Assembly: GCA_963762565.1 (NCBI GenBank)
Contig: CAVXLD010000003.1
Coordinates: forward strand, 320,001 to 384,000
DNA length: 64,000 bases
Direction: 5' to 3'
Source of the DNA: an uncultured Verrucomicrobiae bacterium
Lineage (GTDB): Bacteria; Verrucomicrobiota; Verrucomicrobiia; Chthoniobacterales; JAFAMB01
How positions within the stretch are numbered: position 1 is the first letter of the stretch; each line of letters starts with the position of its first letter. A model generated the notes under the pieces. It was not told the origin of the DNA. It made no database searches and worked only from the letters and a program-made list of their open reading frames with translations. Shown in pieces: positions 1-64,000 of the stretch. Made by a program: the position numbers and the translations under genes.

Positions 1-581
1 CCCTTTTGCTGAGCCAGGGCTACCAGAGCTGGAGCAATTGGTGGCGGCCCAAAGCTTTTGAGCACTTAAGCAAGGGGGTGGCGCCTTGGATTGTAAAACA
101 TCTTGGTCGCTGGGTTGGGATATTACGCGAGCTAGACCAGCAAATTGAGCAAGCCAAGGCAGAGCTAACCAAGCAGTACCAAGGCCCACGGCCAAAGGGG
201 ATGGGAGCTCCCAGCTTGGCGCAATTGAATGCTGAAGTACTGGATTGGAATCTTTACTCAACTGAACGCAAGATCGGCTGCTTAGCCGGGATGGTGCCCA
301 GTGAATGGAGCAGCGGAGAGAGCCAACGCTTGGGTGCAATCACCAAAGTGGGACTACCGGCTCTGCGGCGCATCATCACCGAGATGGTCTGGCGGATGAT
401 CCTCTTCCAGCCCGAGTATAAAGCGGTGCAAAAATGGCGTGAGCTACTGGAGGGCTCTAACCGAGGACTGAAGAAAAAAGCCGTGGTGGCCATCGGCCGG
501 CAACTGATCGTCGATATCTGGCGGCTACAAACCGGTCGTATTACTGCCCAGCAATTGGGTCTCATCATGATCGAGGGCTAA
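1..581 (+). CDS. IS110-family (DEDD/Transposase_20) transposase, 5'-truncated by the window edge
   Basis: C-terminal IS110/IS116 domain motifs: GMGAPSLAQLNAE, AGMVPSEWSSG (catalytic Ser motif), G.ITKVG...LRR, KKKAVVAIGRQLIVDIWR. Confidence 0.9.
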   Translation, partial: LLLSQGYQSWSNWWRPKAFEHLSKGVAPWIVKHLGRWVGILRELDQQIEQAKAELTKQYQGPRPKGMGAPSLAQLNAEVLDWNLYSTERKIGCLAGMVPSEWSSGESQRLGAITKVGLPALRRIITEMVWRMILFQPEYKAVQKWRELLEGSNRGLKKKAVVAIGRQLIVDIWRLQTGRITAQQLGLIMIEG

Positions 582-1018
582 AACCATTTTAGAAGTGACC
601 CGAAGACTCGGGTTTTAACTTGGGGCTCTGCCCCAAACCCCGGTTCGGGGGAAACAGGAGCAAGCTGGCGCCTCTAAAGAGGCCCCATGGTTAAGGGAGA
701 AGCTGACACAGCACTAGACTAAACATTTTAACTCTGGACTTTGGAACGGCGCGCGCTCGTGCTCGCCCCTGGGCTTTAAAAGCCCGTTGGTAGATTGGGC
801 GCGCTCGTTCCTCTTGAGCGATGCGTATAGAGCATCTTGCGCTGTCAAACCCTGACAGGCCGGATAGGAGGCTGCCTTGTCCCAATCGAGCTCGGAGACA
901 TGAGCCACAAGAGGAAACGTACCAACCGTCGCAAACCGGCTCGATCTCTGAACTAAAAATTTTGGCAACTACGTTGCTCTACAAAAGATGACAAACCGCT
1001 AAAAACACGCTGGGTAGC
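582..1018 (+). ncRNA. Putative bridge/seek RNA region of the IS110 element
   Basis: Downstream non-coding region with stem-loops at about 600-612, 620-636, 638-650, 670-683, 771-785 and 842-858, plus short matches to the flanking REP target; RNA boundaries unknown. Confidence 0.5.
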
Positions 1019-1034
1019 TTGACAACACCATAGG

Positions 1035-1245
1035 GGGGCGAGGCTCCCGAATGACCCTACGATCTTCGCGGAAGGTACGAAGGTTTCCCCTAGAAGACGT
1101 GTAACCGGGACGATAAGCGTGCCGAGCCGTGTCCCAGCGCTGGGTCCCGGCTCGGCCGATTATCGTCCTAGCTGTGCCTCTCTTCTGGCGCTGGCATTTA
1201 ATCCTTCGCGAAAATCGCAAGGTCTTTCGGGAGCCTCGCCCCACC
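1035..1245. repeat. REPIN-like inverted pair GGGGCGAGGCTCCCGAA ... TTCGGGAGCCTCGCCCCACC
   Basis: Inverted arms at about 1035-1051 and 1226-1245; related single arms at about 14549 and 57089. Confidence 0.8.
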
Positions 1246-1267
1246 AAAAACGGGGCTGCAACCCGAC

Positions 1268-1540
1268 CTAAGCGGCGCTACGGCCTGTCTGTTCGAGGAT
1301 ATAGTCGTGAATCGTGTTAACCGACGCTAACGCGACTCGAGCGACATCAGAGTTTGGCACTCCAACACCGAAGGCCTTTTCGATGCTGACGACCAGTTGC
1401 AAAGCGTCAATCGAGTCTAAGCCCAGGCCGTCCGGGCCAAAAAGGGGCAAGTCGTTAGCGATTTCTTCTTTTGGAGTTCGGAGCATAAGGTTTGTGATCA
1501 ACATGTCCTTGATTTGCTCCTTAAGTTCTTCTGATGGCAT
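1268..1540 (-). CDS. Acyl carrier protein (phosphopantetheine-binding)
   Basis: GLGLDSIDALQL Ppant-attachment motif, 90 aa, acidic. Confidence 0.9.
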   Translation of the reverse strand: MPSEELKEQIKDMLITNLMLRTPKEEIANDLPLFGPDGLGLDSIDALQLVVSIEKAFGVGVPNSDVARVALASVNTIHDYILEQTGRSAA

Positions 1541-1639
1541 AAATAGAGACGCGCCCGGATGGGACCGAATAGATTTGGCGGATTAAATCTTTATTCAAGC
1601 GTAAAGTTACCAAAGAAACCTCGGAAGAAGGATCAAAAA

Positions 1640-2377
1640 ATGGCGGCCGCCAAGAAAGTTCGCCTGGACAAATTATTGGTTGATCTAGGTCATTTTGAAT
1701 CCCGGGAACGGGCACAGCGATCGATACTGGCCGGTCGGGTTCTGGTGAACGAGCGAGTATCAGACAAGCCGGGGTTATTGGTTTTGCCGGAAGCCCCCAT
1801 CCGGGTGGCCGAGCGCGAGCGTTACGTGAGTCGCGGGGGTCTTAAGTTGGAGGCGGCTCTTGATTTTTTTCAGATCGATCCGTTGGGGTGGCATTGTCTT
1901 GACGTTGGGGCTTCCACAGGTGGTTTCACGGATTGTCTCCTGCAGCGGGGGGCTGCCGACGTGGTGGCGGTAGACGTCGGGCACAATCAGCTGGCTTGGA
2001 AAATTCGTTCTGATCCGAGGGTAACTACCATCGAGGGAGCCAATGCCCGGTTTATTACCGGGGAGCAAGTTGGCGCTGGCTTCGATCTTGCCGTTGCTGA
2101 TCTCTCTTTCATCTCCTTAACCCTGGTGTTAGATAACGTTCTAAAGCTCTTGCAGCGCAACGGCGAGGCCATCGTGCTTATTAAACCCCAGTTTGAATTG
2201 GACCCCCATCGAGTCGGTAAGGGCGGCATCGTCCGCGAGGAGGCTGATCGCCTAGCCGCAGTGTCGAAAATAAAGGAGTTTGTCGTACATCAATTGGCGC
2301 GAGAGTGGCGCGGAGTCATCCCTTCTCCGACTCTGGGTACGAAAGGGAACCAGGAATATTTAGCATGTCTTCGTTGA
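1640..2377 (+). CDS. tlyA: TlyA family rRNA 2'-O-methyltransferase
   Basis: S4 domain (RLDKLLV...SRERAQ), YVSRGGLKL, LDVGASTGGFTD, IKPQFE; start reassigned to ATG 1640. Confidence 0.93.
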   Translation: MAAAKKVRLDKLLVDLGHFESRERAQRSILAGRVLVNERVSDKPGLLVLPEAPIRVAERERYVSRGGLKLEAALDFFQIDPLGWHCLDVGASTGGFTDCLLQRGAADVVAVDVGHNQLAWKIRSDPRVTTIEGANARFITGEQVGAGFDLAVADLSFISLTLVLDNVLKLLQRNGEAIVLIKPQFELDPHRVGKGGIVREEADRLAAVSKIKEFVVHQLAREWRGVIPSPTLGTKGNQEYLACLR

Positions 2378-3234
2378 CGTTAGGGTTATACGCGCATTGG
2401 CGAAAACCAGGAGCTGGAGACTCGCTGCAGGACCTCTATCAGTGTCTGCAAAAGGTCGGCATCAAGACCTTGATTGAGGAAAAATCGGCCGAGTTAATCG
2501 GTCTCAAGGGCCTGACTGTGGATCAGCTCCGTGACCAGGTCGACCTTTTCCTGACTATCGGCGGCGATGGCACCCTGCTTCGCTTGGTGCGCGATCTGCG
2601 CGGCAAAATGAAGCCGGTTATGGGGATTAATTTCGGGTCGCTCGGTTTTTTGACCGGTTTCGGCGGCCCTAGCTTTGCCGAAGCCGCTAAAGCTTTAGCG
2701 TCAGGCGACTACCGCACGGAAGAGCGCACGTTGTTGGAAGCAACTGTGCGTGGTCCGGGTGGGCAGATCGTTTCGCGACTCGGCCTAAACGACGTGGTTG
2801 TGAGCCGGGGCGACCGTTCTCGACTGGTGCAGATCGAAGTGACGATCGATCAAGTCTGTCTCACGGAGTACAATGCTGATGGCCTGATCGTAGCAACCTC
2901 CACCGGGTCAACCGCTTACTCACTTTCTGCCGGCGGCCCCATTGTGATACCGAACTCGGGTGTTTTCGTGGTGACGCCGATCTGCCCGCACGTACTAACA
3001 AACCGTTCCGTAGTGGTATCGAACCGTTCTACGATTCGATTGAAAGCCAGCCATCGAAGCGCTCAGCAACCGATTTCGCTGAGTATCGATGGTCAGGAGC
3101 CGATTCATTTTCATATCGGAGACGACGTAACCGTCAAAGCTGCCGACGTCACTTTACCCCTGGTGTTTCCGAGCAATTTCACCTTTGCCGGCGTGTTGCG
3201 CGCGAAACTGGGTTGGAGTGGAAGCGCCATATGA
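2365..3234 (+). CDS. nadK: NAD(+) kinase
   Basis: GGDGT, GSLGFL, LND, DGLIVATSTGSTAYSLSAGGP motifs; overlaps tlyA stop. Confidence 0.95.
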   Translation: MSSLTLGLYAHWRKPGAGDSLQDLYQCLQKVGIKTLIEEKSAELIGLKGLTVDQLRDQVDLFLTIGGDGTLLRLVRDLRGKMKPVMGINFGSLGFLTGFGGPSFAEAAKALASGDYRTEERTLLEATVRGPGGQIVSRLGLNDVVVSRGDRSRLVQIEVTIDQVCLTEYNADGLIVATSTGSTAYSLSAGGPIVIPNSGVFVVTPICPHVLTNRSVVVSNRSTIRLKASHRSAQQPISLSIDGQEPIHFHIGDDVTVKAADVTLPLVFPSNFTFAGVLRAKLGWSGSAI

Positions 3235-3689
3235 ATCGGATCAGAGAGACATTGCTGCCCAAGCAAATCCTATTGGACGTCAATGCAACGACCCGAGAAG
3301 AGGCGATAAAGGAGGTTACCGATTCGTTGCGAGGCGATAATCGTATCGTCGACTGGCCGGGGTTTGTCGAAACCCTGGCGGAGTGCGCGCGCAGCCAAAA
3401 GGTCAATATCGGCCTTGGTTTGACCATCCCGCATAATCGCACCGATACTGTGACATCGATGGTGATGGCGTTCGGGCGTTTAGCTCAGCCCATCCGCCGC
3501 GGGCAAGCCAGCATTCGATTTGTCCTCGTGATCGGCATTCCGGAGACCATGGATGCGGATTACTTAAGGCTGGTCGGTGTTCTGATGAGGGCATTCCGGG
3601 AAAAAGAACTCCGCAAGACACTGGAGACCGCGGAGACGCCGGAGGAGGTGCTTTCGGCGTTTGAGAAAGGCGAAACGCGGCTGACCTGA
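3231..3689 (+). CDS. PTS EIIA (fructose/Ntr-type) domain protein
   Basis: IGLGLTIPH phospho-His motif, 152 aa; ATGA overlap with nadK. Confidence 0.85.
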   Translation: MNRIRETLLPKQILLDVNATTREEAIKEVTDSLRGDNRIVDWPGFVETLAECARSQKVNIGLGLTIPHNRTDTVTSMVMAFGRLAQPIRRGQASIRFVLVIGIPETMDADYLRLVGVLMRAFREKELRKTLETAETPEEVLSAFEKGETRLT

Positions 3690-3692
3690 GTT

Positions 3693-3856
3693 TAGGAGCT
3701 AGGAGCTAGAATCTAGGAGCTAGTAGGGGCGTCATGGCCTATCAACGACCGGCGCTAGCAACCGAATGTGCCTGTGGAGCGAGTCTCACGCCGGCTCCGC
3801 TGTGCACGATCGATCGCCCCTCCTAGCTCCTAGATTCTAGCTCCTAGCTCCTGAAC
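3693..3856. repeat. Inverted heptamer-array element (TAGGAGC)n ... (GCTCCTA)n
   Basis: About 4 tandem heptamers at 3693-3725 and their reverse complement at about 3820-3856. Confidence 0.85.
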
Positions 3857-3895
3857 TGATTACTGTTTTGCTGATTGCTGACTACTCTCTCTGAC

Positions 3896-4822
3896 ATGGC
3901 CCACGATCATCACCATTCCGAAGAAGGTGCCGACGCGCACAACCATGCTCCGGCTGATTTTGGTTGGCGCTTTATGGTCGGGGTCGTCTTGAACCTGGCG
4001 TTCGTCGTAATCGAAGCTGGGTTTGGGTTCGCGGTTAACTCTCTGGCCTTAGTGGCGGATGCGGGCCATAACCTGAGCGACGTGCTAGGACTGTCTCTAG
4101 CTTGGGGAGCATTCGCTTTGTCCAGGCGCGCACCGAGCGTTCGCCGAACCTACGGGATGCGACGGTCGTCGATCTTGGCGGCCCTTTTTAACGCACTGTT
4201 TCTCCTGTTCGCGATCGGCGCGATCGCTTGGGAGGCCATCCAACGATTTGGGCATCCAGAGCCGGTCTCTGGCTGGACCGTAGTGATTGTGGCGTTAAGT
4301 GGGATCGCGGTAAACGGTGTCACAGCGATGCTGTTCGCCGGCGGCCAGAAAGAGGATCTCAATGTGCGTGCCGCCTTTCTCCATATGGCGGCAGATACGG
4401 TTGTCTCTGCCGGAGTGGTTCTGGGTGGCCTCCTGATTTTAGCGACTCAGTGGTCTTGGATCGATCCAGTCTTGAGCCTAGCGATAACCGCCATCATTTT
4501 CTGGGGCACATGGGGGTTACTCCGAGAGTCAGTTGATCTCTCTTTAGATGCGGTCCCGGCTTCGATCGATCCAAAGAAAGTTAAGGCGTTCCTTGAGTCG
4601 TGGCCGGAAGTTGCCGAGGTACACGATCTGCATATTTGGCCGTTGAGTACGACCGAACCCGCGCTGACCGCTCATCTGGTAATGCCGAATCACGACTGTT
4701 CCGACGAAGAAATTCAAAGGATTTCTCAGGCGCTCGCCACAGAGTTCGGCATCCCGCATTCAACGCTGCAAATCGAGCGGGGCAGTGTGCCCTGTCCGTT
4801 CGCTTCGGAGAAAGCCTTGTAG
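3896..4822 (+). CDS. Cation diffusion facilitator (CzcD/ZitB-like Zn/Co/Cd exporter)
   Basis: His-rich N-terminus, ADAGHNLSD and HMAAD motifs, HDLHIW, 6 TM segments. Confidence 0.92.
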   Translation: MAHDHHHSEEGADAHNHAPADFGWRFMVGVVLNLAFVVIEAGFGFAVNSLALVADAGHNLSDVLGLSLAWGAFALSRRAPSVRRTYGMRRSSILAALFNALFLLFAIGAIAWEAIQRFGHPEPVSGWTVVIVALSGIAVNGVTAMLFAGGQKEDLNVRAAFLHMAADTVVSAGVVLGGLLILATQWSWIDPVLSLAITAIIFWGTWGLLRESVDLSLDAVPASIDPKKVKAFLESWPEVAEVHDLHIWPLSTTEPALTAHLVMPNHDCSDEEIQRISQALATEFGIPHSTLQIERGSVPCPFASEKAL

Positions 4823-4842
4823 TGGGGTAATCAGTTTAGGAG

Positions 4843-5121
4843 CTAGTGTCCTGTCCCATAAATAACGTGGCTTTCGTTGCGATCAAAATGGGCCGCCGGC
4901 AAGGCGGGAGGAGGGCGCATATCTAGATCGATACGTAACCGACGAGCAACGCAGCCGCCGGCCCATTCTCATCGCAACCCTCCGGGCCGTGGCCAGTTGG
5001 CTGTTTTTCCGCGTTGCTCGCTCGACCCGTATGAATCAGATATGGGCGCTTCGCTCGCGCCTTGAAAAACAGCCACCTGACCGACGGCGAAAGCCACGTT
5101 ATTTATGGGACAGGACACTAG
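4843..5121. mobile_element. MITE-like element, ~30-bp TIR TGTCCTGTCCCATAAATAACGTGGCTTTCG, CTAG at both ends
   Basis: Perfect terminal inverted repeats; a homologous copy lies in inverted orientation at 29383-29678. Confidence 0.85.
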
Positions 5122-5192
5122 GAGAGGCGAACGGAGATCTATCGCAATCGTCCTCGTCCTTGAAAAGCATGGTGGGCTGATGCGACGTGCGA

Positions 5193-5489
5193 TCGCCTAG
5201 CGCCTGGAGGGGAGCCGCTTTGGCGTGTCCTAGGTGACCTCGCGATATTTGTTTCGGCGCTCCCTTCGGCCAAAGAATATCGTAACGGGCGGCTCCCGCG
5301 AATAGATCAGTGGTTTGCAGCTTTCTGGTCCGGGCTTAAACGAATCGAAAGTCACGGGTAGAAGCTTCACGCTGGGTTATTCCCGGGAGCCGCCTGTTTT
5401 TACACGCCCTGGCCGACCTAGCATTGCGACGAAATGTGCTAGGGCGGCGAGATACACGCCAAAGCGGCTCCCCTCCAGGCGCTGGGCGA
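5193..5489. repeat. Four-armed REPIN-like element (CTGGAGGGGAGCCGCTTT family), copy A
   Basis: Outer arms GGAGGGGAGCCGCTTT/AAAGCGGCTCCCCTCC, inner arms GGCGGCTCCCG/CGGGAGCCGCC. Confidence 0.85.
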
Positions 5490-5686
5490 GCATACGTCGC
5501 ATCGGCACACGCGCCACTTTCGAGGACGACTACGATAGAGCTGCGCGTGCGCTCTCCCAGCTCCTAGATTCTAGCTCCTACCTCCTAAACCGATTGCTGA
5601 CACACTGATTACTTCCCGTGCCATTTCGCGGATATGGCCTACCAAGCCGCGCTTGCCATTCGTCGCCGGTGCGTAGACCTTTGGCC

Positions 5687-6181
5687 ATGAATCGTTTGCT
5701 AGCGATTAGCTTTCTGTTCCTATCTACGGCCGGTGCGCCGGCTGTTTTTGCTGCCGGCAGCAGGTCGTTGCCTCAACCGCAACAACAAGTACCGCAAGTG
5801 CCCCAGAAGACCGCGGATGCGGTGACGCCCTACAACGAAGGCGTGGCGTTGATGAACGCCAAAAAATTCGCCGCCGCGCAGGTAAAATTCGAGGCAGCAT
5901 TGAAAGCGAATCCGAACCTGGCTGAAGCGCACAACAATCTCGCCTATTGCCTGCGGAAGCAGAGTCCGGAGAATTTTGCCAGTTCCTTGCAGCACTACAA
6001 CACCGCACTGCGGTTAAATCCAAAGCTAGCCCGAGCCTATGAATATCGCGGTGTGCTCTTTGTAGAAATGGGTAGAAAAGAGGACGCACAAAAGGATCTG
6101 GCCACGTTGAAACAACTGGATCCAAAATTGGCGGTCGCTCTCGAAACCGCGATTAAGGCTGGGAAGGATACGGATTATTAG
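5687..6181 (+). CDS. Exported tetratricopeptide-repeat protein
   Basis: Signal peptide-like N-terminus; TPR motifs (EAHNNLAY, ARAYEYRG). Confidence 0.8.
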   Translation: MNRLLAISFLFLSTAGAPAVFAAGSRSLPQPQQQVPQVPQKTADAVTPYNEGVALMNAKKFAAAQVKFEAALKANPNLAEAHNNLAYCLRKQSPENFASSLQHYNTALRLNPKLARAYEYRGVLFVEMGRKEDAQKDLATLKQLDPKLAVALETAIKAGKDTDY

Positions 6182-6341
6182 TGAGAAGTGATTGGTGATT
6201 AGTGAGAGCTGCGGCCGTGTCGAGTAAGTCCTATTGATTCTGTAAGCCCTGTTCGCTAGGATCCTTTTCGGGTCTCCCCTGCGCTCGCCGAAGCTTTACC
6301 GCTCCTGCCCACCTATCACCACTCACTAATCACTAATCACT
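6179..6341. repeat. Inverted heptamer arrays (AGTGATT)n ... (AATCACT)n between convergent genes
   Basis: Arms at about 6179-6206 and 6310-6341 touching both stop codons. Confidence 0.75.
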
Positions 6342-8328
6342 TTTCATCCTCTTCTAGCCCAACAGTCCATCCCGGGAAGCCGGCGGCATCGAAATACAGC
6401 GTGTCACCGGTTTTCTGCAAATAGACCACAGTCTGCTTGCCGTTCTTGGCTGCTGCGGAGGATTTCTTGGTTTTCGTCCATTCAACATTGGGCGGGCCGT
6501 CTACCAACGCTTCTGTCAAGACTCGGCCAGGAAGGTTCCCTTTGTACGGGATTTCGAGTTTTAGAATCGATGCTAGCGTCAACGCGACATCGGTATTTCC
6601 GACGGGCGCTTTATCCTCGAATTGTTTCTTAAAATCGGGACCGCACGCTGCCATATTATTAAATGTATCCGCTCGGTTGAAGCTGCCGTGCATCCCTTGA
6701 CCCTCCTGGAGAGTCGTGTCGCAAACCGTGACGGCGGTCATCATCGGTTTCGTGGGATCGGCAGCGAAACTACGGAAATTGATAACAAGATCCGGTGTAG
6801 GTACTGCAGTAGCGCCCTCCAAGTTGATGTCTTTGAGCAACAACGCACCCGGTACATCTTGGTAGCGCGAATTGACGAATAGACCGCTCACATAATCTTC
6901 AGTGGTCAAGAAGTCGACAATTTGCTTCAGGGTTCCCGCATCGTGATCCGGAAGATAAACGAGATCCGAACCTCCATTGGCCGCCACAATCACCTTTGCC
7001 TCAGCAGGATCGTCAACCGTCCCGGCGCCACCAATGAGTCCGTCACCAGCGACAGGCCGTTCCTCCTCGCCCTCAGGCGGTGTTTCGGATCCGGACCCGC
7101 CGACGACCTTGTAATATGAGAGCTGTCCATGACGATAGAGCGTCTTGTCCGGATCGTACAACGGAAGGTCAAGCGCATGAGCGATGTCGATCGCAACGAA
7201 ACCTGGCGGAAGATATCCTTTCGGAACGCCCTGGTAAGTCCTTTGGCTGGCAAAACTATTGGTAACGGTCGTGCCGGTGGGATCGAGATCGTGCTTAGTG
7301 ATGGTAGAAAACCCGTGATCCGACGTGACAAAGATATCAGTGTCGCGATCCAGGTTCGACATCTTCAAATAGTCAAGGATTTGCCGAAGATTGTTGTCCG
7401 CGTTCTTCACCGCTTTCTTCGAAGTGGGACCATTAATTCCGGGCTGAAGTTGATTCAGGCTGTCGCCTTGAAAATGCTGAGTGCCGTCCGGGTCTCTGGA
7501 CCAGTAAACCACCACGAATGGCTTCCCCTCTAGAGCGAACGTGGGCAAAACAGCGTCCGTCAGGCAATCAACGAAGTATTGCTGTTGCACGAAGTTGGGC
7601 GCAGAGGTTCCCGGTGTCGTACTATTACCTGGGTTCCCGTTATTCTGGTGGCTCTTTGGTTGATTGTTAGATCGGTCTGGAGCAACGCCGCCGAGACCCG
7701 CTTTCGTCAACGCACTCAGTAGTTTCGGGTCGAGCGGAATGCCTCCTGGCTTACCGGTGCTGTCGTCGATAATTACAGTATCAGGGATGGGCACGCCTCC
7801 ATCTTTGGAGGCCCCGGCAGATGCGTCTTGGATTAGCGTCGGTCCGATCTTCCCGATGGCTGCCGTTAGGAAACCGTGCTGGCGCGCGTGGTGCAACAGC
7901 GTTTCCTCGTCCAAATAATTGCCGCCGAAATGATCGTCGATGCAGCCCAACACGGCGTCGTTCTCGATAAACGGGGTCACGGTATAGGGAGTTGTTACCC
8001 CGTTGACCAAGGGAATGGGGAAACCTGGATAGAGGGTATTACTGAAATCGCCGGTATCCCCGAGATAGTGACCGGTCGCGATGGCGGACGCGTTCGGTGT
8101 CGTGAACGTGGGGAATACAGCGTGGCTGTTGGAGAAATTGGTTCCTTCCTGGCGAAGCTGGTACAAGGTAGGCGCATCCTCTGGATTAACTGAGTCGTGC
8201 CGCAGGCCGTCCGCGACAAAAATGATGACGTTCCGGGAGAATGCCGAGTCCGGGAGCCAAAAGGACAGGGCTGCCACTACCAGGATCGAAGTCGACCGAA
8301 AGCGAAGAAGATTACAAAGACGGTTCAT
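6337..8328 (-). CDS. Alkaline phosphatase superfamily / nucleotide pyrophosphatase-phosphodiesterase, secreted
   Basis: IFVADGLR, FPTFTTPN (Thr nucleophile), DPDGTQH, TSDHGF, GMHGS; signal peptide. Confidence 0.85.
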   Translation of the reverse strand: MNRLCNLLRFRSTSILVVAALSFWLPDSAFSRNVIIFVADGLRHDSVNPEDAPTLYQLRQEGTNFSNSHAVFPTFTTPNASAIATGHYLGDTGDFSNTLYPGFPIPLVNGVTTPYTVTPFIENDAVLGCIDDHFGGNYLDEETLLHHARQHGFLTAAIGKIGPTLIQDASAGASKDGGVPIPDTVIIDDSTGKPGGIPLDPKLLSALTKAGLGGVAPDRSNNQPKSHQNNGNPGNSTTPGTSAPNFVQQQYFVDCLTDAVLPTFALEGKPFVVVYWSRDPDGTQHFQGDSLNQLQPGINGPTSKKAVKNADNNLRQILDYLKMSNLDRDTDIFVTSDHGFSTITKHDLDPTGTTVTNSFASQRTYQGVPKGYLPPGFVAIDIAHALDLPLYDPDKTLYRHGQLSYYKVVGGSGSETPPEGEEERPVAGDGLIGGAGTVDDPAEAKVIVAANGGSDLVYLPDHDAGTLKQIVDFLTTEDYVSGLFVNSRYQDVPGALLLKDINLEGATAVPTPDLVINFRSFAADPTKPMMTAVTVCDTTLQEGQGMHGSFNRADTFNNMAACGPDFKKQFEDKAPVGNTDVALTLASILKLEIPYKGNLPGRVLTEALVDGPPNVEWTKTKKSSAAAKNGKQTVVYLQKTGDTLYFDAAGFPGWTVGLEEDEK

Positions 8329-8390
8329 AAGCCATGCCTGCACGAGGCACTACTTTATCCGGATCTGGGAACCCAACCTTTTCGAAGTCG

Positions 8391-9407
<1,017 letters not shown>

Positions 9408-9522
9408 ATACGGGAGATAGGTAAAGGTGAAAGTTGAAAAGTGAAAGGTGAAAAGGCTCGAAGCTCGTTCTCGTCGTCCTCGTCACCGATAGGGCGGTGA
9501 ATCTCCCTAAAATGTGTGATCG

Positions 9523-9815
9523 CCCAACGTCTGGAGGGGAGCCGCTTTGGTGCGTATCTCGCCACCCTCGCGATGTTCGCCTCAAAATTAGGCCGATCTG
9601 AACGTGTGAAAACAAGCGGCTCCCGGGAACTACCCAGCGATTTGCAGCTCTGGACGGCTGGGTCTAAACGCATCGGACGCGATCAGTTGAACACCTCACG
9701 CTGGGTAATCCGCGGGAGCCGCCTGTTACCACATTCTTTGTCCAAATCGGGCGGCAGAAGAAATAGCGCGAGGTCGTGAATGACGCGCCAAAGCGGCTCC
9801 CCTCCAGGCGTTGGG
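9523..9815. repeat. Four-armed REPIN-like element, copy B, flanked by hexamer (CTCGTC/GAGGAC) and heptamer (GAAAGGT) runs
   Basis: Same arms as copy A. Confidence 0.85.
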
Positions 9816-9905
9816 AACAAACACACCTTTATCGGCGTGCTTGCCTTTTCGAGGACGAGGACACCCGGCCGTACCGGGTGCCTATCATGATATACAGGCA
9901 GCCCA

Positions 9906-10820
9906 TCACGCCTTCAGCTTCGTTGCCGATGGCAATTTCTGCTTCAGTGAAAGGACGGGAGCAAAAATATCGCCCTGCTTTTCAGTGCGAACGAGGACCT
10001 CCGCCGAAGTGAAGCTCAGCGGTTCACCGTTGCGGGCACATTGCCCCACTTCCTCCCAGAAGACCGGCGCCGATGCAGTTGGTTGTTCCTTAGCGCGCAA
10101 TGAGTAGACCGTGATAGTCGTTTTGTGGTCGTCGTTCTGGCTCCAGTCGATAAAGACTTTTCCCTGGCGAGAGCTCTTTTTCATGTTGGAGACAACGTCA
10201 CCAGGATGCTCCTCCTCTAATAGCCCGGCCAGAGTGCGGGCAAAGGTTTTGGTTTTTTCGTAAGTCGTCGGTGTATTCAACGGCACATAGACTTGCAACC
10301 CCTTAGAACCCGAGGTCTTGGCAAACGATTGCAGATCGAGTTCATCAAAGATGCTTTTAAGGCGCAGGGCTACCTCACAGCACAGGACAATGTCGGCCGG
10401 AGGACCGGGATCCAAGTCAAAAGCCATCATGGTTGGGCGATCCTCCAATGGCGCCCGATGCAAAAAAGTGTGTAGCTCTAAATCGGCGAGGTTTGCCGCC
10501 CAGACCAGCGAAGGCAAACTGTTAAGCATACAGTAGTTGATGTGAGCGCCCGACCCCTTTGCCACCTTGGTTGTTTCGATCCATTTCGGCCGGTGGGAAG
10601 GTGCCTCTTTTTCGTAAAAGTATTCGCCCTCGACACCATCGGGGTACCGTTTCATCGTGATCGCGCGATCCTTCAGATGGGGCAGCAGATACGGTGCAAC
10701 CTGGACGTAATAGTGAATCATATCGGCTTTGGTAAAGCCGGCCGCCGGATAGAAAACTTTATCCAGGTTGGTCAGCGAGAGCTTGCGCCCGTCGACCTCG
10801 ACTAAGGTTTTGTTTGCCAT
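9906..10820 (-). CDS. ligD: LigD polymerase/primase (PolDom) stand-alone protein
   Basis: LTNLDKVFYP, KRYPDG, FDLDPG, KTSGSKGLQ, FIDWSQN, YSLRA. Confidence 0.92.
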   Translation of the reverse strand: MANKTLVEVDGRKLSLTNLDKVFYPAAGFTKADMIHYYVQVAPYLLPHLKDRAITMKRYPDGVEGEYFYEKEAPSHRPKWIETTKVAKGSGAHINYCMLNSLPSLVWAANLADLELHTFLHRAPLEDRPTMMAFDLDPGPPADIVLCCEVALRLKSIFDELDLQSFAKTSGSKGLQVYVPLNTPTTYEKTKTFARTLAGLLEEEHPGDVVSNMKKSSRQGKVFIDWSQNDDHKTTITVYSLRAKEQPTASAPVFWEEVGQCARNGEPLSFTSAEVLVRTEKQGDIFAPVLSLKQKLPSATKLKA

Positions 10821-10823
10821 GTG

Positions 10824-12398
10824 TTATTCCCGTACGACTTCGTGGGCTTCTTTATCGGTTCGGAGGCCTAGGAAGACCGGTTGCCTTAGCTTATCGTCCT
10901 GGGTCCATTCGCTGAATTTCACTTGGCAGACGAGCTTCGGGTTAACCCAATGGCAACGGAGCATTTCAGCCGGCGTTATCGCCTGACCCCAGCGTTGGTT
11001 CCGTTTTTCAGGCAGATTAACAAAGGGGCAATCGTCACGAGCGAGTTGCTCAAATTGATGATGCAGTTCTTTAAGACTCTTCTCGGAGAATCCGCTGCCG
11101 ACTTTGGCGGCGAAGTGAAGCTGTTTGCCCACGAAATAGCCAACGATTACGGCACCAAAATACTTCCGACCTCCGCCCGGAGGTGTGTAACCGCCAATCA
11201 CGAATTCCTGGTCCGAAACCAGCTTAAGCTTGATCCAGGTACCGGTTCTTTTGCCGCTTTCGTACTGGGAACCAACTTGCTTTCCGAGCAATCCCTCCAA
11301 GCCGAATGACCTGGCTTTCTCCAACAACTCTTCCAAGTCGACGTCGAATGGAACGGAATAGCGGAGCGTTTCGGGGCCATCTTCCACCAGCTCTTTCAGA
11401 AGTGCTTTTCGTTCCGAGAGCGGTCGTGCCCGCAAATCTTCCCCGTCCAATTGCAATAGATCAAAGACGTAATAAAAAAGGGGAGGCCGTTCCTCGCCTT
11501 TCTCAAAAGCCTGCAGGTGTTGGAAAGATGGGCGGCCGGAATCGTCTAGCGCAACAATCTCGCCGTCCAGAATGGCGTCACGGCAGTCCAATTCGGCGAC
11601 GGCGTCCACCACTGGATAAAACTTTTTTCCCAAATCCTTTTCGTTTCGCGACAACAAACGAACCTCGCCGCCGCCTTTCAAAGCCAGGGCTCTGTAACCA
11701 TCAAACTTGAGCTCATATGACCAGTCGCCGGGGGGCGGCTTTGAAACGGGCTTCGCCTGCATTGGTTCCACAAACTTGGGCATGACCACCGGGCCGCTCA
11801 ACAAACGTCGTTTTTTCTTATTCCGTGCCGGTCGCGACTCCCAGGTCGCGTCCGTCTGGGCAATCTCTGCCATGGTTTTGTTTGAAAGCGCCGAGGTGTC
11901 GTCCAGTTCTTTTGAGATCGGTTTTGCGTCAGAACCGGCCTTGATCAGGAGCCATTGATTTTCTTCCGATTTCAAACGTACCAAGCCCCATTCGCCCTCC
12001 AGTTTTTTGCCATGTAGAACGATATGTAGCTGGCCGCTCTCCAAGGTTTTGGCCGGATACCGTTCTGAGAATTCGTAGGTGCCGAAGTCCCAAACCATGA
12101 CTGTCCCGCCACCGTACTGGCCTTTTGGGATTGTTCCCTCGAAGTCAGCATAGGCGAGGGGATGGTCTTCCACATGTACGGCAAGCCGTTTCTCACCTTT
12201 TATCAGAGGAATCCCTTTCGGCACGGCCCAGGACTTCAAGGTTCCGTCCATCTCCAGCCTGAAATCGTAGTGAAGGCGGGTAGCGGCATGCTTCTGAATC
12301 ACAAACCGGGATTTAGTCGACTTTTTAGCCCGGCTGCGGTCAGTTGGTTCCGCTGTTTGCTCGAAATTCCGTTTTCTTGCGTATTCCCGCAGAGACAT
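10824..12398 (-). CDS. ligD: LigD phosphoesterase + ATP-dependent DNA ligase
   Basis: FVIQKHAATRLHYDFRLE (PE domain); ELKFDGYR, LDGE, EGLLGK, WIKLK, LRQPVFLGLR (ligase). Confidence 0.93.
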   Translation of the reverse strand: MSLREYARKRNFEQTAEPTDRSRAKKSTKSRFVIQKHAATRLHYDFRLEMDGTLKSWAVPKGIPLIKGEKRLAVHVEDHPLAYADFEGTIPKGQYGGGTVMVWDFGTYEFSERYPAKTLESGQLHIVLHGKKLEGEWGLVRLKSEENQWLLIKAGSDAKPISKELDDTSALSNKTMAEIAQTDATWESRPARNKKKRRLLSGPVVMPKFVEPMQAKPVSKPPPGDWSYELKFDGYRALALKGGGEVRLLSRNEKDLGKKFYPVVDAVAELDCRDAILDGEIVALDDSGRPSFQHLQAFEKGEERPPLFYYVFDLLQLDGEDLRARPLSERKALLKELVEDGPETLRYSVPFDVDLEELLEKARSFGLEGLLGKQVGSQYESGKRTGTWIKLKLVSDQEFVIGGYTPPGGGRKYFGAVIVGYFVGKQLHFAAKVGSGFSEKSLKELHHQFEQLARDDCPFVNLPEKRNQRWGQAITPAEMLRCHWVNPKLVCQVKFSEWTQDDKLRQPVFLGLRTDKEAHEVVRE

Positions 12399-12404
12399 AA
12401 CCGA

Positions 12405-12517
12405 CAATAGCAAATCGCAAATAGAAAATAGCAAAGGGCTGGCATTACGCCAGTTGGTACAATCGCCGGGCGCCGGCGATTTCTCAATTTGCTATTTGCT
12501 ATCTACTATTTGCTATT
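12405..12517. repeat. Inverted heptamer arrays (AATAGCA)n ... (TGCTATT)n in a divergent intergenic region
   Basis: About 4 units in each arm. Confidence 0.8.
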
Positions 12518-12523
12518 CCCTCT

Positions 12524-13468
12524 GTGAAGCTTTTCTACCTGAATCCCACTTATCCGGAACTCGATCTGGAGGAAACTGTACTAAAAGGAACCGGGATTGA
12601 GCTTGTCCGGTTCAAGGCCCACAGCGACGCAGACATCGCATCGGTGAGCGACCAGATTGATGCGATTCTGACCGACACGACGCCAATCACGCGAGAAACG
12701 GTAAGCTACCTAACACGCTGCAGGATTGTGGTTCGGCTTGGGGTCGGTTTTGACGTCGTCGATGGGGTTGCTTGTCGGGAACGGAGTATTGTGGTCTGCA
12801 ACGTTCCGGATTACGGCGTTGAGGAAGTGGCCAACCATGCTGTGGCGTTACTCTTTGCCGTCCATCGCCGAATCCTTTCTTACGACCGGAAGGTCAGACA
12901 AAAGGGATGGGGGTATCAAACGGAGTGGCCGATCCGCCGCCTCAGTAAACAGAAGGTTGGTGTCGTCGGGATTGGCCGGATCGGCGCCCAATTTGCTGCC
13001 AGGATCAAGCCATTCGTTCGCGAGGTGGCTGCCTATGATCCGGGGCTAACCCCGGACCAGATCGAGAAACGCGGAGCAAATCCCCAGGATTTGCGGCCTC
13101 TTCTTGAGACAGCCGATTTGATCAGTTTGCATCTCCCGCTCAGCGAAAAGACGCATCATCTTATTAATAAAGAAACCATCGGCTGGATGCAACGTCACCC
13201 GATTTTGGTCAACGTCAGTCGCGGAGGCCTAATCGATAGTGCCGCTCTGGCAGCGGGTTTGCGCGAGCGAAAGTTGTCGGGAGCGGGTCTGGACGTATTT
13301 GAACATGAGCCCGCTGTTCCCCCAGAGTATTTCGATTTGCCCGGGGTAGTGCTGAGCCCGCACATCGCCTGGTATTCTGAGGAATCGAGCGAACAATTGC
13401 GCGCTAGCGCGGTTCGCACGATTGCCGATTATCTCACGGGCAAGCCGGCGGTGAACGTGGTGAATTAG
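12524..13468 (+). CDS. D-isomer 2-hydroxyacid dehydrogenase (CtBP/SerA-like)
   Basis: RLGVGFD, NVPDYG, GIGRIG, NVSRGG, LDVFEHEP, PHIAWYS. Confidence 0.9.
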   Translation: MKLFYLNPTYPELDLEETVLKGTGIELVRFKAHSDADIASVSDQIDAILTDTTPITRETVSYLTRCRIVVRLGVGFDVVDGVACRERSIVVCNVPDYGVEEVANHAVALLFAVHRRILSYDRKVRQKGWGYQTEWPIRRLSKQKVGVVGIGRIGAQFAARIKPFVREVAAYDPGLTPDQIEKRGANPQDLRPLLETADLISLHLPLSEKTHHLINKETIGWMQRHPILVNVSRGGLIDSAALAAGLRERKLSGAGLDVFEHEPAVPPEYFDLPGVVLSPHIAWYSEESSEQLRASAVRTIADYLTGKPAVNVVN

Positions 13469-13502
13469 GTGGGCGAAAAATCGTGCTGAGAGGTGGCCCG
13501 GA

Positions 13503-13603
13503 AGTAATCAGTAAAACAGTAATCAGTTAGGGCGCGTTTGGGAATAGAGCCCTCAGGCGAGGCATCAAGTTACTGATTAGTGTCACACTGATTTACTGAT
13601 TAC
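13503..13603. repeat. Inverted heptamer arrays (AGTAATC)n ... (GATTACT)n
   Basis: Arms at about 13503-13528 and 13570-13603. Confidence 0.7.
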
Positions 13604-13619
13604 TTTGGTGCCACCCCAA

Positions 13620-14519
13620 ATGAAGTACCTCGCGTTTACCTGGGTTTTCCTCTGTTTCGCTGCGGCCATTCCTGCTTCCGGTCAGAATACCAGCCTGCAG
13701 ATCGCCGGCTCGCAAATCGACGTCGTCTTCGATTCGCCGATATCCGACGCTCTCCGCCAGCTTGTTCTCGACAGGATCAAACTGTCGGCGAAAGCGATCG
13801 TTAACTATTACGGTCGCTATCCGGTGCAAAAGGTGCGGATCGATGTCTCTCCGCATTTCGGGAAAGGAGTGAGCGGCGGCCATGCTTCTGGCTGGGACGG
13901 AGCCCGTATCAGGCTTGGTGTCGGTAAGGAGAGTACGGCTGCTGATTTTGCCGAAGACTGGGTAACGACCCATGAGATGGTGCATTTGGCATTTCCAAGC
14001 CAGGAAGAGGAGCATCACTGGATTGAGGAAGGGCAGGCGGTCTATATTGAGCCGATCGCCAGGACTCGCATCGGTGAATTGACCCCGGAGAAAGTATGGG
14101 GCGATATGGTTCGAGATATGCCTCAAGGGCAACCGGCCGCAGGAGATCGCGGTCTGGACTATACCCATACCTGGGGACGTACTTATTGGGGAGGCGCGAT
14201 CTTTTGTCTGTTAGCGGACGTTCAGATTCGAGAACGGACCCATAACCGGAAGGGGTTGGAAGATGCCCTCCGCGCGGTGTTAGCAGAAGGTAACATCGAG
14301 TCGGAATGGCCCCTCGAACGCGCCATTGCCATTGGGGATAAGGCGACTGGCGTTCCAGTCTTACACGATCTGTACGAACAAATGAAGGCCACGCCAGTTA
14401 CCGTCGACCTCGACGGCCTGTGGAAGGAGCTCGGTGTGAATCAGCAGAACGGCCATATCGTTTTTGATGATAACGCGCCGTTGGCCGCAGTGCGACGCGC
14501 TATAACGGCGCGTCAGTGA
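13620..14519 (+). CDS. Secreted HEXXH zinc metallopeptidase-like protein (M61/gluzincin-like)
   Basis: Signal peptide; THEMVH...WIEEG motif; YWGGA. Confidence 0.7.
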   Translation: MKYLAFTWVFLCFAAAIPASGQNTSLQIAGSQIDVVFDSPISDALRQLVLDRIKLSAKAIVNYYGRYPVQKVRIDVSPHFGKGVSGGHASGWDGARIRLGVGKESTAADFAEDWVTTHEMVHLAFPSQEEEHHWIEEGQAVYIEPIARTRIGELTPEKVWGDMVRDMPQGQPAAGDRGLDYTHTWGRTYWGGAIFCLLADVQIRERTHNRKGLEDALRAVLAEGNIESEWPLERAIAIGDKATGVPVLHDLYEQMKATPVTVDLDGLWKELGVNQQNGHIVFDDNAPLAAVRRAITARQ

Positions 14520-14612
14520 AACGTGATTAGTGATTGGTGATTGGTTGATGGGGCGAGGCTCCCGAATCGCCGAAAATGCTTCGCGAAGGGCACGGCTCGG
14601 TGAGCGGGGACA

Positions 14613-14847
14613 CCCGTGGAGCGCGCCTTGCTGGCGAGGCCGACGGTAAGCAAGGTGGTTGGTGTGACCCGCCTATCATTTGTCGGCGCTATTTAGTCCG
14701 TGGAGCGGCAGATATCCGAAATCGAGCGCTGAAAGCAAACGCGCTTACACCACGATACTCCCTTGCTCACCATCGGCCTCGCAAGCGAGGCGCGCTCCAC
14801 GGGTGGCGACCCCTTTCGGCCTCGCAAGCGAGGCGCGCTCCACGGGT
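14613..14847. repeat. REPIN of the GCCTCGCAAGCGAGGC family with a tandemly duplicated right arm
   Basis: Left arm 14613-14643; right arms start at 14775 and 14818 (43-bp period). Confidence 0.8.
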
Positions 14848-14857
14848 GTCACTTCTT

Positions 14858-15661
14858 TCACTTAATCCCCACTCGGATACGGTAACACCAGAACCATCGC
14901 GTGGTCCGATTACCTAAGCGTTGCTGCACGGTTTCCCGCAAGCGATCCAGGCCGATGTTGGCCTCGGTATACCCGTGTTTAAGCAAATCCGCGATGCTTC
15001 CCTGGCTCCTCACCAAACCGACGAAACGATCGCTGTCACCGGAATCCGTATTCAGACAGGCCAAATCTCGGGTGTACCGAAAATGGCCGCTCTTTTTGAT
15101 CTGTTCCAGATGCTGATTCTTGGGCCACTTTTTGGCTTTGCTGATCCCGGTTTCGGCCAACAATTCGTCCGCGTGTCGATGACACTGGGTAAAAGCGGCG
15201 TCTGCAACCGGATCACATACCGGAGGCCAATCGCAGTCGTAGGCGGCAAAGACTCCGCCGGGACGTAGGACCCGGGCGATTTCGGCCAAAGTAATTACTG
15301 GATCCATCCAATGAAACGATTGCGAAGCGGTAACGATATCGACGCTCTGCTCCGCCAGACCGGTTTGATGGGCTTCTGCGCCCACGAATTGAGCATGGGT
15401 CTCTGAATGTGCCCATTCCGGCCGTTGCGCTGCCACCGCCCGCATATCAGGTGAGGGCTCGATCCCAGTAATCGATTTTGTCCGATCCATCCAGATCAGA
15501 GTTGAGAGCCCGGTGCCGCAACCCAGATCAACGACATGATCGGCGCGATTCATTCCGGCCAATTGCAGCAAAAGGTCAGCGATGATCTCCGGCGGCTTTG
15601 GCCGGTATTGGTCGTAGATGTCGGCGAATCCGGTGAAGCGAAGAACGTTTGGATTTTCCAT
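14858..15661 (-). CDS. Class I SAM-dependent methyltransferase
   Basis: YDQYRP, VDLGCGTG, ASQSFHW, RVLRPGG. Confidence 0.9.
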   Translation of the reverse strand: MENPNVLRFTGFADIYDQYRPKPPEIIADLLLQLAGMNRADHVVDLGCGTGLSTLIWMDRTKSITGIEPSPDMRAVAAQRPEWAHSETHAQFVGAEAHQTGLAEQSVDIVTASQSFHWMDPVITLAEIARVLRPGGVFAAYDCDWPPVCDPVADAAFTQCHRHADELLAETGISKAKKWPKNQHLEQIKKSGHFRYTRDLACLNTDSGDSDRFVGLVRSQGSIADLLKHGYTEANIGLDRLRETVQQRLGNRTTRWFWCYRIRVGIK

Positions 15662-15667
15662 AGCGGG

Positions 15668-15975
15668 GGTAGCAGTAAGCAGTAAGCAGTGTGAGGAGCT
15701 AGAATCTAGTAGGTAATCAGGAGCCAGAAGATAGAAGCTAGGAGCTAGGAGCTAGGAGCTAGGAGCTAGGAGCTAGGATAATCTAGGAGCTAGAATCTAG
15801 GAGCTAGGAGAGTACGAGCGTGACCTCATTAGTCCCATTAGTCGCATAAGTCCTATCCAACCGCAGCGCCCACGGATTTCACGTGCGCGCACATGTCAAT
15901 GTACCCATATGCCTCTTACTAGCTCCTAGATTCTAGCTCCTAGCTCGTCACACTGCTTACTGCTTACTGACTACT
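15668..15975. repeat. Nested inverted heptamer arrays (AAGCAGT)n(TAGGAGC)n ... (GCTCCTA)n(ACTGCTT)n
   Basis: More than 10 heptamers at 15668-15810, mirrored in reverse order at about 15917-15975. Confidence 0.85.
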
Positions 15976-15999
15976 CTCGCACCACTTCGCTGGTATTCG

Positions 16000-17148
16000 T
16001 TACCGAGTCCCCGTGCCACCTGCAGCACGCGAGCGCAGTGCTTCCGTGAAAATCAAGTGGCTTTGATGCGCTTCCTCGGGGGTGACACAATAGAAAGGTT
16101 GGTGCATGCCGCCTCGGCCATGCACCAGTTCATCGCAAAAGGTCGCCCACATTTGCAGGATGCTATCGGTGAAACCAAACTCGAAAATCGCACCCGTGAT
16201 CGTGGGATAAGCGCTTTGATAGCCTAGGTCGATCTGTTGCCAGGCCTGTACTCCCCCTGGTTTGTACTCCATGACTTGGAGCGTACGAGGATATTTGGTG
16301 GAGAAAGCCATCGATCTCTTGGTTCCTATCACTTTTAAGAACCAGGTATTGGTTTCTCCCGGGGCAATGCGTTTGGTGTGCAACGTGATCGGAAAAGCGT
16401 GATCACCGTGCGCTTCGACTTCGCCGAAAATAGTAGCGTTGTCCCACGTACGACAGGGCGCCATGCCTCCTTTACCGTCCGGTCTTTCCTTTACGATCTT
16501 GGTCAGTTGAGCGTGTACCCGGCGAGGGAACCATCCAAACCTTAATGGCACATGCAATGTGTGCATCCCGAGATCTCCCATACAACCGTACTCGCCGTTA
16601 AATTCTATCATGCGTTTCCAGTTGATCGGTTTTTCCGGATTCAAGTCAGACGAATGTAATAAACCGCTTTCGACTTCGACGAATTCGCCGAAGTCATCTT
16701 CCAGCAAGGACCGGATAATGGCGATTCCGCCGGGATAAAACGGAAGTTCAGATGAGCAACGGACAAAGGCTTTTGGGTGAGCGGCGATGGTGTCGTTGAT
16801 CTTTTCGTTAGCGGCTAGATCGATGCCGAATGGCTTCTCGCCAAGGAGATGTTTACCGGCCTGAATAATATCGCAGTAAACCTGAGCATGCAGATTGTGC
16901 GGGACGGCGCAATAGATGGCGTCAACCTCCGGCCGAGCGAGCAATTCGTGATAATCAGTGGTGGTAAACCGGAGAGTGGGAACGCTGGCCCGAAACCAGT
17001 CAAAAGCTTTTTCGTTGGTGTCACATGCTGCCACCAGCACCGGGCGGACATCCACATTGTTGAGATGAATCCAGCGGGCTGCGGCGCTCGCGAATTCTCG
17101 TCCCATCAACCCGAGGCCGATAACTCCAAAACGGATTTCTGTGCTCAT
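16000..17148 (-). CDS. Gfo/Idh/MocA family oxidoreductase
   Basis: GVIGLGLMG, LLGEKP, MGDLGMH. Confidence 0.9.
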   Translation of the reverse strand: MSTEIRFGVIGLGLMGREFASAAARWIHLNNVDVRPVLVAACDTNEKAFDWFRASVPTLRFTTTDYHELLARPEVDAIYCAVPHNLHAQVYCDIIQAGKHLLGEKPFGIDLAANEKINDTIAAHPKAFVRCSSELPFYPGGIAIIRSLLEDDFGEFVEVESGLLHSSDLNPEKPINWKRMIEFNGEYGCMGDLGMHTLHVPLRFGWFPRRVHAQLTKIVKERPDGKGGMAPCRTWDNATIFGEVEAHGDHAFPITLHTKRIAPGETNTWFLKVIGTKRSMAFSTKYPRTLQVMEYKPGGVQAWQQIDLGYQSAYPTITGAIFEFGFTDSILQMWATFCDELVHGRGGMHQPFYCVTPEEAHQSHLIFTEALRSRAAGGTGTR

Positions 17149-17153
17149 TGATT

Positions 17154-17990
17154 TCAGTTCTCGGCCAGGATGCCGAGCGCCTGTTTGGTATCGACACTAT
17201 CATGAACGATACTCATCAACGCGCGGGTCATCGCGGCCGGCTTTTCATGTTGGATGACGTTGCGTCCGTAAACAATTCCCTTGGCCCCCTGCCGCATAAG
17301 CTCAACCGTTCGTTCGATGATTTCCGTATCGGACGCCTTGCCGCCGCCGCGAACCAAGATGGGGATAGCGCCGGCTACCTCGACCACTCGGTGATATTCG
17401 GTGATATCAGTGCAAGGGTCAGCCTTGATGATGTCGGCGCCGAGCTCGACTGCTTGCCGCACGAGTCCCATGATCTTGTCGATATCACCGTCGACCATAT
17501 AACCGCCTGCCTTCTGATTGTCTTGCATGACCAATGGCTCAACCATCAATGGCACCCCGTATTCGTCGGCTACCGGTTTAAGCAGGCAAATGTTCTCGAT
17601 GCATTCGGCATGCACCTCGGGTTGGTCTGGCAGCAGAAACAAATTCACGCAAAGACAAGCCGCATCCAAGCGAAGTGCTTGCTTCACCGGATCATCGATC
17701 ATTCGGCTGAAAAGATAAGATGGCAACGTCTTACCGTAGACGTTCGCCACGTCGGTCCGGAGCACGAGCGCTGGCTTCTGCTTGCCACGCACTGATTGCA
17801 ACAGAGGCGCTTGACCGACGGTTAGCTGGACCGCATCGGGGCCCGCGGATAGAACCGTTTGGATAGCTGAGTGCATGTTCTCGATCCCAGCCAGGAAAGC
17901 GGCTTCATTAAAGAATCCGTGATCGATCGCGACATCGAAACATTTACCGTCAGCGGCGAAGAGCCGGTTTATTCGTGGTTTGGCGAGCAT
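17154..17990 (-). CDS. DhnA-type class I aldolase
   Basis: VAIDHG, PLMVEP, ELGADIIKAD (Schiff-base Lys), RGGG, YGRNVIQ. Confidence 0.88.
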   Translation of the reverse strand: MLAKPRINRLFAADGKCFDVAIDHGFFNEAAFLAGIENMHSAIQTVLSAGPDAVQLTVGQAPLLQSVRGKQKPALVLRTDVANVYGKTLPSYLFSRMIDDPVKQALRLDAACLCVNLFLLPDQPEVHAECIENICLLKPVADEYGVPLMVEPLVMQDNQKAGGYMVDGDIDKIMGLVRQAVELGADIIKADPCTDITEYHRVVEVAGAIPILVRGGGKASDTEIIERTVELMRQGAKGIVYGRNVIQHEKPAAMTRALMSIVHDSVDTKQALGILAEN

Positions 17991-18089
17991 GATGGATAGA
18001 GGTAAGGCGAAGGGTTACAAAAGGGGGTTCCGTTCGGGTCTGTACACTATTCGGGTTGGCGTTGCTAGTGTTGATGCTGGTCGTCGTCG

Positions 18090-18206
18090 CGTGGAGTGGA
18101 CTGAGTGGACTGAGTGGACTGAGTAGACCTAGTGGACGAAGTGGATGGGCGCCCAGATCTGAGGGCCACCAGGTCCACTCCGTCTACTAGGTCCACTCAG
18201 TCCACT
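18090..18206. repeat. Inverted nonamer arrays (GAGTGGACT)n ... (GTCCACTC)n
   Basis: About 5 units at 18090-18146; reverse complement at about 18172-18206. Confidence 0.8.
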
Positions 18207-18242
18207 TCCGTGAGAGGACGAGAACGAAGGCTCCTCGGCGCC

Positions 18243-19316
18243 TTACCCCTCCGCTAACTCCCCTAGTTTCTCGCACAAAGAAACCAGTTCCTCGTGTCCT
18301 TGAAGTCCTTCGACAAACCGTTTCGGAATCCCGGACAATCCAACCTGCGCTCCGACCAGGGCGCCGGTTAGACAAGCACGAGACATGTTTTGGCCGCCGC
18401 CGTTGATGGCATGGAGAACAGCGAGCTCAAAATTATCGTTGAACCTGGCGGCCAGGTAATAGGCTGCGGGCAATTGGTGATAAATCGCGCAAGGCATGCC
18501 GTACACGATGGAAGCCTTCCACGCGGGTTCGATGCGAATCCCTGGGTCGCGAGCCGCCTCAGCCATGTGGGATGGAGTCAACAACGCGTCAGGCGACGAA
18601 AATTTGCCGGCTCTGGGCGGGTCGGGATCACCGGGCCGAGGGACGCCCAAATCGTTACCGGTGACGGCGTGAAAAGGCAGCTGTCCGTGCTTTACCAACG
18701 CCATCAACTTATCGGAAAGATTCTCGTCGAGCGGTTCGCCGCGGACTAAGGCCGCCAAGACGCAGTTGTAGGCGGTGGACATCGCGACAATGGCTTCATC
18801 CGCTTGGGTTAGAGCGCAATGGCCTGCAACCAAACGTGCCACGGCTGCTGGATCTTTAGCGTAACGTGCCGCCAGAGGGATCGCGCGTTCTGCGGCCTCG
18901 GTAGTATCCGCGTGGCCTCCGGTTTCTTTCCAGCTCTTCTTCTGTTGAACCCGGCGTCTGAATGCTTCCCGGATCGATTGGCTAGTGTAGCCGCCTGGGC
19001 CATTCATCGGGGTGCCGTCAAGCAGGGGGAACAATTCTTCGTCGACCCGGCGAGTAAAATCTTCTTCAACATATTCACGATGCTCAACGACCGAGCGAAG
19101 TAACATTACGAGTAGCAAGCCCGTCTGGTCCAACTGGCCACCTTGCATCCCGGCATGATATCGTCCGGGCTTAGGATCCACATAATCGTCGACCCAATCT
19201 CCGTATTCCTTCCGCAGCTCAGCGAGGTCGTAGTACCAGTGAGGACCAAGTCCTAAGGCATCCCCGATTAAAGCTCCGAGGACGGCTCCAGCAGCGCGAT
19301 CAGCGATAGTCGTCAT
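18243..19316 (-). CDS. ADP-ribosylglycohydrolase family protein
   Basis: GALIGDALG, AINGGGQNMSRACLTGALVGAQVG. Confidence 0.88.
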   Translation of the reverse strand: MTTIADRAAGAVLGALIGDALGLGPHWYYDLAELRKEYGDWVDDYVDPKPGRYHAGMQGGQLDQTGLLLVMLLRSVVEHREYVEEDFTRRVDEELFPLLDGTPMNGPGGYTSQSIREAFRRRVQQKKSWKETGGHADTTEAAERAIPLAARYAKDPAAVARLVAGHCALTQADEAIVAMSTAYNCVLAALVRGEPLDENLSDKLMALVKHGQLPFHAVTGNDLGVPRPGDPDPPRAGKFSSPDALLTPSHMAEAARDPGIRIEPAWKASIVYGMPCAIYHQLPAAYYLAARFNDNFELAVLHAINGGGQNMSRACLTGALVGAQVGLSGIPKRFVEGLQGHEELVSLCEKLGELAEG

Positions 19317-19483
19317 AGGTTTTCGGCAAATTTTTTGCGGTTGAACGAAGTATAGGTGAGTTGCTTAGCCGGTCCAATCGGCCTAAACCTGGCTCTCTAC
19401 CATTAATATCACAACGATGATAGTAGCTGTTCTGACTAGATAATCGCCTTTGCTACGAACCTCGAGTTTAAGGCGGTCTTCGC

Positions 19484-19494
19484 TATGGTAGACT
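19484..19494 (+). promoter_or_regulatory. Possible extended -10 (TG-N-TAGACT) upstream of the 19511 gene
   Basis: ATGGTAGACT about 17 nt before the ATG. Confidence 0.3.
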
Positions 19495-19510
19495 AAGCAA
19501 GTTTCCCCCT

Positions 19511-20278
19511 ATGGACAAGAAAGCGCGTTTACTTAAGCTCGCCTGCGTCCTTATTTCGTTCGAAGTGGCGTTCATGGTTGCTTCCTTGGTCAGCGGCGCA
19601 CTGCCTGCTCCCGTCGACCTTTTGGCAGCTCATCCCGGTCCGTCGGTATTTTGGCGCGTTTCTAATGGATTCATGCTCTGCCAAAACGCGTTTGAGATCG
19701 GTTTCTATGCGATCTTCGCTTGGTTATTGGCAGCTGATAATCGTCCCTATGCAATCGCTGGCTTTCTTTCCGTGTTTATTGGACTGGCCGCGTCGAGTTT
19801 CAGTATCGTTATTGAGCTCGAACTTATGTCCGGGACGTACCAGCTGGCGGATCCTTTTGGTATCGGGTACGCGACCATCGATTCGCAGCTCGGCCTCATT
19901 GGGATATTCTCTATACTGCCGGCAAACGCCTTCTTCGCTATTGCCACGCTCCGTCATCCCCAACGGCGTCCGGTTGTGCCAGCAGTCTTGTTCATCGGAC
20001 TACCCGTTGGCCTCATCACTCTGTTCATCCCCGACGATGCGACCGGGTGGCAGCGATTCCTTGGCGATTGGATGTTGCCGTTATTTGTGGTCTGTAAGCA
20101 ACTAATCCTCCTTTGGTGGTTTCTGACGCTATTGAATCCGGAGGGCGCGCGGGAGAGGTCCTCTGTGAGGACCTTAGCGAATGGCTTATTGGGCGGGGAG
20201 GTCCCAATGCCGTTGCCGCTACGAACCAAAAATCAGGACGCTGGTAAGATAGGAACAGGTGTTCATGGCGGACGATAG
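19511..20278 (+). CDS. Hypothetical integral membrane protein (~6 TM)
   Basis: Multiple hydrophobic segments; family not recognised. Confidence 0.6.
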   Translation: MDKKARLLKLACVLISFEVAFMVASLVSGALPAPVDLLAAHPGPSVFWRVSNGFMLCQNAFEIGFYAIFAWLLAADNRPYAIAGFLSVFIGLAASSFSIVIELELMSGTYQLADPFGIGYATIDSQLGLIGIFSILPANAFFAIATLRHPQRRPVVPAVLFIGLPVGLITLFIPDDATGWQRFLGDWMLPLFVVCKQLILLWWFLTLLNPEGARERSSVRTLANGLLGGEVPMPLPLRTKNQDAGKIGTGVHGGR

Positions 20279-20876
20279 AACGAACAGGAATACTTGTTTC
20301 CGCGGAAAGCGAATCATTAACAAGGTTCGTTTAACCAAGACCACGGTGCGGCGGTTGGTAGCAACGCAAAACTCAAAAGGGCTGCAACGAAGTTTACCAA
20401 CTTCAAGACGGGCTGCTCAGCGAGTTAGCAATCGATAACGGCAAAGCTATTTGGCGAAATTCTCTCGCGCGAGTCAGGGTATCACGGCTCATCGGACCGC
20501 TTTCCAAGACGATTTCGAATAGTGAGATGGTGGCGATCGCCGCCACCGCTAGGCCGGAGTTGATCAGCACGGGTGGCGCCTCAGAAACCGAGGCGAAAGG
20601 ACTTCGGCGGGGCCTTGGGCTCCAGCTTTGTACGGCTTGAGATGAAACGATCGCCGATGAAAAGACGCGTTCCCGTTTCTCTGGCACTTGATGTTTCGAA
20701 AATATTTAGGCATCATCCGAGCAAACTTCCCCCCAGCCAGACAAAATTCCCCCCAATTTCCCCCCAAAACTATGATCGCAGCGCTCGCAGTAGCTCCGCC
20801 GGTCCGGCCCGCTTGTCGCTTTCCATCGCTGGTTTTTTACTATGGTCGGTGGAAACCAGTCGATTGCTGAAAGCCC

Positions 20877-22022
20877 ATGCGAATTTTTGTTCCTAAAGAA
20901 GTGTATCCGGGCGAAACGCGAGTTGCGATCGCTCCCGGCGGTGCTGCGAAGCTCAGCAAGCTCGGGGCCGGGGTCGAAGTGGAAAAGGGGCTTGGCGCCG
21001 GCATCAATTGGACAGATGAGGATTACGAAAAAGCCGGTGCTCGCCTGAGCGCGGATCGAATCCAATCTCTCAGAGAGGCCGAGCTGATTCTTCGAGTTCG
21101 GAAACCGCCGATTGAGGAAGTCGATTACTTAAGCCCAACCGCGATTCATGTCAGTCTGCTGGATCCGTTTAACGAGCAGAAACTGGTTTCGCGCCTGGCG
21201 GAGGCGCAGGTTACGGCAATCAGCATGGAAATGATTCCGCGAGTGACGGTTTCTCAGCCGATGGACGTCTTGAGTTCGCAAGCGAATCTGGTCGGCTACG
21301 TAGCCGTGATTTTGGCAGCGGCCGGTATCAATCGCATTCTGCCGATGATGACCACGGCTGCCGGCACGATCAAACCGTTACGGATGTTCGTCATTGGCGT
21401 TGGTGTTGCCGGCTTGCAGGCAATCGCTACGGGGCGCCGTTTAGGAGCGTGGGTAGAAGCCTTCGACACCAGACCGGTGGTTGAAGATCAGGTGAAATCG
21501 TTGGGAGCCAAATTCGTTAAGCTCGATTTGGGCGAGACCGGTGAGACCGCCGGCGGGTATGCAAAACCGTTGACGCCGGAACAGTTGCAAAAACAGCGGG
21601 AGCTCATGGCTGAGCACGTGGCCTTAGCCGATATCGTTGTCACAGCAGCACAGGTCTTTGGGAGAAAAGCGCCGATGATTGTCACTTCGGAAATGGTGCG
21701 CCGAATGCGCCCGGGCAGCGTGGTCGTAGATACAGCGGTCGAGACGGGCGGCAATGTTGAAGGCGCGGTGCGCGATCAGGAAGTGAGCCTGAACGGAGTC
21801 AAGATTATCGGATTTGGCAATCTTGCCGGTCGCGTCTCCGGTCACGCTAGCGAGATGTATTCAAATAACCTCTGCGCTTTTGTGCAGCATTTTTGGAATA
21901 AGGAAAGCAAGACCTTCGGTCTAGATCTCAACAACGAAATCCTTAAGGCCTGCGTCATAACCCACGGCGGTCAGATCGTGAGCGAAACGATTAAAGCCGC
22001 GTATGGCGCAGTGCAGGCCTAG
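20877..22022 (+). CDS. pntAA: NAD(P) transhydrogenase alpha subunit, domain I
   Basis: VPKE...ETRVA, DVLSSQAN, GVGVAGLQA, GGYAK, GGNVE. Confidence 0.95.
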   Translation: MRIFVPKEVYPGETRVAIAPGGAAKLSKLGAGVEVEKGLGAGINWTDEDYEKAGARLSADRIQSLREAELILRVRKPPIEEVDYLSPTAIHVSLLDPFNEQKLVSRLAEAQVTAISMEMIPRVTVSQPMDVLSSQANLVGYVAVILAAAGINRILPMMTTAAGTIKPLRMFVIGVGVAGLQAIATGRRLGAWVEAFDTRPVVEDQVKSLGAKFVKLDLGETGETAGGYAKPLTPEQLQKQRELMAEHVALADIVVTAAQVFGRKAPMIVTSEMVRRMRPGSVVVDTAVETGGNVEGAVRDQEVSLNGVKIIGFGNLAGRVSGHASEMYSNNLCAFVQHFWNKESKTFGLDLNNEILKACVITHGGQIVSETIKAAYGAVQA

Positions 22023-22031
22023 CCGAAGCCA

Positions 22032-22125
22032 AAATAGCAAATAGCAAATAGCAAATAGCAGATAGCAAATGCGGTTGCACCGCTCTCTCACCAATCACCA
22101 ATCACTTCTCACCTCTCACGTCTCA
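22032..22125. repeat. Heteromeric heptamer block (AAATAGC)5 + (TCTCACC/T)n inside the pnt operon
   Basis: Direct inspection; a mirror-type block lies at 52320-52442. Confidence 0.8.
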
Positions 22126-22142
22126 AGTTCCCCCCAGCGAGC

Positions 22143-22454
22143 ATGCAACCTGAAATTCTATTAGCGACATTCTATGTCCTCATTCTAGCCGCATTTCTGG
22201 GCTACCAAGTTATTTCCAGGGTTCCCTCCCTGCTACACACGCCCTTGATGTCTGCCACTAACGCGATCTCCGGTATTTCATTGGTGGGTTCGTTAGTGAC
22301 GGCCGGAGCCCATCAAACATTAGTCAGCGCGATCCTGGGATTATGCGCGGTGATCTGTTCTACCACTAATGTGGTAAGCGGATTCATTCTCACAGATCGC
22401 ATGCTGAAGATGTTTAAACGACGGGTGGCGCCGCCCGTTAAAGAGGAGAAATGA
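22143..22454 (+). CDS. pntAB: NAD(P) transhydrogenase alpha subunit, membrane part
   Basis: LHTPLMSATNAISG, GFILTDRMLKMF. Confidence 0.95.
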   Translation: MQPEILLATFYVLILAAFLGYQVISRVPSLLHTPLMSATNAISGISLVGSLVTAGAHQTLVSAILGLCAVICSTTNVVSGFILTDRMLKMFKRRVAPPVKEEK

Positions 22455-22457
22455 TCA

Positions 22458-23834
22458 GTGGAGCCACGCATCCTTTTCACTGAGCTCAGCTATATCGTCG
22501 CGTCCGTGCTTTTCGTTCTCGGACTGCGCGGTCTCAGCCATCCGGAATCGGCCCGGCGAGGTATGCACCTGGCCGAAGTCGGGATGTTGCTGGCGATTAT
22601 CGGGACTCTGGTAAACCGTGAAATCGTCAGTTACGAGTGGATCCTGGCGGGGTTGGTTATTGGCTGCGCGATTGGGCTGCCGATGGGGTTAATGGTTCCC
22701 ATGACCGCGATGCCGCAACGGACGGCGTTGTCGCACGCTTTTGGCGCTTTGGCTGCTTCTCTGGTAGGTGTTTCCGAGTATTACTTGCACGGTGCCGGTC
22801 TCGGGCCGATCAAGATGCCGGCTCTGAGTTTTGAGGTTTTGCTCGGTTCGTTAACCACAACCGGCAGTCTCATCGCCTGCGCCAAATTACAGGGTGTATT
22901 GCCAGGTGCTCCGCTGACTTACAAGGGACAGAACATCTTTAACCTATCTCTATTGGGGATAACCGTCCTCTGTTTCATCTTGTTACAAGTTTTTCCGGGG
23001 CACGCTGAACTCTTCTATCTGATGTTGCTGCTTTCGTTCGTTTTTGGCGTTTTGCTCGTATTACCGATTGGAGCTGCCGACATGCCGGTTGTGATTGCGC
23101 TGCTCAATTCCTACGCGGGCTTAGCTTCGGCGGCCACGGGGATGGTGATCGGTAACAACGTTTTGATTATCGCGGGTATGCTGGACGGTGGGTCCGGATT
23201 CATTCTTTCCATCGTGATGTGCAAAGCGATGAACCGCTCGATCACGAATGTGTTATTTGGAGCGTTCGGCAGCGTCTCCGAGACGGTGGAGTCGGGCACG
23301 GGCGAGATGCACGCGACCAATATCGAAGATGTAGCCATCCTGTTGGCTTACGCCCGGCAGGCTGTGTTCGTGCCCGGTTACGGTATGGCTACCGCTCAGG
23401 CCCAGCACGTGCTGCGTCAACTCGCCGATGCCTTGGAAAAGCGTGGGGTCACCGTAAAATATGCGATTCATCCGGTAGCTGGACGGATGCCCGGGCACAT
23501 GAATGTTTTGTTGGCGGAAGCAAACGTTCCTTACTCACAGTTGCAGGAGCTGGAAGTGATCAACCCGGAGTTTCCCTCCACGGACGTGGCAATAGTGATC
23601 GGCGCCAATGATGTCGTTAATCCCGATGCGCGGGATAACCCGAAGAGTATCATTGCCGGAATGCCAATTCTAGAAGTCGACCGCGCCAAAACGGTTGTGG
23701 TCTTGAAACGAGGACAAGGGAAGGGGTTCTCCGGACTGGTTAATCCGCTCTTCTTTAAGCCGAACTGCGAGATGCTTTATGGCGATGCCAAGGAGTCGTT
23801 AACCAATCTCGTCCAGGCCGTTCATGTAGCTTAG
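22458..23834 (+). CDS. pntB: NAD(P) transhydrogenase beta subunit
   Basis: IGAADMPVVIALLNSY, PGYGMA, HPVAGRMPGHMNVLLAEA, GANDVVNP. Confidence 0.96.
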   Translation: MEPRILFTELSYIVASVLFVLGLRGLSHPESARRGMHLAEVGMLLAIIGTLVNREIVSYEWILAGLVIGCAIGLPMGLMVPMTAMPQRTALSHAFGALAASLVGVSEYYLHGAGLGPIKMPALSFEVLLGSLTTTGSLIACAKLQGVLPGAPLTYKGQNIFNLSLLGITVLCFILLQVFPGHAELFYLMLLLSFVFGVLLVLPIGAADMPVVIALLNSYAGLASAATGMVIGNNVLIIAGMLDGGSGFILSIVMCKAMNRSITNVLFGAFGSVSETVESGTGEMHATNIEDVAILLAYARQAVFVPGYGMATAQAQHVLRQLADALEKRGVTVKYAIHPVAGRMPGHMNVLLAEANVPYSQLQELEVINPEFPSTDVAIVIGANDVVNPDARDNPKSIIAGMPILEVDRAKTVVVLKRGQGKGFSGLVNPLFFKPNCEMLYGDAKESLTNLVQAVHVA

Positions 23835-23869
23835 TGTCCTGTCGCATGTTACTTATGACAGGACACTAG
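23832..23869. terminator. Collapsed MITE-end hairpin (TAGTGTCCTGTC...GACAGGACACTA), possible bidirectional terminator
   Basis: 12-bp inverted repeat identical to the MITE termini, between convergent genes. Confidence 0.55.
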
Positions 23870-24488
23870 TGCGCAGGCGCACGTTCTGCGGCGCCTGCGT
23901 TAACCGGTACAAGTTTTCGTCCTTCCCTAATTCACGACGCGCAGAACAAAATAGGTAATCGATTGAAAATCCGTCGAAATTTTCGGCGCTACTGAATGAT
24001 CCGCCGGTAGTAACACTGGTCTCGTTGTAGGCGTCGGCATTGATCGGGAGATCATCCGACTCGCCCTGCAGGCTGCCGCCATGGGCCGTAAATTTGTAGG
24101 CATCACCAACCGGAAACGCCGCGGTGAGTGCGGTGTGGGTCTTGTAAAGAGCGATGCCAAAGAATTCTTCCCCTATTCCTTTCAAGGTAAAACTCTTAAC
24201 TGTGGAAACGGTAAACGACGTCGCTGTCGCCCCGGTGATGTCCGCCTGGCCGTAGACGGCGTACTTTTTGATTTCGGTTGGAACTTGGGCGTTCTCAGTC
24301 TGCTTATAGAACACCATTTTGTCTGCCCCCCAATAATAAGCCCCTTGGGCTTCCGCGCGGCCGACAACTAGCATGGCGATCCCGATTAAGACTAAGAGGC
24401 GGCCGATGCCAGGATTCCTCTTGGCCAGGATTCCGGGACAAAACGGCAGCTTAGGGAAAAAAGCATTTTTGCTCTGTATTTGTTTCAT
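23853..24488 (-). CDS. Hypothetical exported protein, possibly C-terminally truncated
   Basis: Hydrophobic signal segment ending AEA-QG; Thr/Gly/Ser-rich body; tail reads into the MITE remnant. Confidence 0.5.
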   Translation of the reverse strand: MKQIQSKNAFFPKLPFCPGILAKRNPGIGRLLVLIGIAMLVVGRAEAQGAYYWGADKMVFYKQTENAQVPTEIKKYAVYGQADITGATATSFTVSTVKSFTLKGIGEEFFGIALYKTHTALTAAFPVGDAYKFTAHGGSLQGESDDLPINADAYNETSVTTGGSFSSAENFDGFSIDYLFCSARRELGKDENLYRLTQAPQNVRLRTSVLS

Positions 24489-24672
24489 GTTCTGAATTCC
24501 CGATCGTCGCGACTCCCCGCCGGGGTGTGCTTCCTTCCCGAGAGCTACCGGACCAACTCATTGCGGTGCTCCTTACAAGAATTAGGGATGACGCAACCGT
24601 AGCGATATACTCGGATTCTTAGAAAAACTGGAATTGTGGCGTGGCCGGCGGTAGGGGAATCCGAGGTGGCGC

Positions 24673-24940
24673 CTGGAGGGGAGCCGCTTTAACGCTTGCC
24701 GCAAGAACTGACGGCATCTTCTCCTGCTACGTGTTTGGACTGGGAAGGGTGAGAGCAGGCGGCTCCCGAGAATTACCCGGCGCTGTGCTTTGACCCAGTG
24801 TCTCTGCAGGATAGGCTAATAGAGCAGCAAAACGCTGGATCGTTCCCGGGAGCCGCCTGTTTCTCACCCGTTTCGGCCAGACATCCTATCGAGCAAATGC
24901 CGTCGGGTCTATAGCCATACGGCAAAGCGGCTCCCCTCCA
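24673..24940. repeat. Four-armed REPIN-like element, copy C
   Basis: Arms as in copy A; interior nearly identical to copy E. Confidence 0.85.
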
Positions 24941-24998
24941 CACGTGAATCGCGCCACATCCTCCTGGCTCCTCTCTCTGTACTCCTTTTAGGCCCACA

Positions 24999-25028
24999 TT
25001 GACAATGCCCCACCTGTTCTATTAGCGT
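24999..25028 (+). promoter_or_regulatory. Putative sigma70 promoter of korAB
   Basis: TTGACA-N18-TAGCGT ending 16 nt before the GTG start. Confidence 0.5.
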
Positions 25029-25044
25029 TCGCAAACCCCACACC

Positions 25045-26856
25045 GTGAGTTCCTCCCCAGTTTTGCCTGAATCGGCTCCTCCGAGTTCCGCAGGACGTGC
25101 CGACCTGCGACCAGAAAATATCCGCGATGCTGTCATCCGTTTGGCTGGCAATTCGCAAGACGGTATCCAGACCGCCGGCGCGTTTCTTGCCCGGCTAGCC
25201 GGGCGAAGCGCTCAAGATGTCATGACCTACATGACCATTCCTTCAACCATTTCGGGTGGCCCTTCGATTTTCCAGGTGCGAATCGGGTCCGGTGAAGTGC
25301 TTTCCGCGGGTGACGAAGCGGATTTTCTCGTAGCTTTTTACCAGCATAGCTACACGGACCACATCGATTTCCTGAAAGAAGGCGGCGTGTTGCTCTACGA
25401 TTCGGATCAAGTTCAGCCAAACCTCGACGATAAACGGTTCGTGTATGTTGGCGTGCCGATCACCGGGCTTACGGTTGAGGCTTTGGGCGGTACCGCCAAA
25501 GATAAAGGGAAGAACATTTTCGTGCTTGGTCTATTGGCCAGCATTTTCCGGCTGAACGCAGACAAGCTGAAGGGGCTGATTCGCGAGCGGTTCGGCGGCA
25601 AGGACGAGAGCGTGGTGAACACCGCGATTACCGCTTTTCAGGCAGGCTACGCCTATCCCGTCAGCAACGTTTTAACTCATCTGTACGAGTTCGAACCGAG
25701 CCCACGAAAAACGGAGCGCGCTCAGGTCACGATGGACGGAAACCAGGCCTTAGCCTACGGCTTGATCGCGGCGGGCGTCCGGTACGGAGCTGGTTACCCA
25801 ATCACACCCTGGTCGTCCATCATGGAAATGCTGCGGTCGGAGCTGCCGAAATATGGCGGCTTGTTTGTTCAGGCCGAAGATGAGTTAGCCGCGGTTTCTC
25901 TGGCTCTGGGATTCTCTTATTCGGGATGGTTAGCGGTAACTGGTAGCGCAGGGCCCGGTATTTCGCTCAAGGCTGAGGCGATCGGTTGGGCCTCAATGGC
26001 CGAGATTCCACTGATCGTAATCAATGTGCAACGGGGCGGGCCCAGTACGGGATTGCCGACGAATGTGGAGCAGAGCGATCTGCATCAAGCGGTTTTTGGA
26101 GGACATGGCGATAGTCCGCGCGTCGTTTTGGCCGCCGCTACCGTTGAAGACTGTTTTTATATCGCGATAGAAGCAGCCCGCATCGCACGTAAATACAGCA
26201 CGCCGGTTTTTATTCTGAGTGACACGTCGCTTGCGACCAGAATCGAGGCATTCGATGAACCGAATTTGTCGGAAGTAATGTTGGATCCGAAGCCGGACCT
26301 GAATCCGCGCTCGCCGGGCGTAAAGCCGTATCCGCTGGATCAGATTACTCAGCATGCGCCGCCCGGTACGCGGATGTTAGACGGAAAATATCCGGTCGTG
26401 ACCGGTCTCGAACACGACGAAATGGGCCACCCGACGGCGTCTGCCCGGCTCCATACCGCGATGACGGCCAAGCGGCGAAAGAAGTACCAACAACTGGCCG
26501 ATGAGTTGCCGCTTCCGCCGGTTCATGGCGATCCCCAAGGCGAAACGCTGTTAGTGGGTTGGGGCTCCACTTATGGTCCGATCTCAGAAGCAGTCAACCA
26601 AGCTCGAGGTCGCGGGGAGAGTCTCTCCTCCTTACATTTAAGACATCTCCATCCACTGCCCAGGGGCTTGGAAGCCATCTTCGACCGTTTCAAACGAATT
26701 GTGGTCGTAGAGATGAATGACCAGGGATTGTACGGCTACGGCCAGCTGGCTGTGCTGCTGAGAGCACGATTCTGTAACCCAAAGATTGAAAGTTTCACCA
26801 AGACCGATGGCTTAACATTCCGAGTTCGCGAAATTTTGGAAGGAGCCCTTAAATGA
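25045..26856 (+). CDS. korA: 2-oxoacid:ferredoxin oxidoreductase alpha subunit (gamma-alpha fusion)
   Basis: LAGNSQDGIQ, GYPITP, QAEDELAA, QRGGPSTGLPT, VVEMN. Confidence 0.92.
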   Translation: MSSSPVLPESAPPSSAGRADLRPENIRDAVIRLAGNSQDGIQTAGAFLARLAGRSAQDVMTYMTIPSTISGGPSIFQVRIGSGEVLSAGDEADFLVAFYQHSYTDHIDFLKEGGVLLYDSDQVQPNLDDKRFVYVGVPITGLTVEALGGTAKDKGKNIFVLGLLASIFRLNADKLKGLIRERFGGKDESVVNTAITAFQAGYAYPVSNVLTHLYEFEPSPRKTERAQVTMDGNQALAYGLIAAGVRYGAGYPITPWSSIMEMLRSELPKYGGLFVQAEDELAAVSLALGFSYSGWLAVTGSAGPGISLKAEAIGWASMAEIPLIVINVQRGGPSTGLPTNVEQSDLHQAVFGGHGDSPRVVLAAATVEDCFYIAIEAARIARKYSTPVFILSDTSLATRIEAFDEPNLSEVMLDPKPDLNPRSPGVKPYPLDQITQHAPPGTRMLDGKYPVVTGLEHDEMGHPTASARLHTAMTAKRRKKYQQLADELPLPPVHGDPQGETLLVGWGSTYGPISEAVNQARGRGESLSSLHLRHLHPLPRGLEAIFDRFKRIVVVEMNDQGLYGYGQLAVLLRARFCNPKIESFTKTDGLTFRVREILEGALK

Positions 26857-27794
26857 ATCCACTTGATGCTGTCCCTCCGGTGGCGCCGGAACGTGAGAAA
26901 CTGACCAAAAAGGCGGTTACCGCCGATCATCCCACCTGGTGTCCGGCCTGCGGCGATTTCGCGGTGCTGGCCTCTTTTTATAAAGTCTTAGAAAAACGCC
27001 AGCTACCTCATGAAAATATCGTGACGCTGGCCGGGATTGGCTGTTCCTCGCGATTCCCGTATTTCGTCAACACACACGGCGCTCACTTTATTCATGGGCG
27101 CTCGGTTCCGCTGGCTTCAGCGATCAGTCTGGCGCGTCCCGAGTTGCACGTCTTTCTGTTTGGCGGCGATGGCGACGGATTTTCGATTGGCGGCAACCAC
27201 TTGGAGCATGGCGCCAGGAAAAATGTCAACCTGACTTATGTCATTATGGACAACTTCGTCTATGGTCTGACAAAGAAACAGACCTCGCCAACATCGCCGA
27301 TCGGATACAAATCAAAAACCGATCCCACCGGGGCGATAGATCATCCGGTTAACCCGATCAAGAAGCTGATTGCCGCCGGCGCCACCTTCGTCGCCCGGAC
27401 TCACGCAACCCAGGTTAATCACATGATTCAAATGATCGAGCGGGCAATGGATCATGACGGCTTTTCCGTAATCGAATGTTTGTCCGAATGTATTGAGTTT
27501 TTCCCGGGGGCATTCGATGCCGGTAATCCGCGCAAAGGGGGCGAGTTCAAAGTGATCGACGAAAAGAAATGGGACGACACTCCGGAAGATGAGCCCCGAC
27601 ACGATGTAACCGACGAAATCGCCGCGTATCGGTTAGCAGACCTGGCGTTCCCCGGTCTTTTTGGGGTGTTCTATGAGATCGATCGTCCGACCAAGAATGC
27701 GCTGGAACAAAAATGGATAGAGTCCACTCGAGCCAAGCTTAATCACGCCAGCGATGTCGAGGTCCTGCAGAAGACGTTTGATCGGATGAAATAG
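26853..27794 (+). CDS. korB: 2-oxoacid:ferredoxin oxidoreductase beta subunit
   Basis: WCPACG, GIGCSS, HGR, GGDGDG...IGGNH, YGLTKKQTSPT. Confidence 0.92.
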   Translation: MNPLDAVPPVAPEREKLTKKAVTADHPTWCPACGDFAVLASFYKVLEKRQLPHENIVTLAGIGCSSRFPYFVNTHGAHFIHGRSVPLASAISLARPELHVFLFGGDGDGFSIGGNHLEHGARKNVNLTYVIMDNFVYGLTKKQTSPTSPIGYKSKTDPTGAIDHPVNPIKKLIAAGATFVARTHATQVNHMIQMIERAMDHDGFSVIECLSECIEFFPGAFDAGNPRKGGEFKVIDEKKWDDTPEDEPRHDVTDEIAAYRLADLAFPGLFGVFYEIDRPTKNALEQKWIESTRAKLNHASDVEVLQKTFDRMK

Positions 27795-27995
27795 GAAAGG
27801 AACAGAAAATCTCAGGCAAAGCCGCCAAGGGAGGACGGTGATTCGGTTGTGGAGCCGGGAAGGGGCACGGGAAAGGAATAGCCGCGAAAAGGCCGCCCGT
27901 CGCTTAAAGCTATGCTTTATTGGTCATGTTGTCTCTATCTCGCCCTGACTTGGTGTATTCCTCATCGCCTTCGAACTGTTTTCGTTTAATCACTT

Positions 27996-29378
27996 ATGAA
28001 CTCCGCCGCCACTCTCCCATCGCACACGCGAGTTTCTCCGAGTCTTATCTCACGACCTGGGTCGAATATTTACCCAGGATACATGTCCGGATTCGGTAAC
28101 GGGTTCGAAACCGAAGCTTTAGAAGGCGCTCTTCCAGTTGGGCGAAATTCGCCACAGCAATGTGCTTATGGTTTGTATGCGGAGCAGATTTCCGGTTCTC
28201 CCTTTACTGCTCCTCGGAAAACCAACGAGCGTTCCTGGTTATATCGGATTCGCCCGACCCTGGCGCATTGGGGTAGGTTCAGCAAAGTCGATAGTAGTTT
28301 TTGGAAGACAGCTCCCTGTGTGGAAGTCGAACTGCCAATTTCGCCGCTGCGCTGGGACCCGATTCCGATTCCGAATGAACCTCTGAATTTTATTACCGGC
28401 ATTCGTACGATGACCACTGCCGGAGATGCCGCGACCCACTCTGGTATGGGCGCGCATCTTTATTTCATCACCCGGTCGATGGACGATGAATATTTCTATA
28501 ACGCTGACGGCGAGATGCTGATTGTCCCACAGGAAGGAAAGCTCCGTTTTGCCACAGAGTTCGGCATCATTGACATCGAACCCGGTGAGATCGCCGTAAT
28601 CCCCCGGGGAGTTAAGATCCGAGTTGAGCTATTTGAGACCACTGCGCGCGGCTATCTGTGCGAGAATTATGGAGGCGCTTTCGCGCTTCCGGAACGCGGC
28701 CCGATTGGAGCCAATTGTCTGGCAAACCAACGGGATTTCCTGACCCCGATCGCTGCCTACGAAGATCGCGACGCGGATTCAAAGCTATTTGTCAAATGGG
28801 GTGGTTCGGTTTGGATGACTGAGATCAATCATTCACCTTTGGATGTCATCGCATGGCACGGAAACTATGCCCCGTATAAATATGATCTTCGCAAATATTC
28901 GCCGGTGGGTCCGATTTTGTTCGATCACGCCGATCCTTCCATTTTCACGGTACTAGCTTCGCCGTCGGAAACGCCGGGTACTGCCAACATCGATTTTGTG
29001 ATCTTTCCGGATCGCTGGTTAGTTACGGAAAATACGTTCCGACCGCCTTGGTACCACATGAATGTGATGAGTGAATTCATGGGCTTGATCTACGGGGTCT
29101 ATGACGCAAAAACCGGGGGTGGCTTTACTCCGGGCGGTATTAGCCTGCATAACATGATGTTGCCCCATGGTCCAGATGTCGACACATTCGAAAAGGCCTC
29201 CAATATCAAACTAGAACCGCGGCGATTAGAAAATACTTTAGCCTTCATGTTCGAGTCGCGATTTCCCCAGAGGGTGAGCTCATACGCGGCTAACTGCGGC
29301 GCCTTACAAGATGGCTACACGTTATACGGCAGAAAACTGAATAAACATTTTCATCTCAAAGGGTCCGAAGATCGCTAA
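27996..29378 (+). CDS. hmgA: Homogentisate 1,2-dioxygenase
   Basis: [49 protein letters not shown]. Confidence 0.96.
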
Positions 29379-29382
29379 GCAT

Positions 29383-29678
29383 CTAGTGTGCTGTCCCATA
29401 AATAACATGGCTTTCGCCGTCGGCCAGTTGGCTGTTTTTCAAGGCGCGAGCGAAGCGCCCATATCTGGTTCATACGGGTCGAGCGAGCAACGCGGAAAAA
29501 CAGCCAACTGGCCACGGCCCGGAGGGTTGCGATGAAAATGGGCCGGCGGCTGCGTTGCTCGTCGGTTACGTATCGATCAAGATATGCGCCCTCTACCGCC
29601 AGTCCGGCTCGGACCGCCTTGCCGGCGGCCCATTTTGATCGCAACGAAAGCCATGTTATTTATGGGACAGCACACTAG
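29383..29678. mobile_element. MITE-like element, second copy (inverted relative to 4843-5121)
   Basis: TIR TGTGCTGTCCCATAAATAACATGGCTTTCG, CTAG at both ends, interior homologous to copy 1. Confidence 0.85.
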
Positions 29679-29828
29679 ATTGAGTCTACGGGCGACAAGC
29701 TGGCTGAATTCCGGATTCCGAACAGCACGCATGTTATCGACATCTTCTAATGCCAAGACGTCCACATTCTTTGGCAGCGCGTGAGATGAAAGCTTGAATC
29801 TGGGAACCGATAAACGCGATAAGCAATC

Positions 29829-30347
29829 ATGAACAGGTACGCGGCAATAGCGGTTGGTGTGAGTCTGTGGGTGTCGGCGCCCTGGCAACGGGGTCTAGCG
29901 GAAGACAGCGGGATTTCTGTCCCTGACCACACGCGGATTGTGACCGCGTTGCAGGCGGAGGGAGTTCAAATCTATGAGGCAAAAGCTCAGGCAAATGGGA
30001 GTTTGGGTTGGAGCCTGGTTGGGCCGGACGCGAAATTAGAAACACTGGACGGCCAACTGGTCGGCCTGCATTCGGTGGGACCTCGCTGGAAGGCGAACGA
30101 TGGGAGCGAAGTGAAGGCAATTAAGCCGCCGTTACAGAATTGGAAATCACCGGACCCAAAGAGCGCCGCGTGGCTGCTTTTGGAAGTGAGTTCTGAAGGT
30201 AATGGCCTCTTTTCCGGGGTGCAATACGTAGCGCGGGTTTCAACGATCGGAGGAGCTGCGCCGAGCGAGACTCCGACTCAAGCCGATGAGAAGAAGAGTG
30301 TTCCGTATCGGGCTATTTATTTGTTTTTGGCTCCGGCGGGGAAATAG
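29829..30347 (+). CDS. DUF3455-like exported protein
   Basis: Signal peptide; GVQIY, GPRW...DGS, WLLL, RVSTIGG, VPYRAIYLF. Confidence 0.8.
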   Translation: MNRYAAIAVGVSLWVSAPWQRGLAEDSGISVPDHTRIVTALQAEGVQIYEAKAQANGSLGWSLVGPDAKLETLDGQLVGLHSVGPRWKANDGSEVKAIKPPLQNWKSPDPKSAAWLLLEVSSEGNGLFSGVQYVARVSTIGGAAPSETPTQADEKKSVPYRAIYLFLAPAGK

Positions 30348-30364
30348 AGAGAAAACGGAGAAGA

Positions 30365-30661
30365 AATAGCCGCAAAAAGGCGCAAAAAGCGCAAAAAAAG
30401 AGAAGGCTTAGGGGACCTCGTGGAGCGTGCCTCGCTTGCGAGGCCGTGGTGAGCAAGGGGAATCATGATGCCACCCCATTTTGGTCTGGCTCTATGTCGT
30501 GCATAACCGGCTCTTCACACACGAAAGAGCGCACTTAGACGAGGCGATCGGCTCAGCGCTTTGTTCCCCTGCTTACCACGGCCTCGCAAGCGAGGCACGC
30601 TCCACGGGAGCCTATCCTCGCCCAACCTTTTTTGCGCCTTTTGTGCCTTTTTGCGGCTATT
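30365..30661. repeat. GCCTCGCAAGCGAGGC-family REPIN (30419-30606) nested inside inverted nonamer arms (GCGCAAAAA/TTTTTGCGC)
   Basis: Outer arms at about 30365-30398 and 30627-30661. Confidence 0.8.
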
Positions 30662-30670
30662 CCCTTCCTC

Positions 30671-31540
30671 TCACCCCTGAAACCGCATTTCCGGTAATCC
30701 TTTAACGCCGGGCTGGAAGGCGAACAGGCTGCCCGCTTGCGGCTGGGCTAACCGCTCTTTCTCCGATAACCCTTTGGACGCTGAAGTGACGTAGATGGTA
30801 TCTAAGCCACGCCCTCCGAACATTGGGCAGCTCGGCTGTTGGACAGGCATTCTTACGGTTTGATCAAGACGGCCCTTCGGATCGTAACGTCTAACTTCCC
30901 ACGCGCCCCATACCGAGAGCCAAAAGCAACCTTCAATATCGACCGTCGCCCCGTCAGGGACGCCGTCGGTTGAAGGGAGCTCGACAAAAATGCGCCGGTT
31001 TGAAATCTGGCCCGAGTCGACCTCAAAATCCCACGCCCAGACCGTGCGTTGAGTGCTGTCGGAGTAATACAAAGTACGGCTGTCAGGGCTCCAGCAAAGT
31101 GAATTGGAGATCGTGATTTGGTCAACCAGCTGCTCGCAGTTGAGGTTCGTATCTAAGCGGAACAACCCGCCGCTGGCTTCCTCTTCCAGGTCGTCCATGC
31201 TACCCGCCCAAAACCGGCCCTGACGATCCACTTTTCCGTCGTTGAAACGGTTATGGCTTGGATGACCCGGCGGCAGAACTACCGGAGTAGCCTCGCTAGT
31301 GGTTAGATTGAAGAAATAAAGTCCTGATTGCAGCGCCATCACCAAACCGCCCTTTGCTCTAACCGCCAGTGAACCGACGACCTCAGGGGTTGACCACGTT
31401 TCATCCTGGCCGGTGGCGGGATCAAAGCGGTGGATTAGCCTTCCTTTGATATCCACCCAATAGAGACGTTGATCGGTTACATCCCAGTAAGGGCCTTCGC
31501 CCAATATCGCTTTAGCATCGCAGACGCAGGTAACTTGCAC
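30671..31540 (-). CDS. SMP-30/gluconolactonase family sugar lactonase
   Basis: LGEGPYW, RFNDGKVD...FWAGSM, SNSLCWSPD, PDGATVD. Confidence 0.92.
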   Translation of the reverse strand: MQVTCVCDAKAILGEGPYWDVTDQRLYWVDIKGRLIHRFDPATGQDETWSTPEVVGSLAVRAKGGLVMALQSGLYFFNLTTSEATPVVLPPGHPSHNRFNDGKVDRQGRFWAGSMDDLEEEASGGLFRLDTNLNCEQLVDQITISNSLCWSPDSRTLYYSDSTQRTVWAWDFEVDSGQISNRRIFVELPSTDGVPDGATVDIEGCFWLSVWGAWEVRRYDPKGRLDQTVRMPVQQPSCPMFGGRGLDTIYVTSASKGLSEKERLAQPQAGSLFAFQPGVKGLPEMRFQG

Positions 31541-31580
31541 GGGGGAAGCGTAATGAGGAGTTCGAGGAGTTCAAGGAGCT

Positions 31581-31790
31581 TGGAGGGGAGCCGCTTTGTA
31601 ATATGGCAGATCTGTAGGTTGTTAGCAGGCGGCTCCCGGGAATTACCTATAACGCCTTAGTTCTACGTGTGGGGCGAATCTTGATTCTGAATTTCGAGAC
31701 CTCAGGGCCAAGTCAAGGCGCTGGGTATTTCCCGGGAGCCGCCTGCTAACAAGCTATAGACCTGCCAACCTACAAAGCGGCTCCCCTCCA
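31581..31790. repeat. Four-armed REPIN-like element, copy D
   Basis: Arms as in copy A; interior related to copy F. Confidence 0.85.
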
Positions 31791-31799
31791 GACTCCTTG

Positions 31800-32495
31800 T
31801 CACGCCCCTCCTCCGATCTGGCGGGCGAACCGGTTATGCGAATTTCGCAAATGCTTTTGCATGGCTTCTCTAGCCAAATCCGGATTTCGGGATGCCAATG
31901 CGGTTACGACCAGCTTATGCTCTGCCAGAGCTTGTCTCCAGGTACGGGTGTTCTCAAAATGCTTCTGAAATTGAACTCCCATGGGAGAATGGCGAGCGTC
32001 GAAAAGCTCGGCCACAATCCGAACCAGGACGCCGTTTCCGGCAGTCTCCGCGATATAAAGATGGAAGGCGCGATCGGCCGGAAGATATGATCCCTGATTA
32101 TTCAGGTCAGGATCCATGGTTTCTAAGATGCTCTCCATTTCTCGTACCTGGGGGGCCCGGATGTGGCGAGCTGCCATGGCCGCGGTTTCACCCTCAATCG
32201 CCATCCGAGCCCGCATAATTTCTAACGGACCCTCGCTGGGGGCGTGGTAGGGGAAAGCGCGCTGCGGCTTGCAAACGAAAACACCAGAACCTGTCCGTAC
32301 TTCGACCAGGCCTTCTACCTCCAGCGCAATCAAGGCTTCTCGGACCGACGGTCGGGAAACTTTAAGCTGTTGAGCTAGTTCTCGTTCGGAAGGTAAGCGT
32401 GATCCGCTGGGGAATTCTCCATTTTCAATATGGGTCCGAATCTGGAGAGCAATCTCTTGATAGATGCGACGGGGAGATATGACGCGAAACGCCAT
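31800..32495 (-). CDS. GntR/FadR family transcriptional regulator
   Basis: RLPSERELAQQLKVSRPSVREAL wHTH plus FCD domain (DRAFH, EH). Confidence 0.93.
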   Translation of the reverse strand: MAFRVISPRRIYQEIALQIRTHIENGEFPSGSRLPSERELAQQLKVSRPSVREALIALEVEGLVEVRTGSGVFVCKPQRAFPYHAPSEGPLEIMRARMAIEGETAAMAARHIRAPQVREMESILETMDPDLNNQGSYLPADRAFHLYIAETAGNGVLVRIVAELFDARHSPMGVQFQKHFENTRTWRQALAEHKLVVTALASRNPDLAREAMQKHLRNSHNRFARQIGGGA

Positions 32496-32515
32496 TGGTA
32501 AGAGAGTAGCATAAA

Positions 32516-32782
32516 TGGAGGGGAGCCGCTTTATTGTGTGGCGCAAGACGAGGGGGCATTTAGCCGTATCACGTGTTGCGACTGGGAAAGGGGAGAACAG
32601 GCGGCTCCCGAGAATTACCCGGCGTGATGCATTGACCCAGTGTCTCCGCAGGATAGGCTAATAGAGCAGCAAAACGCTGGATCGTTCCCGGGAGCCGCCT
32701 GTTTATCGCCCGTTTCGGCCAGACATGCTATAGAGCAATTGCCGTCGGGTCTATCGCCACGCTACAAAGCGGCTCCCCTCCA
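32516..32782. repeat. Four-armed REPIN-like element, copy E
   Basis: Nearly identical to copy C. Confidence 0.85.
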
Positions 32783-32877
32783 GACGCGAATCGACCCATC
32801 ACCTCCTGGATTCTGGCTCCTGAACTCCTCGAACTCCTTGACTCCTCCTGTGTCTTCCAGTATCGGGGGGGGTCAAG

Positions 32878-32888
32878 TGGTAAGACCA
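32878..32888. promoter_or_regulatory. FadR-type operator TGGTAAGACCA upstream of uxaE
   Basis: TGGT-N3-ACCA palindrome; its reverse complement recurs at 36377. Confidence 0.7.
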
Positions 32889-32898
32889 ATTTTGTACC

Positions 32899-34146
32899 AT
32901 GTTGAGCATTGAACCCTATACTATCGGCATTGGCGATCGCTTCGCACACCAGGGCCGAGCTCAGCTCGAAGCGTTGGTTCGGGCCAGGGAGGTGGGGATC
33001 AACGTTTTTCCGGTTTGGAACAAGTCCCACCGCGAACACGTTTTAATCAAAACGAAACCGGCTGACGTGCGGGCAGAGGCGGACGCCGCCGTGAAGGCGC
33101 TGAATTGGACCGGCTCGTATTATGTGGATGCTGATCATATCAGCCTCAAAAATGTGGAAGGGTTTATTTCCGCTAGCAATTTTTTCACTATCGATGTAGC
33201 AGATTTCGCCGGCCAGACTGCCGGCCCTGACGCGGAAGAAAGTTTCGTTGAAGCGGCCCGGCGCTTTGGTAACACCTTCACTATCCCCGGCATCCAACGC
33301 CCATTCGAAATTGGTGAAGCCGGGTTGCGGGCTGCGGCTCGCAAGTTTCAACTTGCCATGCAGGAAGCGGGTCGCATTTACCGCGCAATTGCTGCTCAAA
33401 AAGGGGTGGATCATTTTGTTACCGAGATCTCGGTAGACGAAACGTCTACTGCCCAGACGCCGGTGGAGCTCCTGCTCATTTTAGCAATGATCCAAACCGA
33501 AGGGATTCCCGTGCAAACGATCGCTCCAAAATTCACCGGGCGGTTTAACAAGGGAATCGATTACCGCGGCGATCTCGCGCAGTTTGAGAAAGAATTTGAT
33601 GAGGATCTGTCCGTAATTGCTTTTGCCATCCCGGAGTTTGGTCTTCCGCCAACCTTGAAACTGAGCGTCCATTCTGGGAGCGACAAATTCGCGATTTACC
33701 CCATCATCAATCGCCTGATCAAAAGGAAGGACGCCCCTTTACATCTCAAGACAGCTGGCACTACCTGGTTAGAAGAATTGATCGGGCTAGCGGAAGCCGG
33801 AGTTGAGGGGCTGGAAATTGCGAAAGAAATCTATCGCCAGGCGTTCGCCAGGTTCGATGAGCTCAGTGCGCCCTATGCCCCGGTTATAGATATCGATAGA
33901 GCGCAATTACCTGATCCCGAAACCGTCTCGTCCTGGGATTCGAAAACCTATACGGAAACGCTCCGCCATGTGCAATCGTGCCCGAGTTACAATCCTAACT
34001 TTCGGCAGATGCTGCACATCGCCTTCAAAGTCGCGGCCGGAATGGGTGAACGGTTTCTTCAGGCGCTACAAGCAAACGAGGCGGTTATTGCCCGCAATGT
34101 GACGCAGAACCTGCTCGAACGGCATATTAAGCCAATCTTCGGCTAG
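32899..34146 (+). CDS. uxaE: Tagaturonate/fructuronate epimerase family protein
   Basis: GIGDRF, DADH, EISVDE, APKFTGRFNKGIDY, KLSVHSGSDKF, HLKTAGTTWLE. Confidence 0.88.
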   Translation: MLSIEPYTIGIGDRFAHQGRAQLEALVRAREVGINVFPVWNKSHREHVLIKTKPADVRAEADAAVKALNWTGSYYVDADHISLKNVEGFISASNFFTIDVADFAGQTAGPDAEESFVEAARRFGNTFTIPGIQRPFEIGEAGLRAAARKFQLAMQEAGRIYRAIAAQKGVDHFVTEISVDETSTAQTPVELLLILAMIQTEGIPVQTIAPKFTGRFNKGIDYRGDLAQFEKEFDEDLSVIAFAIPEFGLPPTLKLSVHSGSDKFAIYPIINRLIKRKDAPLHLKTAGTTWLEELIGLAEAGVEGLEIAKEIYRQAFARFDELSAPYAPVIDIDRAQLPDPETVSSWDSKTYTETLRHVQSCPSYNPNFRQMLHIAFKVAAGMGERFLQALQANEAVIARNVTQNLLERHIKPIFG

Positions 34147-34171
34147 CCGAAGTGCGCTTTGAGGTTAAGCC

Positions 34172-35164
34172 ATGGAATACCGCGAGCTGGGGAATACGGG
34201 ACTTGAGGTATCTGTTCTAGGTTTCGGAGCGTCTTCTTTAGGAGGTGTCTTCCATCCGGTCGATCCGGATGACTGTCTTAAGACGGTGCGAGCCGCTTTA
34301 GATGGCGGCATTAACTTCTTCGATGTCTCGCCCGCTTATGGTGAGACCCTGGCAGAAACGAACCTGGGGAAGGCGCTCAAAGGAATCGCCCGTGATCGCT
34401 ATTATCTGGCGACGAAGGTGGGTTCTTACAGTGAGGCGAGAGGGGACTATGATTATTCAGCTGCCCGCACGGAACGGAGCCTGCACCAAAGCTTGAGCAG
34501 GCTTGGTGTCGACTATGTGGATTTAGTTCAATGCCACGACATTGAGTTTGCTGATCGCAACCAAATTTTGGAGGAGACTCTTCCCACTCTGCGCCGCTTG
34601 AAAGAGGTAGGATTAGCTCGTTTTATTGGGATTACCGGTCTGCCGCTCCGGGTCTTCCCGAATGTTCTGGATAACGCGGGGGAAAACCAAGTGGATACGA
34701 TCCTTTCGTTTTGTCACTACGAATTGAATGACCACTCTTTGCTTGAGTTGCTGCCCTATCTGACGAAAAGGGGGGTCGGTGTGATCAACGCGTCTCCGAC
34801 CGGGATGGGGTTATTGACTCCACAAGGCGCTCCCGCCTGGCATCCGGCGAGCAAACTGATCATCGATGGCTGCCGAAAAGCGGTCGAATACTGCCAAACC
34901 CGGGGGATAGATATCGTGAAACTTGCTATCCAGTTCGCCTGCTCGCAGCCCGGCATCGCCACCACCCTCGTGAGCACCGCGCGCCCGAGCAATATCCGCG
35001 ACAACATTGCCTACGTCGAAGAACCGATAGATCAGAGTCGGCTTGCCGAGGTGCTGGACGTACTCAAGCCCATCCACAATTTCAACTTTACCCGCGGCCG
35101 GTCAGAGCATCGCGACTTGTTAGTAGGCCCCGCTAGCGATTCGCCCGGCTGGGCTGTTTCATGA
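34172..35164 (+). CDS. Aldo/keto reductase, L-galactose dehydrogenase-like
   Basis: LGFGASSLGGVF, FFDVSPAYG, ATKVG, QCHDIEF, GITGLPL, ILSFCHY, GVINASP. Confidence 0.8.
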   Translation: MEYRELGNTGLEVSVLGFGASSLGGVFHPVDPDDCLKTVRAALDGGINFFDVSPAYGETLAETNLGKALKGIARDRYYLATKVGSYSEARGDYDYSAARTERSLHQSLSRLGVDYVDLVQCHDIEFADRNQILEETLPTLRRLKEVGLARFIGITGLPLRVFPNVLDNAGENQVDTILSFCHYELNDHSLLELLPYLTKRGVGVINASPTGMGLLTPQGAPAWHPASKLIIDGCRKAVEYCQTRGIDIVKLAIQFACSQPGIATTLVSTARPSNIRDNIAYVEEPIDQSRLAEVLDVLKPIHNFNFTRGRSEHRDLLVGPASDSPGWAVS

Positions 35165-36187
35165 AAGCGATTCGTCTGGAAGCACCTGGCCGCTTCGCTC
35201 CGGTAACCCTTGACCCGGCTTCCACGCAGCTGCAACCCGACGAGGCCCTGGTTCGGGTTCACCGGATTGGCGTTTGTGGAACCGACATGCATGCTTTCAG
35301 GGGCGATCAGCCGTTTTTTAGTTATCCTCGAATCCTTGGTCATGAGCTCGGGGTCGAGGTATTGGAGTTGGGCGGACCTGCCGAAGGAATTCGACGCGGC
35401 CAGTTTTGCGCGGTTGAGCCTTACCTCAATTGCGGAACCTGCATTGCGTGCCGCCATGGGAAACCTAATTGCTGCGTTAAATTGCTAGTGCTTGGAGTTC
35501 ACGTCGACGGCGGGATGCGCGAAAGGTTGGTTCTGCCCAATCCGTAAACTCCATTTTTCCGAGAGCCTGGCCCTGGATCAGTTGGCGCTAGTCGAAACGC
35601 TGGCGATCGGTTGCCACGCGGTCGATCGGGCGGCTCTGGAAAGCAATGAATTTGTTTTGGTGATCGGCGCCGGGCCGATTGGGCTTGGGGTGGTGCAATT
35701 CGCTATCGAAGCCGGAGCCCAGGTCATCGTCTTGGATATTAGTCCACACCGTCTCGAGTTTTGCCGGAGCCGGCTTAACGTTCCCTACACGATCGATGCT
35801 TCCCGTGAAAATGTGCTGGCGGCGTTAGCAGAGATAACGTCAGGGGATTTACCCACTGCCGTTTTCGACGCCACCGGCAATGGACGATCGATGGCCAGCG
35901 CGTTTGAATATCCGGCGAACGGCGGTCGCCTGATTTTTGTGGGTCTGGTTCAAGGAGAAGTCGCTTTCAATGACCCTAATTTTCATCGCCGCGAGCTGAC
36001 GATTCTGGCTAGCAGAAACGCGCGTCCGGACGATTTTACCCGCATCATCACCCTGATCGAAGCGAATAGAATCGATACATCACCCTGGATCACGCACCGA
36101 GCTTTGCTCCCCGACGTGGTGACCGAATTCCCGCTCTGGACCAAGCCCGGTAGCGGGGTGGTGAAGGCGATGATCGAGGTGGTCTGA
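35161..36187 (+). pseudogene. Zn-dependent alcohol dehydrogenase (L-galactonate 5-dehydrogenase-like) with a +1 frameshift near 35539
   Basis: GVCGTD, GHE and Cys4 in ORF1; removing one A from CCCAATCCG gives LPIRKLH and joins ORF2 (GAGPIG, SRNA); may be a sequencing error. Confidence 0.8.
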
Positions 36188-36226
36188 AAATCTGAGACCC
36201 TGGCAAACCCGGCAGAAGATATTCAG

Positions 36227-36329
36227 AATGACAAATGACAAATGCCAGATGACAAATGACAGATGACAAAGGCTCCTCGAGGATTCTGATAACCGGCGAT
36301 CTGTCATCTGATATTTGTCATTTGTCATC
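36227..36329. repeat. Inverted heptamer arrays (AATGACA)6 ... (TGTCATT/C)4
   Basis: Direct inspection. Confidence 0.85.
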
Positions 36330-36376
36330 CTGGATCGCTGGCGAATCCTTGGACGGATTTGCCAGCGATCCAGGCC

Positions 36377-36407
36377 TGGTCTTACCAGTTAATTGGCCAG
36401 ACCAATT
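36377..36407. promoter_or_regulatory. Tandem FadR-type operators TGGTCTTACCA and AATTGGCCAGACCAATT upstream of the ABC operon
   Basis: First site is the exact reverse complement of the uxaE operator; second is a palindromic variant. Confidence 0.7.
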
Positions 36408-36614
36408 CTGTTGGATTCCGTGAACCCAGGATGGCAAACCCCCGAAATGCTTCCGTTTCCGCCTCGTCAACGTCTGGGTTTCGTTTTCTTCAGCCTACAC
36501 CCTTGTCTGTAGAAGCATTATCGCTTATTTAAAGAATCGTTCGGTATGGCAGACGCCGGCCCTGCCGGAGTAAATCCATAGTTACGGCGTTGTAATTAGC
36601 AAGCTCACCCCCAA

Positions 36615-37616
36615 ATGAAACTCTTCAGCTCGATTCTGAGCCGCCGGGCCTTAATTGGTCTCGCCGGCGCAATCTTCGCCGCTGGTGTGGCTCAACCGCC
36701 CACGGCTCTAGCTCAAAAACCGAAAATTCCTTGTATTGTAAAGGACACGACCTCGAATTATTGGCAGATTGTTTTTGCCGGTGCTCGCAAGGCGGCTAAG
36801 GACCTCAACGTCGATGTGCCTGAACTTGGAGCGCAATCCGAGTCTGACATTAACGGTCAGATTGGGATTCTTGAGAACGCTGTTTCTGAGCACCCGGCTG
36901 CGATCGTGATTGCCCCAACCCAGTTCCACGCTCTTGGAAAGCCGATCGAGGAAGCGGCTAAGCAGGTCAAGATCATCGGGATCGATTCGGCCGCGGACAC
37001 AAACGCGTTCGTTTCCTTCCTCCAGACCGATAACACACAGGCCGGCCGGGTCGCGGCGGACTCCTTGGCGGAGGCAATCAAACAAAAGTACGGTAAGGCC
37101 GAAGGCGACGTCGCGCTCATCACCTCGTTACCTGGCGTTGGTTCGTTGGACCAGCGGGCCAAGGGCTTCAAGGAAGAGCTGGCCAAGTATCCGGGTTTGA
37201 AACTGGTTGCCGACAAAGTCGCCGATGGTATGGCTACGACCGGGCTGAATATCACGACCGATCTGATCACGGCCAACCCAAATCTCCGCGGTATTTTTGC
37301 TTCCAATCTGATTATGGCGCAGGGAGCGGGCCAAGCCATTGCTGAGAACAAAGCTGCTGACAAGATCAAACTGATCGGTTTCGACTCCGACGATAAGCTG
37401 ATCGGATACTTGAAAGACGGGACGATTTACGCCTTGATCATCCAGGATCCATTCCGGATGGGCTATGACGGAGTCAAGACCGCTCTGGCGGCTTCGAAGG
37501 GAGAGAAAGTTCCGGCCACAGTGGATACGGGTGTAACGGCTATTACTAAGGCGAACATGGATACGCCGAAGTGCAAGCACCTGCTGGATCCTATTAAAAA
37601 CCCCTCGGAATCCTAA
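36615..37616 (+). CDS. Sugar ABC transporter substrate-binding protein (RbsB-like)
   Basis: Signal peptide with RR; YWQIV..GA, IGIDS, GFD, QDPFRMGY. Confidence 0.92.
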   Translation: MKLFSSILSRRALIGLAGAIFAAGVAQPPTALAQKPKIPCIVKDTTSNYWQIVFAGARKAAKDLNVDVPELGAQSESDINGQIGILENAVSEHPAAIVIAPTQFHALGKPIEEAAKQVKIIGIDSAADTNAFVSFLQTDNTQAGRVAADSLAEAIKQKYGKAEGDVALITSLPGVGSLDQRAKGFKEELAKYPGLKLVADKVADGMATTGLNITTDLITANPNLRGIFASNLIMAQGAGQAIAENKAADKIKLIGFDSDDKLIGYLKDGTIYALIIQDPFRMGYDGVKTALAASKGEKVPATVDTGVTAITKANMDTPKCKHLLDPIKNPSES

Positions 37617-37631
37617 GACGTTGCGACCTGG

Positions 37632-39191
37632 ATGACAGATCGGCCGTCGACAAATCCGGACGCCGAGGACGGAGATCAGAAAATTGGCGCGGCGAATGGA
37701 GCCGCGCCGATCCTGGTTCTGAAGGGCCTCGATAAACGATTCGGCGCTACCCATGCGCTGAAAACGGTCGACCTTGCTTTCGATCGCGGCGAGATTCACG
37801 CGATCGTCGGTGAAAACGGCGCGGGTAAATCCACCTTAATCAAACTCCTTACCGGCGTGTACCCGCGCACGGCCGGTGAGGTGGACTGGGAAGGGCGGCC
37901 CGTGGCTCTGGCGACTCCTCATGAGGCCATCAATCTAGGCATCAACGCGGTGCACCAAGAGGTTGTTCTTTGTCGTCATCTCACGGTGGCCGGCAACCTG
38001 TTTCTCGGCGACGAAAAAGAGCGGTTCGGACTTCTGCAGCACGGTGCGATGGTGCGAGAAGCCCAGCGGATCCTCAACGAACTCGGGTTCAAATTGCCGG
38101 CCGGCGCTCTGCTTTCCACCTTGACCATCGGCCAGCAGCAACTAGTCGCCGCCGCCCGCGCCACCATGCGTGGTACCAAATTTCTGATTTTCGATGAGCC
38201 AACCGCGTATCTGACTCGGCGCGAGGTCGGCCAGCTGTTTGCGTTGATCCGCCGGTTGAAAAAGCGCGGGGTTACCATCATCTACATTTCGCATCGTCTG
38301 GAAGAAGTGTTCCAGCTGGCAGACCGGGTCTCGATTCTGCGCGATGGCCAACTGGTATCCACCCGGCGGGTTGCCGAGACGAATGAACAAGCGCTCATCG
38401 CCGGCATGATCAATCGCTCGCTTGATCAAGTTCATTACAAAGAGACGATTCCGTTTGGCTCGGAGATCCTGCGGACGGAGCATTTGAGCGGCAAAGGATT
38501 TAAGGATGTTTCCATCCGTGTCCGGGCAGGTGAAGTGATCGGGCTTTACGGCCTGATTGGGGCCGGGCGCAGCGAGTTTGTGCAGAGTCTGTTTGGCCGG
38601 TTCCCAAAAACCGGCGGGCAGATTTTTTGGAAAGGTCAGCCGGTTGAGGTCCGCAAAGAAAAGAAGGCGATTGCGCTTGGTATCGCTCTGGTGCCAGAAA
38701 GCCGGCGAGACCAGGGGCTCTGTCTGAATCTTCCGGTCGCTCTCAATCTCAACCTGCCGATCTACAAGCGCCTGACCAAAGGACCGGTGATAAATCCGTT
38801 TGCAGAATCTGAAGCGGCTGATCGGCAAATCCGCAACGTGCAAATCAAAACCGCGTCGCGCAATTCCCTTGCGTCAAGTCTCTCCGGCGGTAACCAGCAG
38901 AAGATTGTGGTGGGTAAATGGCTCAACCATGGAGCGCAGTTGTTCATATTCGATGAGCCGACCACGGGAGTTGACGTAGGCACCAAGGCGGAGATTTACA
39001 AGCTCTTCGCCCAGCTACTGAAGGCGGGGGCGGGGATCATTCTGATTTCTTCCTACCTTCCAGAGGTCTATGACATTTGTGACACGCTACACGTGTTTCG
39101 CCGGGGCAGATTGGTGGCGACGCATGAGGCCGCGCACGTTAGCGAAAAAGTGTTGCATGAAACGATTTTGACTGAGGCAATAGGAACTTGA
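37632..39191 (+). CDS. Sugar ABC transporter ATP-binding protein (RbsA-like)
   Basis: GENGAGKST, DEPT twice, LSGGNQQK. Confidence 0.95.
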   Translation: MTDRPSTNPDAEDGDQKIGAANGAAPILVLKGLDKRFGATHALKTVDLAFDRGEIHAIVGENGAGKSTLIKLLTGVYPRTAGEVDWEGRPVALATPHEAINLGINAVHQEVVLCRHLTVAGNLFLGDEKERFGLLQHGAMVREAQRILNELGFKLPAGALLSTLTIGQQQLVAAARATMRGTKFLIFDEPTAYLTRREVGQLFALIRRLKKRGVTIIYISHRLEEVFQLADRVSILRDGQLVSTRRVAETNEQALIAGMINRSLDQVHYKETIPFGSEILRTEHLSGKGFKDVSIRVRAGEVIGLYGLIGAGRSEFVQSLFGRFPKTGGQIFWKGQPVEVRKEKKAIALGIALVPESRRDQGLCLNLPVALNLNLPIYKRLTKGPVINPFAESEAADRQIRNVQIKTASRNSLASSLSGGNQQKIVVGKWLNHGAQLFIFDEPTTGVDVGTKAEIYKLFAQLLKAGAGIILISSYLPEVYDICDTLHVFRRGRLVATHEAAHVSEKVLHETILTEAIGT

Positions 39192-39224
39192 ACGCATGGA
39201 GCATTTTTTAGAGAAAGAAAAGAA

Positions 39225-40235
39225 ATGAGTGTTGAGGCTTCCGAAGTGCTTGAGGTAGCGGCAACGAAACGCAGAGCGCGTCTCGGAATGTTATTCAACC
39301 TGACGCTGGTTATCCTTCTGGTGCTTTTGTGGGTAACGCTGGCGTTCACGACCAAAAACTTCTTTACTCATATCAATATCCCGAACCTCCTGCGCCAGGG
39401 CTCGATGATCGCGATCCTGGCGATGGGGGAAACGTTCGTCATCATTACCGCAGGTATCGATCTCTCGGTTGGCGCGGTGGCCGCTTTCTGCACCGTCATC
39501 ACGGCCTTGCTGTTTAAGCAGAGTTACCCAATTCCTGCAGTCGTCCTCATTGTCCTGGTTGTCGGTTTTATAATCGGCAGTTTCCACGCGTTCGGTATCA
39601 CTAAGCTCGGGTTGCCGCCCTTTATTATGACGTTGGCCACAATGACAGTCCTACGCGGTCTCGGACTGATCTTAACCGGCGGCAGCACGGTCTCCATCGA
39701 CAATACTGCATTTACAAGCTTCTCGTATGGCGACCTGGGCGCTATCTGGTTGCCGGGTCTGGGCTTCCTGCCGTTACCGAATCTTTTCTGGATGGTGTTG
39801 CTGGTAGGAATTCCAGCGTACGTATTCCTGCATCACAGCAGGTTCGGCCGGTACTTGTTTGCGGTTGGCTCGAATACAGAAGCGGCTCGGCTTTCCGGGG
39901 TCAATACCCGATTCATGATTTACCTCGCTTACATACTCTCTGCGATGACTGCAGCTTTTGTCGGCGTGCTGTTGGCGTCGCGTATCGGCATAGGGATGGC
40001 GACCCAGGCAGAGGGTTGGGAACTGCAGGCGATCGCCTCGTCTGTAATTGGCGGCACCAGTCTCTTTGGTGCCATTGGATCAGTCCATGGACCGCTGCTC
40101 GGCGCCTTCATCCTGGCCACGATCAATAATGGCTGCAATCTGCTGAACGTGAACTCCTATTGGCAACTGGTTATTACCGGTTTCCTGATCATCGTGATCG
40201 TCTACTTCGACGGGCTGCGGAGAAAAAGCGCCTAA
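39225..40235 (+). CDS. Sugar ABC transporter permease (RbsC-like)
   Basis: GIDLSVG, PPFIMTL, AVGSNTEAARLSG, IGGTSLFG. Confidence 0.95.
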   Translation: MSVEASEVLEVAATKRRARLGMLFNLTLVILLVLLWVTLAFTTKNFFTHINIPNLLRQGSMIAILAMGETFVIITAGIDLSVGAVAAFCTVITALLFKQSYPIPAVVLIVLVVGFIIGSFHAFGITKLGLPPFIMTLATMTVLRGLGLILTGGSTVSIDNTAFTSFSYGDLGAIWLPGLGFLPLPNLFWMVLLVGIPAYVFLHHSRFGRYLFAVGSNTEAARLSGVNTRFMIYLAYILSAMTAAFVGVLLASRIGIGMATQAEGWELQAIASSVIGGTSLFGAIGSVHGPLLGAFILATINNGCNLLNVNSYWQLVITGFLIIVIVYFDGLRRKSA

Positions 40236-40239
40236 TACG

Positions 40240-40385
40240 TTATAGGTTATAGGTTTTAAGTTTTAGGTCCTAAGCTGGACGTTCGAGGCCAGGACGGAAG
40301 AATCGCCAGGCAGCCATGCCAAGGGTTACAAGCCCAACCTAAAACTTAAAACCTATAACCTATAACCTATAGCCTAGAACCTAGA
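40240..40385. repeat. Inverted heptamer arrays (TTATAGG)n ... (CCTATAA)n
   Basis: Arms at about 40240-40268 and 40338-40385. Confidence 0.8.
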
Positions 40386-40386
40386 G

Positions 40387-40572
40387 TTACGGTTCTGGCA
40401 ACTTGGGGATCCGGCCGGCTGCCCTTTCCTGCTCTAGGAACAAGCGGATCTCGGAAGGCTCGATACCGGTATTCCTCAGGTATTGAATCGCTTTAACCAG
40501 ACCCTTTTCCGTGTGGATCTGGTGAAACCTTTCCCGCCAATCTTCATTTGCTTTAGCGGTAGCTTGGCGCAT
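40387..40572 (-). CDS. Small hypothetical protein
   Basis: Helical, protein-like composition; same strand as the upstream gene; family not recognised. Confidence 0.4.
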   Translation of the reverse strand: MRQATAKANEDWRERFHQIHTEKGLVKAIQYLRNTGIEPSEIRLFLEQERAAGRIPKLPEP

Positions 40573-40660
40573 CTCACTTAATCCACCATCTCTCGGGCGA
40601 GATTGCAAGGGTAAGCCTGCGGCGCTCCTCGGGCATTCGCCCGACCGCGGCGCAGGCTAT

Positions 40661-41116
40661 TCACAACCAACGGCGGACTCGTTTGCGGTAGGCATCGTAT
40701 TCCACCCCAAAATGCTCGTGGAGCAGCTGTTCTTCGAACGGGATCAGCCGAAAGTTTATTAGCCCGAAAAAGACAATTGGCGGAATAAGGAACCAAAGCG
40801 ATTCGAACGCGAATAAGCATCCGATAGAGATGAGTAGTAATCCGAGATACATCGGATTCCGAGTAATTCGATAGGGTCCGCTCAGCACCAATTGAGTCGG
40901 TTCTGCTCCCGGTCGAACCGGCGTGCGCCGAGACTTGAACGAGAAAAAACCGGCGGCCGCGGACCCGACTCCGGCCAAAATGAAGAGCGTGGCAATCGCG
41001 CCATGAAATGGGATCGTTAAGAAGGCAATCGGCGCAACGGAAGTCAGCAAAGCGGAGAGCAGGAGCAAAACGAGCATCAAGATAGGAGGTGGCAGGGGGA
41101 TCGGGGGCGACTTCAT
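40661..41116 (-). CDS. Isoprenylcysteine carboxylmethyltransferase (ICMT/PEMT) family membrane protein
   Basis: GPYRITRNPMYLG, EE..L...FG.EY..Y...VRRWL. Confidence 0.9.
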   Translation of the reverse strand: MKSPPIPLPPPILMLVLLLLSALLTSVAPIAFLTIPFHGAIATLFILAGVGSAAAGFFSFKSRRTPVRPGAEPTQLVLSGPYRITRNPMYLGLLLISIGCLFAFESLWFLIPPIVFFGLINFRLIPFEEQLLHEHFGVEYDAYRKRVRRWL

Positions 41117-41181
41117 TGGAGGAAAGGAGTCGAGGAGTTCAAGAAGTTCAAGGAGAGGAGCCAGGAGTCAGGAGGCCGCAG

Positions 41182-41373
41182 CCGTGGAGCGCGCCTCGCT
41201 TGCGAGGCCGTGGTGAACAAGGTTGAAGGGATGGCGGAAACATGAGTTGGCTGCACTCTTGCGTTTATTATAAGGAAGCAACCGGCCACGAAATAGGGCG
41301 CAGACAGAGATAGGATCTGCGTCATGGTGTTCGTTTGCTTACCACGGCCTCGCAAGCGAGGCACGCTCCACGG
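41182..41373. repeat. GCCTCGCAAGCGAGGC-family REPIN
   Basis: Inverted arms CCGTGGAGCGCGCCTCGCTTGCGAGGCCGTGG / CCACGGCCTCGCAAGCGAGGCACGCTCCACGG. Confidence 0.85.
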
Positions 41374-41464
41374 GTCGCGGCGATTCGGGTTCCTGAAGAT
41401 AGTGACAATCTTGTCACAAAATTCTGGTTTTAAGACCCGGGAACCTGATCCTATATGGGCGGCG

Positions 41465-44431
41465 ATGCGCTTAGGATACCCCTTCAAACTGTCAAGGATG
41501 TCAGTGTTGTCTTCTGATCTGCAGAAATTGTTTATCACAGCGGTAGCGCTAACGAGCTGGTCGCTTGCTCTGGCTCAAGCGACAGCCCCGGACCCAACCG
41601 CGCCGGACTCAAACGCCCCAGGCCGCTCGCCCGCCGATGCGGATGATCAACAGCTCGGTCAAATGACGGTTACTGGATATATCGTTCCGCGAATCGGGGA
41701 GGGACCGGAACCGGTCACCACACTCGACCAAGATTTTATTACCAAACAAGGCGATCAAACGACGGCCGATGTCCTGTTGAGATTGCCGCAAAATTTCGCT
41801 GGATTTACTCCGTCATTGAACGCCGGTGAAAGCACGGCCGAGGGGGGCTCTGCAGTGAACCTCTACGGTCTCGGCGCTAATGCGACCTTGGTGCTGATTG
41901 ACGGCCGGAGACAAGCGACCTATCCGTATGCCCAGTTCGGGACCGAAGGCTTTGTTGATCTTAATTCGATTCCCCTGGCTGCGATTGACCGGATTGAAGT
42001 GCTGAAGGACGGCGCGAGTGCGACCTATGGCTCTGACGCGATCGCCGGGGTCGTGAACATCATCTTGAAAGATGAATACACCGGATCAGACCTAAGGTTT
42101 TACTATGGCGAAAGCCGCTACGGCGATGCCAATACCTTTCATATCTCGGCGGTAAGTGGATTCAGCGAAAAACTTAGCGAGAATTCGAAAATCAGCGTGC
42201 TGGCTACGTTCGATTTTTACGATCTGAGTCCCATCTTCTCCCGAGATCGTTCTTATAGTTCGCAGTTGTTGCACTCACAATTCGGGTCGTATTACGACCA
42301 GCCTTTGACCGACAGTTTTGCCGGTTCTTTTGGCGACGCCGCCGGTAACACTTACACGGTCATCCCTGGAACCAAAGGACCGCAGATTACTAAGAATGAT
42401 TTTATCATCAATGGGCCGTCTAACCTGTTAAACACCGTCCAGGGTCTCGAGACCGTCCCCCGGGAAGAGCGGTACGGCACCTACGATAAGATCAAGTACG
42501 ATTTCGCGAATTGGTTGAGGCTGTACGAAGAGTTTTCCTTCCAGCGGAATGAGGAAGTCAATGTCGACTATGCCTCCCAGCCGACTCAGGCGGATCCAAT
42601 CACAATTCCGGCTAACAACCCCTATAATCCCTTCGGGATACCACTTCAGCCACTGGGACAGACCCTCAACGAGGTTGGGCTGCAATCTCAAGATGCAGTG
42701 GTTAAGACCTATCGGACAGTTTCGGGAGTCACGCTGTTCCTGCCAAAGAACTGGACGGTAGACTTTAGCTTTCTCTACGCTGAAAGCGACGGGACAGCTT
42801 ATAGTTCTAATGAGGTCGCCGACTCTAAGCTGAACGAGGCGCTGGCCGGAACCTTACCGGGATACGGCGGCCAGTTTTACAATCCGTTCGTTGACCAAGG
42901 GGCGGTCGCAAATCCCAATGGCGGTCTAGCCAACGGGATTCGGATTACCCAGTTTCAAGATGTGAGAAGCAGCCAATTGACGTGGGCAGTGCGAGGCGGC
43001 GGCGACCTGATTGATTTGCCCAGCGGACCAATCACCTTGGGACTCGGTCTGGAGTATAACAGCCAAGACTATGTTTCGCGAGTGGACCCTTACACAGCAT
43101 CATTTGACGTGGTAGGCCTCGGCGCTGCGATCAACGGAATCGGCAAGCGCTACTGGGAGAGTGCTTATTATGAACTCTCTATTCCCATCCTCGGTAACCG
43201 CTGGTCATGGCCAGGCGCTCGCAGTCTGCAATTCGTTGCTTCCGAAAGGTACGACAACTACAACGATTTCGGCTCAACCGAAAAACCGAAGTTCGCGGTG
43301 CTTTACAAGCCGTTCGACGACCTCACCTTTCGCTTTTCCTACTCTGAGGGATTCCGGGCGCCTTCACTCACCGAGTTGTACAGCGGCACCTCCTTTGCCT
43401 TTGATGATCTGGTCGACCCAAAGAATCCCAGTCTCGGAGAGCAGACCTATGAAGTGCGCCAGTCTGGAAATCCCCATTTAAAACCGGAGACCTCTTATGG
43501 TTACTATGCCGGAGCAGTATGGTCGCCCGGATCCAGTGACCCGCAGCATAGCTGGTGGGGGTGGGCGAATGGCTTCAGCGCTAACATAGAGTATTTTCAG
43601 ATTCAAAGAGGAAACCAGGTCAGTCTACTCGACGCCCAACAACTGCTCAATGAGGAGCAGTTTTTTCCGAACCTAGTGGCCCGCCTACCCAATGGGACGA
43701 TTAAATACATCGACGATCCGTTTGTTAATCTGGGAGAAACGTTAGTCGATGGAATCAGTTTTGGGGCCAGCTATTCGACCAAAGAATACGGCTGGGGGAA
43801 AATCGACCTCGAGACGGACTGGACTTATCTTTATAATTATGCGGTCCAGCCGATCAATAACAACAGCGCCATCGTTTCAGGTTTCGGCACAATTAGTTTG
43901 CAACCGAGTCCGGTGATCCCGGAGCAAGGCACGTTCACCTTGCCGGAGATTAAGTCAACCTCCAGCGCTTTCTACACAAAGACGCTTTTTGGCATTGATA
44001 CGTTTAGAACCGGGCTAACCTTGAACTATGTGGGGCCGGAACATGACCAGTTGGATAACTATTACGGGGTTCTAGGAGGAGCTACAGTACAGCCGAATGG
44101 CTCGGTGCATGAGATCGGCAGTTGGACGACGCTGGATTGGCAAATTTCTTATGAGTTTGGAAAACCGGTTGAGATCACTCCGGAGACTCCGCAACCAGGC
44201 TATGGTAAAGATGGCAAGAGTTTGGCTGGAGAAGCCGCTATCGCCCCCAAGGCTGAAGGAGCGCACAACACCTGGATTCGATACTGGTTAGCGGGCAGCA
44301 AGATTACTTTCGGGATCAATAACGTCTTTGATACGCCACCGCCGTTTGCCGACACCTTCATGGGGTATGATCCGCAGACCGCAACTTCGATTGGTCGTTT
44401 CTTCTATTTTGAGCTGGAGAAGAAGTTTTAA
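41465..44431 (+). CDS. TonB-dependent outer-membrane receptor
   Basis: TVTG TonB-box-like, TLVLIDGRR, IDRIEVLKDGASATYGSDAIAGVVNII plug, C-terminal Phe; start uncertain (41465 or 41498). Confidence 0.92.
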   Translation: MRLGYPFKLSRMSVLSSDLQKLFITAVALTSWSLALAQATAPDPTAPDSNAPGRSPADADDQQLGQMTVTGYIVPRIGEGPEPVTTLDQDFITKQGDQTTADVLLRLPQNFAGFTPSLNAGESTAEGGSAVNLYGLGANATLVLIDGRRQATYPYAQFGTEGFVDLNSIPLAAIDRIEVLKDGASATYGSDAIAGVVNIILKDEYTGSDLRFYYGESRYGDANTFHISAVSGFSEKLSENSKISVLATFDFYDLSPIFSRDRSYSSQLLHSQFGSYYDQPLTDSFAGSFGDAAGNTYTVIPGTKGPQITKNDFIINGPSNLLNTVQGLETVPREERYGTYDKIKYDFANWLRLYEEFSFQRNEEVNVDYASQPTQADPITIPANNPYNPFGIPLQPLGQTLNEVGLQSQDAVVKTYRTVSGVTLFLPKNWTVDFSFLYAESDGTAYSSNEVADSKLNEALAGTLPGYGGQFYNPFVDQGAVANPNGGLANGIRITQFQDVRSSQLTWAVRGGGDLIDLPSGPITLGLGLEYNSQDYVSRVDPYTASFDVVGLGAAINGIGKRYWESAYYELSIPILGNRWSWPGARSLQFVASERYDNYNDFGSTEKPKFAVLYKPFDDLTFRFSYSEGFRAPSLTELYSGTSFAFDDLVDPKNPSLGEQTYEVRQSGNPHLKPETSYGYYAGAVWSPGSSDPQHSWWGWANGFSANIEYFQIQRGNQVSLLDAQQLLNEEQFFPNLVARLPNGTIKYIDDPFVNLGETLVDGISFGASYSTKEYGWGKIDLETDWTYLYNYAVQPINNNSAIVSGFGTISLQPSPVIPEQGTFTLPEIKSTSSAFYTKTLFGIDTFRTGLTLNYVGPEHDQLDNYYGVLGGATVQPNGSVHEIGSWTTLDWQISYEFGKPVEITPETPQPGYGKDGKSLAGEAAIAPKAEGAHNTWIRYWLAGSKITFGINNVFDTPPPFADTFMGYDPQTATSIGRFFYFELEKKF

Positions 44432-44465
44432 AGGCAAGCTCGCTTAAGATCTTAGGGCTGATCAG

Positions 44466-44698
44466 CGCCCAATGCCTGGAGGGGAGCCGCTTTGTAGGTT
44501 AGCAAGTCTATCAGTTGCTATCAGGCGGCTCCCGAGCATTACCCAGCGCGTCTCAGCTTCATCGGATCCGGTCGTAAGCAGACCACGAGAGCCAGAGCCG
44601 CTGGACAAACTGAACCAGCGGTAATTCCCGGGAGCCGCCTGCTGCCAACCGATAGACCTTGCCAACCTACAAAGCGGCTCCCCTCCAGATATTGGGCG
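44466..44698. repeat. Four-armed REPIN-like element, copy F
   Basis: Arms as in copy A; between convergent genes. Confidence 0.85.
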
Positions 44699-44708
44699 TT
44701 GATCGATC

Positions 44709-44987
44709 TTATTGTCCTGCAAGCGGACTCGGCGCGCTACCAAGATCGATAGCGGTGATCGTGTCGAAAAAGAGAAGGCGCTGGCGGGAGCCTTTCCCGA
44801 ACACGATAAAGCACTGAGCTCTTTCTTCTTCGGCCTGCAGGACACCGTCCTCGTCAGTTTCGGGGAAGAAGGAAATGTGATCGGGCGTCGGCACCTTATA
44901 TCGCTCACCGCTGGCGGTCACAAGAGTGAACGGGATAAAAGGCGGCTTCGTCGCGACCTCGCGAATCTCTCTCTCTTTCGGGTGCAT
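44709..44987 (-). CDS. Small hypothetical protein
   Basis: PFIPFTLVTASGERYKVPTPDHI pattern typical of small PVC-group proteins; TTGCAA-N16-TATACT promoter-like sequence 10 nt upstream. Confidence 0.6.
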   Translation of the reverse strand: MHPKEREIREVATKPPFIPFTLVTASGERYKVPTPDHISFFPETDEDGVLQAEEERAQCFIVFGKGSRQRLLFFDTITAIDLGSAPSPLAGQ

Positions 44988-45095
44988 GGCCGCAACCAGT
45001 ATAGAAAGGGTTTGCTGTCTTGCAAGATCTTAATAACATAATGCATAAAAGTTGTATGCCGGGTGGATTGCTAGCGGCCAGCGCTTCGCGAATAG

Positions 45096-45227
45096 GGGAG
45101 GGCGCGCGTCCCCGCGCGCCGCGAGAACGTGGCACAACTTAAAGGTGTAATTTACCGGTGGATTAAAACGGGCGCTCGGCTTCGGTCACAATCGTGCAGC
45201 CGCCGGACGAGGACGCGATCCCTCCCG
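45096..45227. repeat. REPIN-like pair GGGAGGGCGCGCGTCC ... GGACGCGATCCCTCCC
   Basis: Related arms also at about 50842-50951 and 61897-61985. Confidence 0.65.
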
Positions 45228-45339
45228 GCGATGGGCCTACGCACATTCCAAGAACGAAGCGCCTAACGAGTGGCATCCCGAAGTCGTTGCGAAGCGCCAC
45301 CGTAGTTGCGTTTGGTTTTTGGGCACGCCAGTTTGTGAC

Positions 45340-45804
45340 ATGACCCCTGATAGCGCTTGGTTAGAGGAACTTCGAAAGAGAGTATCTGCTGCCGCTCCTC
45401 GAATTCAAAAACTGCAAGGAATTGCCGTACTGATCCTAAACACCGGCAACTACCGTTGGGTTGGTCTTTATGAAATAGACAGACAAGCGGGTGAAGTGGT
45501 GAACTTGGTCTGGGATGGAACAGGTGTGCCGGAATATCCCCGGTTCCCGATTGGCAAAGGCCTGACAGGCGCCGCGATTCAACAGCGAAGAGTCATCAAT
45601 GTTGGCGACGTGGCCGCGGATCCACGTTACTTGACGGCATTCGATTCAACTCGTTCTGAAATCATCGTGCCGATTCTTGATGGCCAAGGGGAGAAGGTTA
45701 TTGGAACAATCGACGTGGAAAGCGAGCGGACGAACGCCTTTGATGAACAAACCGAACAGCTCCTGATGAGCTGTGCGGAAGTGATTGCCCCGTTGTGGAA
45801 GTAG
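45340..45804 (+). CDS. GAF-domain protein (MsrC/YebR-like)
   Basis: YRWVGLY, IGKGLTG, VGDV..DPRYL, TRSEIIVP, IDVES, AF. Confidence 0.85.
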   Translation: MTPDSAWLEELRKRVSAAAPRIQKLQGIAVLILNTGNYRWVGLYEIDRQAGEVVNLVWDGTGVPEYPRFPIGKGLTGAAIQQRRVINVGDVAADPRYLTAFDSTRSEIIVPILDGQGEKVIGTIDVESERTNAFDEQTEQLLMSCAEVIAPLWK

Positions 45805-45832
45805 AGGGTTGGCTCCCGGCACCGTTATCCTC

Positions 45833-46699
45833 TTACGGCTTACGCCTCTCGGGATTGCGGCACCAGGCTGCTACCAGTCCGATCCAGGGTACAACCGTGT
45901 TTGACATCGCAACCTCGTTTTGCAGCCGCTCTTGGAGCGTATCAAGATCGCCCAGAGCCTCGATGGATAAGGTGAGCTTTTGAATTTGTGGAAGGACGCT
46001 TCGTAGGGAATCAGAAACCCATCGAGTGAAGTCTGGATCACTTGCCAACTCTATTTCCAACCGCATATGCGGGGCTGGCAGCCCGGCATCTTGGAAGGCT
46101 TTGTGCAAACCGGGGCCCATCTCCAAATTCACGCCGGCACGGATCCCTGTCTCGTGGAGTAACGAAACACTCGCGTACCAAAGAGGCAAGTGCCTCGAAA
46201 GCGCAAGAAATGGGATCCAGGATCCTTCTTGAAACGGAAGAATGCCGCCAGGACGAATTCGTTGCGCTACAGAACGCAACGCGTCGACCGGGTCGGGAAG
46301 AAACTGTAGAATGTAACGACCAACTGCTGCATCAAAGATTAAGTGTGTCGAATACTCGGTCAGATCGGTTTGCACAAATTCAATGTTGCCCAGACCTGCG
46401 TCCGCGGCCCGAGCCCGAGCCCGGTTAATCGTACGGCCGTCCCGCTCGATCGCTACTACCTTTCCCGAAGGACCTACTATCCTGGCGACGAGCATAGCTA
46501 CGTCGCCGACCCCTGCGCCAAGATCTAAGACCAGTTGCCCAGATCCGATCCCCGCTTCTCGGAAAAATCGCTCGGTAACCGGAGCAAGCCGGATACCTTG
46601 GCGGATCAGTCGCTCGTGTTCTGCGTCGGTGTTGCCAAGGTGATAGTCGGTATAGCATTTGTCAGACGACATAGGCGCGGGGGCATTATCCTCAGACAT
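45833..46699 (-). CDS. Class I SAM-dependent methyltransferase
   Basis: EHERL..Q, VLDLGAGVGDV, FDAAVGR. Confidence 0.88.
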   Translation of the reverse strand: MSEDNAPAPMSSDKCYTDYHLGNTDAEHERLIRQGIRLAPVTERFFREAGIGSGQLVLDLGAGVGDVAMLVARIVGPSGKVVAIERDGRTINRARARAADAGLGNIEFVQTDLTEYSTHLIFDAAVGRYILQFLPDPVDALRSVAQRIRPGGILPFQEGSWIPFLALSRHLPLWYASVSLLHETGIRAGVNLEMGPGLHKAFQDAGLPAPHMRLEIELASDPDFTRWVSDSLRSVLPQIQKLTLSIEALGDLDTLQERLQNEVAMSNTVVPWIGLVAAWCRNPERRKP

Positions 46700-46875
46700 G
46701 GGGCGAAATCGGGCAGATGGCAGGCGGACTTTTATACCAACTTACTGTATCGAAGACATTTACCAAGAATCTGACTAGCCCCTTTTTCTCACACGTGTAA
46801 ATCCCCGGACGTTCGAGCTTAAGCTGGCAATCCGCGCTGGCTTTTGTTTCACTTTTGCTTCTAGGGAGCTTTCGA

Positions 46876-47655
46876 ATGCACTACCGTGAATCACTGCCAT
46901 CATTCGGCTTGGCCCCTTTGGTCTTGTCGTTTTGGGAATTCGCGGTATCCGAGACAGTGCCGGGACCGCGTTACCACTACGTTTTTCCGGACGGTTGCAC
47001 CTTGTTATCCTACTGTGGAAAGTCCATGCGTTTAGCGCCAGGACTAAAGGTTATCGGACCCACCATCAGGTCTCGAGTGGTACCCGTACGGCCTGGAGAA
47101 GTGTGGTGGGGCGTCCGGCTTCAACCGGCCGCAGTTCAAGCCGTCACCGGCTGCGCACCTTGCATACTGCGGGATAGGGCGGAGTCCGGTGCTGTTATTA
47201 GTCCAGAACTTGACCGTGCGTTGCTCTACGCACTTGAGGGCAGCAAATGTTTTGCCGATGCCATCATTGGGTATGAACAGGTCCTGGGCACGCTTCTCCG
47301 CCAGCACATTGATGGTAAAGTTGCTGCCGCGGCGCATTTCATCGACAACACCGGCGGTAGAGCCAAGATAGAAGAGGTAGCGCTGGCTGTTGGGCTCAGC
47401 GAGCGCCAACTGCAGAGGCGTTTCAACCAAGCCGTTGGATTGACGCCCAAACAGTTTGCCCGTGTCCGGCGCTTACGAAGCACAACGGTCGCAATGCTTG
47501 GTAGGGAGCTAACAGACTGGGCTGGCCTGGCTGCCGACGCGGGTTATACCGATCAGTCCCACCTGACCCACGAGTTGAACGCGCTAACCGGACACCTGCC
47601 TACATCGTTTGAACGAAGGGTACGCAGGATCGAACACGGCTTTCTGCGCCGCTGA
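46876..47655 (+). CDS. AraC-family regulator (DUF6597-type N-domain)
   Basis: VFPDGC; LSERQLQRRF...VGLTPK; AGYTDQSHL. Confidence 0.9.
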   Translation: MHYRESLPSFGLAPLVLSFWEFAVSETVPGPRYHYVFPDGCTLLSYCGKSMRLAPGLKVIGPTIRSRVVPVRPGEVWWGVRLQPAAVQAVTGCAPCILRDRAESGAVISPELDRALLYALEGSKCFADAIIGYEQVLGTLLRQHIDGKVAAAAHFIDNTGGRAKIEEVALAVGLSERQLQRRFNQAVGLTPKQFARVRRLRSTTVAMLGRELTDWAGLAADAGYTDQSHLTHELNALTGHLPTSFERRVRRIEHGFLRR

Positions 47656-47714
47656 ACCGTAACGTGTCGCAAATCTACAAGACGATTGCTGCCCGGTGTG
47701 CTAGCTCGGCAGCG

Positions 47715-48254
47715 ATGAAGACGATCATAGCGCTGCTTTCTCTTTGTTTCTTGTGGTCCTCTGGATTTTCTCAGGACAACGAGTCAACGCAGTTAACGGA
47801 GATGAGAAAGCTGGCCTTCCTCGTTGGTCAGTGGGAAGGCACTGGATATTTCGAATACGCTCCAGGACAGCGCCGGGCGTTTACCGAAAGGGAGAATGTC
47901 CAGATGAAGCTCGGCGGATTGATGCTGGTTTTTGAGGGCTCAGGTCAGAGCAAGGGTGCAAACGGAGAAGCGATCACTGTGCATAGCGCTCTCGCTCTCG
48001 CCCACTATGACGATCAATCTCACACTTTCCGGTGGCAAGCCTACCGCGCCGACCGAGGCTCCTTATCAACCGTAGAGACCGAAGCCGAGGTCGCCGATCA
48101 AACGTTGGAGTGGGGCTATCAGGATAACCGTGGCGGACGGGTGCGGTTTACCATAAAACTGGATCAAACAGGAGCGTGGTCCGAGACCGGGGAGAGCAGC
48201 TCGGACGGCCAGAATTGGCGCACTTTCATGGAGATGACCCTAAAGCACCTCTGA
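47715..48254 (+). CDS. Exported DUF1579-like beta-barrel protein
   Basis: Signal peptide; LAFLVGQWEGTG, W.E.GE.S.DG..W..FMEMTL. Confidence 0.7.
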   Translation: MKTIIALLSLCFLWSSGFSQDNESTQLTEMRKLAFLVGQWEGTGYFEYAPGQRRAFTERENVQMKLGGLMLVFEGSGQSKGANGEAITVHSALALAHYDDQSHTFRWQAYRADRGSLSTVETEAEVADQTLEWGYQDNRGGRVRFTIKLDQTGAWSETGESSSDGQNWRTFMEMTLKHL

Positions 48255-48316
48255 TGAGAATTGGTCGAGTCGATCAAGAATTGTGAATGACCCTTTGTGC
48301 GAGGTTTTTTCGCACC

Positions 48317-48559
48317 GGCGAGGTGCGCTCCAGGGTGTCGACCGCTGTCGGCCTCGCAAGCGAGGCAAGCGCTCCACGGGTGGCGACCCCTTTCGGCCTC
48401 GCAAGCGAGGCAGCGCTCCACGGGTGGCGACCCCTTTCGGCCTCGCAAGCGAGGCAGCGCTCCGCGGGTGGCGACCCCTTTCGGCCTCGCAAGCGAGGCA
48501 CGCTCCACGGGTTGCGACCCCTTTCGGCCTTGCAAGCGAGGCACGCTCCACGGGTTGCG
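48317..48559 (+). repeat. Head-to-tail array of five 43-45 bp REP units
   Basis: Unit GGCCTCGCAAGCGAGGCA(A/G)CGCTCCACGGGTGGCGACCCCTTTC starting at 48350, 48395, 48439, 48483 and 48526. Confidence 0.92.
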
Positions 48560-48561
48560 CG

Positions 48562-50217
48562 CTATCCGCCTTTGGCAAATTGGCGGGCGATTTCTTGACT
48601 CAGCGGGAGCTCGTAATCACCATTGATCCGGACATCCACAACCACAGGGCCTTCTTCGACCGCTAATGCGGCATCGATTCGGTCAAGCTCCTCCGGGTGG
48701 GTGACCCGGAAACCTTTGGCGCCGAAACCTTCCGCCAAGCGATCGAAGTCTGGTTGCGGAGTGTCAGCCAGTGTAGGATCGATCTCTTTACGCACGAGAT
48801 CGTGTTTCTCCTGACCGACAGCCTGATCGTTGAGAATGATGACCGTGAGAGGAAGGTGGAACGCGACTGCCGTATAAAAATCAGCCACGTTCATCATGAA
48901 AGCCGCATCGGCGGTGACATGAGTGACGCGTTCTCCGGGCCGGGCGAAACAAGCTCCAATGGCGATGGATAACCCTTGTCCGATCGATCCGAAATCCCAG
49001 CCGTTGCCCCAGCTGTCGGCATTGGGCGAGGTAAGAATTTGTTGAGAGACTAAACCGGCGTGGCCACCGTCGATCACGATGATCCGGTCGCGTTTTGGCA
49101 GTCTATCCTCCACATACCAAACCGCGCGCCGGGGATCGACCGAACCACCATCTTCAAAATCGGGGCGAACGAAAGAGAACTGCTTTATCTTTTGGATGGT
49201 CTGATCGTCAGGTTGGCGAGGAGCAGTCCGGGTCTCTTGGAGCCTCTTCAGTAGAGCCAGCAGAGCGATGCGGGCATCTCCTTCCAGGCCGACATCGACC
49301 GGCGTGTAAAAACCGAAAGCGTTATGTCGCCGGTCTATCTGAATCACTTTTTTATTTTGTAGGACGGCGCGGTTTTGTGTGGTCCAAGGATTAAGACTGG
49401 CGCCAATCGCGATCGCAAGGTCGGCTTCATTCAAGACGTCGTTCGCCAGGCCGGTGCCGAGGCCGCCGCTTACGCCCAAATAGAGTGAGTAATCGGAACA
49501 CATCCCCTTTGCGGGCAAGGTCACGGCAACGGGAGCACCGAGGTATTTTGCCAGCGCTAACACTTCGGGTTCGGCATGGGCGGCGCGCGCGCCTAACCCG
49601 CAAATGATCACCGGCCGGTTAGCGCCCTCTATCATTTTTGCGGCGGCTTCCAGATCGTCGGCCCCCGGTGGTTGCGGCTCCGGTGCTTTGTAGACCGGAC
49701 GATAGCTCCAGTCTGGAATAGGAACATCGGCTGCCTGTATATCTTGGGGTAGATTCAGTACGAACGGACCTTCTTTCGCCCTGAGATGTCTAAACGCTTC
49801 TCCCAGAACGTAATCGACTGCTTTCGGGTGATTCAATACGACGCCCGCTTGGGTCGCTTGAATGGCCATCGCATTCTGGTCCACTAATCCTTGCATGTTG
49901 AATGGATCACTAAGCGGTGCGTGCCCCGCCAACATCAGTAAGGGGGTGCGATGAGCGCGAGCCGCCACTAACGACGTGATGGAATTAGTGAACCCAGGTC
50001 CTTGCGTAACCGTGGCAATGCCTATCTTCCCGCTCACTCGAGCATAACCGTCTGCCATGGAGGTCGCGCTCTGCTCATGTTTCGCTTGGACGAACTTAAA
50101 GCCGTACTTGCCGCAAAGCTCGCCAATCAGATACATGTTCGCATTGCCCATCACACCGAAAATGGTGTCAGCGCCTTCCTTGTGAATTGCTTCAGCAATC
50201 GCCGCGTACACTTTCAT
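48562..50217 (-). CDS. Thiamine-diphosphate-dependent enzyme (ALS/decarboxylase superfamily)
   Basis: KHEQSATSMADGYAR, TQGPGFTN, FGSIGQG, ADAAFMM...LND ThDP motif variant. Confidence 0.88.
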   Translation of the reverse strand: MKVYAAIAEAIHKEGADTIFGVMGNANMYLIGELCGKYGFKFVQAKHEQSATSMADGYARVSGKIGIATVTQGPGFTNSITSLVAARAHRTPLLMLAGHAPLSDPFNMQGLVDQNAMAIQATQAGVVLNHPKAVDYVLGEAFRHLRAKEGPFVLNLPQDIQAADVPIPDWSYRPVYKAPEPQPPGADDLEAAAKMIEGANRPVIICGLGARAAHAEPEVLALAKYLGAPVAVTLPAKGMCSDYSLYLGVSGGLGTGLANDVLNEADLAIAIGASLNPWTTQNRAVLQNKKVIQIDRRHNAFGFYTPVDVGLEGDARIALLALLKRLQETRTAPRQPDDQTIQKIKQFSFVRPDFEDGGSVDPRRAVWYVEDRLPKRDRIIVIDGGHAGLVSQQILTSPNADSWGNGWDFGSIGQGLSIAIGACFARPGERVTHVTADAAFMMNVADFYTAVAFHLPLTVIILNDQAVGQEKHDLVRKEIDPTLADTPQPDFDRLAEGFGAKGFRVTHPEELDRIDAALAVEEGPVVVDVRINGDYELPLSQEIARQFAKGG

Positions 50218-50288
50218 AGGGGACTTGGACTATAACCATCGCGGATACCGAATGCATCGGGAAAACGTCTCTTGGGCGCATCTGGCCT

Positions 50289-50366
50289 TCGTCCTCGTCG
50301 TCGTCCTCGTCCTCGGATCCGGTCGCGCGGAGTGATGGAGTCTTGGAGTGCCGGAGTGTTGGAGTA
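50289..50366. repeat. Hexamer (CTCGTC)n + octamer (GGAGTGAT/GGAGTGTT)n composite
   Basis: Same composite at 54638-54726 and within paaD at about 60141-60304. Confidence 0.75.
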
Positions 50367-50541
50367 AATCGCCAAGTCGGACTCACATGCAGCGATTTGC
50401 GAGGATTGGAGTCGCACATCCGCAGCACACTGCATTATAGAAATTATGCGCAATATGGATTGACTTCTTAATTGTGGTTTATACAACGGCCTTCGTTTTC
50501 CACCTAACACAGGAATTAGGAACTCAGGAGAGGAACTAGGG

Positions 50542-50820
50542 ATGCTTAAAGAACAGCTTTTGATTCTACCGTTTATCACCGAGCAGGCATTCTGGTCAGT
50601 CCAGCTCGAAAAACTCGGGGTCGCCGCGCCGCATTTGAATCGCGATACGGTCACGACCGAACAGCTTGCCTCCGGCATAAGTCGCGTTCAGAACCGGACC
50701 ATGAGGGAAAGAGCAGCGGCGCTCGGCCAAGAAATTCGCGCCGAGAACGGTGTTGAAACCGCGATCGACCACCTGAAGTCCTGGGGTTTGTTAGGTGCAA
50801 CGGACTTGGCTGTCCGGTAG
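50542..50820 (+). pseudogene. C-terminal fragment of a GT1 (sterol/rhamnosyl-type) glycosyltransferase
   Basis: LPFITEQAFW...LGVA...AAALGQEIRAENGV matches a GT1 C-terminus; HHGG motif and N-domain absent. Confidence 0.6.
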
Positions 50821-50952
50821 CGGGGAGCGTGGGATGGATCGCGTCCTCGCGATCCGCCGTTCGCCAAGCCCAGCGTGTTCTCAACCAAGGGGTTAGCCGA
50901 GCATAGGGTGTTGCATCGCCGTCACAGCGCGCGAGGACGCGCGCCCTCCCGG

Positions 50953-52311
50953 TCACCGGCTCCGGGCAGGTTCCTTCGATCCCCGATCGTTGGATACGTC
51001 CTTCGATTTTGGCCGTTTGTCGATGACGCGTTTGGCTTTGCCAACCACGACACGCTCGATGTTACCTGGCGGTACGGGCGTGACAGCTGCGGTCACTCCG
51101 ACCCAGTTCTTTATCTGATGCCGGAGCTCGTTTGCTAACTGCAGCTCCTCGGTTTGGCTTAAAGTGACGCGAGCTTCGACCCTTACTTCAAGCTCGTCCA
51201 AGCGATCCACCCGGGACACCACCAATAAATAATGCGGCGAAAGCTTCGGGTGTTTGACGATCAATTCCTCGATTTGCGATGGGAACACGTTCACTCCCCG
51301 AATAATCAGCATATCATCCGAGCGACCGACGATTCTGCCGATGCGTCGCATCGAGCGAGCAGTCGGAGGCAGTAACCGGGCAAGGTCCCGGGTGCGATAC
51401 CGGATCAAGGGAAGCGCTTCCTTGGTTAAAGAGGTCAAGACCAGTTCTCCATAGGTTCCGTCCGGCACACCGGCGCCTGTTTCCGGATCAATAATTTCCG
51501 GATAAAAATGGTCCTCCCAAATAACCAACCCATCTTTGGTCTCGACGCACTCGCAAGCCACGCCGGGTCCCATTATCTCTGACAATCCGTAGATATCGAC
51601 CGCATCGAGATGGAATCGGCTTTCGATTTCGGCGCGGAGAGATTCAGACCACGGCTCGGCCCCAAAGATCCCAACTCGCAGGGAGCTCTTCGTCGCGTCG
51701 AGCCCCTGGCGCGCGAACTCGTCTGCGATGGTCAACATGTACGAAGGTGTCATCATGACGACGCTAGGCTGCAGGTCCGTAATCATCTGAACTTGTTTCT
51801 CCGTCTGTCCTCCCGACATCGGGATAACAGCACAGCCCAGGCGTTCAGCCCCGTAATGCGCGCCCAGGCCGCCGGTAAATAATCCGTAACCATAGGAAAC
51901 CAACACGATCTGACCGGGCCGCCCGCCCGCTGCTCGAATCGAGCGAGCCATCAAAGTGCTCCAATTGTCGATATCGTTTCGCGTGTAAGCGACGATCGTC
52001 GGTTTACCGGTTGTGCCGCTCGATGCGTGAATGCGAATGATTTCTTCCCGAGGCACAGCTATCATCCCAAAAGGATAGTTGCGGCGCAGGTCTTCTTTTA
52101 CCGTGAACGGGAACTTGTTGAGATCTTCCAAGGTCCTCAGGTTGCTCGGATGCAGACCTAGCGCACTAAACCTCTCGCGGTAGTGGCGCACTCGATCGTA
52201 GGCATGCTGCAACGACCATTTTAAGCGTTTGAGCTGCAGCGCTCTGAGTTCGTCTTGGCTAGCCTGCTCGATCGGCTCGAAGGAGGCAGCGCTGAGTGTT
52301 TGGGGGGACAT
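50953..52311 (-). CDS. paaK: Phenylacetate-CoA ligase
   Basis: HASSGTTGKP, YGYGLFTGGLG, DIYGLSE, GRSDDMLIIRGVNVFPSQIE. Confidence 0.96.
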   Translation of the reverse strand: MSPQTLSAASFEPIEQASQDELRALQLKRLKWSLQHAYDRVRHYRERFSALGLHPSNLRTLEDLNKFPFTVKEDLRRNYPFGMIAVPREEIIRIHASSGTTGKPTIVAYTRNDIDNWSTLMARSIRAAGGRPGQIVLVSYGYGLFTGGLGAHYGAERLGCAVIPMSGGQTEKQVQMITDLQPSVVMMTPSYMLTIADEFARQGLDATKSSLRVGIFGAEPWSESLRAEIESRFHLDAVDIYGLSEIMGPGVACECVETKDGLVIWEDHFYPEIIDPETGAGVPDGTYGELVLTSLTKEALPLIRYRTRDLARLLPPTARSMRRIGRIVGRSDDMLIIRGVNVFPSQIEELIVKHPKLSPHYLLVVSRVDRLDELEVRVEARVTLSQTEELQLANELRHQIKNWVGVTAAVTPVPPGNIERVVVGKAKRVIDKRPKSKDVSNDRGSKEPARSR

Positions 52312-52319
52312 AGGGGGAG

Positions 52320-52442
52320 GGTGAGAGGTGAGAAGTGAGAAGTGAGAAGAGGGTGAGAGGTGTTACCCGCGAGACATTTGCTATTTGCTATTGGCTATTG
52401 GCTATTGGCTATTGGCTATTGGCTATTGGCTATTGGCTATTC
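52320..52442. repeat. Heteromeric heptamer block (GTGAGAR)n + (CTATTGG)9
   Basis: Direct inspection; the paaI stop lies within it. Confidence 0.85.
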
Positions 52443-52888
52443 GCGCTTGCCGCGACCGTCTCCCCTGTGATTCGGTAGGATCGGCCTCGGAAGAAGGCGA
52501 CGGGGTGACCAGATTGATTGGTGACGACAACATCATAGAGGCCTAGACGGCCGGGCAGCGCGCGCTCGGTTGCTTCGGCGGTTAGTTCATCTCCGATCCG
52601 CGCCGGGGTGACAAAGTCGATTGAGCCTCCGGAGGCTACTGTGCTTCGGTTGTAGCTGTTACAGGCAAAGGCAAAGGCGCTATCTGCTAAGGTGAAAATT
52701 ACACCTCCATGACAGATCGAATGGCTGTTCGACATATCAGGCCGGACCGTCATCTTGAGGCGAGCGTACCCGGGGCGAATTTCGACAATACTAATACCGA
52801 GAGCGCGCGACATGGCGTCTTGCGCAAGCATTCCTTCCGCTACACGTTCGGCTAATCTTGTCTCGTCGGATCTAGTGTCATGTCTCAT
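52430..52888 (-). CDS. paaI: Phenylacetyl-CoA thioesterase
   Basis: NSHSICHGGVIFTLADSAFAFACNS, GLYDV, FFRG; start uncertain. Confidence 0.93.
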   Translation of the reverse strand: MRHDTRSDETRLAERVAEGMLAQDAMSRALGISIVEIRPGYARLKMTVRPDMSNSHSICHGGVIFTLADSAFAFACNSYNRSTVASGGSIDFVTPARIGDELTAEATERALPGRLGLYDVVVTNQSGHPVAFFRGRSYRITGETVAASANSQ

Positions 52889-52904
52889 AAATAGCATGGC
52901 TTTC
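52872..52904. mobile_element. Solo MITE terminal repeat
   Basis: CTAGTGTCATGTCTCATAAATAGCATGGCTTTCG closely matches the MITE TIR. Confidence 0.7.
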
Positions 52905-53059
52905 GTGCAAGTTCGTTGCTCAGGGGTAATGAACTCACAGCGTACCCTAACGGGGCGGATCGCTGGGTGCGGCCTTCCCAGGCACTTCGTGCCAGGCTAC
53001 CATCGTTCCATCCCTCCGGGATTGAAAGGCCCTCGCTGGGCCAGTTTTTCCATAACGTA

Positions 53060-54622
53060 CTAAAGTTCATCTAACTGTTTCCCCGTCCAGAGGGTGCGCG
53101 TGATCAAAGGAGAGGTTCGGTAACGGTCTTCGCCGTAATAGACCGAGAGGTTATGGAGAACGTCTCGGATGCGTCGAAGCCCGATCTTGCGACTCCATTC
53201 AAACGGGCCGGCCGGGTAACGTGTTCCCTTCCGCATCGCCAAATCGATATCGCCACAGGTTGCGACTTTTTGCAGAGCCGTGTCTGCTGCTTCATTTATC
53301 AGCATGGATACCGTTCGCATGACGGCTAAACCCGGCACGTCATCCAAAGTAACGACCTCGTAACCGGCTGCTTGAAATAGAGCCACCGCTGATTGGTATG
53401 CCTTTTCGCTACACCGAGGCGCAGGCGACAGTGCTATAGCTCCGGCGCTCTCATAGTCAAAAGCTAGATCAACCAGCACGGTGTTAGGTTGGTTCTCTTC
53501 GAACGCGATTTGGGCGGCGGTCCTCCCGTCGGTCAGGCGCACGTTTGCTTGATCGACCATCGCCACTAAATCGCCCTCTGCTCTTGCGATACGTCCGGCG
53601 CCAGGGAACGCCTTTCGCAGACGAGTTAACAATCCGTTCGTGAGCGAATCACCGGCCGACAGCCAGACCTCATGGGGAACCGAGTGTCGCATTTCCAGCG
53701 GAGGTTCACTCTTAGTCGAGTCCTCACCGTAGTCATAAAAACCGCGTCCGGTCTTACGTCCATAGAATCCCCCCTCCACCAGCTCTTTCTGATAAACCGA
53801 AGGCATGAACTTCGGGTTCTGATAGAAACCATCAAATACCGACTGGGTAACCGCAAAGTTAACATCGTTGCCGATCAGATCCATCAACTCAAACGGTCCC
53901 ATAGGAAACCGTCCGGCTTCACGCATGACATAATCGATCGTGACGGGATCGCTCCCTTCTGTCACCAGACGGAGAGCTTCGGCATAAAACGGGCGAGCGA
54001 CACGGTTAACAATGAACCCCGGTGTAGAATTGGCTTGGACTGGGATTTTGTCCCATGTCTTAACCGTCTCCAAAACAATCGACAGAGTAGTTTCGTCTGT
54101 CGATAGTCCGGAAACGACCTCCACGAGTTCCATGATCTGCGCCGGGTTAAAGAAATGCATCCCGATCACTCGATTTGGATAGACAAGTCCGGCTGCCAGT
54201 TTGGTAATCGAAAACGAGGAGGTATTGCTGGCGATAATCGACTCCTTTGAAAGGATATTCTCCAAGTCCTGGATAAGTCGTTTCTTGGTGTCGAGGTCTT
54301 CAACGACGGCCTCGATTACTAACCCGGCATCACCAAGGCCAAAAAGACTGGTGACGGGCGCGATCCGTCGCTCGATCTCTTCGGCCGCGCGGGCAGTCAA
54401 TTTACCTTTCCCCACAGACTTGTTCAGACTACGATTAACCTTTTCCAGCGCCCGAGTAACAGCCTCTGGAACCGAGTCGAAGATTTTGACTGGATGCCCC
54501 CCGCAAGCAGCTACCTCGGCGATTCCTGCGCCCATGGTCCCTGCACCGATGATCCCGACCACCGTATCCGGCGGGATCGGCTGTTTGGCAGCGAATTTAG
54601 GTCTGGGGAGTGTTGTCAGCAT
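53060..54622 (-). CDS. paaH: 3-hydroxyadipyl-CoA dehydrogenase
   Basis: GAGTMGAGIA, EAVVE, NTSS, GMHFFNPA, PGFIVNRVAR; duplicated C-domain. Confidence 0.93.
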   Translation of the reverse strand: MLTTLPRPKFAAKQPIPPDTVVGIIGAGTMGAGIAEVAACGGHPVKIFDSVPEAVTRALEKVNRSLNKSVGKGKLTARAAEEIERRIAPVTSLFGLGDAGLVIEAVVEDLDTKKRLIQDLENILSKESIIASNTSSFSITKLAAGLVYPNRVIGMHFFNPAQIMELVEVVSGLSTDETTLSIVLETVKTWDKIPVQANSTPGFIVNRVARPFYAEALRLVTEGSDPVTIDYVMREAGRFPMGPFELMDLIGNDVNFAVTQSVFDGFYQNPKFMPSVYQKELVEGGFYGRKTGRGFYDYGEDSTKSEPPLEMRHSVPHEVWLSAGDSLTNGLLTRLRKAFPGAGRIARAEGDLVAMVDQANVRLTDGRTAAQIAFEENQPNTVLVDLAFDYESAGAIALSPAPRCSEKAYQSAVALFQAAGYEVVTLDDVPGLAVMRTVSMLINEAADTALQKVATCGDIDLAMRKGTRYPAGPFEWSRKIGLRRIRDVLHNLSVYYGEDRYRTSPLITRTLWTGKQLDEL

Positions 54623-54729
54623 GCAAGGGTATCAGGGGCTCGTCCTCGTTCTCGTCGTCGTCCTCGTCCTCGAGAAAGCGGGAACGGAGTAATGGAGCGG
54701 CGGAGTAATGGAGTGTTGTAGTATTGCTT

Positions 54730-55515
54730 TCACGTCCCCGTAAACTTCGGAGGCCTCTTCTCTAAAAATGCCGTAACCCCTTCCCGAAAATCATTACTGC
54801 GCCCGAGCTCCCGCATATAGTCGCGTTCCAGATCGAGCTGTTTGTCCAGCAACAAACCAATCGAACTATTAATTGCTGCTTTTGTATACGCGAGCCCCTT
54901 GGTTGGCGCTATGGCCAGGGTATTAAGCAATTCTTCGATGCTGGCCTTGAACGCTTCGTCCTCGACGCAGCGCCAGATCAAACCCCAAGCCGCGGCTTGC
55001 TCGGCGGAAAGCCGTTCACCTAGCAGAGCGAGCCCCAGTGCTCTCGCAGTGCCAACCAATCTAGGCAAAAAGAAGGTTCCACCGGTGTCAGGAATTAGAC
55101 CGAGTTTAGCAAATGACTGGATAAAGCTGGCAGACTTAGTTGCGATCACGAGATCACAAGCCAGGGCCAAGCTTACTCCGGCTCCGGCAGCAACTCCGTT
55201 AACCCCGGCGACCACAGGTAAAGGAAGAGCGCGGAGTGTACGCACCAACGGCGCATAGTATTTCTCAATACTATCGCCTAAATCGATCGCGCCTTCTCCG
55301 GTCTTGGTGTTTCTGTCTGCGAGATCCTGCCCGGCGCAGAAAGCGCGTCCAGCTCCAGTCATCAATAGCACGCGTACGCGCTGCTCCTTCACCTGCTCAA
55401 GCGCTTCGCGCACTTCCAGATGCATCGCTTCGTTGAAGCTGTTGAGCTTGTCGGGACGGTTAAGCGTCAACCGAGCGATGTCGTCCTTAAGATCGAGAAG
55501 AATAGTTTGAAACAT
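54730..55515 (-). CDS. paaG: 1,2-epoxyphenylacetyl-CoA isomerase
   Basis: RAFCAGQDL, GVAAGAG, GLIPDTGGT. Confidence 0.93.
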   Translation of the reverse strand: MFQTILLDLKDDIARLTLNRPDKLNSFNEAMHLEVREALEQVKEQRVRVLLMTGAGRAFCAGQDLADRNTKTGEGAIDLGDSIEKYYAPLVRTLRALPLPVVAGVNGVAAGAGVSLALACDLVIATKSASFIQSFAKLGLIPDTGGTFFLPRLVGTARALGLALLGERLSAEQAAAWGLIWRCVEDEAFKASIEELLNTLAIAPTKGLAYTKAAINSSIGLLLDKQLDLERDYMRELGRSNDFREGVTAFLEKRPPKFTGT

Positions 55516-55643
55516 AGGAGGTTCAGGAGTTCAGCATGGGGCGGTTAAAGAAATGGCGAGACAGAAAAAGTTGCGGTGACCTGAATACGAGATCAGCGCG
55601 GTGGTCTCCTGAACTCCTGAACTTCTGCAACTCCTGAACTCCT
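55516..55643. repeat. Inverted octamer arrays (AGGAGTTC)n ... (GAACTCCT)n
   Basis: Direct inspection. Confidence 0.7.
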
Positions 55644-56427
55644 ATTTGTTTTTGAATCTCGGTTCACGTTTCTCTAAAAAGGCTGCCATGCCTTCTTTCT
55701 GATCTTCGAGTGCAAAGGTTGCTTGGAAGCTGCGTCGTTCTACCCTTAGCCCTTCCGTCAGCGGTAGCTCATAGGCGGCGTTAACCGCGTCTTTGATCAT
55801 CATCACACTTGGCCGAGAAAGAGATGCGATTTTAGTTGCGGTACGGATGGCTTCCTCTTTCAGATCAGCGAGTGGAACCACTCGACTGACCAATCCGGCG
55901 CGTTCGGCCTCGTTGGCATCGATGAATCGACCGGTCAGACACATCTCCATGGCTTTCGATTTCCCGATGAGTCTGGTAAGTCTTTGGGTGCCGCCGGCCC
56001 CGGGCATCGCCCCGATCATGACCTCGGGTTGACCGAACTTAGCGTTGTCAGCGGCAATGATAAAATCGCATGCCATCGCTAGCTCGCACCCTCCACCAAG
56101 GGCATACCCGGAAACAGCAGCGATGATCGGTTTTCGAATTGCGGAGACCCGGGTCCAGGCGCCGCCGCGACCTTCGGGAAAGTCCTGTAGAAGGAGAGCG
56201 GCAAAGGTCTGATCTTGCATCTCCTGGATGTCCGCTCCGGCAGCGAAGGCTTTATCATTTCCCATTAGAATCATTGCCCCTATCGCATCGTCCGCCTCCC
56301 ATTCTTGCAGTGCGTGCACGACCTCACGCATCAACGCCGTAGAAAGTGCGTTGCGCCTCTCGGGCCGATTTAAGATCAGAATCCCAACCGGGCCACGAGT
56401 CTCGCAGAGAATGTTTTGATAGCTCAT
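55642..56427 (-). CDS. paaF: 2,3-dehydroadipyl-CoA (enoyl-CoA) hydratase
   Basis: AFAAGADI, ALGGGCELAM, FGQPE, PGAGGTQRL. Confidence 0.92.
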   Translation of the reverse strand: MSYQNILCETRGPVGILILNRPERRNALSTALMREVVHALQEWEADDAIGAMILMGNDKAFAAGADIQEMQDQTFAALLLQDFPEGRGGAWTRVSAIRKPIIAAVSGYALGGGCELAMACDFIIAADNAKFGQPEVMIGAMPGAGGTQRLTRLIGKSKAMEMCLTGRFIDANEAERAGLVSRVVPLADLKEEAIRTATKIASLSRPSVMMIKDAVNAAYELPLTEGLRVERRSFQATFALEDQKEGMAAFLEKREPRFKNK

Positions 56428-57056
56428 AGTTGGCGGAAGCCAGAAGCAAAAATGTCATGGAGCTCCTTTGCGGGTGGGTCATATCTGGGGAGCTGAAACC
56501 GGCGACGATTTGGTTCCGGTTGGGTCAGGGGTTCGCAGGCTCGCATAGTGGCTAGCGAACGTTTGGTCAACATTTGATAAACCCCGGTCCCTGTTGTTTT
56601 GGTGGCGACCTCTTCTTCGGTTAGTTCACGCACAAGTCTGCCTGGGATCCCGGCAACCAACATCCGGGGAGGAACGAACATGCCGGCCTTCACAAAAGAT
56701 AGTGCGGCCACCAGCGAGGATTCACCGATCTCCACTTCATCCATCACCACGGCGTTCATGCCGATCATGGCGTTTTTACCGATTCTACACCCATGCAGAA
56801 TTGCACCGTGACCGATATGTCCGCCTGCCTCGACCGTTACTTCCATATTCGGATAGGTATGCACCACGCAACCATCTTGAAGATTGCTGCCTGCCTCTAT
56901 CACGATCCTTCCCATGTCGCCCCGAAGGGATGCGCCCGGGCCGATGTAACAGCCGGGGCCGATAATAACGTCGCCAATGAGAACCGCGGTTGGATGAACG
57001 AACGCTGCCGGATCCACTACCGGGGTGATATCGTCGATGGAATAGATGTTAGACAT
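56424..57056 (-). CDS. paaY: PaaY hexapeptide-repeat thioesterase
   Basis: PAAFVHPTAVLIGDV, SLRGD, HIGHGAILHGC; paa context. Confidence 0.9.
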   Translation of the reverse strand: MSNIYSIDDITPVVDPAAFVHPTAVLIGDVIIGPGCYIGPGASLRGDMGRIVIEAGSNLQDGCVVHTYPNMEVTVEAGGHIGHGAILHGCRIGKNAMIGMNAVVMDEVEIGESSLVAALSFVKAGMFVPPRMLVAGIPGRLVRELTEEEVATKTTGTGVYQMLTKRSLATMRACEPLTQPEPNRRRFQLPRYDPPAKELHDIFASGFRQL

Positions 57057-57211
57057 AGGATGGAGGATGAAGGTAGGGGAGGCGGATTGGTAGCGAGGCT
57101 CCCGATTGCACGGAGTAGAGATCCCGGAATGACCCAGGAGGTTGAGGTCCGAAATGCGCCGAGCCGTTGGGGAGATGGAATAATGGAGGATTGGAGTAAT
57201 GGAGGATTTGG

Positions 57212-58876
57212 TTAGACTGGAATTCTGGTTTCGATGATGCGGAAGCGGTTCGCGACAAAGGCGCTATCGGTTAGGCTGGCGTTAGCGGCTGGATTGGCTC
57301 CAGTGCCGTGATAGTCGCTGAAGGCGGCAGATTGGTTTACGTAGATTCCGCCGGTGAGGTTGCACGACAAACTGACGCCGGCCTCGGCCGCGATTTCGCC
57401 GGCCGCGTGTAAGAGAGATTCCTTGGTTGAGTAGACCGCGAACGTCAGGGAGCCGCAGCGAAGAGAAGTCATGCGTGACAGCTCTAGTGCTTGTTCGGCA
57501 GTGTCCACGGGAATAACGAACACAATCGGGCCGAAACATTCTTGTAAGTAATAGTCGTGGTCGGATGCCGTTAATTGAACGAGCAGGGGGGTCCGCACGC
57601 AGGCGTCGGGAAATTGCGGATGGCTAATGCTTTGGGTATCGGAAATAATTTTGCCTAGTTTGCGAGCGCCTTCCAAGCGATCCAGGGTTGCTTCACTCTG
57701 GATTGCTCCGAGAATTTCGACTGCCCGGGCGGGGTCACCAAGGAGTTTAGCAAGACTATCGGCGAGGCCTTGGACAACTTGGTCAAAAGAGAGATGTCCA
57801 TCAGGCGTCTCCACTCCGTCCTTGGGAATGTAAAGATTTTGAGGGGCAGTGCACATTTGACCGGAATAGAGCGAGATCGAGAAAGCCAGGTTCTTGACCA
57901 TTCCGGCAAAATCATTTGTGGAATCAATTACAACCTGATTTACACCGGCTTTCTCGGTATAAACCGTGGCCTGTCTGGCTTCTTTCTCCAGCCATTCTCC
58001 GTTCCTGGTGCTTCCGGTGAAATCGATAATTTTAATTTCCGGACGCAAAGCGAGCTTTTTGGGGGTGTCGTCATTTGGATCATGGGCGACGAGGGTGACG
58101 ATGTTCGGATCGAAACCGGCTTCCGTCAGGACTTGGCGCGCAGTTTCGACAGTTAAGGCCAAGGGAAGAATCGCACCGGGATGCGGTTTTACGATTACTG
58201 CGTTTCCTGTCGCCAAGTTAGCAAAGAAACCTGGGTACGCATTCCAGGTCGGGAAGGTAGAACAACCGATGACCAAGCCGATACCACGGGGGACGATTTT
58301 AAACTGTTTGTTCAGTTTTAAGGGCTCGTTCTTGCCTTGCGGTTTTTCCCAGTACGCGGTTTTGGGGACATGATTAAGTTCGGTCCATGCATAAGCCACT
58401 GCCTCGAGACCTCTATCTTGCGCATGGGGTCCTCCGGCTTGGAAAGCCATCATGAAGCCTTGGCCGGTGGTGTGCATGACTGAGTAAGCCATCTCGAAGC
58501 TTCGCCGGTTCAGGCGCTGGAGGATTTCAAGGCAAACCCCAACCCAGGTTTCCGGGTCTGCCGCGCGCCAAGGTTTTTGCGCGGCGAGCATTGTCTTCAA
58601 GAGCGGGTCGAGGTCAACTTTGGGATAAGTGATTTCCAAAGGGAAACCGTAGGGCGACCGCTCCGAGCCAGTTTGACCAACGGTCGCCGGAAGGTTGAGA
58701 GGATACGGATGATGGAGCCTGGATTCGAACGCTGCTTTCCCGGATTCGTTAGCAGTCTCACCATAAATCTTGCCGCTCGGAATCTCTGGGAACGCGCTCC
58801 AATAAGTCCGCTTCTCAATGGCTTGCACAGCGTCCTTCAGGAGCTGTTGATGAGTAGAAAAGAAAGAGTTAGACAT
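57212..58876 (-). CDS. paaN: PaaN aldehyde dehydrogenase (no MaoC domain)
   Basis: TTGQGFMMAFQAGGPHAQDRGLEA, CSTFPTWN, YSGQMCT, NQSAAFSDYH. Confidence 0.92.
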   Translation of the reverse strand: MSNSFFSTHQQLLKDAVQAIEKRTYWSAFPEIPSGKIYGETANESGKAAFESRLHHPYPLNLPATVGQTGSERSPYGFPLEITYPKVDLDPLLKTMLAAQKPWRAADPETWVGVCLEILQRLNRRSFEMAYSVMHTTGQGFMMAFQAGGPHAQDRGLEAVAYAWTELNHVPKTAYWEKPQGKNEPLKLNKQFKIVPRGIGLVIGCSTFPTWNAYPGFFANLATGNAVIVKPHPGAILPLALTVETARQVLTEAGFDPNIVTLVAHDPNDDTPKKLALRPEIKIIDFTGSTRNGEWLEKEARQATVYTEKAGVNQVVIDSTNDFAGMVKNLAFSISLYSGQMCTAPQNLYIPKDGVETPDGHLSFDQVVQGLADSLAKLLGDPARAVEILGAIQSEATLDRLEGARKLGKIISDTQSISHPQFPDACVRTPLLVQLTASDHDYYLQECFGPIVFVIPVDTAEQALELSRMTSLRCGSLTFAVYSTKESLLHAAGEIAAEAGVSLSCNLTGGIYVNQSAAFSDYHGTGANPAANASLTDSAFVANRFRIIETRIPV

Positions 58877-58890
58877 AATTGTTACTCTGG

Positions 58891-60000
58891 TTAGTGGATT
58901 TTGTCGAAATCGACTACGAGCTCGTTAGTTCTAGGATAGCTTTGACAGGTCAGAATAAATCCGCGATCGATTTCGTAGTCTTCTAACCCGTAGTGAGCAT
59001 GCATCTCCACTTGCCCGGTGCGGAGATGGGCCCGGCAACTTGCGCAAACACCCCCTTGGCAACCATAACGCAATTCCAGTCCGTGGCGTAACCCTGCCTT
59101 TAGCACTGATTCTGTCTCTCGCGGCATGGTAAATTGATGCTCGATGCCATCTAAAATGATGGTGACGGCACACTGCTGTTCTGGCGCTGGGACCTGATCA
59201 ATGCCGACGCCGTTCTTGGGGGCGGCAAATAGTTCTGTCCTGATCTTGGCGTCCGGTAACCCTTCGGATCGCAAAGCGGCCTTGACTTCTTCGCGCATCG
59301 AGGCAGGGCCACAGATGAAAGCGTTATCGATATTATTCCCAGGGACCCAGCGTTTCAGTAAATCGCGGGACTTCGAGTAGTCAATTCGGCCATATAGCAG
59401 ATCGCTCTCTTGTCTTTCGCGAGTTAGTATGTGGACCAGAGTAAGCCGGTTAACAAAGCGGTCCTTAAGGTCACCTAGTTCATTCCGCAGCATGACGGAG
59501 CCGGTAGATCGGTTACCATAAAAGAGAGTAAATTCGCTCTTCGGTTCGGCGATCAACGTTGACTTGATAATAGAAAATACTGGAGTGATACCGCTGCCGG
59601 CGGCAAAGGCGACGTAGTTGTGGCGCTCGGCGGCTGATAGCGGCACCCCGAAGCGGCCGGTCGGCGGCATGATCTCGATCATAGTGCCGGGCTTTAATTC
59701 CGTAAATGCCCAGTTCGAAAACAGGCCATTGGGCGCCCGTTTGATCGCAATTCGCAGAGCGTCGTCTTGAACTGCGGCGCAGATGGAGTAAGGACGGCGC
59801 ACCTCAGTTCCATTGATGATCGCTCGTAGGATCAGGTGTTGCCCGGGACCAAAGGAGAACTTTGGTCTTAGCACGTCGGGAACCGCAAAAGTCACGAGAA
59901 GGGAGTCGGCTGTATCCAAGCGAACGTCGGCAACTTCCAACGGGAAAAAAACGGTGGCTGGAGAGACCGTGGTCGCGACCTTCGTCGAGTTCAGTGACAT
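58891..60000 (-). CDS. paaE: Phenylacetyl-CoA epoxidase reductase subunit
   Basis: RRPYSIC, AAGSGITP, ICGP, CQGGVCASC...C 2Fe-2S. Confidence 0.94.
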   Translation of the reverse strand: MSLNSTKVATTVSPATVFFPLEVADVRLDTADSLLVTFAVPDVLRPKFSFGPGQHLILRAIINGTEVRRPYSICAAVQDDALRIAIKRAPNGLFSNWAFTELKPGTMIEIMPPTGRFGVPLSAAERHNYVAFAAGSGITPVFSIIKSTLIAEPKSEFTLFYGNRSTGSVMLRNELGDLKDRFVNRLTLVHILTRERQESDLLYGRIDYSKSRDLLKRWVPGNNIDNAFICGPASMREEVKAALRSEGLPDAKIRTELFAAPKNGVGIDQVPAPEQQCAVTIILDGIEHQFTMPRETESVLKAGLRHGLELRYGCQGGVCASCRAHLRTGQVEMHAHYGLEDYEIDRGFILTCQSYPRTNELVVDFDKIH

Positions 60001-60704
60001 TTGAAGTAATCGAATGGTTCCAGGCAAGAGTTACAGATGTAAAAGGCTTTGCAGGGAGTCGAACCGAACTGGCTGACGACTCGCGTGTCAGATGAGCCGC
60101 AACGCGGACAACAAATGGCGTCATCCTGTGCACCAGGGGCTTCGTGCTCGTGCTTCCGACTTCGCCAACCTCCTGTTGTGGAGCGCGCCTCGCTTGCGAG
60201 GCCGACTTCGAGCGGTTGGCAACATTGAGCTCGGGCTTCGTCGGACAAGCTGTGCTCGACTTCTTGCGGACGGAGTGATGGAGTAGTGGAGTGTTGGAGT
60301 GTTGCGCCTTCACCGGATTGCCGCTGGAAGCTGCGGGAGAGACGCGCGCAAGGTCCAGGCGGTGCAATACCGTATTCTAGCAATCGAGTCCTTCCGCGTT
60401 TGGTCATCCAGTCCGTTGTCCAAGCCGGCGAAAGCTGCGTTTCTATGCGGACTCGGTTTATGCCTCGCTGTTGCAGCTCCCGTTGAATGTCGTTTTTGAT
60501 GACGGCTATAGCCGGACAACCGGAGTAAGTCGGGGTGACGTTGACAACCAAGGTCGAGCTGCCGTTTTCCTCGATCCATTTAACCTTGCGCACAATCCCT
60601 AAATCAATGACTGACAATACGGGAATTTCGGGGTCGTTGACTGAGTCTAACCAAGTCCAAATTTCTTCTAGCGATGGTAAGCTCGTCAGCATGGCAGTTA
60701 CCAT
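59991..60704 (-). CDS. paaD: Phenylacetyl-CoA epoxidase subunit PaaD with a repeat-derived in-frame insertion
   Basis: DPEIPVLS, TPTYSGCPA, PAWTTDW, CPRCGS, FGSTPCKA, EPFDYFKCH; start 60704 or 60692. Confidence 0.9.
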   Translation of the reverse strand: MVTAMLTSLPSLEEIWTWLDSVNDPEIPVLSVIDLGIVRKVKWIEENGSSTLVVNVTPTYSGCPAIAVIKNDIQRELQQRGINRVRIETQLSPAWTTDWMTKRGRTRLLEYGIAPPGPCARLSRSFQRQSGEGATLQHSTTPSLRPQEVEHSLSDEARAQCCQPLEVGLASEARSTTGGWRSRKHEHEAPGAQDDAICCPRCGSSDTRVVSQFGSTPCKAFYICNSCLEPFDYFKCH

Positions 60705-61472
60705 TTAGCTTGGGGATAGGCACGCTGCAGAAACTGCATCTCAGCTAACAAATAGCCCAGCGCCTCGGTGTGAATGCCGTACTTGCCGCCGGTGTGCATC
60801 CAATCCGATTCAGGGATTTGCAGGGTAGCCTCGGTGAGGACGGCTCTCACGCTAGACAGCCAATCCGTAGCCAATTTTGTTCAAGTCCAGGCCGATTCGC
60901 TCCCCCCACATGGCCTCATCGACCGAGTCAGGTTTATATAATTCACCCGTGTAACACCAAAGATCGTCTATCGCTTTTTGGATCCTGCGGTTGCTTTCGT
61001 CGGTTCCGTCTCCCAAGCGAATCACCCACCCGCTGCTGTGGCGTAGATGATAGGTGACTTCTTTTAGACTCTTTTCGCTGATCTCTCGAATCCGTTGATC
61101 GGTTGAGTCCAGCAAATCAGTTAGCGCTAAATGGTGCCAGGTATCAAAGTAGAACTGACGAGCCATGGTGTAGGCAAAATCCTGGTTGGGCTGTTCCAGC
61201 AAAAGACAGTTCCTGAAGTCGCCCGCATCTCGAAGGAAGGCAAGTATGTCTGGTGTCCGCTGGCGGCCTTCCAATTCAGCGGCGTATTCCAGCCAGTTCT
61301 GCGCCTGACCGTTGAGATCCAGCGCGATGTTAGTTAAAGCCATATCCTCTTCCAGCTCCGGCCCATGTCCGCACCATTCACCGAGGCGCTGGCTCAAGAT
61401 GAGACAGTTGTCGGCCAGCCGGAGGACGAACTCGAGGCGGGGGTTCTGAGCGCTGGGAGGTGGAGGCATCAT
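60698..61472 (-). pseudogene. paaC: PaaC epoxidase subunit with a +1 frameshift at about 60875-60878
   Basis: EWCGHGPELEED, KEVTYH, RLGDGT; removing one A restores NKLATDWL...HTEALGYLLAEMQFLQRAYPQAKW*; may be a sequencing error. Confidence 0.88.
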
Positions 61473-61477
61473 TGGAA

Positions 61478-61600
61478 GAATAGATCGCAAATCGCAAATC
61501 GCAAATAGCAAATTAGTGGACAGCGCCGGGTGCGGAGTTGTCGTCTCTTTTCTCATGCTCGGTGAGCCAATTTGCTATCTGCTATCTGCTATTTGCTATT
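61478..61600. repeat. Inverted heptamer arrays (AATCGCA/AATAGCA)n ... (TGCTATY)n
   Basis: Between paaB and paaC; a similar pair lies at about 62015-62144 between paaA and paaB. Confidence 0.8.
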
Positions 61601-61609
61601 TCGTAAGCC

Positions 61610-61891
61610 TTAAAGATGCTTGACCTCCGGCGGCACGGTGTAAAACGTCGGATGGCGATAGATCTTGTTCTTGGCCGGGTCAAAAAAGGCGTCTTTATCG
61701 GCGGGATCGCTCGCGTACAGGTCTGCGGATCGGACCACCCAGATGCTGATTCCTTCGTTCCGCCGGGCGTAAACGTCGCGAGCATTTTCGATTGCCATCT
61801 TAGCGTCGGCTGCGTGCAGACTGCCCACGTGTTTATGAGAGAGTCCATTCTGGCTCCGAACGAAAATTTCCCACAGTGGCCAATCATTCAT
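61610..61891 (-). CDS. paaB: Phenylacetyl-CoA epoxidase subunit B
   Basis: WPLWEIFVR, HVGSLHAAD, ARDVYARR.EG.SIWVV, YRHPTFY. Confidence 0.95.
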   Translation of the reverse strand: MNDWPLWEIFVRSQNGLSHKHVGSLHAADAKMAIENARDVYARRNEGISIWVVRSADLYASDPADKDAFFDPAKNKIYRHPTFYTVPPEVKHL

Positions 61892-62126
61892 AGGCAGGGA
61901 GGGCGCGCAGCCTGTCCGACATAGCCTGCGGCCCTGCGGTTGTCTTTTCTTTTGCTCGGCGAAGTCGGATCCCCGCGCGCCGCGGGATAGCCAATAGCCG
62001 AGGAGGAAGCAGGGGAATAACAGATAGCAGATAGCAAATAGCAAATGGACAAGCCCAAGTGTGCTCGAAACACTGTCGACCATTGAAAATGGTAGTGAAC
62101 TTGTTGCGGAACCATTTGCTAATTTG

Positions 62127-63104
62127 CTATCTGCTATTTGCTATGGCCGAGCGCTTGCGCGCATAGGCATTGGCTGCTTCCCGGACCCAGGCGCCATCGG
62201 CATGAGCTTGGCGGCGGGTTCGTAGACGTTGGACATTGCAGGGACCATTTCCCTTGATGACACTATAAAATTCTGCCCAGTCGATCTCCCCGAAATCGTA
62301 GTGTCCGGTCTCCTCGTTCCATTTTAAATCCGGATCAGGAACAGTCAGATCGAGGTACTCGGCCTGAGGCACGGTCTGGTCGATGAATCGTTGCCGAAGC
62401 TGATCGTTAGTCAGCAATTTGATTTTCCAACGGACCGACTCGGCGGTATGCGAGGATTGGGCGTCAGGCGGGCCAAACATCATGAGCGAAGGCCACCACC
62501 AACGGTTCAGCGCGTCTTGGGCCATACTTCGTTGAGCCCCGGTCCCTCGGGCCATGACCGTCATTATCTCGAAACCCTGGCGTTGATGAAAACTTTCTTC
62601 CTTACAGATCCGAATCATCGCCCTCGCGTAGGGGCCGTATGAACAGCGGCACAACGGGATCTGATTCATGATAGCCGCGCCGTCCACTAACCAACCAATG
62701 GCGCCGATATCTGCCCAGGTAAGGGTAGGATAGTTGAAGATGCTGGAATACTTCGCTTTCCCCACCAACAGGTCATTGACCAGTTGTTCCCGGGTGATGC
62801 CTAAAGTCTCGGCCGCACCGTAAAGATAAAGACCGTGACCGGCTTCGTCCTGGACTTTGGCTAACAAGATGGCCTTACGCTGCAAGCTAGGAGCACGCGT
62901 GATCCAGTTAGCCTCCGGCAACTGACCCACGATTTCGGAATGCGCGTGTTGCGAGATCTGCCGGATTAAAGTTTTGCGATAGCCTTCCGGCATCCAATCC
63001 CGAGCTTCGATAGTGTCGCCCGCATCGATGCGCGCCTGGAACGCGGCTAATTCAGGGGATGATTCGTCGCCGATTGCGTCGACTTTGACCATCTGTGCGT
63101 ACAT
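62127..63104 (-). CDS. paaA: Phenylacetyl-CoA epoxidase subunit A
   Basis: [36 protein letters not shown]. Confidence 0.96.
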
Positions 63105-63259
63105 AAGGGGGATCAATGGTAAGGCCCACCGCAACGAAACGAATCTTGCTTCAGAGACACAGAGTTCACAGAGAGAAGGGAGGGACGGTTCCTCTGCGTT
63201 CGCTGTACCTCGGCTTCAAAAATCGAAGCGTTGCGGCTCTGTCAGCGATTGTGACGTTA

Positions 63260-63298
63260 TGATACAAGAATTGATTAGTCAAAGAGAATAGTGTATCA
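63260..63298. promoter_or_regulatory. PaaX operator TGATACA-N25-TGTATCA
   Basis: Long-spaced inverted repeat between divergent paaA and paaX, resembling known PaaX sites. Confidence 0.75.
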
Positions 63299-63315
63299 AA
63301 TAGATCGTTCTGACT

Positions 63316-64000
63316 GTGGCCCGTACCCCCGACCTGCAACGCCGAATTTCTACCATTGAGCTCTGGATTCGCCGGACTCTGGCGATGGATCCTCCCCGGG
63401 CAAAATCTCTGGTGGTTTCAATCTTCGGAGACGCGATCGCACCGCGGGGAGGGGCGATTCGGTTAAAGAACTTGATCGAATTGCTCGGTCCTTTTGACGT
63501 CAACGAACGCTCGGTCCGAACCAGTGTATTCCGCTTGGTCAAGGAGGATTGGTTGGAGACGACTCGGAATGGCCGAGAAAGTTCCTATCGCTTGACTCGT
63601 ACCGGCTTTCGAAGACTCGAACACGCCTATGAAAAGGTGTATCGACGCCCAGCGGCTGCCTGGGACGGAACCTGGACATTCATTCTGATTCCAAATGAAC
63701 ATCTGACCGTTCCGCGCCGGCTCAAGGTGAAGCAGGAATTGGAATGGGAGGGCGTCCGGCAACTGACCCCGCAGCTGTTCGCGCATCCCACGGTCCGCGT
63801 TGAAGCGTTGAGCGAGATATTCGATCGCTCAGAAGTAAGAGGAAAGGTCATCAGTTTTAGCGGCGCCACAACGGATCAATTGGGCATGTGCGTGATCCGC
63901 GAGCTAGTGAATGGAACCTGGAACCTGAGACAGGTTGCCGGGGCATACAAAAGATTCGAGCGCGACTTTGCCAAGTTGAAATCGGTCTTAGCTCGTGGCG
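63316..64000 (+). CDS. paaX: PaaX transcriptional repressor, 3'-truncated (not in the ORF track)
   Basis: Own translation from GTG 63316: PRAKSLVVSIFGDAIAPRGG...NERSVRTSVFRLVKEDWL...GRESSYRLT...WDGTW. Confidence 0.92.
   Translation, partial: MARTPDLQRRISTIELWIRRTLAMDPPRAKSLVVSIFGDAIAPRGGAIRLKNLIELLGPFDVNERSVRTSVFRLVKEDWLETTRNGRESSYRLTRTGFRRLEHAYEKVYRRPAAAWDGTWTFILIPNEHLTVPRRLKVKQELEWEGVRQLTPQLFAHPTVRVEALSEIFDRSEVRGKVISFSGATTDQLGMCVIRELVNGTWNLRQVAGAYKRFERDFAKLKSVLARG

Follow-up and report, generated by a model that had tools for sequence, protein, structure and literature searches.

The first 1034 bases of the window, the 64,000-nucleotide stretch analysed here (bases 320001-384000 of contig 3 of a 6.1-Mb source genome), cover the right-hand two thirds of an IS110-family element, 1.6 kb long and of the IS1111 type, and very probably this is an active, or recently active, element in which a DEDD/serine recombinase works with a 3′ bridge (seek) RNA that guides insertion into the arm of a REP/REPIN-like repeat. 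We observed the anatomy of the element, four insertions at the same site, covariation between guides and targets, a conserved RNA fold and, in the modelled protein, the fold of a bridge recombinase. A first-pass annotation of this DNA had proposed a programmable recombinase aimed at the REP family of this genome; the covariation and the four same-site insertions support that proposal, in which the activity of the RNA is what we infer.

Sequences matching window positions 1-1051 occur four times in the genome, with 100% identity over 1,049-1,051 bases and an intact 370-codon frame in each copy. Alignment of the four copies and their flanks gave an element of about 1,608 bases, with its left tip (ATGCCATGGTGTTGTCAGG..) 573 bases before the window and its right tip (..GCTTGACAACACCATAGG) at window position 1034. 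The window contains the C-terminal 192 residues of the recombinase (3-581, + strand, stop codon at 579-581), the gene for which starts about 525 bases before the window. The gene is followed by a 3′ non-coding region (582-1034, + strand) that constitutes the right end of the IS and finishes with ..CACCATAGG at 1034; this boundary was placed from the identity of the four copies, which ends after 1034 and the repeat arm that they share, and the right end is unchanged in homologues despite other flanks. The non-coding stretch of roughly 450 nt reported after the transposase was thus found, with 453 bases downstream of the gene vs 48 upstream, and its downstream position is, as had been pointed out, the arrangement of the IS1111 group. 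The right subterminal inverted repeat TGACAACACCAT (1020-1031, + strand) and its left counterpart ATGGTGTTGTCA are perfect inverses of each other over 12 bp, and they are set 5 (left) and 3 (right) bases from the IS tips, in keeping with the 7-17 bp repeats and short extensions of IS1111 elements. TTGACA (1019-1024) and CCATAGG (1028-1034) adjoin GGGGCGAGGCTCCCGAA (1035-1051), and TTGGTAGCGAGGCTCCCG was located at 57087, both as first described.

Several further features of the element were recorded. Directly after the left inverted repeat and ahead of the transposase start, to the left of the window (L001:940-975), lies a perfect 10-bp hairpin, GTCAGGCTGC..GCAGCCTGAC, which homologues keep with altered sequence, e.g. 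GTCAGGTTGCTG..CAGCAACCTGAC. The small adjacent hairpins GGGGCTCTGCCCC and CCCCGGTTCGGGG occupy window positions 622-650, about 40 bases past the stop codon; they are kept in relatives of 61-89% identity and missing in the 51% group, and could serve as a signal for processing or termination ahead of the putative guide RNA. In run X1, the summed contig depth within L001:927-2534 was about 105-110 over the IS vs 17-18 on the flanks, a hint of copies or strains beyond the four in the assembly, such depth not being equivalent to copy number. In the copy on contig 9 (L003), the first 8 bases of the IS, ATGCCATG, are swapped for AGCT, so that the bases read by a candidate donor guide (see below) are missing, and this copy is probably immobile.

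The right flank of the IS is an arm of a dispersed inverted repeat. Across the whole genome, the core of this repeat has 284 exact copies and 521 arms occur with at most two mismatches, the arm types TTGGTGGGGCGAGG and TTGGTAGGGCGAGG accounting for 266 and 251 arms, respectively; 195 convergent arm pairs were found at a median spacing of 186 bases, 163 of them of one type. The repeat accordingly has the hallmarks of REP/REPIN elements, namely short, conserved, multi-copy extragenic inverted repeats in convergent pairs. Exact TTGGTGGGGCGAG sites number 208 in the genome, and four of these are occupied by the IS. All four copies lie in arms of the one repeat family, with ..TTGGTAG at the left and GGGGCGAGGCTCCC.. 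at the right of the element, and their flanks are unrelated beyond the repeat arm. The first-pass annotation had made its proposal depend on a TTGGT-like REP start at the left junction and on other copies lying in related sites; TTGGTAG is present at the left junction, outside the window, in 4/4 genomic copies, and the insertion sites of 4/4 copies are in arms of the same family. Within the window, the right part of the interrupted arm, GGGGCGAGGCTCCCGAA (1035-1051, + strand), begins with the bases paired by the right guide (1035-1042), and the intact partner arm, TTGGTGGGGCGAGGCTCCCGAA (1226-1247, - strand), which is of the G type and forms the other end of the same REP/REPIN-like element, was found where it had been placed on the other strand. 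That the guide RNA matches the repeat arm explains the confinement of the IS to one repeat family in this genome.

The interrupted repeat (1035-1247) is a unit of about 210 bp with outer arms of 22 nt, a variable interior and, at approximately 1111-1157, a conserved inner palindrome, GCCGAGCC..GGCTCGGC, which gave sub-threshold matches to miRNA models of Rfam; the four occupied units have the arms and the inner palindrome in common and not the intervening sequence. In the flanks of the IS copies on contigs 3 and 4, arrays of 7-base words (GGTGATT, GGTGAGA and their complements) adjoin the repeat arms. The genome contains 12 matches to PF01797 (Y1 transposase), and none of the 10 checked for a RAYT next to the repeat has an arm within 700 bases.

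Relatives of the element came from metagenomes and genomes of soil Verrucomicrobiota. Among species genomes, 11 Verrucomicrobiota loci and one assembly labelled Solirubrobacterales were detected, at 61-83% protein identity, and metagenome contigs, scanned with a protein alignment, contributed 94 relatives; 80 of these, at 51-89% identity, were kept. A 401-genome sample of the phylum contained, apart from the four copies of this genome itself, distant relatives only (31-36% identity, 7 genomes). Relatives share the 3′ non-coding region and both ends, and their flanks differ. Of the 92 loci examined, 56 lay on contigs that include the complete non-coding region and the right end, and 40 of those also had the left flank; in the other 36, the contig broke off too early or the locus was one of the 51%-identity group, which has different anchors and was analysed separately. 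L088, which ends at the IS tip, was left out, giving 55 loci for the right guide. Raw mutual information between RNA columns and flanks was swamped by shared ancestry and was replaced by position-by-position pairing counts.

The three strings on which the first-pass annotation was built, CTCGCCCCT (762-770), the hairpin GGGCTTTAAAAGCCC (771-785) and TTGGTAG (787-793), were located as given, and its reading of the two outer segments as target guides is upheld by their covariation with the flanks and by their unpaired state in the consensus fold. The right target guide, 5′-CUCGCCCC-3′ (762-769, + strand), pairs with the + strand at 1035-1042. Over the 55 loci, positions 769 down to 762 are complementary to flank positions +1 to +8 in 50-54 loci each (91-98%), with several pair types per position; at 765, for example, G-C occurs 33 times, A-T 17, C-G twice and T-A once. 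The borders are abrupt, Watson-Crick pairing being found in 0/56 loci at 770 and at 771, in 1/55 at 761 and in 1/55 at 760. The complement of the right half of the target had been given as 762-770; the claim holds for the 8 nt of 762-769 and fails for base 770, which faces the last IS base and makes no Watson-Crick pair with it in 56 loci.

The covariation comprises 13 distinct right guides and 17 distinct guide/flank pairs, and 10 of the 13 guides have a perfect 8/8 flank. The mean match was 7.06/8, compared with 5.14 (sd 0.29) when flanks were permuted among the 17 pairs, and 0/10,000 permutations scored as high. Misses were counted in: seven of the 17 pairs are mismatched, six by one or two positions (L067 and L070, 6/8; L007, L013/L083, L014/L016 and L109, 7/8) and L091 entirely (0/8), where the right end was mis-detected by the search pattern and the locus was kept in the count. 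On the scale of a single sequence, matches of 6-7 nt appeared in 36% and 13% of shuffles in a comparable donor-site test; since short matches of this kind are common by chance, the weight rests on the covariation across homologues. The same correspondence was found in more distant relatives. The 51%-identity group has the guide GCATCCCT, and the flank of L097 reads ..CCATAGG|AGGGATGC; at 31-36% identity, guide and flank match at 10/10 positions in L018 (CTCCCCTCCT/AGGAGGGGAG), 8/8 in L020 (TGACCCCT/AGGGGTCA) and 8/8 in L026, and the four-copy element of G054 has AAGCCCCT/AGGGGCTT.

The notion that every guide class targets a palindromic repeat was rejected, as a partner arm was present in just 14 of the 44 loci with enough flank. 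In loci of the AGAGTGGG guide class (L063, L064, L068, L069, L013 and others), the insertion site is G-rich and the left flank is nearly identical over 16 bases across contigs (GGGTGGGGGAGGGAAG); no inverted partner arm was detected for the target of this class, which is a repeated target of another kind.

The left target guide, UUGGUAG (787-793, + strand), is a copy of the left flank. The next two bases, AU (794-795), repeat IS bases 1 and 2 and are reminiscent of handshake bases. In the 40 loci with a left flank, positions 789-793 are the same as the last five flank bases in 38-40 loci, and the variable position of the guide follows the flank (T/T in 29 and A/A in 9, with two misses). The identity continues into the IS, with 794 equal to IS base 1 in 34/40 loci and 795 equal to IS base 2 in 39/40, and stops there, 796-797 matching in 0-1/40. 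The left guide first proposed at 787-793 is right in that it equals the left flank, and wrong as to its end, since the guide runs to 795. Locus L058 shows three joint changes (TAC-AG), having TTTTACAGAT beside a flank that ends in CCCTACAG.

The two guides overlap the dinucleotide at the junctions. The left flank ends in AG in 40/40 loci, and the right flank starts with AG in 38 loci and with GG in 16. Own-type elements have GG at the right junction and CC in the right guide (15 loci and the three other genome copies). The four IS copies of the genome have partner arms of G, A, G and G type; as these are mostly G and arm pairs are mostly of one type, the preferred target is the G-type arm, TTGGT^GGGGCGAG, in which GG meets the AG of the left guide with one mismatch, and the AG at the left junction consequently comes from the IS. 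L086, which combines an own-type guide with an A-type flank, has AG at the right junction, and at L007 a neighbouring uninterrupted repeat gives the target as TGGT-AG-GGCGAAG, with AG at both junctions. In about 19 independent own-type insertions, the donor core (AG) is always by the left end and the target core (GG) by the right flank, a constancy expected from exchange at one fixed phosphodiester without heteroduplex. The sequences of these junctions suggest that the dinucleotide of the donor always remains at the left end and that of the target at the right flank.

The guides are embedded in a structure that was predicted from consensus folds. The conserved core of the putative bridge/seek RNA (746-915, + strand) consists of a target-binding domain (746-808) and a multiloop domain (809-915). 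In the consensus fold of 42 distinct sequences, both guides are unpaired and lie in an internal loop between a basal helix (746-759/796-808) and an apical hairpin (771-785, + strand), which L034 keeps with both sides changed (GAGC..GCTC). The second domain is closed by a helix between 809-816 and 908-915 (+ strand), five positions of which are changed on both sides in the 51%-identity group, and holds three hairpins. Helix cells were paired in 99% of cases vs 39-59% when the partners were slid. Among the 42 closest sequences, two pairs are changed on both sides, both in the basal helix; with five sequences of the 51%-identity group added, 11 of 36 pairs are compensatory, five of them in the closing helix. 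Several of the invariant G-U pairs fit the + strand only, as the opposite strand would have A-C mismatches in their place, and solely a + strand RNA gives guides that pair to the bottom left and the top right, the definition of bridge-RNA guides in PMC11208160. The sequence of the window by itself folds at -75.8 kcal/mol (z = -3.4), and in this fold the guides touch through five weak pairs that are lost in the consensus. The first-pass annotation would have been contradicted by guide segments that are base-paired or not conserved; they are unpaired in the consensus fold and follow the flanks.

The RNA would be made, probably from the transposase transcript, and would bind the recombinase. No RNA run containing the sequence was found among the public runs. 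A promoter and terminator scan of positions 400-1300 returned no promoter-like site and one terminator-like site, on the - strand, which is no more than expected. TTGACA was considered as an evident promoter and rejected, since it belongs to the 12-bp subterminal inverted repeat and the scan returned no promoter-like site; a promoter at the circle junction was likewise rejected in our own reading, TTGACA being followed 17 bases on by ATGGTG, which is unlike a -10 hexamer. Neither an empty site nor a circle junction was present in the contigs of 4 DNA runs, in which no contig joins the two flanks across the IS and several stop at the repeat. Rfam 15 contained no matching family and gave only sub-threshold chance matches (miRNA models, and Ysr251 with 17 bits vs 100).

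The proposed mechanism runs as follows. A bridge (seek) RNA of about 170 nt (approximately 746-915, + strand) would be derived from the 3′ non-coding region and would present two target guides in an internal loop around the hairpin. Positions 762-769 would pair with the + strand at GGGGCGAG, right of the crossover, and 787-793 with the - strand opposite TTGGT(AG), left of the crossover, so that both guides together would direct insertion between T and G of TTGGT^GGGGCGAG, at the outer end of an arm repeated hundreds of times. The multiloop domain would probably hold the joined ends of the IS itself through 832-837 and 864-870. The AG by the left end would travel with the IS, and the dinucleotide by the right end would stay with the target.

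The donor guides and the details of strand exchange are the parts that we infer. When the non-coding region was compared with the modelled joined ends, just two matches covering AG were found, GCATCT (832-837) and ATAGGAG (864-870). The candidate donor guide GCAUCU (832-837, + strand) is the reverse complement of AG and the first four IS bases, ATGC, and the candidate AUAGGAG (864-870, + strand) is identical to the last five IS bases followed by AG; both assignments are tentative. All 56 rows of the alignment contain ATAGGAG, that of L007 with an extra base, and base 837 is T or A. A handshake pair after 864-870 was tried and rejected: in most loci base 871 is the same as flank base 3, but in the AGAGTGGG class it does not track that base, L053 excepted.

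The recombinase has 368 aa, and the full protein matched PF02371 (Transposase_20, IS116/IS110/IS902 family) with 46.4 bits against a cut-off of 21.3, the part inside the window scoring 47.7 bits; PF01548 (DEDD_Tnp_IS110; 28.3 bits vs 29) and NF033542 (IS110 family RNA-guided transposase; 134.7 vs 140) were both just under their cut-offs. Residues D33, E81 and D121 are invariant in 28 homologues, and GMVPSEWSSG at 272-281 fits the catalytic-serine motif G--P----S/T-G described in PMC11187229, with G272 and P275 invariant and S279 and G281 at least 90% conserved in the same set. A sequence and profile search of solved structures with the recombinase gave no match. A model built from the 28 homologues (pLDDT 85.2) gave as its best Foldseek match the IS621 recombinase-bridge RNA complex 8wt9_A (E = 5e-12, 365 aligned columns), and the top 10 matches were IS621 and then ISCro4 complexes (E 5e-12 to 4e-10, TM 0.53-0.65, about 360 columns), those of IS621 having a TM of 0.54-0.65. 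The modelled protein thus has the bridge-recombinase fold, and its link to the IS621 protein comes from the fold search alone, as the sequence searches gave nothing.

Three other explanations were weighed against this one. Rather unlikely, in our estimate, is a narrower role in which the RNA selects the target only, as a seekRNA in the strict sense, while the protein reads the IS ends through the 12-bp repeats and 832-837 and 864-870 are structural. In its favour, long subterminal repeats are a feature of IS1111 elements and are described as missing in IS110-type elements (PMC11208160); the two short donor matches occurred together by chance in 95 of 2,000 shuffles (about 5%), both candidates are partly inside predicted hairpins that never vary (pairing with 820-824 is predicted for 832-837), an internal mismatch persists in the distant relatives, and in L058 the left end is changed (ATGG) and the 832-836 motif is unchanged, hence not compensated. 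Against this stands the behaviour of the candidates in the distant relatives, where 864-870 becomes AUAGCAG in 5/5 loci and the right end, in the 3/5 in which it could be identified, changes from CATAGG to CATAGC, and where IS base 4 and the first base of 832-837 correspond in 5/5 loci (U with A in four, G with C in L024). The order of the donor candidates and their overlap on AG also mirror the target loop, and Durrant et al. (PMC11208160) describe donor-binding nucleotides in the multiloop of many IS1111 elements.

That the non-coding region is instead a structured 3′ UTR or terminator, with the protein reading the sequence or the hairpin of the repeat and the complementarity being coincidental or a captured piece of repeat, is scarcely credible. 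A 7-9 nt match in a single sequence is weak, hairpins of the target DNA can add specificity in a related element (bioRxiv 10.64898/2026.03.19.712850), and the public runs offered no RNA run with this sequence, all of which this explanation would accommodate; it is at odds with 13 guides following 13 flanks with sharp 8-nt edges, and with the finding that 30/44 loci with enough flank, from several guide classes, have no detectable partner arm. Moreover, the two segments, split by a hairpin, are respectively complementary to the target and identical to it, and they are therefore not a copy of the repeat. Improbable too, if less so, is a real system that is dead in this genome, its four copies being relics spread by duplication and not by RNA-guided insertion. 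The contig 9 copy, with 8 left-end bases replaced by 4, and the lack of empty sites and circle junctions in the contigs speak for it, whereas the unrelated flanks beyond the arm, the complete identity and open frames of the copies, and about 15 further own-type insertions in different metagenome contexts speak against it. We retain the RNA-guided, active or recently active IS1111-type element as the most probable explanation.

The mechanism itself has been known since 2024, and the element is a well-supported further example of it, not a new mechanism. IS1111-type elements with a downstream seekRNA, among them ISPa11 on the Pseudomonas REP, were described in that year (Siddiquee et al., PMC11187229), and a bridge RNA could be predicted for 93% of IS1111 elements, its donor domain often being a multiloop (PMC11208160). 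Among known elements ISPa11 comes closest: it is likewise of the IS1111 type, targets a REP (PMC11187229) and has a seekRNA. With ISPa11, ISEc11, ISKpn4 and ISPst6 our element shares a predicted DEDD recombinase, the G--P----S/T-G motif, subterminal inverted repeats and a long downstream non-coding region, and with the IS1111 seekRNAs described in the same paper a top-strand match 5′ of the bottom-strand match and the overlap of the two in the target (PMC11187229). It differs from the elements presented there in its host, an uncultured soil member of the Verrucomicrobiota, and in its protein, the 368 aa of which lie outside the 330-350 aa stated for IS1111 transposases (PMC11187229); the target, moreover, is the outer end of a large (about 230-bp) REPIN-like element, and the RNA is here a prediction from sequence. 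ISPpu9 and ISPpu10 of Pseudomonas putida are also IS110-family elements inserted into REPs at AG (PMC12288879, which reports the AG dinucleotide for ISPpu9; bioRxiv 10.64898/2026.03.19.712850), but, as characterized in these sources, they belong to the IS110 group, are without subterminal repeats, have the bridge RNA upstream and come from another phylum. The literature that we found on IS110 elements and bridge RNAs contained no mention of Verrucomicrobi.

Comparison with IS621 revealed two guides per loop (candidate guides in the donor loop) on opposite strands that overlap on the core dinucleotide, and two extra bases after one guide that match the other DNA, the handshake, as described for that element (PMC11208160, PMC11208158), together with a similar predicted protein fold. 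In contrast to IS621, the RNA would be encoded at the right end, past the gene, its putative donor domain takes the form of a multiloop and not of an internal loop, long subterminal repeats are present, a one-base difference separates the donor core (AG) from that of the preferred target (GG), and the proteins are about 16% identical in the structural alignment, with no match at the sequence level. There is a slightly less than even chance that the IS1111 arrangement here is the IS621 system on the opposite DNA strand and not a true reversal of guide order. Read on the - strand, the core may be CT, the 8-nt guide may be the left target guide and come first, the 5-7-nt guide may be the right one, followed by AU (794-795) at the place of the handshake guide, and the donor guides may stand in the same order, which would resemble IS621 with its left-then-right guides. 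In IS621 the donor core joins the right target (dT9-tA10, PMC11208158), as it would here on the - strand. If the fixed crossover is true, the first core base need not match, and the crossover position of the IS1111 group would be settled.

The element adds a divergent clade of bridge recombinases from soil Verrucomicrobiota, with an RNA code that natural sequences spell out directly: at least 13 right guides, addressed to different repeated targets, occur on a single conserved scaffold, and relatives with as little as about 31% protein identity obey the same rule. Its added value lies in an unusually clean natural covariation and a natural core mismatch, which provide a data set for defining how long the guides are, which bases form the handshake and how much variation the core tolerates in the IS1111 group, which has been studied less, and it is a candidate orthologue for programmable recombination. 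In the biology of this genome, one mobile element uses another family of selfish repeats as its landing pad.
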